A DNA stretch of 64,000 nucleotides from Camelus ferus. Taxonomy: Eukaryota. The notes below the pieces were generated by a model that was given only the letters and a program-made list of their open reading frames with translations, made no database searches and was not told the origin of the DNA. The position numbers and the translations under genes are program-made. Shown here piece after piece: positions 1 through 64,000 of this stretch. The DNA lies in assembly GCF_009834535.1 (NCBI RefSeq), contig NC_045713.1:19282001-19346000 (forward strand), written 5' to 3'. Positions within the stretch are counted from its first letter, which is position 1. Each line of letters begins with the position of its first letter.

Positions 1-289
1 AAGGGGTCCTGAGAGAGCAGCCTGAGGAAGGGTGGGCAGGGGCAGGTGGAGCTGACGTGATGAACAGGCGGCACGTCCACATGCCGGGCCCTGGGCTGAG
101 GGCTTCATGTGACCAACCAAGATGGACACACGAGATCTTCAGCTTTTTTTGACCAATAGCTCAGAGGACAGGACCATGCCAGCTCTAGGAAGAGGAAGAG
201 AGCTCCCCTAACTGGGGGACTGTCCTTGCAAGACCTGGGACAAGTCACCTGGGGTCATGCTTGCCCGGTGGGGAGGGGACGTGCCGTAC

Positions 290-3200
290 CTGCAGGGCCT
301 GGGACAGTCGTACGAAATCTCTCTGCACCTGCTCACTGGTCTCCAGCTCAGCCTGCAGCCGCAGCACTTTTGCCCTCTGTTCCGAGAGGAGGTCTGTGAG
401 CTGGGCCTGGGAGGATAGGACACAGAGCTGGGGTTTTGAGCCGAAGAAACTGGATGTCTGGATAGGGTAACCCCTTGGACACCACTCCTGACCCTGACCT
501 CTTCTGTGCGGCCTGAGCCTGATGGCTGCCTTAGGACTTCCTGCCGCCTGGACTGAGGGAGACATAAAGGGCAGCAGGGGCCGGTGAGGGTCTTCTTCCT
601 GCTGCCACCCCTCCCCCGTCATCCCGGCCTGGCCCGGGCCAGCCTCACCTTGCTCTGCTCCTGCTGGACCCGCTCCATCTCCATCCTCAGGCTGCACAGG
701 GAGGCTGGGAAGTCAGGCAGGGCCAAAATGTCAGGCTCACACCCTCTCTCCTTCTCCGCCCCACCCGGCTGGGGACAGGCTCCAGCCCATACTCACCCTC
801 TAACACCTCTGTGCAGAAAGGAAAGGAAAAGAAAGGAAAGAGGTCAAGGCTCGTTCTGGGACTGCGCCCCCTCTCCCTTCCCAGCACCTCAGGGGTGGGG
901 TGGCTCCCCTCCCCCTCCCTCACCTGTCTCCTCACGCTGCACCCTCAGCTGCCCCTTCAGGCTGGCCCTTGCTGCTGTCTCCTCCTCCAGCGCCTCCCGC
1001 AGCGTCACAATCTCAATCCGCAGGCGCTCAGCCTCGTGCTCCCGGGCCTGCTGATGGGCCCGCGCCTCCTGCCGCGTGCGGTGTACCAGCTGCTGCAGCT
1101 CCTAGAAGGATGCAAGTCATAGGCTGGGCAGGGAGCAGATGCCCCAGGAACCAAGCGGCTAGATGGAGACTGTGGGGAGGGGAAAGGAATGGAGGAAGGA
1201 AGAAAATGTTAAAGGGGAAACAACCTGAATGCCCACCACGGGGAGACTAGACAAACACACTGGACAGCAAGGAATATTTTACTGCAGCACAACCCCTCGG
1301 GTGGCGGACCCTCAGGAGTGGTGCTGATTGAAAGTTCCAGGAGATTACCCAGAGCAAGATTCTGAGCTTTTATAAAGTACTCCACGATTTAGGCAGTCAG
1401 GTATATGTAGTAAAAAACAATACCTAAGAGTGGCAAAGGAATGATAAAGCTCAGGAAGCAGAGACAGAGCCAAGGAACACCGGGTGGGTGGGGGCACATG
1501 TAAGGAGATATGTAAATTGTAGTTCTCAGGGTGGGTGAGGGTTCTGGGTGATCATCATATTTTTAATAATTCCATCAACAAAGGCCATGCACAGATCAAA
1601 TGATGACAGCTTGCTATGAACCAAAGATTACAATGAATTCAATTTTGTGGACCTCATGTCACTTAAAAATAACAAACCAAATTACTGCTTCCTTGGTGTC
1701 AAGCATTCTGTTAACTTACTTTCTGTCCATGCCAGTGCTGGAAAGGGGATATGGTCCCATTTTGCAGAGGAGGAAATTGAGCCGTAGAAAAGTCAAGTGA
1801 GTTGGCCACAGTGACATAGCTAGTACACAGCAGCCTGGGTCTGTCCCCGAGTCCCATGAGCTAGGGCCAATGCTTTGCTGCACGTGGAGAGAAAGGGCCC
1901 GCAACAGGCTTACCGGCAGTGAGCTGGGCAGCGGCTCCTCCTGGCCCTCATCCTGCTCCAGGCCCCGGGAGACTGAAGACGGTGGCTGCTCAGCCCGAAG
2001 CCCTTGGTTTTCCTCAGTCAACCGCTTTACCTCGTGGCTCAGGCACTTGTGGGAGGTGGCCAGCTCTGCCTGGGGACAGACAGTTAGTATGAGGTGATGA
2101 GGGGACAGGGATCTCCAGTCTCCTGTGAGGCCAAACCCTGAACACTCTTCCCAGACACTAGAAGGAGAGCCAGGAAGCCCACGCCCTCCTTCTCAGCCAT
2201 GAAAGGAAGAAACACCCTTTAGTAAGTGTCTGTGGCTCCCAAGCTCTTTCTACACCCTCCTTGATGACTCAGAGGTCACAAAGTGGCCAGCACAGGCCAC
2301 ATTGGGTGTTTTATTTGGTCTATACAGATGCTTTTAATTTTTTAAATGTTTTAAATTTTTTGATGGAGGTACTGGGGATTGAACTCATGCTAAGCAGGCA
2401 CTCTACCACCGAGCTATTACCCTCCTCCCCATACAGATGTTTTTAAACCTTAAATTAGTGCCAATTTTAAAAACTGGGAGACTGCACATAAATATACAGA
2501 TCTCTGGCTTCTCTTGACAAATGAGAAAACTCGGCAGCACCAAGCCTGCACTCCTACCCCCTCCAATGAGTGGAGTCGAGGGGCATGAGCCCCCTTTATA
2601 GGGTCCCTTGGTTTGCCCTGCTATTCCCTCCTGCCTCACAGCTGGTCCAGTTCAATCATCTGCCTCTCCAGTCTGGTTTTGGGAAGTATCTGATTCTGCA
2701 ATCCCTGCTTTTAATCCTTACAACTCTGCAAGCGAAGTCCCATTATCTCAATTTCAAGGCGGCAAGGCTGAGGCTCTGAGCTTGTGGATTAGCTCAAGAT
2801 CACAGAGCACGGTGGGCTCTGTCTGAATGCAGGGCCGGGTGCCCTTGAAACCCTTTTACCCACCTGGCACCAACTCCGGGGCAAAGTTAGAGCGGCTGGA
2901 GGGGAGGAGGGCAGGGCACAGGACAGGTGTCTCAACCTTCCACGTGTCCCCCTCAACCAACTGCCGGCCCACTCCTCTCCCGCCTGCCCTGGCCCCCAGC
3001 CCTCACCATCTGCAGCTGAACCCGCTCCTGGGCCTGGCTCACAGTCCCCTGCAGGGTCCGCAGCAGCTGCTCTGAGTTCTGGACCTGGGCCAGGAGCACC
3101 TGCATCTGTGGGTGGAAGCGGGGGCAAGGGTGAGGCCAGGGCCCAGAAGGAGGCAGGCAGTAGAGGCTGCATGGGACTGGAGCAGAGGCTGAGCCCACCT

Positions 3201-6200
3201 GCTTGGCGCAGTCCTCGTTGCTCCGTCTCAGGCCCTCCTGCAGCTCATCCCGCTCCCGGCTGATGCTTTCCAGGTCCTTCTGCAGCTGCCGCCCCTGCCA
3301 CAGACCCCGGCCTCAGCCTCAGCCTCCAAGGGGAGGCCTCCCTCGTCACCAGGCCTCTCATGCCTGGCCTCCCGCACCTCGGTGGGCAATGTCGTCATCC
3401 GCTCAGTCGCTCAAGCCAAAAGCCCAGGAACTGATGCTGACTCTTCTCTCTTCCGCTGTTCCCCAGGTCCAACACACCAGCAAGCCCTGCCCCGTCAGCC
3501 TCCAAAGTGGATTTCAAACCCACTCACTCCTCTCCATCTCTGCTGCCAGCTCCCGGTCCACCTTCCTCTAAATGCTGTAGAGCATCTCTCTCCCAACCGG
3601 TCATCCTGCTTCCCTCGTTGCCCCCTCCTACGATGACAGTCCATTCCTACACAGAAGCCCATGTGATCTGTTAAAAGCCTAAAGCAGAGCAGGCCTCGCC
3701 CTGCCTTAAACTCCACCGAGGCTTCCCACAGTCCCCGAGGCCGACCTCCTACAGCCCCTGCCTGCCTTTCTGATCTCATCTCTCTTCTCCTTGGTGGCCT
3801 TGCTGCTCCCCAGATGCACCATGGTCTGTTCATCCTCTGGGCCCTGGAAATTCAGTTCCTTTGGTCCCCAATCTTCGAGGAACACCTCTTTTTTCACCAT
3901 CTAAGCCTTAGTCTCCTGCAGGGCCAGTCTCCACCCCGTGACCCTACTGAGTCTTGTTCTGGGCATTTCACCCTGTGACCCCATCTTCCTCATGTGCCCC
4001 TGTGCATGTCTGGCCCTGGTCCCCTCACTCGGAGGAAGCTCCAAAAGAGTGGGGGTTTTCATCTTCACTGTCGAAACCCCAGCTCTAGGTCAGGGCCTGG
4101 ACACACTGGGTTCTCAGTAAGTGCTTGGTGAGAGAGAGACGGATGCATGCAAGTCGGCAGGCTGCTCCCCACGCTCTACTCACCTCCATCTGCAGCTGCT
4201 CCCACTGGTTGTCTGGAACAAGCTGGTAACCAGGAGGGGGCAGGTAGATGCCCTCAGGGACCAGGGTGCCCGTGGACACCAGAGAGGCGGTCTCTTCCTG
4301 CTCAGGGCTCAGGCCCTGGCGGCTACGGGGCAGGGAGGCGCTGCTGCCAGCCCCGCCACCCAGGGAGAAGGAGGAGATGGAGGCGCTGTCGTCACAGTTG
4401 TGGGCGAAGGCCTCGGCTGCCGTGCCATCCCCACTCAGCTCCTCAAGAGGCTCCAGCGGAGGAGATGGGTCCCGGGACAGGAGCAACTCCGTGGAGCCAT
4501 GCAGGGAAGGGGGATGCTGGGGACGTCTCTACGGAGAGGGGACAGGGAAGAGGCTTGGGGGCCAGGGTCCTGTGGCATCCCTTCTTCCCGTGGTGCCCCC
4601 TGGCCGCCCCCTCACCTGGATCTCCTGGATCAGCTCCTCTGCCTTCAACAGTTTCGCCTTCAGCTCCTCAATCTCTTGCTCCATGGGCAGCACGATCTCC
4701 CGCAGCTTCTCTGAGTCCTCGTGGGCCTGAGGATGGGGGGATCGGGCCTTGACAGTCCCCACTCCTGACTGCAGGACCCTCAGAACTGCTCAGATCTTTC
4801 CCTCCAAGCATATCAGCTCGTCTAATCCTCCCAAGAAGACGCCATTCACGCCCATTTTAGAGAGAAGAACACAGAGGCTCTGAGAGCTCACATGGCTTGC
4901 CTAGGTCACACGGTAGGCAGCCAAAGTCACAACCACCTTCCTGTTGCCCACTTGTAGAGTGACATAGTTTTCTTCCCCAGCATCATTTGTCCTTTTCTCT
5001 TTTACCTTAGAGCCTCACATTTTTAGCTGGGCTCGTGGCCTAAATTCTAGAACATCAGCTACCTTTCTCAGCTTCCCTGTAAACTAAGCAAGGCCATATG
5101 ACTAAGTTCCAGCTAATGAGATGTAGGTTGATGTGCCAGGCACAACTCCTCAAACGGCGAGGGTGTGCTTTTCTTTACTCCTCCTCCTCTTGCTGGCTGA
5201 GTTGTAGACATGATGGCTGGCACTCAAGCAGTCATCCTGGACCACAAGGCAGTTAGATACCTATGGCAAAACAGCAACATAGGAGGAGCCTGGGTTCCTA
5301 CTGACTTGTTGAACTGCCACATCAGTCCTGAAATGTCTACCTCTGGACTCTAAGAAAAACAAACTTCTATCTTATTTAAGCTACTGTTGATTTGGCTTTT
5401 CAAACTTTGTCCTAACTGATATGTCCTCCCATATTTTCATCGCCACCATATTGCTGGCCACTTCTTTTCAGTCTCTTTTTCAGGTTTGGGAGCCTGCTGA
5501 ACTTGCAAAGCCAAAGTCCCTGGATAGCTCCACTTGGATGTTGCACAGGCTCCTCTATCCTAGTACAGCCAAATGTGACTCAACTCATGATGCCATTCCT
5601 CCTCTTACAGGCACTAGGTCAGCAAAAAAGACCCTGCTATTCACCCAGCTATCCAAGACAGAAATCTGCCAGTCACCCAACCTCTTCCAATTCATGCCAT
5701 TTCTACCTCTTGAATCTCTCAAAAACCTGTCTCAGACAAGCTCAGTTTAACCCTCCAAATCTCTTATGTGAACAGTGGCAATAGGTGGGATGAGCCCGTA
5801 TGGCCTAAACAAAACACCTGTGATCCCATCTGAAGCTCTAAAATACATGCTCTGCAGATGCCCACGTGATGGATGGGTGATGGCTAGATGCAGGCATTGG
5901 GCCAGGGCTGGAGCTGCTTGCCTCTGGGCCTGTGGCTCCTTCTGCTGTACCAGGCGGCTTTAATTTACCCTCTCCTTCACCACCCCCACGTAACTGCTCC
6001 CCGAGGATCACTCTAAATGCAAGCAGCAGCCTCTGGTATGAAACTGGGGCTTGGAAGCCTTCCCTTCTGGGGCTTCCTGTTTTGATCTTTGTCTTTCTAT
6101 CCATTGATTTATTCCATCTCCCTGAGCCTCAGTTTCCTCACATATAACATGAGGTGAGTACCTACCTCACAGGGCTGCTGTGCGGCTCAAATGAGGGAAT

Positions 6201-9200
6201 GATGTGAACTTGCTTTGAAACATGAAGACTCTGGTAATATGTGCTTACGATTGTTCATGACAATAAGAATAAAGGAGGAGATATACCATTGAGATTAAGA
6301 ACAAAACTTTAGAACCAGACCGCCTAGATTTTTAAATCCCAGATCTGCTCCTTTTTATGTGCACAACCTGGGGAGAACTACTAAGCTTCTCTGAGCCTCA
6401 CCTTACTCACCTGTTTAGTGAATCTAATGGATCTCTCTTTCAAGGGAAAGACGGGAGACTGAGTGTGTCAAGCAGTTTTCACAGTGCCTAGTGCATGAGA
6501 GGTATCCTTAAATGTTAGCTCCCCTCCTCCTACATGACTTTCCTCAATTGTGGAGGTAAGCAAACCTGGTCCAGGACCACGCTGAGTACGGGGCTAGGGT
6601 GTGCTATACTTAGAATGATCACTGGGTGCCCTGTTCCCAGTGATGTGGCGATGGGATACCGACAATCCCTCTGCCCCATGGTCACCTTTGGCTGCCTCAA
6701 CATCTTTCCAAATCCCAGGGTGGAGTGGGGAGGAGAGGAGAAGGGCAGGCCATCCCAACCCCAACCTTTTCCATCTGCTTCTCCAAGGAGTCTAGGGGGT
6801 GGGCCCGGGACAACAGCTGCTTCAGGCGCCCCAGCTCCCGCTCCTTCTCCTCACAGTCTTGCTGCTGCTGCTGCCGTTCCTGCTTCAGAGAACTGATCTG
6901 GGCTTCATAGCTGCTGATGGAGTCTGGCAGGGCAGGAAGGGCAGAGGAGAGGGAGGGTCAGTGCGCCGGCCCTACCTGGGGGTGAGTGGGGGTGCTCGCC
7001 ATCACTGCGGCTCTCTACCAGGCAATCCACCACAGTGGTGAAGACAGGGGGCTTTATGGCAGGTGGTCCTGGGCCATCAGTTAGCCTCTCTGCATAATGT
7101 CTTCAGCTAATGATTATCCCACTGGCTTGTTATATAGGATCAAATGACATGACATGTGGAAGGTGTTCAGCCCTCTTCCTGGTACATAATAAATGCTAAA
7201 GATAGGCTCTGTTTCTATTAATACATACCAATAACAATCAATATCTAATTACTAACTACTATATATAAAATAGATAAATAGCAAAGTCCTACTGTATAGC
7301 ACGGGGAGCTACTTTCAATACCCCTTGTAATAGCCTATAATGAAAAAGAATATGAAAAGAAATATATATATGTATAATTAAGTCACTATGCTGTACATCA
7401 GAAATTAACACAACATTGTAAACAAATTATACTTCAACTAAAATATATATATATATAATAATAGTCATAAATATTTACTCTGGGCCAGACTCTGAGCTGG
7501 GCTCTGGAAATAGAGAAATTGATCAAATACAAACCCTGACACCAGGTGCCCACAGTCCAATGAGGAAGACAGCCAGGGAAATAGTTACGAAGCAACAGGA
7601 GAAGAGCTGTGAGAGGACCTTTCCTAGGCTTGTGGATCCCAAAGGAAGGAGCCCCTAACTCTGCCTCCCTGACACTAGCAAGTGGTGAAGGAGGGAAAGG
7701 ACACATTAAGTAACAGGAGCAAAGTTTCAGAGGTGGGAAAGTGGATGGTGTGGCTGGGGCGCAGTGAGCGTGTTGGAAGATCTGGAGTGAAGGTGCACAG
7801 GGAGATGCTGGGAGAGGTGGAGAGGGTGGCAGTGCATGGCTGCCAAGGCTTTGAATGCCATGCCAAGGAGTTTGGAATTTATCTTACAGGTCAGCGGGAG
7901 GTGGAGGTGGTGGTGGGTGGAACATGGTCAGTTTTCATTTGCATAGTTATTAATTTTAGCATGTACTAACATTAAAAGTAAAGGTTCTGTTGCCAGAGTG
8001 CCTAGATTTAAATCTTCTGCTACTTTCTAGCTGTATCACCTTAGGTAAGTTATCTAACCTCTCTGGGCTTCAGAGCTTCCTCTGTAAAGTAGACAGAGAT
8101 AATAGTTCCTACTTAGAGAGATTGCTATGAAGATTAAGTACTCATAAAGCATCTAGCTCAATGCCTGGCATATAGTAAGTGCTTAATAAATGTTAGTTAC
8201 TAAAATTATTATTATTGTTATTTAGAATACTGTTTCTTGTAGGGACAGAAAATTTCCTTTAAAATAAAGGTATATACGTTTTATAAAAGTGGATTTATTC
8301 AAAGAACAAATATTAAGTAGACAACAGGGTAAGTCATAAAAGGAGACAACCATGTTGCACAGGTGGTACGTGGATGCCTGAAATGTGGGAAGTATGACCC
8401 CAGATAAGTCTGGAGCCAAGAGTGGTTGTTAGAAAGGGAAATGACATGGTGGGATGGGAACTGTAGGATGTCTACTCTGGAAGCCAATGTCAAGGTCAGA
8501 CTATAGAGGGAGCCTTGTAAGAAGGCTGGGGCAACAGTCCAGGGGACTTGACGAGAGCTTCGCTACAGCAGTGGCAGTGGAAGCGGAGGGGTGGGATGGG
8601 ACTGGAAGCTATTTCAGAGGCTCTGGCCTCTGACTAGAGGAGGAGGGAGAAATAGGAAAAGAAGCTGGGGGATCTGGGGCGAGGGGTGCTGATGCAGCCC
8701 AGTACAGAGGATGTGATGGAGGGAAATCTATGCATGTGGGTGGGGAGGGTGTGTGTCGATGTAGGGGTGCTGGGGAAGAAAGGAAACCAATTAGACTTAG
8801 AGACTAGGCCAAGGGCTGAGTATGCTGGCCAGAGGCTCAAATGAGCTCTCAAGGAACTGAGAAGTTGCTCACTTTCAGGGCTGATCAGTCATCAGTAAGG
8901 GACAAGAAGTGACAGGGGGCCAGGGAATGGGTAGAAGCTCCGAGCTAAACTTAGCTGGAATTGACAGAGCTGCTGCTAGCACAGGCAGCACCTCTATGTA
9001 AATCAGAAAAGGGCGCCTCTTCCTCTCAGCCCCTGGGCCTGCTCGGTGCCAGGCAACGCTGCTAACCTATCCCATAGCTTATCTGCCATGACCCCCTTCC
9101 TTGTTATGCACTCCCGCTTAGGGGGCCAAGGGAGCCTGGGAGGAGCGCTTGCCTCACCTTTCAGGATGGCCTGCAGGGAGGCCACCTCCTCTTGGCATTG

Positions 9201-9896
9201 CCGCTGCACTGCAGCCACAGCCTCAGCCTTTGTGCTCTCGCTCACCTCGGCCACAGCCTTCATGGTTTCCATTTCTGCCAGGGCGGCTGCCAGCTCAGCC
9301 CGAAGCCGGCCGAGCTCCCCTGACTCAGCTTCAACTTCTGCCCCATCCTGGGGCTGGGGACCCAGCACTGTGGAGGACAGGGATCAGCCTGTTTTCTCAT
9401 CACTCTCGGATCCCCAATATTCCCAAATCTGCAAATCCTGCAACTAAGTACTGCAGCCATGGTCCTTGCACCTTCATCTATCCCCGCCCCTTCCCCACCT
9501 CCTCCTCACCTAGCTATGCTGTCTGCTGCCTAGAGCCCCGCCTCTTTCTCCCTAGGTTCACCCAATCCCCTCTTTTCTCTGATACGACCCCCTCCCTTCC
9601 AGTGGCCCCGCCCCTTGCCCACCAGGCCCCTCCCCTCCCTTAGAGGGCCCCACCTCTAACCTGCCACTGGCCCACCCCCTGGAATCGCAAGACCACGCCC
9701 CCTCCGGCTCTTTGCCGGGGCGTGGTCCCGCCCCTTTTTCCAGACTCCCCTCACCATCCCCCATCCACCAGTGCCGAGCTCGGCCCCGCCTCCGGTCTCG
9801 CAGCCCCTCGCGTGCATGGACGCACCGTCACGTACCGGCTCCCGGCTGCCTCCGCCGGTCATCCTCGCCCGCGGCCGCCGGCGCAGCTGCCGCCAT
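290..9896 (-). CDS. RABEP2: Rab GTPase-binding effector protein 2 (rabaptin-5beta), exons 1-12; last coding exon lies beyond the window start
   Basis: Minus-strand exons with GT-AG ends and continuous frame: 9896-9836, 9367-9158, 6923-6766, 4726-4616, 4528-4184, 3294-3199, 3105-3007, 2069-1914, 1101-924, 808-797 (12 nt), 704-649, 406-290. Peptides match RABEP2: MAAAAPAAAGEDD, AELAAALAEMETMKAVAEVSESTKAEAVAAVQRQCQEEVASLQAILK, AHEDSEKLREIVLPMEQEIEELK, LSRDPSPPLEPLEELSG, AQLTDLLSEQRAKVLRLQAELETSEQVQRDFVRLSQALQ. Confidence 0.97.
2332..2430 (-). mobile_element. tRNA-derived SINE (camelid Vic-1-like)
   Basis: Antisense GGAGGTACTGGGGATTGAAC...CTCTACCACCGAGCTA with T-rich tail; flanking direct repeat ATACAGATG(C/T)TTTT at 2322 and 2431. 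Confidence 0.85.
4985..5420. mobile_element. MaLR (MLT1-type) LTR fragment in RABEP2 intron
   Basis: Typical MLT1 motifs (GGCCATATGACTAAGTTC..GCTAATGAGATG; AACTTCTATCTTATTTAAGCTACTG), recognised from memory. Confidence 0.6.
6090..6530. mobile_element. MIR SINE fragments (representative; similar MIR/L2 remnants near 8000-8200, 11300-11630, 21300-21750, 22370-22500, 31340-31580, 51060-51280, 53560-53740, 56000-56180, 60900-61260)
   Basis: MIR core CTCTGAGCCTCAGTTTCCTCA..TATAA.ATG and AAACTGAGGCTCAGAGAGGT; L2 3' end AATAAATGTTTGTTGAATGAAT. Confidence 0.7.
7245..7455 (+). mobile_element. LINE-1 3' end fragment
   Basis: CCTACTGTATAGCACGGGGAGCTA...TGTACATCAGAAATTAACACAACATTGTAAAC..TATACTTCAA is a laurasiatherian-type L1 3' UTR. 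Confidence 0.8.
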
Positions 9897-10480
9897 CGCC
9901 TCCGCGCAAACGGCGGGTTCCCGCACTCCCTGGTGACGGCGCTCACCGCTTCCGTGTCCTCTCGGCCGTTTCCGGATCCGCTCGGCTGTTTCCGGATGGG
10001 TCCTGGGCTCAGGCTGAGGCCGGAGTTGGGGTGATGGCCGAGCCTCGGCCGGAGATTTCCGAGTCGACGTCTGGCCTCGGTCTCAGGCCCCGCCCCTCCC
10101 CGTCTTCTTCACTGGGTAGCGCTGTTCGAGAAGAACGCCTGTCCTTCACACCATGAACAAGTTTTTTCATCAAAGGCTTTCTGGCGTCCCCACGTGACCT
10201 GGGAGCTCTGCTCAAATTACACTTCCTCAGGACACCCGCCGGCCTCAACCTAAGGAAGGCGAGGCTCTCGCGGTCTCTCCCGAGCCCCGGAGCCGGCCTC
10301 TTGGTCAGTCCTTGGCAGCCCTTCCGCCGGAGCCTGGCTCACATTACAGCGAACTGTGGTCGGGCCTCCCTGTTCCTCATGGAGCCTCATGGAGCGTCCC
10401 TCGGGGCAGGGCTGCTGGGTCCACTTCACTTTTCTGGGCGCCTGGGTCGGGGTCCCCGCGTAGTCAGTCAAACTTCCAGG
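9690..10480 (-). promoter_or_regulatory. CpG island / promoter of RABEP2
   Basis: Dense CpG and GC boxes around exon 1; E-box CACGTGAC at 10191-10198. Confidence 0.75.
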
Positions 10481-12172
10481 TCCCCACCCCTACTTTGATA
10501 CTCAACCAGTCACCGATTCCTGCTAATACCCCCCGCCCCCGAGTGCCTCACAAATCCCTCCATTCCTCTCTCGGCCACTGGCTGCTCTAGGTCAAGCTCT
10601 CATTATCTGTGACCCCTCCCTCCAACAGCTGACCTGATACCTCCTCTTGAACGGTGACTGGCAACTCAAACTTAAGTCTAGAGCCTTGATTCGCCTTCTC
10701 CCAAACCCATTTCTCCCTCTGTAAAGCACACTCCAGGAGCCTGGAAGTCCTTGGTTCTTTCGTGTCCTCCTGTCGTGTGAGATTTACCTCCAAAGGACTG
10801 GATATTCCAGAATGGGTCCCTTTTTCTTCATCTCCAGCGCTGATACCCAACTGCAGTCCCCATCATCTCTCTCCTGAACTTCCACACTGACTCCTGCTCC
10901 CCTTTTGTCGCCTTTTAGCCCCTTTAGTTAATTCTCAAAGCAATTAGAGTGATCTTTGTAAAACATAGATCATGTCTCATCCTGTCTTAAAATCTTCTGA
11001 GTCAATCCTATTTGAAAATGTGCAAAGGACACGAATAGAGATTTCACTGATGTCATGGATGGCAAATATGTGCGTGAAAAATGATAGTCAACATTACTAG
11101 CCATCAGGGAAATGCAAATTTCCTATTTGCACACTACCAGGATAATTAAAATTTTAAAAGATTGGTAACACCAAATGCTGGTGAATAGATGGAGAAACAG
11201 TTTCTCATGTATTCCTGATGGGAATGTAAAATGGTATATCCACCGTGGGAAAAGGGCATCTCAATCTCTTACAAAACTAAACATGATCTTACTTGAACAC
11301 AGCAAGCTTTTCCCCACCCAGACCTTGGCTCAGAAGTCACCTCCTCAGTGAAGCCTTCCCTGACCACCCTGTGTAAGGTAGCTGCCTCTATCATCTGTCC
11401 ACCATTAGATCACATTAGAGACTTCTCACCATCTGAAATTGTGTATTGGTTAACTTATTTATTACCTGTCTCCCTGTAGCTTCCTGTGACCCCAAGACTT
11501 GAATCAGAGCTCCATGAGATTAGGAACCTTGTCTTTCCTGTCCCCTATTATTTTCCCAGCACCCAGTACAGTGCCCAGTAAATAAGCAGTAGTAAATAAA
11601 CATTTGATGAATGAGTGAATGAACACTTTCCTTGCTGATCTCTGGCCTCCCTCCAACCTCCTCACCGCCACACATCAGCTAGGGGGAGTTTTAGAAAATG
11701 CAAATCTAACCGGGTCAATTCCTGGCTTATAAATCCCCAAGAACTTCTTGCCCTCAGAATAAAGTCCAGACTCCCCATATATGTGGCAAGGTTTATTGGA
11801 AAGAGGGTGTAATGATGACTATAAATTAGGCTCCAGTCAACTATCAGGCTTGGATTTTATCCTGAGACCCCAGGAGTCTTCAAAGGCTATTGAGCAAGGG
11901 AAGCATTTGGCTAATTCCAAGGAAACTGTGTGTGGAATGTGGATGAGAAGTAAAAGAGATAGAGGACAGAGAGCCCACAAAAGAAGCTGCTGAGATGGTT
12001 ATGGTTGAGAAGGGAAGAGTCCAAAAAGAGAAGAAAATTCATTCTAGAAATATTGAGGGTAGAAAACAGACTAGCTTTGGTGACTGAGTGCATGGAGAAA
12101 AGAGAAAAGTTTTCTTTCACTCTTCCTAACTTCCTTCTTTTTTTTTTTTTTTTTTTTAATTGATGTATAGTT

Positions 12173-12722
12173 TGTGGAGCCGGCTGGCTGGCATTCTCTA
12201 AAGCTACTCTGAAGTCCATAAAACCCCCACTCCTGGGCTCTCCATGTGCCTGGGGCCCACTGGCACCCTTAACCCCCACCCCCTACTTCAGGACCCTCCA
12301 CATACCTGCATTTCTGCAAGACAAAAACATCTCCCTTGACGTGTGTTTACCCTAACAAAACTAACCACCCCCAGAAAATGGCCAGTCTCACAACACCCTA
12401 GGCAGACAGGCCTCAGGGCACATCTGCCCTTATGAGAGCCGTAAATCCCTTTCCTCAGAGTAGCCCCTGACAAGTCTTACAACCAATCAGGTAGCTGTGC
12501 ACAAACTTATCGTGCAGCCCCCCTGCCCCTTGTGTTCACAGTCCCTTCCCCCCAATAAAAGACCCTGCATCTTCACCCTCGGCGCTCACACCTCTCGTCT
12601 GTGTGTCCTGCTGTTGCCTAGAGCAGTGTATCTATTAAACTTTTCCTTTGTTTCTTAAACTGTCTTTTGTCTCTGGTAAATTCTTTTACTGCCCACGAAC
12701 CTGCCTGCTGTGTCCCCCAACA
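12173..12722 (+). repeat. ERV 5' LTR (550 bp)
   Basis: TGTGGAGCC...CCCCCAACA; CCAAT 12483-12487, TATA-like AATAAAA 12554-12560, ATTAAA poly(A) signal 12634-12639; direct repeat of 20500-21045. Confidence 0.95.
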
Positions 12723-12724
12723 TC

Positions 12725-12742
12725 TGATGGCCCGCATGGGGA
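12725..12742 (+). promoter_or_regulatory. Primer-binding site, tRNA-Ile(AAU)
   Basis: TGATGGCCCGCATGGGGA versus the complement of the tRNA-Ile(AAU) 3' end, TGGTGGCCCGTACGGGGA: 15/18 match, 2 nt after the LTR. Confidence 0.8.
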
Positions 12743-13199
12743 CTTTCTTTCTCCTCTCTCCCCTCCTTACGGGGGTCTCCCTCTGGCTTGATTGGAAGCT
12801 CCATTCTGGGAGGCCAGATCGCCAGAGCAGGCTTCCCTCTTCCCTTTCTGCTTTTCTTTCCTCTCTCACACTTTCCTTTCTGCTGCTCCCTGGCATTTGG
12901 GACTTGCCCTAAGTCTTGCCGAGAGAATTGAGGAACTTTGGCTGGGCGATTCTCAGCGGGCTCTAAAACTCGGTCTGACAGGCAGGACTGACCCCCTGGC
13001 CCTCAGCCGTGAATGCACACAGGAAATGTCTTTTCTAAATACCTCTGCTCCTTTACTCCTTGCTACTACATATCCCATGCCTGGGCCAAAGGGACTTTGT
13101 CTCTTGTCGGGGAAAGCACACATAAGAACTGGTCATCTGGTGCCTTGAGACACCCAGGACCCTGTCTCCTGGTCAGCCCCAGACACGTAATAGGGTAAG

Positions 13200-14745
13200 G
13201 CTGGTCGAGCGGAAAGTACTGGAAAGCCCTTCCCATGAGACCTACACTCTGACCCAATACAAACTTTCCTCTTCTTGCTCTCACCTGATTTTTAGGAAAC
13301 CCACCTTCTTTGATATCTAACAACCAACTTGATATCCTAGATGACCCCTTCCTTTCTCGGGTTCCTAACAACAACCAGGCTCCTTCTCTATGTCCTTCAT
13401 TGTCTCCTCCTCCAACCGGCCCAGCCCTGGGACTCCTCCAACACCTTCCTCTCCTTCCCCAGTCTCTCTCTCCCTGGGTCCAGTGACTGCTGAATGCCCT
13501 TCCCCATTCCCAGTTCCCCCTCCATATCAGACCCCCTTCCCCCACTACATACTAGATCAGGTATTTAAGACACGACAGAACCAACACCCCCAGTTAAGAT
13601 GAATATCTCAGAAGTCTCAAAACAAGATAGCACACTGACCCTTCGTGAGGTTGCTAATGGCGAGGCAGGTACCATTCAGGTCCATGTCCCTTTCCCAGCC
13701 AGGTTGGGCTCTTTTAGCCAGGACCCTTCTCGTTTTATACAAGAATTTCAAGCTCTCGCTATAGCCTTTGATTTGACCTGGCAGGATATATTTGTCATTT
13801 TCTCCACTTGTTGTACTCAGGAAGAAAAAGCTCGCATTTGCTCCTTGGCTCAGTGCTGGGCTGACGAGGTTCACACTCGAGCCATCCAAAATCCTGACAC
13901 TGAAGACACATCTAGGTCTGGAAAAGAATCAGTCCCTGACTCAGATCCCCACTGGACATATCAGGAAAGGGACCCCCTGGAAAACATATTGTAATCATAT
14001 GACTACTTGTTTATTAGAAAGAATGAAAAAGGCCATAATAACTCTATTAATTATACCAAACCGAGAGAGATTACTCAGACACCTGACAAAAATCCAGCCC
14101 TCTTCCACTCCAGGCTGGCGGAGGCCGTGTGAAAATACGCTAATCTTGATCCTGAAAGTGCAGAGGGCCTTGCAATACCAGAAGTTCATTTCATTAGTCA
14201 GGCCTCCCCAGACATTAGACAAAAACTTCAAAAGCTTGAACAGGGCCCACAAACTCCTTTTCCTGTCCTATTAGATATGGCCTTTAAGGTCTTTAACAAC
14301 AGGGAGGAGACATCAAAGGTTGAACAGGAGAGAAAAGAAAAAAAAAAGGACAAACGGCAAGATAAATATATGGCCGCCGTCACTGCTAGTGTCCTACCAG
14401 CACCACCTGAGCCGGGTAACGAGAGCCAGCATTTCCCAGAGGGAGCCTCCTCCGGGACAAGCCCCCATCTGTTTCCACTGCCAACAGCCTGCACGTCTGC
14501 GAGGAGACTCTAGAGCTCCTCGGGGGCCCTGCCCTGTCTGCAAGGAAAAGGGACACTGAAGGCAGGATGTCCCTCTCTCCCTCTTGCAGGAGGGCCATCC
14601 CAGAGCCAAGGACCTGTGCCAAGGATGACACCCCTGCCCCAGGGCACTCCTGGGGCTAAACCTGTAAGAAACCAACAGATGCCCCCAACTCTGTTCCTTG
14701 ATTATGAGGAGCCAGGTAACAACGAGGGGGAAGATGACTCTCTCT
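13200..14745 (+). pseudogene. gag: ERV gag (disrupted)
   Basis: CA motif VHVPF..LGSFSQDPSRFIQEFQALAIAFDLTWQD (~13680); MHR-region ITQTPDKNPALFHSRLAEAV*KY...HFISQASPDIRQKLQKLEQGPQTP...AFKVFNNREE; NC knuckle CPVCKEKGH* at 14530-14559. The 5' boundary is approximate. Confidence 0.88.
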
Positions 14746-14759
14746 TCTGGGACAGACAG

Positions 14760-17700
14760 AGCCCAGAGGCCATGCAGGCTCCCATGCTTTCCATCTCAAT
14801 GGCAGAGCCTTGGGAGACCTTGGATAGGCAGGAAAGTTCATTCAGTTTCTAGTTGACATTGGAGCCACTTACTCCACCTTAATTAGTTTTTCTGGACCAA
14901 CACTTCGGTCCTGGATCCTCCTTACCAGGATAGATGGCCATCCACAAACTGGCTGTTTCACCTCACTGTTAGTTTGTACTCTTGAAAAATTTACTTTTAC
15001 TCATGCCTTTCTTGTTCTCCCTGAATGACCCACCCCCTTATTAGGGAGAACTATTATGACTAAGCTTTAGGCCAGCCTCCACTTGCCAGAGTGTGTCTGT
15101 CCTTTGTTAGCCCTGGCTCAGGGCCCACAAGAGACACCTTTTGCTATTTACCAACAAGTGTCTCTGGAGGTCTGGGACATAACAACCCCAGGGAGGTCCC
15201 TTTTTGCAAAACCTGTACAAATTCAATGAAAAGATCCTACCTTTTTACCTTGAAAATCTCAATACCCTCCTAAGCCCAAGGCCTGGAGAGGCCTCCAGCC
15301 CTTAATCACCAAATTCCTTGCAACGGGACTGTTGCGTTCTTGTAACTCTCCATGCAACACCCCCATCCTAGCTGTGAAAAAGGCTGATGGGACATCCAGG
15401 ATGGTACAAGATATCAGGGCCATCAACTGAGGCTGTGATACCCATACATCCCATTGTGCCAAACCCTTTTATACTCCTAGGACAAATTCCTGCTGAGGCC
15501 TCTTGGTACTCCATGTTAGACCTTAAGGATGCTTTCTTCTGCATCTCTGTACACCCTGACTCTCAATTTCTTTTTGCTTTCTAATGGCAGGATTTAGAAA
15601 CCCAAGTATCCCAACAGTTAACTTGGACAGTTCTGCCCCAGGGATATAGAGACAGTCCCCATTTATTCGGATCTTTACCTCTAGCTAAAGAGCTCTCTAC
15701 CTTAGTTTTCTCTGGGCGGTGCCTCACTTCAGTATGTAGATGACCTCCTAATATATAGTCCTCATAAAGATTCTTCTGACTTAAACACTATAATGATATG
15801 ACAAAAACTAGCCTCATGTGGGTATAAAGTTTCTCTCTAAGGCCCAAATTTCAACTCAGAAGGTACAGTTCCTGGGCCTCATAGAAACCTAGGAATGAAG
15901 AGTTCGCCAGTCCAGAGAAAAAGTCTAATTTTAGACATGGGGACTCCAGCAACTAAACAATAACTCAGATCTTTCCTGGGAATGGCAAGAGTTCATAGGA
16001 CCTGGATACCCCAATTTGGCCTCATAGCAAAGCCGCTCTATGAAGCTTTATGGGGACCAGAAAATGAGCCATTAGAATGGACCCCTGAGATGGACCAAGC
16101 ATTGCAAATTCTCAAACAGGCTCTTACAGCGCCCCAGCTTTAGCTTTGCCTAATCTACAAAAGCCCTGTATCCTGTTTGTACATGTCACCCCGGGAGTTC
16201 TTAAACAAGCATTGGGACCCACCCAGCAGCCTGAAGCATACCTCTCTAAAAATTTGGACCCTGTGTCCCAGGGATGGCCCCCTTGCCTCAGAGCTCTAGA
16301 CTCTGTGGCCCTGTTAGTCGAAGAGGTATCCACATTGACTCTGGGACAACCATTAACTACCTATACAGCCCACCAAGTAATGGATATTCTAAATTCAAAG
16401 GCTTCTCACTGGGTCTCTGACGGTTAGATCACCAAATATCAAACACTACTCTTAGAGACTCCTGTACTTAGTATTAAACTGTGTCAAACTCTTAACCCCG
16501 CCTCTTTCCTTCCTAATCCGAATCATAACTCCTCTATAAAACACTCAGGCCTTGAGATACTAGATTTAACTTGTGCGGCTAGATCAGACTTTCAGGATAA
16601 ACCGCTCCAGGACCCTGACGACACCTGGTTTACTGATGGCAGTAGTTTTATATTAAATGGGGTTTGATTGTCTGGCTATGCCATTGTAAGTCTTACCAAA
16701 GGTATAGAATCAGGGCCCCTTCTGGGAGGCTCCACTTCTGCTTAAAAGGCTAAACTCATAGCTCTCACTCGGGCTTTACATTCGGGCCAGGAATGAAGTT
16801 AAATATTTACACTGATTCATCGTATGCCTTTCATGTTGTTCACGCACATGCCGCCATTTGGCAAGAAAGAGGTCTTCTCACAGCACAAAATGCACCCATT
16901 AGACATGCTTCAGAAATCTTAAACTTGTGAGAAGCCGTTATCTTCCCACAAAGGTGGCAGTGATTCACTGTCAAGCACATCAAAGGGTAACTGATGAGAT
17001 TTCCCAAGGAAATCACAAAGCAGACAGTCCAGAGAGGCAGCAGGACTTCCTATACAGGCAACTTTATTTCCAACTTTTACACTAATGGCTCCTCAATATA
17101 CTGAGAGAGAAATTCAAGAGGCAACAAAAGTGGGGTTTACCTTCACTCTTGAAGAAAAATGGCTTAAAAGCCCCAAGTGTATAATTATTACTCCCTAGGG
17201 CCTTATAATGGAAAATGTTACAAAATCTCCACCAATCTACCCACTTAGGGGCAAAGAACCTACAGGACTTAATACAACCTCTTTTTGTGGGAAAGGGAAT
17301 TTTTCAAACCCTATGCGACATCTCCCGCGCACGTCCAACTTGTCAGGTCAACAATGAAGGAAATGTTAGGCCACCCCACCTCTCCACCCAGTTCAGAGGA
17401 AAGGTACCCTTGGAGAGGTACCAGGAGAAGAATGGCAAATAGATTTCACTCATATGCCTCCATGTAAGACCCTAGAATATCTCCTGGTATTTTTTTTTAT
17501 GGGGGGAGGTACTTAGGTTTATTTATTTATTTAATGGAGGTACTAGGAATTGAACCCAGGACCTCATGCATGCTAGGCATTCACTCTACCAATAAGCTAT
17601 ACCCCCCACCTTCTCCTGGTATTTATAGAGACTTTCACAGGATGGATTGAAGCCTTCCCCACAAAAACAGAGAGGGCATCAGAAGTAACTACTGCTTTGC

Positions 17701-18435
17701 TGGATCGTATTACTCCCTGTTTTGACCTACCCTGCTCCTTCCAATCAGACAATCGCCCAAATTTTGTTTCTCAAATAACTCGAGGGGTGGCAGAAGCCCT
17801 ACAAATTGAACATCCCTTACCTGCCGCATGGCACTCCCAGTCCTCTGGTAAAGTGGAAAGAGCCAACCAAACAATAAAAAGAATCCTAACAAAGGTTATG
17901 CAAGAAACTCAGCAGTCCCGGCCCACTCTTCTCTGTACTGCTTTGTTACGAACACAAATTGCTCCAAAGGCTGAATCTCATTTAAGCCCTTTTGAGCTCC
18001 TTTATGGCAGGCCTTTCCTCCAAACAGATTTACTAACAGATGCTGAGGGTCACTACCTTGCTCGATACGTGACAACTTTAAGTCAAACTGTAAAGGCTCT
18101 TCATGAATATCACAATCATATAAATCCAAAGCCTGATCCCAATTTTCAGGGAAACTCCCATCCAAAAACTTGTTCCCAGGGACTGGGTTTATCTCAGAAC
18201 TCTTCCACAGGACAAGCAGGCATTTCAGCCAGTTTGGATGTGGCCTTAGCAGGTACTTCTGACCACTCCACCACAATGAAGTGAAACTAGACAGGCTCAC
18301 TCCTTGGATACACCTGTCCCGTGTAAAAGGTTGCCGCCCCGCCGCCGGCATTAAAAATGGGTGAGGCATCACCAACAAATACCTCGTCCAGCTGTGAGCC
18401 TCTGGAGGCTCTCTGCCTACTGTTCAAACGCAAAT
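14760..18435 (+). pseudogene. pol: ERV pro-pol (protease, RT, RNase H, integrase; disrupted, SINE inserted in integrase)
   Basis: FLVDIGATYS (14855); [10 protein letters not shown]; WTVLPQGYRDSP; QYVDDLL (YVDD 15733-15744); WFTDGSSF (16626); LHQSTHLG; WQIDFTHMP (17433); QSDN; SSGKVERANQT; C-terminal CEPLEALCLLFKR. Confidence 0.95.
17493..17611 (-). mobile_element. tRNA-derived SINE inserted into ERV integrase
   Basis: Antisense Vic-1-like SINE flanked by a perfect 13-bp TSD TCTCCTGGTATTT (17480-17492, 17612-17624); removing it rejoins ...EYLLV-FIETFTGWIEAFP. Confidence 0.93.
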
Positions 18436-18617
18436 CGGTGATGCTAGTCCCAATTCCTAGCTTAATGCATGCCACCTGCTGGGCTGATGCCAGCCAGCCC
18501 TGGACCTTGCCTTCTTACCCACATCTTCTTACCAGCGCTCTGCCTCACTATACTTCCTGTTTGCTGTTGTCCCAGCCGCGCTAATCCCTGCATTTCTCAC
18601 CCTTGCTCTAGCTGCCC

Positions 18618-18797
18618 ATGAGTTCCTCACTTGATGTCTTTTATGAAATTGTTCTTTCAGAATTAACTACAATCCCCGCCGAAGATCTTCTCTCTTTCTC
18701 TGCAACTCAATTCAGGGATTTCATTTTTGATCTATATCTTCAAGGCAGTTCAACCAATTTTACATCTGATGAGATTAATCTCTATTTAGAGTATTAA
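18618..18797 (+). CDS. Candidate 59-aa ERV accessory ORF between pol and env (hypothetical)
   Basis: ATG 18618 to TAA 18797, uninterrupted: MSSSLDVFYEIVLSELTTIPAEDLLSFSATQFRDFIFDLYLQGSSTNFTSDEINLYLEY. Just under the apparent 60-aa cutoff of the ORF track. Coding status unproven. Confidence 0.35.
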   Translation: MSSSLDVFYEIVLSELTTIPAEDLLSFSATQFRDFIFDLYLQGSSTNFTSDEINLYLEY

Positions 18798-18799
18798 AA

Positions 18800-20194
18800 A
18801 TGACACTCCTCTTTGTTCTGACTCTCCTCTTCACTTTACCTCTACTGTTACAGGAAACAGTTTCTTAGAATGGGCCTTCACATATGCTAGTACATTTAAC
18901 TACTCTAACTGCTGGGTTTGTGGCCGACCTGGTGTCTGCATTCTCTGGGTTGCCATGGTGGGTTTCACCCCTACAAGGATCTGATTGGAAAGAGTTTTCC
19001 ACACTTATTCGTCAATTGATATTTGCTATGAATGAAAACACAACTCGTCATGACACCTTAAACCCTCTGCCCTGTAAAGATTTTGAATTTCTATATGAAA
19101 TTTCTAACTATGATCCATCAAAATGGCCTATAGAAAACACCACTAATTTGCCAGGCCACAATTTTTCATTCTCTTGAACGGCCACAATTCAGGGAATGGA
19201 TAAGTTACCTAAAATGCCACACCAGAGAAGGTCTGGAGATGTTCAAAGTCCTCGTGAGTAGCAGAAGGCTTCAACCAACTAAGGGATGGAGCTAACTGGT
19301 TAATGCCCAAATATGGCAGATTGAGCATAAAAACTCCCCTGTGTTGGGAACAAAAAAATCATTCCTTGTCTCAGTGGCTAACTCCGCTCGACATCTGGGA
19401 TGCATTCTTTTAAAATAATGTGTTCATCGTATAATTTTATAGGCTACTGATTATCTGGCCACCAAATGGCAATTTAAACCGTGGCAATACAGACACACCA
19501 TATGGCCAGCCCCCAGTGGAACTCACTGGATCCGTGGCATTAACCTCTGGCCATGGTTGCCCCCAGGATGGATTGCTTGATGAACTTTGGGCTTCCCCTG
19601 GGCACAGGAACACAGATATTCCACCCTACAAAGTACAAAAATTGCAAATTTTCCTTTTATGCATGCCCGGTGGTCCCGATCTGTTTTTAAATGATATGAT
19701 CACCTAATACATTTTTATTTTTCCTCCAGTTGTCCTGGAAGATGTAATTCTGCATGTGGAAGCCTTAACAAAATCTATACAACAAGCACGAAATGATACC
19801 AGAGAAAGTATATTTTTGGTCAATACAGAAATGACCTTAATGAGGAGAACGATTTTGCAAAATCACATGGCTTTTGATATCCTCACAGCTTCCCAGGCGG
19901 GCACATGTACAATAATACTACTGAACGCTGCCCCCATCTCCCTGGTGTGTGGTAATGTCACTTCGCTCCTCACTCAACTACAGAGTGACATAAGTACTCT
20001 AGGGGATAGCAATGCTCACAGCAAAGAGGTTAACAAACAATTTTCTGACATGCTCTAATAGTTTTTTTTGGATTCCAGAGGGAATAAGGTCCTTTTTCAC
20101 AGGGATTTTAAAATTTCCCCTCTCCATCCTTTTCTTGAGATTGGCTATTTATCTTGTATGCATTTATTCTTTATGTTGTTTCCCTCTCTTATAA
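18800..20194 (+). pseudogene. env: ERV env (gamma-type, EnvP(b)/HERV-IP-like; disrupted)
   Basis: Signal peptide MTLLFVLTLLF from ATG 18800; NSFLEWA..NCWVCG (CXXC 18910-18921); LPWWVSPLQGSDW; NLWPWLPPGW; cleavage site RWSR/SVF (19668-19679); ISD LQNHMAFDILTASQAGTC (19855-19908); degenerate CX6CC; hydrophobic anchor ~20120-20190. Stops at 19578, 19581 and elsewhere, plus several frameshifts. Confidence 0.9.
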
Positions 20195-20499
20195 AAACAA
20201 TTGTCTCTCTCTTTGAGGTCCAAGCTCCAAAGAAACAAAAACAGACGTCTCTCGCAAGCAAGAGATGCCATGGCCCTTACCAACGGGATGCAGCCCTTGG
20301 ATGTCGAAGGGGGTTATTTTCAGGCTGCCCCTTAGGCAGTCAGATTTTGGGGAGGACCATCTTGGCCCCACACCCTGAACAGATTAGCACGATAGTTAGG
20401 GACAGCTTGACACTCATGTTCAGCAAGAAGTAGTTCCAGAAGAAAGAGACCTCCACCCATGTTCCAAAGATTTGTCACTGCCAATCTGTCAGGGGGAAA

Positions 20500-21045
20500 T
20501 GTGGAGCCGGCTGGCTGGCGTTCTCTAAAGCCACTCCAAAGTCCATAAAACCCCCACTCCTGGGCTCTCCATGTGCCTGGGGCCCACTGGCACCCTTAAC
20601 CCCCACCCCCCACTTCAGGACCCCCCACATACCTGCATTTCTGCAAGACAAAAACATCTCCCTTGACGTATGTTTGCCCTAACAAAACTAACCGCCCCCA
20701 GGAAATGGCCAATCTCACAACACCCTAGGCAGACAGGCCTCACGGCACATCTGCCCTTATAAGAGCCGTAAATCCCTTTCCTCAGAGTAGCCCCTGACAA
20801 GTCTTACAATCAATCAGGTAGCTGTGCACTAACTGATCATGCAGTGCCCCCCCCCTTGTGTTCACAGCCCCTTCCCCCTAATAAAAGACCCTGCACCTTC
20901 CCCCTCGGCGCTCACACCTCTCGTCTGTGTGGCCCACTGTTGCCTAGAGCAGCGTATCCATTAAACTCTCCTTTGTCTCTTAAACGTTCTATGTTTCTGG
21001 TAAATTCTTTTACTGCCCTTGCACTGCCCGCCATGTCCCCCAACA
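20500..21045 (+). repeat. ERV 3' LTR (546 bp)
   Basis: Direct repeat of the 5' LTR, preceded by the PPT; ATTAAA at 20960-20965; CCAAT box changed to TCAAT. Confidence 0.95.
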
Positions 21046-21095
21046 TAGTTGATTTACCATGTTGTATTAGTTTCAGGTATACGGCAAAGTGATTT

Positions 21096-21126
<31 letters not shown>

Positions 21127-21295
21127 GGTTTTTTTTTTCAGATTATTTTCCATTACAGGTTATTATAAGATATTAAATATAGCTCCCCGTGTTATACAGT
21201 AAATCCTTGTTGCTTATCTATTTTATGTATGTTTGTATCTGTTAATCCCATACTCCTAATTTATCCCCCTCCCCTTTCCCCTTGGGTAACCATAA
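21046..21295 (-). mobile_element. LINE-1 3' end fragment split by the ERV (other part at ~12139-12172)
   Basis: poly-T-AATTGATGTATAGTT left of the ERV continues as GATTTACCATGTTGTATTAGTTTCAGGTATAC... right of it, forming a contiguous antisense L1 3' terminus. Confidence 0.85.
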
Positions 21296-22888
21296 CTAAC
21301 TTCCTTCCTTTGTATGACAAATACTTACTGACCACCTACTGGATGTCAGTGAACCAGATAGTAAGGAGTCCTGTTGTAGCAGAGTGAATATTCTAGGGCA
21401 GGAGGCAAACTAACAAGTAAGCAAGCAGACTTTAGGATGGGGGCAAATGCTAGGAGGGAAATAAAACAGGGGTGTAAGATTCAAAGTACCTGGTGGGTCA
21501 GGGAAGGACTCTCTGAGGAAGTAACATTTGAACTGAGGCTTGAGCCACAGCAAGGAGCCAGTGGAGCGAAGAGCCGAGTAGAGAGATCCAGGAAGAAGAG
21601 CAGCAAGTGCAAAGGCCCTGAGCTGGGGCAGAGTGGCAGAGGGCTGAGGCGGGAGATGCCGGCAGGGGCAGCTTCCCTCAGGCCCTTGGAGGCCATGGTA
21701 CGGAGCGCTTACTTTGGTAGAGATGAAAGTGGCTGCAGTGTTCTAAGTTGGGGGCTGACACGCTCCAGCAAGAAGACTCAGCATGTGAGGCAGCTGGGAA
21801 GCTGGTGAACGGGATTGGAGAGATTTTGTTGAGTGAAAGGCAGATGGGGTCCTGCCCCCTCGCCTGTTCCATTCCCCTGATGCCCCACTCTACTCCCTCC
21901 CAGCCAACCCAACCTGACCAAAGAGAAGTGAGGGCCCTGCCAGCTGGGGGGGGGTCCCCTGGGGTTTGCCCGAGGCAAACAGGAAGTCACAGCTCAGTGA
22001 GACTTGCCTGGGAACCAGCAACTGAGAGAGCAGGTCTCCTGGGTCCCTGGCCCTTTTCCCTGAGTGATGGCAGCAGTGACACAGAGATTCACAGGCAGAG
22101 GCAGGGAGAGGCGAAGAGAGAGAGAGATAGGGGGTGTTTGGCAAAAGAACAGAGTTAACTTTAAGAGTTAAGACTCCTGGGTTCTAGTGCCCAGTTGTAC
22201 CCCCAGCCCAATGTGTGATCTCAGGCACCACTCTGCCCTTTGAGGAGGCTTCATTCAGCTGGAGCAGCAGAATGGCTTGAGCCCTTAGCCATTCACGGAT
22301 GCTGTCTCTCAGATCTTGCTGTGTGCTGTGCTGGGTGGAAAATGCCGAACATGTATTGCCCTGTTTAATCTCCACAAAAGCTATTTTGATAGTACTATTC
22401 TTATCCTCAGTTTACAGAGAAAGAAACTAAGGCTAAGAGACATGAAGACATTTAGCCAAGTGGTGGAGGTGGAGGATTCAGACTCAGGTCTGCCGTATGT
22501 GTGATAGGCTGGGAGTATGGAGATGGAAGAAAGCCTAGGAAATGTCAGCTGAATGAATGAAGAGGCCGTGTGTGAAGGGAAGTGAATTCAGAGCCTGAGG
22601 TTGAAGGGTGGCGGGGGCATGTAGGAGGAGGAGGGAGGACACTCATTCAACAAAGATTTCTTGGGTGCCTACAATGTGCCAACCGCTGTTCCAGGGCACT
22701 GTGTGTACAGTCATGAACAGGGTGGAGTCTCTGCTGCAAGGGGCTTACAGTCAAATGAGGGGAACAGAAAGCCATCAAGTAAGTAGACACGCAAATAAGA
22801 TCATTTCACATGACAAATGCTGGGATGAAAATAAAAGTGTAGCAGGGAGGAGGCGAGTTTTGCGGTTCTGGAGGGGTGCATGGAGAAA

Positions 22889-22965
22889 GGGCCTGAGGCG
22901 TGACCACCCCTTCCTCTCGGGGGGACTGCCCACCCGCCCCCACAGACGCCCATGGTTCAGTGCCC
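22889..22965 (+). promoter_or_regulatory. CD19 promoter with two PAX5 (BSAP)-type sites
   Basis: GGGCCTGAGGCGTGACCACC (22889-22908) and CAGACGCCCATGGTTCAGTGCCC (22943-22965) closely match my recollection of the human CD19-2 and CD19-1 BSAP sites; no TATA box seen. Confidence 0.75.
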
Positions 22966-23032
22966 ACCAGGTTCCCGCCTACCCCAGCATCCCCCGCGCG
23001 TGAGGCTGGGCGCCCCAGGGAGTCTGACCACC

Positions 23033-28498
<5,466 letters not shown>

Positions 28499-28815
28499 TT
28501 CCCTCCAGGTGAGCTGGGAACTGCCCTCTAAGGATGGGAAAGAAGGAAGGAGAAAAGCAGGGGTGGAAGTGAGATTCTGGTTCTCAGGAAGGGAGAAGGG
28601 AAAGGGTTTCCAAGGCTGATGCTCAGGCTCCTGGACCCTTCCCCATCACCATTTTCTCCATATAGCCTGGGCTTCCTCAGGCCCCTGAGATCCACACCAG
28701 ACTCTGAAATCCGGGACCCCAAGCAGATGGTGTCGGCCTCTGGAGCAGTGTTACTCAGGATGTCTACCCGTGTGTGTGTACACAAGTGAAGCTTTGACCC
28801 ACTTTGCACTTCCCA

Positions 28816-28821
28816 GATAAA
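28816..28821 (+). terminator. CD19 poly(A) signal (variant GATAAA)
   Basis: CCCAGATAAACTCAGTGAGCTCTTCCAA aligns with the remembered human TTAAATAAACTCAATGAGCTCTTCCAA. Confidence 0.55.
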
Positions 28822-30999
28822 CTCAGTGAGCTCTTCCAATCTTGTGATGTAGTGCCCTGTATGGGAGGGGAAGGGAAGGTGAGGATGGCTGTACTCCCAT
28901 CCCTTCTCTAGCCAGCAGAGGAGGGAGAGCTGCATCTCGGGTACCAAAGGGCCTTTACCCTCCTGTGGCTTGGTCTGCACTCATTTTCCTCACTTGCCTG
29001 CCATTCCCACCATCCAGTCAATCAATCATTGTTCATTTAGCAGTTGTATGTGGGGCGCCCAGTGAAGAGAAAGCAATCCAGGAATTGGCAGCCATCACTG
29101 CGATTTACTGAGCATCTACTATGTTCTAACATCAATGAACATATTTAATCTTACCATAACCTCAAAGGTTATTGAGCTCTTATGTGCCAGGATTGTATCA
29201 AAGTATTTTATGTATATTTTATGTATTTTATGTATATTAGTTTACGTGATCTTCACAAACAACCCTATTTCATGGAAGAGGATTTAGCATCTGAGGCAGA
29301 GATGCTAAATAACATGCCCAAGGCTTGCCTACCTAATAATTGTTGGGGTCAGAACTTGACCTCTGGCAGTCTAATTCCAGAGTCTATATCATTCTTGACA
29401 CTCTCTTCCTAGGTGCAGTTTTGTAGATGGAAAACCAAGTGCCAGAGAGGCCAAGTAACAGGTCTAAAGTCATACAACAAGCACTTCACAGAGCTGGAAG
29501 TGAATCTCAAAATCTGGCTGCAATTCTAGCCCTTGTGCCTACTACCTGATAAGCTGCCTATGATATAAACCACGAACACAAAGACTTTCAGAGCTAGAAG
29601 TCCCCAGGCCCTGAAACCATTACGTAGCAAGCGCCACCACAAACTCCTGTCCCAGGCACAGGCAGAATCAGTCACCTGAGGTGGATAGTCCTTGTGTCTT
29701 CTGCCTGGTCTCCCCAACTCCAGTACTCTTCCGAAACCCAGGAACTACCACCTGAAACCCAAGTCCCTCTCCTGCTCCAGAAGTTTCCATGCTCTCTGTA
29801 AGACTGCCTAGACTTTTTCAGTACCTACGTTTTTATTTCTAGCATTCCTTTTCTTAATGTTCCAGTTCTTTCTACATAATGTCCTGTGTTTGTTTTAAAG
29901 ACTGTTCCTTCTTCATCTCTGAACCTTTAAAATGGGCATTCTAATAAATTCTAATAAATGCTTTACAAGTAGCATCTCATTTCATCTTTATGACAATCCT
30001 ATGAGGAAGGTATGCTTAAATTATTATCACCTTATAGCTGAGAAGACTGAGGCACAGAGAAATTAAATACTTTAATTGCTAACTGACTTTAGGCTACTTA
30101 CTTAGCTCAAGGACCCTCAGTTTTCCCAGTTATAAAATAGCATTAGGGAGGAGGTAAGGTGTGGTTACTGTCATCTGTACAATGGGCTGAATTCTCCCAT
30201 GGCAGTGTCACCATGGAAGGATTCTTTGACTTATCTGTGTTTCTCCTGTAGGAGTCCCGTGAGTTTCCTGGGCCCCACTCACATCTCCTAGAGCCAGCCT
30301 GATTTGGCTTCTGCCACAGTCTTACATACTACATGGGGTTCTGACCCTTTTATTCATGAATTTCTCAGAGCAGGCTTTTGCCTCAGAGGTTTGGTCTGAA
30401 TCCAAGCCCACACTCTGGTGACCCTGAGGAATTCTAATTTCCTGCAGTAACTTTTTCCAAACTGCATTCCAAAGCCTGTGAATGGATTATTTTTCCCTCT
30501 GTCTTCCGTGCCCAGAGGAGACAGCCTTTTCACAGCTCCCAGCTTTGGGCAGGGGGCTTAGATTCAACTCTCTGCTATTCTTGGGCCCTCAGCCTTGACT
30601 TCTGTCCTCATGTGACTCCAATCCTAGGTATCTCAGCATTCCCATGGGCTGCCGCCTCGCTGTTGTGGCTTTGATTTCCCATTAAGAAAAAGAAAAGAAA
30701 GCAGTGTTTCTTGTTATATTTGCATAGGGTATGTTTGGAGTGTAGGAAGTGGGAAATGAACCTTCAGCATTTCCTTGGGCTTCCATCTTGGGCACATGGG
30801 CAAAAATAAAATAAAATAAATACATAAACATCCTAAATCCAGCTTAGAATTTACACCCACACCTTACCCCTCGGCTAACATAAGCTTTCCCTATCGCCAT
30901 AGTCCCCACCATTCTCTATTGCCTTTCCCCAGCCTGCTGCATTCATGGTTTCCTGCCTGAAGCACTGGAACACATGACTTCTGGTGAAAAAACATCCTT

Positions 31000-31125
31000 T
31001 TTTTTTTTCTTCTTTGGCGGGACATAATTAGGTTTGTTTTTTATTTTTAATGGAGGTACTGCGGATTGAACCTAGGACCTCATGCATGCTAAGCATGCAC
31101 CCTACCACTGAGCTGTACCCACTGC
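31000..31125 (-). mobile_element. tRNA-derived SINE (Vic-1-like)
   Basis: Antisense GGAGGTACTGCGGATTGAACCTAGGACCTCATGCATGCTAAGC...ACCACTGAGCT with T-rich tail. Confidence 0.85.
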
Positions 31126-32236
31126 ACCATCCTGCCTTCTTGAGGGTAAATTCATGTCTGGGTCTTTTCTGTGCCCTTGGTACCCAGCCAGGGGATGGCA
31201 AAGATCAGGAACTCAGGAAATGAGTGGGGGAAAGAGGAGTGAATGAAGGATTGTGGCAATTCCTGAGATTCAGGGATCAGGGAATGGAGCGACTCCTATG
31301 AGCATCCACCACCGAGGGAAGTCTCATGGGAAGATGAGGGACCGATGTGTGCTAACTCCAGCGTGGTGCTCTGGACGCACACTATCTGGATTTGAATCCC
31401 AGCTCCACTTGTTCCTGGCTGAGAGACTCAAGCTCTCTGTGCTGCAGTTTCCTGGTCTATAAAATAAGGATAAGCTACCTTAATGAGCCTTACATGAGAT
31501 GGAAAGCACAAGACAGTGGCATAGGGGGCACTCGGACATTAGCTATTATTACTATTTGGCACTGATTAAGGGCCTACTGTGTGCCAGGAGCCAGAGGGCA
31601 CCCAGACCGTTTGGACTGGGACTTTTTCCAGTGCAAGGACCTGCTCAGAAGAAAGCCACATTCTAAAGCTTCTCAACTTCCCACTCCATGAACTTTTTTT
31701 TTTTTTTTTTTTTTGGCAGGGGCTAGACTTTTGGCATAGCTCTGGAGTGAGATTTAGGGAGAAGGAGGCTTGAGGGAAGTTTCAGACCCTCAGGGTCACT
31801 CCTGGTTTGCAGTAATCTCCCAAGTGGGGCCCAAGGCTGCAGAAAGGACTTTGGTGCAAACTCTGCATCTCCAGCCTGGCAACAAAGAGTGGCTGAAGGT
31901 GTCCTGGGGCTGGGAGGTCCTTGGAGTCCCCTCTGTTCTTGGGAAACAGCCCCACCTGCTGGGGGTGTGTGCCTTCAATCTTGGCCTTTGGCTGAGTCTA
32001 CGTGGAGGACTTGGGATCTGGGCTGAGTTGGGGTCCACGTGTGGGGGATATTAATTTGGTAGAGGAGAGGGATGGGATGAGATGTGGGTGGTCGTCAAGA
32101 TGCTATATTGGATGGGTGTGCAAAGTACAAGTTATGTGAACGTTATATGTGTGAGAGACAGGTGGTACTGGGTGTATGCTGTGTGGGTATTACGTGTGAA
32201 GTGTGGTGTGGCATTTACGGTGTGAAGTGGCAGGGG

Positions 32237-32674
32237 TGTGAAAATGAATAAAGGGAAACCTCATCAAAATAGAGTCGGAAGGCTAGAAGCAGGGGGAGCT
32301 TTCACACAGTACCACTCGTCATCAATTATAGGAAGAATTGTCAGTAAAGACCCCAACAGAAGAATCATGGACAGGAGAGAATCATCAGTTACAGGTCCCA
32401 ACAGGAAAAGATATACGTTGCATCTCCTAGAAGAAGTCCACTACCCCAGTAACTCAGGCTACGAGAAACCATCATTATCCTGAACTCTCACTTTTTCCCA
32501 ATGGACTTTCATTCAAAACAACCCTTCCCAACATCCTCCCTTTTCTCTTCTTTGTTTGACTGGTCAATGGCTTTTTGCTATAGCTTACTTGTCCTGAATT
32601 GCAATTCCTCTGCTATACCTGAATAAACCCATTCTTGCTGGTAAAATAGCTGACTTTTATTCTTAAGGTCAACA
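32237..32674 (+). mobile_element. Solo ERV LTR (~440 bp)
   Basis: TGTGAAAAT...GGTCAACA termini; AATAAA ~32622; near-TSD GGGG/GGGT; interrupts a GT-rich low-complexity tract. Confidence 0.7.
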
Positions 32675-32800
32675 GGGTCATGCAGTTGAAGGCAATATGG
32701 GGGTGTCTGTGTTGTGTTGGGGTGCACGTTAAACAGGAGTTGTAGTTGTGCGGAGGATATGGTAGCCTCTGAGGAATGTGATGTCATTCATTGGTGGGTG

Positions 32801-33788
32801 TGTTGGGGAAATATAATGAAAAAACAAAGTCTTCTTCCAACCCAGAAAACCTCTCCACAGAGATAGTAGGGACAGAAAACAGTTTTATTATTGAATAGGC
32901 ATTAAACCAGAATGCAATGCATATCACAGGCAATCCGCTAAGACTGATTGCAAAGGCAGAATGAAATCTTACCCTCTTATATATAGCCAAGCAGGTACAA
33001 CCCATTATCCTGTTTTCAGGATAAATTTTCAAAGACCCACCTTTCTCTCTTCCGACCACAATGCTATGAGACTAGAAATCAACGACAAGGAAAAAAACTG
33101 CAGAAAAACACAAACACGTGGAAGCTACACAACATGCTACTAAACGACCAATGGATCACTGAGAAAAATCAAAGAGGAAATCAAGATACCTAGAGATAAA
33201 TGAAAACAAAAACACCATCATCCCAAACCTATGGGACACAGCAAAAGCGGTTCTAAGAGGGAAGTTTGTAGCGATATAAGCTTACCTTAGGAAATAAGAA
33301 AAATCTTAAATAAATGGTCTAATATTACACTTTGAGCAATATTACAATAAGAACAAAACCCATACCTCGTTTTCAAGAGAAACAATAACTAGGCCTCAAG
33401 TAAGAGGGCTTGACAGCACCTTTTGTCACACATAGTTCATCCTAACTTTATCGTGGTGATTGATCGGCTTTTATCCGAGGGAGAAAAACTTTTCATCTGT
33501 TTTTGATGAGAGGTGGTTTTGTATATTGCAGCAAGGTCCCCAGGAAGTTAGGCTCATTCTCCCGCTGGAGCTGGGAGATCGGGAGGCTGAAAGCTATTTC
33601 TTGACGCTTGCATTTCAAAGAAGACTGATCCCAGGTCCTGGAGTTCCCGACTTACGGGCAAGAGGCTTATTCAGCCATTATCAAGACTTAACAAACATTT
33701 CGAAAGAAATTCTGAAAGACAAGGGAGGAAGAGGAGAAGTCACGTACCTTATTTTCAACAGGGAGAATTAAGTTTCCAGTTTTTCACA
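32801..33788 (-). mobile_element. Solo ERV1 LTR, MER34-like, containing an L1 fragment
   Basis: Minus-strand termini TGTGAAAA...CCCCAACA; minus-strand AATAAA ~32883-32888; stretches such as CCAGAAAACCTCTCCACA and CTTGACAGCACC.TTTGTCACACATAGTTCATCCTAA match the MER34 consensus as I remember it. Confidence 0.7.
33047..33332 (+). mobile_element. Internal LINE-1 ORF2 fragment
   Basis: Encodes SDHNAMRLEIN.KEK...W; continues with CTATGGGACACAGCAAAAGCGGTTCTAAGAGGGAAGTTT; no poly(A) tail. Confidence 0.85.
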
Positions 33789-34199
33789 TGTATTTGCCCT
33801 TCCAAGTGTTGTTTGTGAGGCGAGTGGTGCTTAGGCTTATATTGTGGGAGGGTGTCGCAAGGGTGTACGTTGCGTTGACTTTGCGCTTGAAGCTGTCTGT
33901 CTGGTGTGAGGGAGGGTGTGTATGCTGTTGGAGGTAATTCGGGGAGTTGCGTGGTGTTGAAGTCTTGGTCCAGGTTGTGTACTGTGTGGATTCTGCAAGT
34001 GAGGAGGGGTGTCTGCGAGGAATCGGTGTTGAACGGGATTATTCCGCCCACTTGTGGTTGGAGGATAGAAAGAAGAGGATACCCGTGTCGCCCGCTGTTT
34101 CTGGAAGCAATTTCCAGCCCGCCTCGCTCCTCTCTGTGGCCTGAGGACTAGCCGCCGGTAATTCCCAGGATGCTCTGCTCCTCCACCAACCAGGAAAAA

Positions 34200-34900
34200 G
34201 AATCTCTTTGATGGGCGGGGCTGGGAGAAGGCAAGAGAGGCAGCTCAGCCAATGGGTGAGCCGGGCCGAATCGAAACCTACGCCGATTGCGTTTAGGCTG
34301 ATTGGAATGTTTGGCGCCTTGGTTTCAGTGGTGAATGCATGATGGGCGGGTGCAGTGACCAGTGAAAAGGCGGGAGGCGGACCCAAAGGGTATGGGCGGG
34401 GTGAGGTGCAGACTAGCAGGCGGTTAGCCCAATGAAGGGCGGAAATCGCTGGAGGGGGCCGGGCGACTCGACCAGAGGCGGGCGACTGTCGCGTCCCGGT
34501 GTGTGCCATGGCGGAGCCGGTGAGGCAGCGGGGCCGGCGGCCCAGAGGCGGTGGTGTCGGCCGAGGGGCTCGGGGGTCCCGGGGCGGCCGGGGTCGGCGT
34601 CCTCGCTCCCAGGGATCTCCAGCCCGACGCACCCTGGACTCAGTGCTGGTGGACTTGGTCAGCGACAGCGATGAGGATGTCTTGGAGGTCGCAACGGCGT
34701 GCGGCTCTGCGGACCCGGTCGAGGTCCCGCTCCCGGAACCCCCTTTGCCGGCCGCACCCCGGGACGACAGCGACAGTGACAGCGAAGGGGAGGACGCACG
34801 GCCGGCTGGAGCCCCTCCGGTCCTGGTCAGGCGGCGGCGGAGGCTGCTACTGGATCCAGGCGAGGCACCGGCGGTTCCAGTGTACTCCGAGAAGGTGCAG
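34200..34900 (+). promoter_or_regulatory. NFATC2IP CpG-island promoter
   Basis: Several CCAAT/ATTGG boxes (~34249, ~34320, ~34429), GGGCGG boxes and dense CpG through exon 1. Confidence 0.75.
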
Positions 34901-37900
34901 CCGGACACCCGGGAGGGCTAGGCTTGGGAGTGCTGAGGATTGGGTTTTCTGGGGTTGGTCTTGGGGGACGAAAAGGAAGCAGAGGTAGGGCCTTGGAGCC
35001 AGAGAGGTGTCTGGGTTCATGGGGTTTCTGCAAATTGGGGAGGTGAAGGGGTTTGGATTGTGTTGGGAGTTTGGGATTCCCGGGAGCTGGAGTGTCAAGA
35101 GTTTAGAGAGGCCAAGGGACTGGGATCCCTGATGTTTTACAGAGGAGCTGAGAGGACCTGGGGCTGGGATTTGGGGCACGTTGGGTTTGAAAGGTTGAGG
35201 CCCATTACTAAGGATCCAGGAGAATGGGGGCTGGGGTCCCTGGAAGTTCAGGGAGGACTGGGGGCTCCAGGAGGCTGGAGTCCTCACGTGGTAGGGTATG
35301 TTAGAGGGGCTGGGATTTCCAAGGATTCTAAAATAGCTAGATGACTAGCACCCTCCTAAAAATGGGAAACTACGCTTGTATCCTTATAGTGCATCAGGGA
35401 AAGGGGTGTAGGAGTCAGGGTATCCAATTCTGGATCCTGGGTAAGCTGAGCTTCTGAGTCCCTGTGAGAGGGCTGTGAGGTCTACATCCTTAGGGAGAAC
35501 GTGGGAGCTAGAGGAGACCTGAATGGGATGGAAGAATCGACCCCAGTTTTCCCTTTAAGTGGAGGGAGGCTTTGGGACTGATCTACTTTTTCTTTGCAGG
35601 TGAAAAGCAGCCTCCACCTCATCCCAGATCACATGTCCCTCTTGAAATTCTGTCCCCCAGGGACTGAGGAAGGTAAGGGAGGGCTTCCAGGGAGAGGTGT
35701 CCAGCGCTGGGCTCTCTGAGACTTTCTGGAGTTTTACATCCCTGTAGTTAGTTGTTCCCTGAGGCTAGGGGAAGGAAACGGGAGAGGTGACTCCTGCATC
35801 CTAGCCTCCTGAAAGGAGCTGGATTGTTAACCAGAAGGCACAGAAAGTACTGTCAAAAAAAAAAAATCTTCCCCCAACTCTAATAGACATAAGAAGGTGC
35901 TAATACACTGATTTCCAGGTTCTATCCTCAGAGATTCTGATTCTGTAATCCTGGAGGCTGGGGAGGAGGAGGTGTTGAGAACCTGTAATATCTTGTTATA
36001 TCTGCAGCAAGTTTCTCGGGAACACTCTGGAGCCAACAGGATGTTCTTTGAATCTTATCAGGGCTGCCCAGCCTTTGTCCTCCCCGAGTGATGTGACTTT
36101 TGCAAACCATTCAAGGGCAGTGAATAGGAATCAAGTCTAACAAAGAAGTGATCCAGTGGGAAAATGCAGACCTTGGACTAAGACTTCTGTACCATGAGGG
36201 AGTATGGCAGGACGATTAAGAGCTGATTCAGGAACTAGCTGGCCTGGGTTTGGAGTCCCAGTTCCACCCCTTAGTAGCTGTGTGACCTTGGGTGAATTAA
36301 TCTCTCAATGTTTCAATTTCCTCATCAGCAAAATGGGGCTAAGTTATGGACCTAGGTCAGAGGGTTTTGATGACAAGTAGAATATATAGAAAGCCCCCTC
36401 GTGGGCTACATATATGGTTTAGTACAGTACCTGGAACATAGAATTACAAGGATACCTTTGTCCTTGCTACTTAAAATGTGGGCCCAGGAGTGTTGAGCAT
36501 CCCCAGGAGCTTATCAGAAATGCAGAATCTCAGGCCTCTGGCAGCTACTAGGACAGGGTTCCTCAGCCTCAGTGCTACTGACGTTTGGACTGGATAATTC
36601 TTTGTGTGGGGCTGTCCTGTGCATTGTGGGATGTTTAGCAGCATACTGACCTCTACCCACCGGATGCCAGGATCACACCCCAACCCCCTCCCCCTCTCAT
36701 TGTGACAACCGAAATTGTCTCCAGACATTGCCACATGTTCTCAGGGAGGCAAAATTGCCTCTGGTTGAGAACCACTGATCTAGGATTTATTATCAGTGTT
36801 GTGTAATCACAGTATTTATTTTTATGGTTAATGATGATCTTTTATTGTGGCAAGCAAATGGAAAAGAGCTGTATTCTAGAATAGTACCTGGTTTCCTTTG
36901 ATTAGGCATTTAAGTTAAATTGAGTAATTTGAAGGGAGGGGGTATAGCTCAAGTGGTACAGTGCGTGCTTAGCATGCACGAGGTCCTGGGTTCAATCCCC
37001 AGTACCTCCTCTGAAAATAAATAAATAAGTAAACCTAATTACCACTCTCCCCAAACAAACAAAAACAATGAGTTATTTATTTATTTATTTTATTTTGGGG
37101 GAGGTAATTAGATTTACTTATTTATTTTTGGAGGAGGTACTGGGAAATGAGGTACTGGGAAATGAACCCAGGACCTCATGCATGCTAAGCACATGCTCTA
37201 CCACTTGAGCTATACCCTCCCCAACAATTAGTAATTTAAAGAAAGGTGTTAAATAATACAGAGATACGTCAAAATATGATAATGACGCTCACATGGATGA
37301 AATTTGAGAAACATGAGCTTAGCAGGCCTGTACTTACCTCTTTACCTCATCCCCTCCCCCACCACCCCAAGACTCACATATTCTCTCTGTGCCCATCAAC
37401 TTGAGAATGGAAAGAAAATAAGAGAAATATTTTTTTAAAAAATCATCCTTTGACAACATTTGTTGTAATGTATGTTTTATACCATATATACTAATATGTA
37501 CATGTATGGTAAGTACGGTGTGTGTGTATATTAAGTAAATATATACTTTCTAGGTTGTGTGCTCAGTGTTGTTCATTTGTGGGGTGCAGGTGATCACAAG
37601 TGAGCAGAGCGCTGCTTCAGTTGGGGTGGGCCACCTTCCGACAGTCTGTACACTGTCTCCTGCCTTAGTGCAAGGCTCGGACTCTCCTGCTCTATGTCAG
37701 ACTCCAGCTCATCCTTTTCTCCGACTTAGGCATCCTTGTCTCCGAGTTAGGCATTCCCCTTTTGACTCATGTCCCTGGAGCCCTTCCCTAGTATCATTGT
37801 GTGGTCATGTGTGTCTGGGGGCCCTTTAGTCTCCTCCTTCCTCAGAACCTTCTGAAGCCCCTGACTTGTCTCTCCTTGGCTTTCCACTGCCCTCTCTTGG

Positions 37901-40900
37901 CTAACCCTTAACACTCCTCCCCCCCGGCCCCCTGACCGTCCCCAGAGCCGGACATAGCAGATTCCAGCAGTCCCCGTGCTGAGGATTCCCCATGTCCAGA
38001 GTCTCCCTGGAAGAAGAAGCTGAGGAGTAAGGATGGAGAAGAGAAGAAAAAGGTGTTACCGTGAGTGAGGCAAGGGCTCTGGGGCCATCGGAGCAGAAAG
38101 GGAGTTGGTGGGGTAGGCTGAGGGGGGCAGGACCCTTGGCTAGCTCCTGAAGGGGTAAGGAGAAGGGATAGAAGGAGTCTGGAGGCGCCAGTGAGGAATG
38201 AAGCTCTTGGGAAAAGAAGTGGTCCCCACCTGCGGAGGACAGCAGACCCTCAGGACCCTGCAGCGGGAGTGTTTCAGCTTTTTGTCTAAGATGGTCATGA
38301 TGCAGGGGTGAAGGGAGTAGCTCAAGACCTCCCTGTGGTTCAGATCCTGCCAGCTGGCTCTTAACTATCCTCTCTGTACATCAATTTCCTCTTCTATAAA
38401 ATGGGGATAATAGTGGTACCCATGTCAGAAATTTTGAGTAGATTAGAGTGAACCGTTGGCATATAATAAGTGCTTGGTGTCTTTTGGATGTTATCAGACA
38501 TTGACCTGGGAAGTCACTTTTCTTAAAAGTTAGGAATCCTCCTCCCTCATATTTGGGTCATATAAATACAAAAATGATGACTCAGATTTCTCCTGTCCTT
38601 ACCTTCCCCTATCTTCCAGTAAGATGGATGTCACCAGAAGGTGCTCCCTTCTGATTCTCCAGGTCCCTCTCTGGTCCCCAGGGGTCTATAGCCCATGAAG
38701 AGAGGTGTGGGGCTGGGGTCTCACCTTGTTCTCCATCCTGTTCCTTGTTTGTCTGCAGGGTTGAGGACACCTCTCCTTTGCCCCCACCTCCACCACGAAC
38801 CAAAAGCAGAAAGCATACTCGGGCACTCCAGAAGTTAAGGTGCCAAGGGCAAGGGGCTCTGGACTGGAGTGGAAAGGGGCAATATGGAGGTGGGCCCACC
38901 CTGGCTGACCCCAAGTCCTTTCTGCACCCCAGGGAAGTGAACAAGCGCCTCCAAGACCTCCGTTCCTCTCTGAGTCCCAAGCAGCCCCAGGGCCAGGAGC
39001 ACCTGAGCCAAGAGGATGAAGTGGTCCTGGTAGAGGGGCCCACTCTCCCAGAGAACCCCCGAGTCTTGCGGCTCAAAATCCGGTGCCGGGCTGACCTGGT
39101 CAGATTGTCCATCAAAATGGTAAGTGCCTGACGGGTCTGAGAGAAGGGTTCCCAGAAGCTGCGTGTGGAGAGACGGTGGTGTCCGGGCAGAAGGGACCAT
39201 GTCTTCCTTTGCCCACCATGTCGTCTGGAGCTGCCCTGCGCTCTCAGCGCCCCCGCCTTTGTGCTCACTGTTCCCTTTGTCCAGATTTTTTCCTCCTCCT
39301 CCCCTCTCTTTCTGGGAAACTTCCCACCCTTTTTTTTTTTTAATTTTTTTTGAGGGGTGGTAATTAGGTTTACTTACATATTTATTTTTAGAGGAGGTAC
39401 TGGGGATTGAACCCAGGACCCTGTGCTTGCTAAGCATGGGCCCTACCACTTGAGCTATACTGCCCCGCCCTCCCCGCGCCCCCCCCCCCCAATTCTTCAA
39501 GGCTCCACTTAAACATCCTAAGAAGCTTTGCTTGGTGGGGCCTCCCCAGGGATGTGTCCCTCCCTCTTTCCTTCCCTTAGACCCTGTGTTTCTCTCTCGT
39601 GCTTGCTTTTACTGCATTGGACCCCCAGATGTCACTCGGTCCTTCCAAGCTCCCCTGGCTTCTGGTGAAGACTCCTGTTTTTGTAGGGATGACCCCAATT
39701 CTAAACCAAGAATTGATAACAGAAATGACCATTTAGTGCATTGGGCAAGCAACTAAGCCAGAGCTTGCAAACTAGCAGCCTGTGGCCTGATCAACAGCAC
39801 ATCTGTTGCACTGTAGGGTGCTTTTAAAACATAGGCGTTCACGGCCAACCTTTGCAATGGGCAATTTCAGACCAAGATCAAGATTTCCAGTTTCTCTTAA
39901 ACAGGAAGATGCAGTACCTGGCCGGTGTTCCCACGTGGTACCAATCAGCTGGAGCTTCAGAACAGCTGGCCTGTTTAGATGAGGCATATCCGGTTCTGAT
40001 TTGCTGCAGTCCCCACTGTTCCCTTTCTTCTCCTAACCCATGGCTGCTTCGTTTCTTTGTGTCACTTGCCTGAACCCCTCATTGACATGATTTTATTCTG
40101 TGCCTTGCCAGGTCGATCTGGTGGACCTCACAGCTGAGGAGTTCAGAGAGTGGTTAAGGACAGAAACTGGGCGAGGATTGACAGGGAGCACACAGGCAGG
40201 AAGGCTTCCTTTGCTTCTTGTCCCCCTCCCAGTCGGAGCCCCTACAGAGTGTGGTGGACCACATGGCCGCCCGTCTCGGGGTGTCCCCAAGCAGGATCCT
40301 CTTGCTCTTCGGAGAAACAGAGCTGTCCCCTACCGCCACCCCCAGGACCCTAAAGCTTGGAGTGGCTGACATCATTGGTGAGACGAAGGCAGGGAGGCTT
40401 GAGGAGGCTTTTCCACAGGGAGGGGCTGTGGGGAGAGGCCCGAAGGGGGTCCTGCTTCCAAACCCCACTCAGGCCTGGCTTCCTCATCCTGCCTCTTGCA
40501 GATTGTGTGGTGCTGGCAAGTTCTCCAGAGGCTGCGGAGACGTCCCAACTGCTCCAGCTGCGAGTGCAGGGGAAGGAGAAGCACCAGATGCTGGAAGTCT
40601 CGCTGCCTCGAGTGAGTGGGAGAGGTGGCTCTCGGTACCCCTGCCCATGCCCTCCGCTGTCTCTCTTGTCAGTTGGTGGAGGGTGGAGTCACCACTTTCT
40701 GTGGTCTTGGGTTCCCGCCCATCCTAGATGGTGGGAAAAGCCCAGGGTTCAGCTTCCCTCCCTCTTCTGCTGGGAACCTCGGCTCTGGTCTCCTAACTCC
40801 TTCTCCTGGTTAGAGTGGAAATCACCCTTGGACAGTAACCAGGAAAGCCCATCAAAGTAACAGGCACACTTCAAAGAGAAGTGGACAGTCCTCGTGCTAA

Positions 40901-41982
40901 GGATGGTTACATTCAGGGTGTTAGTGAATTTCGCAACAATCTCACATGGGAACGCACTGCAGTTACCCTCATTTAACAGATAAGGACTCCAATATCCACA
41001 GAAGTGGAGTAACTTGCTGTATTAGTTTCCCAGGGCTGCTGTAACAAAATACGACAGACTGGGTGGCTTCAAACAATAGAAATGTATTCTCTCCCAGTTT
41101 TGGAGACTCGAAGTCCGAAGTCAAGTTGTCGGCAGGGTCATGCTCCCTCTGAGACTCTGGGTAGAATCCTTCCCTGCTCCCTCTCAGCTTCTGGTGGTGG
41201 CTGGCAACCTTGGGGTCCCTTAGCTCATGGCATCACTCCAATCTCCACTTCTTTTATCACATGACATTCTCCCGGGTGTCTCCCTTTATGTCTGTTTTCT
41301 CTTCATATGAGGGCACCAGTCCAATTGCCTTAGTGCTCACTGTGTGTCCCATCGCGTATGACCTCATCTTAACCTGATCACATCTTCCAAACAAGGTCAC
41401 ATTCACGTTTACCAGGGGTGAGGATCACCAGTAATCTTTTGGGTGCAGTGGGGACACAGTCAACCCATAGCTCTTGTCTAAGGTCGCATGTCCAGTTCAG
41501 TGGGAACGCCTGGCCCCCAGCTCTGATCACACTCACCCCAGAGCCCAGGCTGGCTTCCTCATGGTCATACATGCCTCCACTGGTGGGAGAGACTGGCCTT
41601 GGAGAACCTGCCCATCCAGAGCCGACATCCCAGCCCTGGGCTCTGTGGCCCAGCTCCCTAGTGAGGAACCTAGTGAGGAACCGGCTGTGCTGGCTTCTTT
41701 GATCACTCGCCTTCCCTCTGTGATCCTTTGTCCTCCCTGTCCCAAGTCCTCCGTCCATCCCTACAAGTTCTCCTCAGCCCCTCTTTTCAAATTCTTATAT
41801 CCATTTTTTCCCTCTCCCTCCAGGATTCTCCTCTCAAGAACCTCATGTCCCGCTACGAGGAGGCCATGGGACTCTCGGGCCACAAGCTCTCTTTCTTCTT
41901 TGATGGGACAAAGCTTTCAGGCAAGGAGCTGCCAGCTGATCTGGGCATGGAATCCGGGGACCTCATTGAGGTCTGGGGCTGA
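34508..41982 (+). CDS. NFATC2IP: NFATC2-interacting protein (NIP45; Rad60/Esc2 family, two SUMO-like domains), 418 aa
   Basis: Exons: 34508-34894, 35600-35672, 37946-38060, 38759-38839, 38933-39119, 40233-40377, 40502-40611, 41824-41982; total 1257 nt, in frame. RG-rich N-terminus, VDLVSDSDEDV, KIRCRADLVRL, FFFDGTKLSGKELPADLGMESGDLIEVWG*. Confidence 0.97.
36554..36777. mobile_element. MER20 (hAT) DNA transposon remnant beside a MER5-like fragment
   Basis: CAGGGTT..TCAGCC...GGTTGAGAACCACTG termini; GGGGCTGTCCTGTGCATTGTGGGATGTTTAGCAGCAT core. Confidence 0.8.
36934..37222. mobile_element. Tail-to-tail inverted pair of Vic-1-like SINEs (+ 36934-37066; - 37073-37222)
   Basis: GGTATAGCTCAAGTGGTACAGTGCGTGCTTAGCATGCACGAGGTCCTGGGTTCAAT followed within ~10 nt by its approximate reverse complement. 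Confidence 0.9.
39328..39465 (-). mobile_element. tRNA-derived SINE (Vic-1-like)
   Basis: Antisense GAGGTACTGGGGATTGAACCCAGGACC...CCACTTGAGCTATAC with T-rich tail. Confidence 0.85.
41018..41469. mobile_element. MLT1 (MaLR) solo LTR in NFATC2IP intron 7
   Basis: TGTATTAGTTTCCCAGGGCTGCTGTAACAAAATAC..AGACTGGGTGGCTT start and GGGACACAGTCAACCCATA end are typical of MLT1. Confidence 0.8.
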
Positions 41983-42859
41983 AACCCCACTCCCAGTTTG
42001 GAGGCCTAGCCTGGACTTGGGGCGACCGGCTGCCCCCTTTTGGCCCCATAAGGGCCATCTGAAGCTGAGGTAGACCTTATCTTCAAGCTGAAGCAAAATC
42101 AAGGAGTGATCTTTGACCCCCTCTCCCGTCGACCCGTTTCAAGCCGTTAGCTACCTGATTAGTTGTGTGGTTGTCCTTGCCACCCTGGGTGGACCGTGGC
42201 TCCATGCACATCGGGTACTGAGTTTTGCAGCCCCCTGGGATACGGAGAAGGTATCCCTCACCCTTTTTTTCACTGAAATCTCTGTTATGAAACTGCTCGT
42301 ATTTAAGGAGTAGTTGAAATAAGGGTTGGGTGTGGGATTCCAGGCCTGGAATTTATGCCACATCTAGGACCAGCAGTGGCCTCAGTGTCACTTGTGGGTG
42401 GGGGTGAAGTTTGCAGAAGGCACAGACAGGGCTCCTTGGCTTGCAGGAAACTAAATGATCAAGCTCACGCACGTATTAGCTTAAGCATAGCAGATCACGG
42501 GTTAGTCTTTTAAAGAATATGGTAGATACTCAGCCTGGGGTGTCCTCCACCCCACGACCCTTTAGAGCCACCTTCCTGATGCACACACATTATTTAAGGC
42601 ATAGCTGAGCACCTTGAGCCTTTTGGTTTTGGATCTCAGGATTATAGTCCACGCAAGGCTTCTCTAGTTTTGTGACTTGTCCCCTTCCTTCACACTGTCC
42701 TCTCCTGTAAACACCCATACTAATGTATTGATTACGTGTCTTTGAATGTGAATGTATCCTTGAAAAATGCCATGTTGTATGTGTGAATATACTTTTTCCG
42801 TATGTAATATTATGCTGTAGATATTCTGCTGTTCCTTTTTTCACTCAACCTGTGTGGGG

Positions 42860-42972
42860 TTGTTTTTGTTTGTTTGTTTGTTTGTTTGTTTGAATGGAGG
42901 TCCTGGGGATTGAACCCAGGACCTTGTGCATACCAAGCATGTGCTCTACGACTGAGCTGTGCCCCTCCCCCA
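42860..42972 (-). mobile_element. tRNA-derived SINE (Vic-1-like)
   Basis: Antisense GGAGGTCCTGGGGATTGAACCCAGGACC...CTGAGCTG with (TTTG)n tail. Confidence 0.8.
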
Positions 42973-45850
42973 CAACATCCATTGCTTATGCTCCATCTGC
43001 ATCATTTCTTTGACCTGCTTTGAGGGATTCCACGGTGGGTGTCAACTGCCTTTTACTCCCATATTTGCTAAGTGGTGGACACTTGGGTGCCTCTGACTCC
43101 ATAGCACATATACGAGGCCACGATGAACATCCCTGAATGCGTCCCCTTCTGTGCTTTGTGGAAAGTTCTCCGGCAGAGGTATCCAGGATGGGATTATGGG
43201 TCAGACAGGTTAATTTCTCTATTTTTTTTAAGAATGGTCACTGACCCTCCCACTTGAAGCTTCCCATGTCTCCTCATCCTCCCCAGCACTGGTTACTGCC
43301 CGGCTTTCTAATTTTTGCCAGTTGGATGGGTGCACAGTGGTGCTGTGTTTTAATATACATTCATCTGATCACCAGTAATTTGGGAAATCTCTTCATAGAC
43401 CTGTCAGCCTTTTTGGTTTCCCTTTCTGTGAATTGTTTATTTATCTTTGCTCACTTTCTCATGGGGGCCTCCTGTCTTTTTTGTTGTTGTTTAGTCTCAA
43501 GACTGCTCATCTATTCCTGGGCAGTTGCAAATAACTCTCAAAATGGCACCTATGTTTGCATATCCAGGGGTGTCCTTCACTGAATAGTGTAGATGAATTA
43601 ACTTTTAATGTAGAGGAATTAACTATTTTGTTGTATCATTTGCTGCTTTTTAAAAAAAAATTACAGTCTGTTTACGATGTTGTGTTAATTTCTGGTGTAT
43701 TGCTTTTTGATTTCTCATTTAAAAGTCGTTAAGATATTTGACATTTTCTTCTGTTAGTTTATTAGCTTTTCTTTCACATTTAGGCCACTAAATATTAGGC
43801 TGAAGTCTAGCTAGTCCATGCTGGTATGTGTGCTGGCTGGCATCTGCTCTGTGTGGTCAAATATTTGTTCTCCTTGGCTGATGCCAGGCTGGACTGGCTA
43901 CTCAGTGTTAATATGAATTTTCAACTCTTTGAAATTCACCTTTGCCTCTGGGATCCAAGTTTTATTTTCACCATATAATGAGCCAATTTTCTCAGCACTG
44001 TTTACTAATAAAGCCATGAATTTTCCACTGACATGTGGTATAATTTTGGCAAAAGCTTATCACTTTCTTAAAAAAAATTTTTGTGTTGGAATGTGGTATT
44101 CCTTTGAACTTATAAGATGGGAAATATAGAGAGAAAGAATCTTTTTAACATTTAAATAATCCATGATATGGTATAACTAATTTTTTTCAGATATTTTATG
44201 TTCATTACTAAGTCTGAACACATTAAAATTATATATTCAATCTCAGCAGAATAAATGGGAATACATTTAACTTGTGTATACTTGAGGATTTCTGTCTTTG
44301 TGTCCCTCACGGGAGCACCCCCCCATGGCCCCTGTGGCTGAGACCATTAGTTGTCCCACTCACATTCATTCTTCCCTTTCCAGGGTAACGAACCCCTGGT
44401 TTTTAGCAAAGCACAGAGACTTCAGAATGAAGACAGTGCTTGCCAGCCTGTTGTAGCCAGGTGTGACCAAATGCAGATTCAGGGGAAGGGGGTGTGACTT
44501 CCAGGACGTGTCCATAAACAGGCAGTGTGTGTCCCTCTCTTTCACTGTCTTCCTGCCTGTGACTAGAAGTGGAGCATCCTTACTGACACAAGGTGATCTT
44601 GGGGAAGGAAGATACGCAGGGCAGGACAAGGAGAGAAGGAGCCTGGGGTTCTCAGCTTCCACACAGCATCTTACCAGCCCTGCACTGCTGACATCTGGGC
44701 ATTCGAGGGAAGGGGAACTTCCTGTCTTGTTTAAATCACTGCTATTGGAGAATTTCTGTCACTTGTAACCAAGGACGTTGCTACTGCAAGCAATATTGTA
44801 GTGATCTTGAGTGGGCATTTTCTCAGGTTTATATCCAGGTATGGAATTGTGGATTGTCTATGCGTCTGTCCACTTTTCTCTTGAGTACAGATGGTCAGAC
44901 CTCTTTCTAAATCCGTTAGTAAGTGCTAGAAGGTTCCATTTTCTTCTTATCTTCCCCAGCATTTAATCTGGGGAGGATATGGGAAACACTATTCATTGTA
45001 AAAGAATTTGTATTACTTCTATGACGAGTGAGATTATTCGTCCTTCTGGTTAAAGAGACTGACCACTTGTCAAGAAATCTTTCTGAAACTCTCCTGAAAG
45101 AAACCTTCAAAACTTGAATGACCCCTGACCTGGTGTCACATACTGTGCTTGGCACTTTTCATCACCTCATTTGTCCTCAGAGCAAGCCCGGGAGGAGGTG
45201 GTGTTATTACCCATTTTACAGGAGAGAAACAGAAGCTTAGAGAGATGAATCAACCTGTCCCAGACCACGCAGCCACTGAATACAGAGCCAGATATAAAAC
45301 CAGATGGGCCTGTGGAGGACTCAGAATTCTTAATGAGACATGGGCTTCTCACACTTTAACGTGCACACAAATCAGCTGGGAGCTTGCAATAACTCCCAGG
45401 GGATCAGCAGTTCTGGGGCAGGAGATGCTGCAGTTCTAATAAGCTCCCAAGTGTTGCCACACTGCTAAGTGGCAAGATGTTTTCCTTTTTTCTATAGCTT
45501 CATGCCTTTAAAGCCTCCCATGTCCCTACCCTTGCCAGTCCCTGCGTAAAGCCCCCCACAGGACTGGCCACATTCTCTCTTGCGTGTCCCACCTTAGCCT
45601 GGAACAGGGGTCTAACTCAGCACACTCCTGAGCTATGTTTTCCTTGGTCTACATCTTTCTTCCCTACTAGACTGTATATTCCTTGAGAACAAATACTACA
45701 TCTTGTTCTTCTCAAAGATCTCCAGCTGTGTCTGGCAGATAGTTGTTACCTAACAAATGTTTGTTGAATGAATAAATTCTTTGTCTCAAAGAATCCCACT
45801 GCCATCCATCTCATTGCATGAGTCCCAAAGCCCAAAACCTAAGTTTCACT

Positions 45851-45945
45851 CTTTTTTTTTTTTTTAATAGAAGTACTAGGGATTGAACCCAGGACCTGGT
45901 GCAGGCTAAGCATGCGCTCTACCACTGAGCTATTACCTTCCCCCA
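45851..45945 (-). mobile_element. tRNA-derived SINE (Vic-1-like)
   Basis: Antisense GTACTAGGGATTGAACCCAGGACC...CTACCACTGAGCTA with poly-T. Confidence 0.8.
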
Positions 45946-46351
45946 TCCCCCAATCTTCTTCATCACCAAATCAACTTAACTGCTCCAAAGAAGTTTACCT
46001 CCCTTCCTCTGCCCCATCTTGGTATAAATGTCACAGCCTGTAGCCTAGTTCCACAGCCACTGACAGTTCACTTTGTTGCCCCCTGGCCCCTTCCCCATCC
46101 AGCCGGAGTGATTTTCTCAAATCCAATTCTGATTTAAAATGAAGAAACTTAAACATGGTTGAGAGGCCCTGCCCAGCCTGGCCCCTGCCTGTTCCCCAGC
46201 CAGCCTCCCCATCACTGCTCCCACACCGCTCATCTTTCATTCCTTCAGTTCATCATGCTTGCTTCTGTGGCAGGGCCTCTGCATGTGCTTCCTGCTGCCT
46301 GGATCGCTCTTTCTTCCCTCCTGGAAAGTCAATGATTGCCCCTCCCCTGCA

Positions 46352-46882
46352 TGTGAGGTTTTATTCAGTGTCTGACTGAGAACTATGGCCCAGGAGATGG
46401 CTTCTCAGATAGCTCTGAAAAACTGCTCCAAAGAGGTAGAGGGTGAGGCCAGTTTACATGTAATTTTTTTTTTTTTGGTCAAGGAATACAAGCTGTCAGC
46501 ATATATTTTGGTAAAAGATACCTGCTAGTCACAAGAACAGTTTTCTCAAGTTAGTGATTACAGCGCTTTTCTTTATCTTTTACACGACTCCCCCCACCCC
46601 TGCATAGTGCTTTTCTATGTACAGGAAGACGCAAGAAGAGGATTCATTAAAATTCTTCCTGAAATGCTTATTAACTATCTAACAGCCTGTCTGTCCAAAA
46701 CTGTCCAGAGCATCCTGTCATCCTTAATTTCCTCTGTCTGAAGCCCAGAAAGCTTCATCCGGTTATCGCCTTAACTTCTTTGTCCAAAGCATCGAGTGCA
46801 CGGTCAGTCAGCAGCTGCAGGAGGTTAATCTCTGTAGACTTGGATGCCGAGCCAACTGCTCTTTGCTCTTCTTTTGTTTGCA
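46352..46882 (-). mobile_element. Probable artiodactyl ERV1-type solo LTR
   Basis: CTTCTCAGATAGCTCTGA..AACTGCTCCAAAGAGGTA and TCTCAAGTTAGTGATT..AGTGCTTTTCTATGT resemble ruminant ERV1 LTRs as I remember them; minus-strand AATAAA near 46360. Boundaries approximate. Confidence 0.5.
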
Positions 46883-47507
46883 GAGCCCAAGGACCACTTC
46901 CTCAGAGAGGCTCTCAAACTTCCCTGACCTGGTCAAATGCCCCTGTTATTAGGTCCTCATGATACCCATATGCCAGACTTGTTTTTTTGTCTCACTTGTC
47001 ATACATGAACTTTTTTTCCAAGAAATTCCACATGTACTTATATTTCACAAGCCACAATTTCCAAAGCTAATACAGCAAAAGTTGGGCTCCACTTTAAACC
47101 AATAGGCCTGTACAGACATATTTATTTATCTAACCTTAAAGGAATTTTAATAGAGGGATCCATTACATTAAAAGGAACCTGTATTTGGAGAACAGCCAAA
47201 TATTTTTCCCATTTGGCAGAATCAATTAGCAGCAAAATATTTGCCTTTATAACCAGAAAGTTTTTTTTTTTTCATTCACGTCCAGTGGTATCGTGTTTGG
47301 GCTACAGGCTTACAAAAAACAACTTAATGGAATTTAATTTATATGCCTAAGCATTCACTCATTTTAAGTCTACAACTCAATGAGTTTTAGCAGATGTACA
47401 CAGACCTGCAAAAGTTTCCTGGTACCTGTTTGTACCTCCTCCTCCCCCCGACCCCAGGCAAACACCAATCTGCTTTCTATCATGTCAGTTTTGCCTTTCC
47501 TAGATTT

Positions 47508-47610
47508 TTTTAAACTTTTTTTTTCCCTTAAGGGAGGCACTGGGGATTGAACCCAGGACCTCATGCACACAAAGCATGTGCTCTACCACTGAGCTCTACC
47601 TGCTACCCTC
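47508..47610 (-). mobile_element. tRNA-derived SINE within old antisense L1 sequence
   Basis: Antisense GGCACTGGGGATTGAACCCAGGACCTC...CTACCACTGAGCT. Confidence 0.8.
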
Positions 47611-47622
47611 TCTAGATTTTTG

Positions 47623-47754
47623 NNNNNNNNNNNNNNNNNNNNNNNNNNNNNNNNNNNNNNNNNNNNNNNNNNNNNNNNNNNNNNNNNNNNNNNNNNNNNN
47701 NNNNNNNNNNNNNNNNNNNNNNNNNNNNNNNNNNNNNNNNNNNNNNNNNNNNNN
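47623..47754. other. Assembly gap (132 N)
   Basis: Run of n. Confidence 1.
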
Positions 47755-48394
47755 TGATGGACACATGGGTTTTTTTCATTTTTTTGGCTATTATGAATAA
47801 TGCTTCTGTGAACATCAGCATACAGGGTTTTTTTGGGGACATGTTTTCATTTCTTGTTGATAGATATGCAGGAATAGAGTTGCTGGGCCACAAAGAAAGT
47901 GCATGTCTAATTTTTAAAGAAACTGCCAAACTGTTTCTCACAGTAGCTGTACTATTTGCATTCCCAAAAGCACTGTATGAAAGTTCTTTTTGCTCCATAT
48001 CATTTCCAGTACTTTATCAGGGCTTTTTTTTTTTTTTTTAAGCTATTCTAATACGGTGGTATCTTAATGTATCTTCCATAATGACCAGTGGTGTCATACT
48101 TGCTGGCCATTCATCTATCTCCTTTTGTGAGATGTCTGTTCAAATTTTTTGCCACCTAAAAAAATTGCTTTTTTGTCTTATTGAGCTCTTTATACATCTG
48201 GATGTAAGTCCTTTGTCAGATACACACTTTGCAAATACTTCCCTCCAACCTGTGGCTTGCCTTTTAATTTTACAGGTGCAATTTTACATGGTATGAATAT
48301 CTGTCTCCTCTAGATAAACTCCGTGAAGGTGGGGACTAAATTTGCGTTTGCCTGACACCTGGCACAGTGCCAGGCACACAGATGCTCAATAGTC

Positions 48395-48610
48395 NNNNNN
48401 NNNNNNNNNNNNNNNNNNNNNNNNNNNNNNNNNNNNNNNNNNNNNNNNNNNNNNNNNNNNNNNNNNNNNNNNNNNNNNNNNNNNNNNNNNNNNNNNNNNN
48501 NNNNNNNNNNNNNNNNNNNNNNNNNNNNNNNNNNNNNNNNNNNNNNNNNNNNNNNNNNNNNNNNNNNNNNNNNNNNNNNNNNNNNNNNNNNNNNNNNNNN
48601 NNNNNNNNNN
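48395..48610. other. Assembly gap (216 N)
   Basis: Run of n. Confidence 1.
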
Positions 48611-49100
48611 GAAGTAACCCAGAAAGAGGAAGAAAAATATCATGATATCACTTATATGTGGAACCTAAAATAAAGGACACAAATGAACTTATTTACAAAA
48701 CAGAGACAGACTCACAGGCATAGAAAACAAACACGAATATATGTATGTGTATGACTGGGACATTATGCTATGCACCAGAGATTGACATATTTTAACTGAC
48801 TATACTTCAATTAAAAAAAAAAAAAGAAAACAAATTAACATGGTTGGGGGGGTATGGGGGAGGAGGGAGTGCGAGGGAGAAATTGGCAGCCGGGATTTGT
48901 AGATACTAAGTACTATGTACATAAAATTAACAACAAGGTCCTGCTGTATAGCACAGGGAACTATATTCAATACCTTGTAATTGCCTAGAATGAAAAAGAA
49001 TATGGAAAGGAATATATATGTATAAATGAATCACTATGTTGTATACCAGAAATTAACACAGCATTGTAAATTGACTATACTTCAATAAAAGAAAAAGAAA
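48611..49100 (+). mobile_element. LINE-1 3' end with a nested short L1 3' insertion (48732-48824)
   Basis: ATATCACTTATATGTGGAACCTAAAA...GTCCTGCTGTATAGCACAGGGAACTATATTCAATA...TATACTTCAATAAAA; inner fragment ends in poly(A) and is flanked by AGAAAACAAA at 48722 and 48825. Confidence 0.85.
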
Positions 49101-49849
49101 TAGTCTTGAGGAAATTCAGTGACTACAATCCGAAGTTCCACTCCATCTCTTTCCTTTAGACCCTTAAGGGAGACCAGGCATAATGTTACGAAATACGAAG
49201 TATCTCCTGGGGCAACGCCAAGTAGAGCCATGACTCGAGTTTCTGATAAGGCCTCTTGGGGGCCCCCGTGCTCACAGGAGACTAGAATTTCAGCAGAGGG
49301 GCTTACAGGTCTGGTTGGATGATGGGTCTTGAAGCTGTATTTGCATAGAACTACACTAATTTAACTTAGAGTATGTTAGCTGTAGCTTGGCGATGGGGAT
49401 GTGGGGCACTACGGAACCAAGCTATGTTTTGGTGCCAGGGCTCTGTGGTTTGAGTCCAGTCCGCGGCTAGGAGTCTCCTGAAACCCCGCCTGTTCTAAGT
49501 GAGACCATCAGAGGGCGCATGGGCTTCGGTCCCAGTTGGAGGTGAGGAAGGACCGGCTCCGGATGCGGTGGCTGGGGTCTAGGAAAGCTTTTGTCAACGT
49601 CTGCAGGGAAAGCTCAGGGCTGGGGAATCCGAAAGATAGGGACCAGGTCGTGTGAAAACCCAGGGCTAGGGACAGTTGTTCACCATTCATTCATTCATCC
49701 AAAACTTACTGAGCATGTATGAAGCCCCAGCGGGACACCGTGGGGAAGAGAGTAATTATCGAGACCAAGAACTGTTCGTTGGCACTTCTAGAGATATTTA
49801 CTATTTTGAGAACCTTTTAAGGTTCCATTATCTCGTTTGATCTTGTTGG

Positions 49850-50460
49850 GTAAAAAGTGCGCCGAGTGCGCACTGCAGATAAGGAAGCCGGGACTCAGCG
49901 GGAGGGGCTGTACCAGCTCACCCAGACATCTGTAGGTCGGCAGTCACGGCGGGAACGCAGCCGGGTGAGGACCTCGGTGACCGGCCGCAGTCACGTGGTG
50001 CGGGCGCGGCGGAGAAGTCGCAGGGGCGCGCGCGGCTTCCGTAGCCGTGTTGGGGGCTGGCCCGCCGTGGCGTCCGCCGCGCGGGCTCCAGTGTCACATG
50101 ACTGGCTCTTAGGCAACATGGCGGCGGCCGTGGTGCAGGGCCAGGGCTGAGTCGCCGCGAGTGCGGTGGGCTCCTACCCGGGGTGAGGGGTGGCTTCAGT
50201 CAGGGGACTAGGAATCGGGCCTTCCTCAACAGTTGCTGTCCTCGATCTCACCCGAGTTCCACTAGTCCCCTCCGTGCGGTCTGTCTGCCGGGGCGGGGAC
50301 GCATGATAGAGCCCGGGTTCCATCCCCCGTGCTCTGTGCTTCGGGGCAAGCTCCTCTCGGTCTCTGGGCGCACCTCCCTCTCCTGGGCTCCCTCCATCCT
50401 CCTTTCTCCAGCCTCCTCCCCTCGCAGGTGGGATCGTCGGTGGGACCCGAGCGCTGGCGG
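49850..50460 (+). promoter_or_regulatory. SPNS1 CpG-island promoter with CLEAR-like E-boxes and YY1-like motif
   Basis: GTCACGTGGT 49990-49999; GTCACATGAC 50093-50102; AACATGGCGGC ~50115-50125. Confidence 0.7.
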
Positions 50461-50465
50461 GCACG

Positions 50466-53400
50466 ATGTCCGGGTCCGACACCACGCCCTTCCTCAGCCA
50501 GGCAGATGACACGAACGACGGGCCGGTGCCTGGTACTCCGGCGATGCCGGGGTCCATGGGGATCCCGAAGTCCGAGGATCCCGAGGTCCCGGTCCGGGAG
50601 GGACTGCAGCGCATCACGGGCTTGTCTTCGGGCCGTTCGGCTCTTATAGTGGCCGTGCTGTGCTACATCAACCTCCTCAACTACATGGACCGCTTCACCG
50701 TGGCTGGTACTGACTTCTGAGAGAAATTTTAGACGAGGGGAAGGGAGCGGGGTCCCGAAGATGCGGCTGCGTGGCCGAGCCCATCCTGAGTCTTCTTCCC
50801 AGGCGTCCTTCCGGACATTGAGCAGTTCTTTGACATCGGAGACAGTAGCTCCGGCCTCATCCAGACCGGTGAGTGAAGGTTCTTCCTGGGCAGACAGCAA
50901 CTCTTTTTTCTTTTCTACCCTAGTTGGGGCCACATACGTGGTGTGCCTGGGACCTCATTTATGGGAGCTATGGTGACCAGGAGCTAGGGGAGGAGATGGC
51001 CGTGATTCTGCTCTGGGGCTGTCCTGTTTAGTTAGGAAACCACATTTAAAGAGGGAGTCAGTTTAGTGTAATGATTAAGACAGACCTGGGTTTAAATCTC
51101 AGCTTTCCACTATGTGATGGTAGGCAAGGCCCTCAACCTCTCTAAGCCTCACTTTCCTTGTGGGTGAGATGGAATTAGTAACAGTTCACCACATAGGGCT
51201 GATGTACGCATTAAAGGAGATAATGCCTGTGGAGTGCACTGTACAATGTTGGGAAATGGTAGGCACCCAGTAAATAATGGCAGAAGAGGGTGTCTGGAAG
51301 GGGGAAGGGTGAGTTTTACTTGTTTAGAACTTTGGGATTTGTGGGAGGGGCAAAGCCAGGGCCAAGTCCTCTTTTCCTTCCTTCCATCCCTCCTTCATTC
51401 ATTTCTGAACACCTCCCACTTGCCAGGCCCTGGGGAAGTGCTAATTGACACCAAAGAACTTGCCTAAGACCTTTTATGCCCATGGTTTTCTAATCCTTTC
51501 AGCAGCCCAGGAAACAGTGTCATTATTCTTATTTTATAGGGGAAGTAGGTGGTATTATCTACATTTTTTTAATAAAGAAACTGAGGCTTGGAGAAGAGTT
51601 AAGACTTGCCTAGGGTCACACAAGTTCAAGGCTGAAGAGGAGTTTGAAACCAGGTCTTGCAGTGTTCTTTGCTCCATTCCAGGCCGCTAAGGAACTGGAG
51701 GCATTTAAGCCAAAGTTTAATGGAGTGAGAATGGGATCATAGGTCCAGGGCTGCAAAGCTCTAAAGAGTTGTTGAGTTAGAGAAGAAACAGGCCTTTCTC
51801 AGGTGCCCCATTCATGTTTTCATTCAACACATGTTTATTGCGCACCTATTTGGTGCTAGGCCGTGTGTTAAGGGATGGAAAGGTGGTCAAGGCAAGGTCC
51901 TTGTCATCCTGGAGCCAATGTTCTGCTGTACATGGGGGGCAACAGTCCCTAAAAATCTAAACTAATAATGAGATAATTTTCTGTAGGAATAAATGTTACA
52001 TAAAAGATGGAGTAAATGTGGGGGTTGGGTATAGCTCAGTGGTAGAGCTCATGCTTAGCATGCACAAGGTCCTGAGTTCAATCCTCACTACCTCCGTTTA
52101 AAAAAAACACAAAAAAACGACCAAGTAAAAGTGATAGTAACTGGATATGTGGTAGATGGGAAGGTTGGGAGCTGAAGGGTACAAGAGCTGAGGTCTTTGA
52201 AACTCAGGGGAGAAGACAGACTGTTCCCAACAGAGAGGACAGCAGGCGTCCAAAACCTTAAGATGGTATTGAGCTTGGCAGTTGGGTCACTGGGGTGCAG
52301 AGAGGGAAAGTGGATGAGCGTGAAGTGAAGTTGGAGACATAGGGAATGGCTAGATCAGATAGTGCACCCCTGGGCCATCCATTCTACAATGGAAGACTTG
52401 AAAGATGTTGCAGATGGGGCTGGACAACACCCTTCCCACTGCTGGTCCCCTCCCTCCCCCACAGGAAGCTCTGATAGTTTCAGGGTTGGGAATTATTCCT
52501 GCCTGGGCTACCCGCCTCCCCCAAGCTGGGGTGGGGGTGGTGGAGGGGTACTGGGGCTGGGCTGTGACTCTNNNNNNNNNNNNNNNNNNNNNNNNNNNNN
52601 NNNNNNNNNNNNNNNNNNNNNNNNNNNNNNNNNNNNNNNNNNNNNNNNNNNNNNNNNNNNNNNNNNNNNNNNNNNNNNNNNNNNNNNNNNNNNNNNNNNN
52701 NNNNNNNNNNNTCCCCAGAGAGGTGAGGTCCCGCGCTGTCTCCTGCTTCTGGCCCTTCCCATCCCTCCCACTCCCCTATCAGTCTTTGCTGCTGCTCTTT
52801 GGAGTCACTGTAGACGGGGCCCGGGGATATTCTGCAGTTTCCTTGGTCCATGCCATCTTATATCCCTTGCTTGCCTGAGTTATCTGCCCACCCTATCCTC
52901 TCCCCCTTTTCTTCCAGAACCTTCTTCTGTCCATCATCCCCTCTCCCCCTGACCATTGACTCCTTCCACTGCATACCTGAACATTCACGTTTCTCTACCA
53001 TGGGAAAGACCTTACCTGGGCCGTCCTCTCCCTCTTTCTCTTCCTAGTCAGACTTCCCCAAAGGCCCCCTTGACCTAGCTCCACTCTGGGTGAAGAAGCA
53101 GCCAGGGAGGAGCTCTCATTTGCCTGCACTTCCTCTCCTCCCGCTCCTGCCTTGAGCACTGCTGGCTAACCTGCCCCCACCACTCCATTGCCAAAGTCAA
53201 CAGTGCCTCCTACTTCCCAGTCTTGTTCTCGCTAGATCTCCTGCAAGCCTCTGGCTCTGTTGACCCACTTCTTCCTTCTGGAAACTCTCTTCTAACTTCT
53301 GTGCTGCCGCTTTTCAGGTTTTTGTCCTGCTTCCCTGCCTGTTGCTTCTTAGCGCCTTTGAAATCTCCTCTTTCTGTTCCCACTCTCTGCCCCAGACACT

Positions 53401-56400
53401 ACCTCCTCCTTGTGTGACGATCTCCTTGGGTGATAGTGCCTTGTCCTTAGCTTCTGCTGTCTTTGGCAGACAAATCAATGCCCCACCTAAGATCATTATT
53501 CACTATTGGGGTGTCTTGGATGGGTTGGCCAAGATAGAAATTAAGATTTATTCTGTCCCTACTGGGGGCCAGGTAATGAATAGACCTTTTGTTGTCCAGC
53601 TCTCACAACAGTGAACAAATTGTTATTATCCCCCTTTTGCAGATAAGGAAACTGAGGCTCAGAGAGGTTAAGTTGCTTTCTCAAAGTCACAGCTAGTAAG
53701 TAGTGGAGCCAGGATTCAAGATCAGGTCTGTCTGATTCTAAAACCCAGGCCTCTCCTGCCATCCCTGGCACCTCTCCAGAGCTGGCTGGTGAGGTGGGCT
53801 GGGAGGCTGGTTGTAGGGTGGGGTGCCACCTCCCCCATTCTCGTTCCCCAGCAATTCTGGCTGCTCCTCCTGACCCGGGGCCTGGTGGGGGTCGGAGAGG
53901 CTAGTTACTCCACCATCGCGCCCACCCTCATCGCTGACCTGTTCGTGGCAGACCAGCGGAGTCGGATGCTCAGTGTGTTCTACTTTGCCATCCCAGTGGG
54001 CAGGTGAGTGGATCTCCGGCCTGGTGGGGAGGTGGAAAGGCCTCGCCTGGGACATGACTGACCCTCTGTCTCCTCTCCTCCCCCACCCCCTCCCCACAGT
54101 GGTCTGGGTTACATTGCAGGCTCCAAAGTGAAGGATGTGGCTGGGGACTGGCACTGGGCTCTGAGGGTGAGTCTGGTCACAGCCTGGGGGGAGGTCGGCA
54201 ATGTGCTCACTGATTCCCCCTTCCCAATCTTTAGACACCCCTCTTTTAAGGCAGTGCTCACTCTGCCAAGCCTGCAAGAAGCCTAACTGCCCTCACCGTG
54301 AAGCTGTGTGTTAGACAGAACTCTTGGTTACAGGTGACAGAAGCCCTTTGTAAAACTGTAAGCCCTCACATGAGACTGTATTGTTTCTCATAATGGAAAG
54401 TCCCAGGGTGAGCTTCACGTAAAGCTGGATCCAGGACTTTGACACTTTGACAGGAATTCGATCATCCTTTTCTCAGCTCTACTTTCCTCTGTGTTAACTT
54501 CACTTTCAAGCAAGTGAAAGCTCCACACTTTTATCTTCCTATTTAGAAATATTGCCACTCAGGGTCCTTGAGTAATAGTCCTGGAACAGGGGTCACATGC
54601 CTGCCATTGAATCAATCACCAAGGCTGTTAGGGTGCTGTTACCAAAGAGGGAACAGTTAGGCTTGCAGCAACGGGGGACCCCCAGTGGCAGTCACCCCTC
54701 CCCTCAGTCACAGGTTCAGCTTCCTGGAACGGGCACTCACAGGGTGTTTGGGGTCCTGCGGCCTAGGTTGACTTTACACACCCTTGCATTCTCCCAGCCT
54801 CCAGGATTGCGTGTCTCCCTGTCTATGCCTTTCCTGAAGCCCACTCTGTCCCCAGGTGACACCAGGTCTGGGAGTTGTGGCTGTTGTGCTGCTGTTCCTG
54901 GTTGTTCGGGAGCCGCCAAGGGGAGCTGTGGAGCGCCACTCAAACTCACCACCCCTGAACCCGACCTCCTGGTGGGCAGATCTGAGGGCTCTGTCAAGAA
55001 AGTGAGTTTAGTTCCATCCTAATCCAACATCTGAGGCCCTTGGGGAGATCCTGGGGTCTAGTTTTAAAGATACATGTGGGTGTGGTCTTTGTTTTCTGTC
55101 TGGTGGCCCTTCCCCAAAGCCAGGAATTCTGTCACCACTGCCCCCTTGTGGCAGCTGCTTGAATTACAGGCCCAGATCCCAGCAGCCAGGACAGCCTCCC
55201 CACCTAGTGCCCTGACTTTATTAAAATAAGACAGGAAGGGAGAACAGAGGCACCTGACTCTGATACCTCAGTGGAGTCTAACTTCCTCCCTCCTAATTGT
55301 CTGCAGTCCTAGTTTCATCCTGTCTTCCCTTGGTTTCACTGCTGTGGCCTTTGTCACGGGCTCCCTGGCTCTTTGGGCTCCTGCTTTCTTGCTGCGTTCC
55401 CGTGTGGTCTTGGGAGAGACCCCACCCTGCCTTCCTGGAGACTCCTGCTCCTCCTCTGACAGGTACCCAGATGGGGGCTGGGCTGGGGGGCCTGCAGGTG
55501 GCAGGGGATGAAGTGGAAGGAGTCTTGTGATTCAGACTCAGGCAAGGAGAGTTTGAATCCTGACTCTACAAGCTACTTCCTCTCCCTGTCTCGGTTTCTG
55601 GTCTGGGACATAGGTGCCTTCCTCTTGCCTGGATTGTGAGGGTGGCTGGGATGGACCATCTTTTTGGGCCAGGAGGGTGAGGCTAGGGGGCTTTGCTGGC
55701 AGAGGGTCTAGTCTCCTGCCCCTCCCTCTCCCCTCAGCCTCATCTTCGGGCTCATCACCTGCCTGACCGGGGTCCTGGGTGTGGGCCTGGGTGTGGAGAT
55801 CAGCCGCCGTCTCCGCCGCTCCAACCCCCGGGCTGACCCGCTGGTTTGTGCTGCTGGCCTCCTGGGCTCTGCACCCTTCCTGTTCCTGGCCCTCGCCTGC
55901 GCCCGTGGTAGCATCGTGGCCACCTATGTGAGTAGCCAGCAGGTGTCAGAGGGGGTGTTTTGGGTCCAGGGGGGAGGAATGGTGCGCTGGGGTAGGACTG
56001 AGGTCAGAGCCGACTCTGGAGTAGGAATGCCTGGGTTTGAATCCCAGCTTTGGCCCTTCTGAGCTGTGTGACATTGAACAAGTGACTTAATCTCTCTGTG
56101 CTCAGTTTCATCTTCTGGAAAAATAGGTATAATAATAGCACCTACAATAGTCTCCTAGCACCTGTTGTGAGGGTTAAATGAGTCAATAAATGGGCCTGGT
56201 ACCTGGTGAACCCTCCATGTGTTTGCTCTTGTAAAGAGACTGATGCCCACCCCTGTTGCCTCTCCTTCACCGCCTACCTCCCATTCTCCAGATTTTCATT
56301 TTTATTGGAGAGACTCTGCTGTCCATGAACTGGGCCATTGTGGCTGACATTCTGCTGGTGAGTAGGTGGGCCGCTGCAGGATTACCCCAGAGGCGGATGG

Positions 56401-57547
56401 GAGCAGAGAGTTGGGGCAGGAGGCCTCACTCACCTTGAAATGTGGCCTTTACCCCTTCTTCAAAACCCAGCCCTGACTTCAGAGTTCAGCCCCAGATGGG
56501 TTTGTAATCTGGGCCTACCCTGCCCTTCACCCTAGCCACAGCTCTGAGCTGGGGTTCACTTGACCTCAGCCTAGGCTGAGCCTTGGCCCTGTCCTCACCC
56601 TCTGCCCCTCTCTACCCCCAGTACGTAGTGATCCCCACACGACGCTCCACCGCCGAAGCCTTCCAGATTGTGCTGTCCCACCTGCTGGGTGATGCTGGGA
56701 GCCCCTACCTCATCGGCGTGGTGAGCACTGCCCCTTGACCGGGCCTAGGATGGGGCTTGTGGGACCCTACATTCCCAGCACTGGCCGAAGTAGAAGGTCT
56801 GACCCTAGTGAGGCATCCATGTCCCCTGTGCGGGGCACCCCTCACCTTGGATCCTCAGCTGGATGGGCAGGGTTTTGTCTTTGCAGATTTCCACCAGAGG
56901 GTCCAGGCCTGAGCCTTCTTCATCCTTCTGGAGTTCGGGGGTTCCATCTCCATGACTTTCTCCTGCTTTTTCTTTCCTTGTTTCCCCACAGATCTCCGAC
57001 CGCCTCCGCCGGGACTGGCCCCCCTCCTTCTTGTCTGAGTTCCGGGCCCTGCAGTTCTCGCTCATGCTCTGCGCCTTCGTCGGGGCTCTGGGTGGTGCGG
57101 CCTTCCTGGGTACCGCCATCTTCATCGAGAGCGACCGCTGCCGGGCGCAGCTGCACGTGCAGGGTCAGTCAGGCCTTCCCTCTGTGTATCCACCACTCCT
57201 TGCCTAACTTCGTGATGCTACCTGCTTGTCCATCCATCTGCCCGCCCAGTCCCGTGTACCTGGCAGCTCTCAGTCCCCAGCCCTCCCCTCACTCGGCTTC
57301 TGGTCTGCCTGTCCCGTGGGCTGATGCCCTGCTGTGTGTCCACAGCACTGCTGGCTCTGCTGCCCCATCCATTTGTCACTGCCTGTTTCTCCCTTCCCTG
57401 GCCTTGTGTCTGTCTGTCCATCCAGCCCTGGCTCTGATCCCTCCCCTGGCAGGTCTATTGCATGAGGCCGGGCCCGCCGATGACCGTATTGTGGTGCCCC
57501 AGCGAGGCCGCTCCACCCGGGTCCCTGTGTCCAGTGTGCTCATCTGA
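50466..57547 (+). CDS. SPNS1: Protein spinster homolog 1 (lysosomal MFS transporter); exon 3 mostly in an N-gap
   Basis: Exons: 50466-50706, 50803-50868, (gap)-52722, 53852-54003, 54100-54166, 54856-55001, 55307-55462, 55738-55927, 56292-56357, 56622-56720, 56992-57163, 57453-57547. Peptides [61 protein letters not shown]. Confidence 0.97.
52019..52118 (+). mobile_element. tRNA-derived SINE (Vic-1-like)
   Basis: GGGTATAGCTCAGTGGTAGAGC (A box)...GAGTTCAATCC (B box) followed by an A-rich tail. Confidence 0.85.
52572..52711. other. Assembly gap (140 N) covering most of SPNS1 exon 3
   Basis: Sequence resumes with TCCCCAGAGAG|GTGAG, the 3' end and donor of exon 3. Confidence 0.95.
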
Positions 57548-57782
57548 GGAGGTCACCGCTTGCTACTTGCACACCTACCACAGCTGGCCCTGGGCCCACT
57601 GCAGAGGGTGCCGGGGCCCAAATCCTTGGCCTGGCTCATTTTCTACGAGGGGCCTTGGGCCGTGTTCCAGCTCCCACACACTACACGGGCGGCCAAGGAG
57701 GGATGCTGGGGGAACACTGGGGGTCCAGGAGGGAGATCCCCCCATTGGAGCAGCCCCAGGGGCTCGGTGCTATTTGTAACTG

Positions 57783-57788
57783 AATAAA
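57783..57788 (+). terminator. SPNS1 poly(A) signal
   Basis: AATAAA ~235 nt after the stop codon. Confidence 0.8.
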
Positions 57789-58357
57789 ATTTGTAGCCAG
57801 ACCCCAAGTGTCTGCTGGAGTCTCTCTGGTTACTGATGACCTCTGACCTCTGGATTGCAGGGGATGGCCTCTAGTCCCAGGCTCCCAGGGGCTGTTGGGT
57901 CACTCCTGTGGGGCCTCGGGCAAATCCCTGCCCTTCTGGGCTGGTGAACAAGGGGGTGGAGTGAGCTGGCTCTGTGTGACCATGAGTCACGCCCATATCT
58001 CCCCTAGGGCCCGCCCTATTAACAGGCCAGCCAGGGTGAGGTGGGGGTGGGCACTGCCCACGTCCCTCAGAATTCCTGGGGACAGAGCCTCCCTCCTTGC
58101 TGCCTCCTTGGGCCAGGGCTGTGGAGGCCACGGCAGCTGGCTGGCCTGCTAGTCTCTTTCCCTCCTCCCACTGGTATGGGTTGCCCCTTGTCCTCCTGGA
58201 GACCAGCAGACCCTTCTCAAGGGACTGGGCCTGGATCCTAAGGCCTCCTCCTCCCCCTCCCCACTGGCTGGGTGGGGGTGGAAGGGGGCGGGTGCAGCCG
58301 GCTGAGGAGCCCCGATGATTTCCTGCCCTCACCCGGCGCTCACCACAGCTTCCTGCC

Positions 58358-58358
<1 letters not shown>

Positions 58359-58394
<36 letters not shown>

Positions 58395-58403
58395 CAAGCA
58401 GGC
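58359..58403 (+). repeat. (CAGG)n tetranucleotide microsatellite at the LAT 5' end
   Basis: About 11 CAGG units with one CAAG interruption, directly after ACCACA (RUNX-like, 58342) and CTTCCTG (ETS-like, 58349). Confidence 0.9.
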
Positions 58404-58734
58404 TGAGGAGAGGCGGGTGCAGAGCCGAGGGACAGGTGAGGCTGGGGTTCAGGGTCTGTGTAGGGGTGGCTGGTGCCCCAGACTCCAGCCCAGGCCCTGG
58501 CCTGACCTCCCTGGGATCAGGGGTCTTCCAGAGCCAGGGCTGACGCCTACTCAGCCCAACGAAGGGAGAAGACCCAGGGAGCCCCCAAGGAGGGCACAAC
58601 TGTCCCGACCAGGCTCCCAGCTCGGTGCCCTCTGGGTCCTGCACCCTTGCCAGCTTAGCCCTTGCTGTGCTGCAGCTCTGCTCCTGAGGGGCCTGCAGTG
58701 AGCAGACAGGCCTGGTCCCAGCTCCCCGCTGCAG

Positions 58735-61700
58735 ATGGAGGCGGTCAGCCTGAGCCCCTATGTGCTGGGCCTCCTGCTGCTGCCTCTCTTGGCCGTGTTG
58801 CTGATGGCACTATGTGTGCGTTGCCGAGAGCTGCCAGGTGAGTGGGAGCTGGCGGGGTGACCAGATGCTCAGACACACCGACAGGGATCCTCACCCCCTC
58901 CCTGCAACCCCTCACTCCCTCTTTAACTGTCTCTCTTGCACTTGGAGAAGCTGAGAGCCCCATACTCTATCACTCTCTGCCCTCATCATCCCCTTTTCTT
59001 GCCTCACCGGCCCTCTTTTCTCCAGGCTCATATGATACCGCTGCCTCTGATAGGTGAGTCTGCCCTACTGACCCCGTGTGTCTCCCTCAGTACCCCATGC
59101 GAGGCTAGGCCCCAGGGAACTGGGGTGGGAGCTGGGGCCTCTCCTGGCCTCTTACCCAAACTGTGTCTCTATTGCCAGTTTGACCCCAAGTAGCATCGTG
59201 ATCAAACGGCCTCGTGAGTACATGGAGGGTTCCCTCCCTCGGGAGTGGGGACAGGGTCCCCTGGCATGGGGACCTCATGCCCTTGTTCAGGCTCCCCCTG
59301 TGGCTGCCCATGTGACCTTGACTTGAGCTGGGGATGGGAAGGGAGATAGGTGCCTGACCAGGGCACGGGGGTGTCAGGAGTTAGTCCGCCCTTCGAGGCC
59401 TTGACCAGGGTAGGGGCGTGATGTTTGGAGTCATTCCTTCAGCTTGGTCCTGTGTCCTCAGCCACTCTTGCCCCCTGGCCACCAGCCACATCCTACCCGC
59501 CTGTGACATCCTACCCACCCCTGAGCCAGCCAGACCTGCTCCCCATCCCGTAAGTAGCCCCTTCCCCTCCAGATTCCCCCTTTTTATCCTCTCACCTCCT
59601 TGGATTGGCAGCCTCAATCCCTCTTGCCCCAGAGGCCCACACCAGCATGACTTCTGACCTTTGACTCCCAGGAGGTCCCCGCAGCCCCCTGGAGGCTCTC
59701 ACCGCATGCCATCTTCCCGGCAGGCCTCAGATGGTGGTGAGCGTGGAGCGGGGGCCTTAGGGCTGGGGCTGGGGCTGGGCAAAGGGGATAGACCCGTCTG
59801 AGCTGACTCAGTTTCTCTCTTGTGCTCTCTCTGCAGCCAACAGCGTGGCGAGCTACGAGAACGAGGGTGTGCCTGGGACCCTGGCAGCCCTGACTGGGAG
59901 GAGGCTGGGGCCTGTCTGGGGATCGACTGACCCTGTGTCCTTACCCCCAGAGCCAGTCTGTGAGGATGAGGATGAAGATGAGGATGAGGAAGACTATCAC
60001 AACGAAGGCTACTTGTGAGTGGCCAGGAGGGAGGTGGGGGCTGAGGCCGGGGTCCTTTCTCACCTGCTCCTTGACTTCCCTCAGGGTGGTGCTTCCTGAC
60101 AGTGTCCCAGCCACCGGCACTGCTGTCCCACCAGCTCCTGTGTCCAACAACCCCGGCCCCCGAGACAGCGCCTTCTCCAGTGAGTCGGCCATCTGACTGC
60201 TCCCCTGCCTCTTCCCTCTCCCCCGGATGCTCTCTCCCCCTCCATGTTCTCTCTTCTCTCTTTCTAGCTCTCCTGTCCATCAGAGAGTGGACTTCTGGCT
60301 CTGATCTTCTAATCTTCTTACCTTTTCTCTCTCTTTTCCTCTTTGTCTTTTCCTTTTATTGTCTGCCAGATTTCCTTAATGTTATTCATCTTTTGACTCT
60401 CTGCTTTTACTTTGTCTTTCCTGTCCAAAAGCTCTTTCTTCATTTCTGAGTGCTCCTTTTTCATAGCCTCCTGTTCTTGTTTCACGAAGGGGATATCATC
60501 TTCTGAATCTCTAAGGATACTAACTATAGGTTGTCTTTTCTGGGTATCTTTGAAAAGTTTTCTTCTGCTTCTTGGGTTGTTTCAATTTCCTTTGGGCTGC
60601 TTTTTTCTCTTCATTGATCTTGATCTCATTCTGCCTGTTGGAGACTTTCCTCAATGTCTTGTGATTGTCAGTGTTCTGTTACTCTCCTTTTTCTCTATAC
60701 TTGCCCTGGGCCATCACTTCCACTCCCCGGGTTCATTTGCCATCCAGATTACCAACTTGCTACCTCTTCCCTGAGCTCCAGACTGTCTGTCCAAGTTCTT
60801 ATCTTCATTCATTCACTCATTCATTCATTCATCATATTAACTGAGTGCCTCTGATGTAATCCCAGCTAATGAGATTAAGTCACGATAAAAGAACAAACAT
60901 TATTGAGGGCCTACTACATGCTCTACTAAGAGTTTTATGTGTATTAACTTATCAAACCTCACAGTTCCCAGGTGCTGTTGAGCCTGTCCCTTCCCCTCCT
61001 GCCCCTCACTTATCTCATCTGTACGATGATGTATTTATTTGACACTTGGCAGCACACTTACTGTACGAGAGGCCCTATTTTAATTCACCGCTTTAGTCCT
61101 CACAAACCCTTATGCCATGTGTACCGTTTCTCACCCTATTTTACAGGTGAGAAAACTGAGGCCCAGAGAAGTTAAGTCGCGTGCCTGAGGTTACATGGTT
61201 AGTTAATGCTAGAGCTGGACTTGAGCCTGGACAGTCTGGCTTAGAAGCCTGACTTGTCCACATCCTCATGGAGAAGTAAATCAACACCTAAAAAATAAGA
61301 TGCTGTCAATGGCAACAGGCACTATGGAGGGACAAGGATAGGAGAGAGGGTCAAGGAAGGCCTGGGTGGGGAGGAGGGCCCAGCTGGGCTGATGGCGCCT
61401 CTGACTCGGCCCAGCCCTGAATGTTGTTTCCTTTTCCACACTTGCCACACAGCCCCACTGCTCCGAGCTCCTCTCCACCCCTGCTCCTCAACCTGGGGGA
61501 CACACTAGGATCTGCTGTCTCTCCTCTCACAATTCTCTTCCCTCTAATCAGTTCTGGCCACATTGCTCTGCTTCTCTCCATGGCCACCAGCATCGCTGGT
61601 CCAGACCACCTTCTCTACATCCTCCGGGGCCAACCGTGGGCATGGTCTTGGGGTCTGTGTGCCAAAGTCTCTGGCTGGTTGTGTTGAAAGTCTTTGGTGG

Positions 61701-62304
61701 CTGCATTGGGAGTCTCCGGGTGTCCGCACTTAAGGATATCTGGGTAACGGCACTGGGGGGGCCCTGCTTTTCCTATAGTGGAGTCGGGGGAAGATTACGT
61801 GAACGTTCCTGAGAGCGAGGAGAGTGCAGATGCGTCCCTGGGTGAGTGGCCAAGGCCCCCCTTGGTGTTCTGGGGTCTCCCTTCCTTCTCTCACCCTCAC
61901 CCTTGCCACCCCCTCCCCGCTATCAATGTGGTCATTCTCCATCCCTGGGGGTGCCCACAGCCCCCTCTGTGGCTCCCTCGCCCTTGGTCTGGGTGGCCTC
62001 CTGCTCTCACCCTCAGTGTGGCCTGTCCCTCTTTTGGTGTGGCCGTCCCTCCTTCTGACCTTTCCCCACAGATGGGAGCCGGGAGTATGTGAACGTTTCC
62101 CAGGAGCTACAGCCTGTGGCAGGGACCAAGCCTGGTGTGTGTGGGGCGGCACTGGGGGATAGAGGCTGGGGGGGCTGCCTTGGAGGAGAGGCGGGATGGT
62201 TTGTGAGCTGAAGACCAGCCTCCTCTTCCTTCGCAGCCACTCCAGGCTCCCGGGAGGTGGAGGATGAGGAAGCTCCAGATTACGAGAACCTGCAGCCTAA
62301 CTGA
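58735..62304 (+). CDS. LAT: Linker for activation of T cells, 233 aa
   Basis: Exons: 58735-58837, 59026-59053, 59179-59213, 59462-59549, 59672-59736, 59837-59866, 59951-60014, 60085-60179, 61779-61841, 62072-62134, 62237-62304; total 702 nt. TM followed by CVRC palmitoylation motif; SYENE, GYLVV, DYVNV, EYVNV, DYENL tyrosine motifs. Confidence 0.97.
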
Positions 62305-62709
62305 GGGCCTGGTGAGGGGCCCCGCCCGTCCCAGCCCTGCCCTGGGCCTGTGGGCTCGTGACCCTCCCAGCCCCTCTCTGCCATCTCAGCCCTCTCCTTG
62401 CTGACTCTGGGGACCCCTCTGACCCCCACGACCTCCTGACCTCACAACCCCTCCTTCTCTCCCCGTCCTGTTGTGTTTCAGGGCAAGGCCGTGCCTGTTC
62501 CTGAATCAACCTGGCCTGGGAGAGCTGAGCTGGGTGGCTGGCAGTGGCTCTGAGGCACCCCGTCCCGGCTCTGGCCTGACCACAGCCTGAGAATTTTCCC
62601 TCTAACTTATTGTCACTTTGGGGTCCAGTCCAGTGTGGCCCCAGTACTCTGCACCTTCTGAAGCAGCCTGAGAATGAACTTCCCTGGCCCCAGCCCTACT
62701 CTGTAATAG

Positions 62710-62715
62710 AATAAA
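62710..62715 (+). terminator. LAT poly(A) signal
   Basis: AATAAA in the non-coding terminal exon that follows a 3' UTR intron. Confidence 0.8.
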
Positions 62716-63189
62716 GGCTGGTGTGGTCTGGAGCACTCTTGGCTTTGGGGGGTGCCCAGTGGGTTGGAGTCAGGATGAAGGTGGCTGTGTCCGAGGGTCT
62801 GTGAGTGTGTGTGTGCGTGTGTGTTTATGGGTCTCCATCCTCACAGGCCCTCCGAGCTCCCGAGGGTCCTGACCATGTCTGTGTGGGTGACCCTGTGGAC
62901 CAAGCCCGGGACATGTCACCTTCTGAGTGAGGCAGTTCTCATCCAGGCTCAGATGCGTCTCTCCATGAGGTTGTCCACGGAGCAGGCAGACGACGGCTGT
63001 GATGTTGGGGGGACAGGGTGTGGGGAAGTACTGGGTGGGCATCTAGAGAGAGACCCATCCCCCAGCTGGCCCCGGTTTCTCCATCTTTAAAACAAGGGGG
63101 TGAACCTGACAACCTCAGAGGGCTTTCTTAGCTCTTACTTTCTGTGGATCTTAATAAGACAGGACTTAAAAGATGTCTAAGCAACTAAA

Positions 63190-63355
63190 AAAGTTGACGT
63201 GCTGCCCAGTCCTCTGCAGACCAGCGTGCAGGTGACTCACCCGGGCGGTTGTGCTAAAATGCAGATTCTGATGCAGTAGGTCCGGGGTGGGGCCTAAGAC
63301 TCTGCATTTCTGAGGATCTCCCAAGTGGTTCTGCTGCTGCTGCTCTGAGACCACC
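63190..63355. mobile_element. MER5-like hAT remnant
   Basis: AAAATGCAGATTCTGATGCAGTAGGTCCGGGGTGGGGCCTAAGACTCTGCATTTCT motif. Confidence 0.7.
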
Positions 63356-64000
63356 CTGTGAGGAGCAGGGGCTGGTGGATGCCCCGGTCACTGCGACTGG
63401 CTCTGGCGTGGCCATGTGATGACCTGGCCAAAGTGAGACCCAGCGCTGGACATGGGCAGAAAGTGTCAGGAAGGAGAAGCTCTTTTTGTTCATGGCAGTT
63501 GTGCAACTGGGAGAATATGGTCCTGGAACCCTGCCTGGAGAAGGAAGCCAGCATGGAGGAGAGGAGGCCTAGAAGTTGGCAGGGCCGGCTTCCTGGTGGT
63601 GTCAGAACTCCTGGATCCGGTCACACCTGAAGCCTGATACCCCCTTAGACTTCAGTGACTCAGGCCAATAAATGACCAGTTTTCTTCAACCGGCTTGACT
63701 TGCGGTTTCTGTCGTGTACCATCAGAGCAGTCCTGAGTGAGACACAAAGTTGTTGGCGTCCTCTGGGCTCCAAAGGTAATAATCACAGCTCCTCTGTGGA
63801 GCACCTGCTGCGTTTCCGTGCTTATTTCGTCATCATCACTCCCCTGTTGTTGGTTACTGTGCGTATCCCTGATTTGCAGGTGAGGAAACGGGCTCAGAGA
63901 GGAGCAGTGATTTGCCCAAAGGCACGCAGCCAAAGTGGCAAGTCTGGGCTGGGATCGGTGGCTGTTGGCTCCCAGGGTCACTGTTGCCGGCACCCTTGCT

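Follow-up and report, generated by a model that had tools for sequence, protein, structure and literature searches.

We found that the gap between pol and env of a decayed class I (gamma-like) endogenous retrovirus in Camelus ferus holds two small open reading frames, and that both were probably viral protein-coding ORFs, the remnants of extinct accessory genes. The provirus (W) lies on the forward strand at 12173-21045 of the window, by which we mean the whole 64,000-nt stretch of DNA that was analysed (G000:C18). ORF-A (18465..18621, +) is predicted to encode a single-pass membrane protein with a hydrophobic helix, a CCC motif and a Pro/Cys-rich tail, and ORF-B (18618..18797, +) is a frame of 59 codons that is acidic, aromatic-rich and predicted to be helical. 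From the pol stop onward the order is 4 nt, ORF-A, an overlap, ORF-B, 2 nt and the env ATG at 18800, and the two ORFs tile 18465-18797.

W is bounded by a 5′ LTR (TG...CA; 12173..12722, +) and a 3′ LTR (20500..21045, +) preceded by a purine tract, and the target duplication TAGTT is present just before the former (12168-12172) and after the latter (21046-21050). The two LTRs have 41 mismatches in 547 aligned positions (7.5%), which at a neutral rate of about 2-2.6e-9 per site per year dates the insertion to roughly 15-20 million years ago. Downstream of the 5′ LTR there is a primer-binding-site-like sequence (12725..12742, +), with a similar sequence behind the LTR of a related copy (C2); we take it to resemble the tRNA-Ile type, unlike the Phe type of ERV-Fc. 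The coding regions are all broken: gag capsid pieces at 13569..14510 (+) match Pfam Gag_p30 (E 7.6e-5 and 7.9e-5), although neither match reaches the curated cut-off; pro-pol at 14828..18460 (+; Pfam rve, E 6.2e-9) is interrupted by stops, frameshifts and a SINE; and env (18800..20200, +, end approximate) has its own ATG with A at –3 and a hydrophobic signal-like start. The SINE-like dispersed host repeat in integrase (17519..17624, no strand assigned) has 7 copies in the window, and the other family copies lack it at this site. The combination of Gag_p30 and rve matches between paired LTRs with a target duplication places W, as far as sequence features can do so, among the gamma-like ERVs, and its base composition has a skew of C over G. 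The LTR family of W has at least 40 scored matches, from 514 candidates. The flanks are presumably a RABEP2 promoter region and CD19, with W in the same orientation as CD19.

A first-pass annotation of this DNA had ended integrase at about 18435. We found that the pol frame instead reaches a stop at 18458-18460, at the identical aligned place in all three family copies, so that the pol-env gap is truly 339 nt; W itself is frameshifted in pol immediately upstream of this stop. The 59-codon ORF that had been described, from ATG 18618 to TAA 18795-18797, was reproduced with its exact peptide, and the junction TAAAAATG, where its stop lies 2 nt before the env ATG, was confirmed. The annotation had also named a second, hydrophobic frame whose stop was said to overlap the start of the first. 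The peptide in that frame does end at TGA 18632-18634, but this TGA lies 14 nt inside ORF-B and not over its start; the stop that overlaps the ORF-B ATG is TGA 18619-18621 (ATGA), in a third frame missing from the annotation, which is that of ORF-A. The named frame (18527..18634, +) carries 19 stops in 8 copies and has an omega of 1.06-1.19 (p 0.43-0.80), which rules it out as a gene: it is a shadow of ORF-A, and the conserved hydrophobic ORF is the adjacent frame.

To the suggestion that the spacer might be an insertion unique to W, the answer is that three of four related loci carry it. The DNA search returned W, C23 (82%), C2 (72%) and C32, and all locus counts from the genome search are lower bounds. 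C32 has a deletion from ~18485 to 18930, across the spacer, and searches from the C2 side and by pattern led to the same three spacer carriers; a degenerate pattern of the last ten ORF-B codons found only these 3 known loci in the genome search. C2 is a separate insertion whose own LTRs are 95.9% alike. In C23 (L027) an LTR-like insertion of ~600 nt sits in integrase at about 6150-6750 and LINE-like sequence truncates env, and in C32 (L004) the deletion takes most of env along with the spacer.

The annotation had pointed to the intact state of ORF-B among disrupted gag, pol and env genes, with the reservation that 59 open codons can arise by chance. This openness carries no weight, as chance can account for it: when the spacer is shuffled with its dinucleotides kept, 250 of 2000 sequences contain an open 59-codon ATG frame, as do 24 of 145 same-size window tiles outside the provirus, and a frame of 59 codons survives LTR-implied decay with a simulated frequency of 0.47-0.83. 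The frame is open from 18612, and its ATG at 18618 is present in W only (1/3 family copies) and in 1/2 copies of a second lineage; C23 and C2 have ORF-B with frameshifts or a stop. The comparison between copies is what bears on coding. In the three DNA-found copies there is 1 stop in the ORF-B frame as compared to 10 and 24 in the other frames, and maximum-likelihood fits, tested against omega = 1, give values of 0.24 (F3X4, p 4e-5) or 0.33 (F1X4, p 1.3e-3). As controls from these copies, an integrase piece of 52 codons has an omega of 0.24 and six leader frames have values of 0.75-1.53, none of the six significant. Permutation gave p values of 0.002 for W-C2 and 0.003 for C23-C2, and the last ten codons of the three copies differ at third positions only. 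The signal is not significant for the pair W-C23 (p 0.24-0.31), nor in either frame for the second-lineage pair C11-C1 (p 0.47, 0.12), as expected if most of the difference within these pairs is post-insertion decay, though they add no support. The pattern of substitutions, whose signal comes mostly from the branch to C2, indicates that the ORF-B frame was under purifying selection in the viral past. The frame and dN/dS comparison across family copies that the annotation had proposed therefore comes out in favour of ORF-B (omega 0.24-0.33) and against the hydrophobic frame that it had named (1.06-1.19), and its core inference of one or two small accessory proteins stands, through selection on ORF-B and a family-wide spacer, once the hydrophobic ORF as named is removed.

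The selection signal is not evenly spread over ORF-B. The part after 18660 holds it (p 0.004 and 0.002), and the first 16 codons show none, although 16 codons have little power. An acceptor-like pyrimidine tract with CAG at 18660 (18640..18660, +) is found at this boundary in two of three copies, ORF-B has no common ATG, and the segment of ORF-B that resembles the frame before env in the second lineage (a similarity score reached by 1/5000 shuffles for C1 and 33/5000 for C11) also lies after 18660. These observations would fit a spliced regulatory gene (rev/rex/rec-like) whose second coding exon is ORF-B, entered at CAG 18660, with ORF-A as a separate gene. We consider this unlikely: C2 lacks the AG at 18660, 18612-18659 is stop-free in all three copies, no convincing common donor was seen by eye, the RNA-library contigs show no joints, and a protein with 1 basic and 10 acidic residues is unlike an RNA-binding regulator. 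By eye, a donor-like G/GTGAT at 18436-18445, before the pol stop, has a phase that joins the pol frame to ORF-B via 18660, and it is weak in C2. As for the acceptors at 18575 and 18715 proposed in the first-pass annotation, both AGs are present with upstream pyrimidine fractions of 0.80 and 0.75, and the one at 18575 is kept in all three family copies, but 18535, 18611, 18622 and 18744 score equally high.

Contigs from four sets of RNA libraries cover the spacer in a patchy way at a depth of about 2-5 and have no joints and no loose ends inside it; their depth is even over pol and env, they may be DNA, and such contigs cannot show transcription. A loose contig end at 18810 looks to us like library adapter. 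Low-depth contigs over an ORF that is open among broken neighbours could be read as co-option of the W copy of ORF-B by the host, which would keep it open today. This is highly improbable given the chance survival calculated above, contig cover that extends equally thinly over pol and env, and differences at 18645 and 18660 (one contig each, depth under 5) that would alter ORF-B residues. Selection acted in the viral past, and nothing indicates present host use of the W copy.

Both ORFs could also be by-products of a pyrimidine-rich, non-coding cis element, either acceptor tracts or an RNA structure. Pyrimidine-rich tracts give hydrophobic residues in any frame (the hydropathy of a wrong frame also reaches 2.4, within the range of ORF-A), and the spacer has several acceptor-like AGs. 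However, stops and omega are strongly asymmetric between frames, a search of the spacer against Rfam gave no match, and a consensus fold of the spacer has an unfavourable covariation term (+1.81), with a double change in 4 of 72 pairs, so we regard this explanation as very improbable.

In W, ORF-A is split by a frameshift near 18495-18500, and the membrane-helix part reads in 18496-18621 as SPGPCLLTHIFLPALCLTILPVCCCPSRANPCISHPCSSCP up to the stop. The frameshift is not an assembly error because RNA-library contigs of the same sequence cover 18344-18790 gap-free. The stop at 18619-18621 is at a common place in the three family copies, and the stop position is likewise common within the other lineages. 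C23 has an open ORF-A with no ATG at the aligned start, and C2 has an ORF-A with indels. A protein search with the natural frame of C23 gave 10 matches at E<=1, of which 8 lie directly at the 3′ end of pol; the other two (E 0.17, 0.60) are not retroviral and were dropped. A search with the C11 frame found 6 loci, all within these 8 carriers. The carriers are W, C23 and C2 together with C11, C9, C1, C27 and C14, eight proviruses in three pol lineages, and an ATG is present at the aligned ORF-A start in five of them. Over partial columns, the integrases of these lineages (W, C11-like, C9) are about 20-48% identical to one another; the integrase tree is built from loci of one genome and its between-lineage branching is poorly resolved. 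All copies come from this one genome, apart from P0001 (below).

Across a 33-codon core of the eight copies, fitted by maximum likelihood with stop codons masked, the ORF-A frame has 1 stop and an omega of 0.34-0.38 (p 2e-5 to 7e-5), the third frame has 12 stops and an omega of 1.99, and the antisense frame in register has 9 stops and an omega of 0.44. The eight-copy omega of ORF-A is biased low and partly circular because five of the copies were found by protein similarity in that frame. In the three DNA-found copies alone, omega is 0.57 (p 0.11) with 0, 2 and 10 stops in the three frames, and the pair W-C23 gives no significant signal (omega 0.95). The position of ORF-A at the pol end is independent of the peptide-search bias.

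In 7 of 7 frames examined for anatomy, the best 19-residue hydropathy of ORF-A is 2.1-3.2, and the charge is zero or negative before the helix and +1 to +3 after it; two of the seven have a sequon before the helix. By the positive-inside rule, positive charge after a helix predicts a cytoplasmic C-terminus, and a Cys cluster right behind a membrane helix is a usual palmitoylation site. Hydropathy and charge thus suggest a protein that probably had its N-terminus outside, its C-terminus in the cytoplasm and a palmitoylated Cys cluster.

ORF-A begins exactly at the usual env start, at or overlapping the end of pol as in the ERV-Fc arrangement described in the available parts of PMC4798954, and the envs downstream of it are of differing types. 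It could accordingly descend from an older env whose leader or signal segment stayed in place when new envs were captured, persisting as a free leader peptide or a scar. The C9 copy, in which ORF-A and SU share a frame interrupted by one stop, fits this idea as well. Yet the stop in C9 cannot be dated from a lone copy, and in seven of eight carriers a stop closes ORF-A and env begins separately, at an ATG and a hydrophobic stretch of its own. The charge pattern predicts a cytoplasmic C-terminus, opposite to what an ectodomain signal peptide would have, and a scar would not retain its length, its Cys cluster and an omega of 0.34 across lineages. We find an env leader distinctly unlikely, and an accessory membrane protein encoded by ORF-A remains the preferred reading.

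Four groups of env are found behind ORF-A, and we take the types at these loci to resemble PABL/EnvR(b), HERV-H/FRD and ERV3/HERV-E. The SU type of the W env recurs at three loci in which env directly abuts pol and no ORF-A is detected by the profile. C11 (L036, G000:C11:64732858-64732995, –) and C1 (L038, G000:C1:86602293-86602430, +) are sister proviruses. Their ORF-A is intact in C11 and has one stop in C1, and behind it lies an ORF-B-like frame, longer than ORF-B and with Cys residues, that is continuous in frame with a hydrophobic env start. Both have a frame change between this start and SU, with a GGTAAGT/GGTAAAT donor-like motif. C9 (L037, G000:C9:63319367-63319927, +) has a 105-codon ORF-A-like frame and no env ATG; its SU is presumably ERV3/HERV-E-like, its family is a single copy in the genome search, and a gag-like match between its RT-connection and integrase matches suggests a rearranged element. 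C27 (L039) and C14 (L041) are ERV-Fc-like and have the simplest two-gene layout, with an env ATG in strong context 7-8 nt past the ORF-A stop and no ORF-B.

The ancestral virus would have made a membrane protein from ORF-A and an acidic protein from ORF-B ahead of env, from env-type mRNA, with ORF-A occupying the usual env start place. We slightly favour translation of the ORFs by leaky scanning from env mRNA in the manner of vpu. In W, C23 and C2 there is no common ATG between the late-pol AGs at 18252 and 18407, each kept in seven of eight copies, and the start of ORF-A, so that no other common AUG would precede this start on an env-type mRNA. Position –3 is a pyrimidine at 7/7 ORF-A starts checked and A at 7/7 env ATGs, and 18 of 19 ATGs between the ORF-A start and env, one of the 19 being that of ORF-B, also have a pyrimidine at –3. 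Weak starts followed by a strong env start are the pattern expected for leaky scanning, although a pyrimidine at –3 is partly expected in a pyrimidine-rich region, so base composition may explain part of the pattern. The earlier proposal of termination-reinitiation with env fares worse, since the ATGA overlap is found in W only (one of three copies) and the start contexts suit leaky scanning better. ORF-B might have been started at a weak AUG or a near-cognate codon at the ORF-A stop, or reached by spliced entry at 18660. A –1 frameshift joining ORF-A to ORF-B was rejected, as the upstream stop of ORF-B and the stop of ORF-A leave only two codons for it and no slippery run is seen by eye.

What the proteins did can be suggested from position and anatomy only. 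By analogy with Vpu, which removes CD4 or tetherin and promotes release, ORF-A may have had a role at the membranes of the host, helping virus release or removing a host surface or restriction protein, which we put forward tentatively. ORF-B, with 10 D/E, 1 K/R and 10 aromatic residues among its 59 amino acids, has a structure model of four short helices (pLDDT 73, pTM 0.51), and it is conceivable, if doubtful, that it was a small adaptor binding a host protein via acidic-aromatic helices. Searches of sequence and structure libraries tied neither ORF to a function by a protein homologue, a family or a fold. For ORF-B, the model gave a best E of 1.7 against a viral fold library, with 0 of 18 matches at E<=0.001; its best match in VIA (Z 5.2, rmsd 2.6, 55 aligned) is uninformative for a helical 61-mer; no homologue was found among proteins of 32-104 aa; and the Atlas held no usable match. 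For ORF-A, alignment against proteins of 18-88 aa (351 candidates) and of 89-2000 aa (7995 scored) gave no homologue, and its best score in the Atlas was 0.81. A PDB sequence search reached a best E of 0.41, and Pfam scans of the ORFs gave weak matches only. An HMM search of 1.84 billion proteins with ORF-A had one match, P0001 (Logan contig, 972 nt; E 8e-5), in which the gene call covers an ORF-A-like helix and, continuous with it, the start of an env-like sequence of yet another type; it is the sole trace outside this genome, and we take its env-like start to resemble the suppressyn type. These blank searches do not show that the proteins are novel.

Taken together, these data suggest accessory genes that are known in kind by their position, whose sequences are likely new, as is their presence in a group said to have none. 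In a broader reading, a large H/F/W/Fc-like branch and at least one more lineage were complex, with a Vpu-positioned membrane gene tied to pol, env swapped behind it and a second accessory gene in some, and primate ERV-Fc2 and related human ERVs would have the same ORF, as yet unannotated, between pol and env; we regard this as a serious possibility that falls a little short of an even balance. If true, the boundary between simple and complex retroviruses moves, and the two proteins would each represent a new family for which no homologue is known and would point to ancient host targets. It predicts an ORF-A-like frame in those primate ERVs in which pol and env do not overlap. Because the copies are dead, the interest is evolutionary and not physiological.

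Among known systems, the ERV-Fc/HERV-H/HERV-W clade of gamma-like ERVs is the closest to W. In the portions available, Diehl et al. 2016 (PMC4798954) describe ERV-Fc as encoding no accessory genes, with an env that usually overlaps pol, and report a 5-bp target duplication for ERV-Fc and HERV-H; Halo et al. 2019 (PMC6407205), in the sections available, likewise describe ERV-Fc without accessory genes. W is like this clade in its Gag_p30 and rve domains, TG...CA LTRs, 5-bp duplication (TAGTT), C over G skew and exchange of env between lineages. It differs from ERV-Fc in having 339 nt with two ORFs between pol and env and in a PBS that is not Phe-type, on which ground W is ruled out as an ERV-Fc; the PBS-like sequence of C14, itself an ORF-A carrier, is what we take to be Phe-type, and the two PBSs differ. 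Jern et al. (PMC1224870), in the part of the text available, list accessory genes in delta, lenti, epsilon, spuma and HML2 and consider their absence hard to ascertain. A pol-env ORF in gamma-like ERVs is not named in the available portions of PMC8922424, PMC9604959, PMC5388530 and 10.1101/2021.11.23.469661, and the full-text literature searched, a scope outside which subscription journals and Repbase/Dfam notes fall, contains no report of one. The pre-gag ORF of HERV-T (PMC5388530, as far as the available text describes it) is likewise an extra ORF in a gamma-like ERV, and it is found upstream of gag rather than in a pol-env gap.

Like Rev/Rex/Rec-type regulators, as described in the available part of PMC1224870, W has extra coding capacity beside the env start. 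In contrast to these regulators, ORF-B has no arginine-rich motif and is acidic, as its composition above shows, although an unseen upstream exon is possible. Proteins derived from the env leader are known in beta-, delta- and lentiviruses; they differ from ORF-A, which a stop closes off from env in seven of eight copies. The closest parallel in layout is with HIV-1, where vpu and env are translated by leaky scanning on a bicistronic mRNA, according to the available text of PMC4640844. Identity of ORF-A with Vpu itself was rejected, as there is no sequence match and the Vpu family is absent among the Pfam matches of 7 ORF-A frames, that of C23 included. Vpu belongs to another retroviral class and has cytoplasmic helices with a phosphoserine motif where ORF-A has a short Cys/Pro-rich tail. 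The two are nevertheless placed and built alike: ORF-A, too, is small, lies before env (with ORF-B intervening in five of eight copies), has a single hydrophobic helix near its N-terminus, as predicted by hydropathy only, and places a weak start before the strong start of env.
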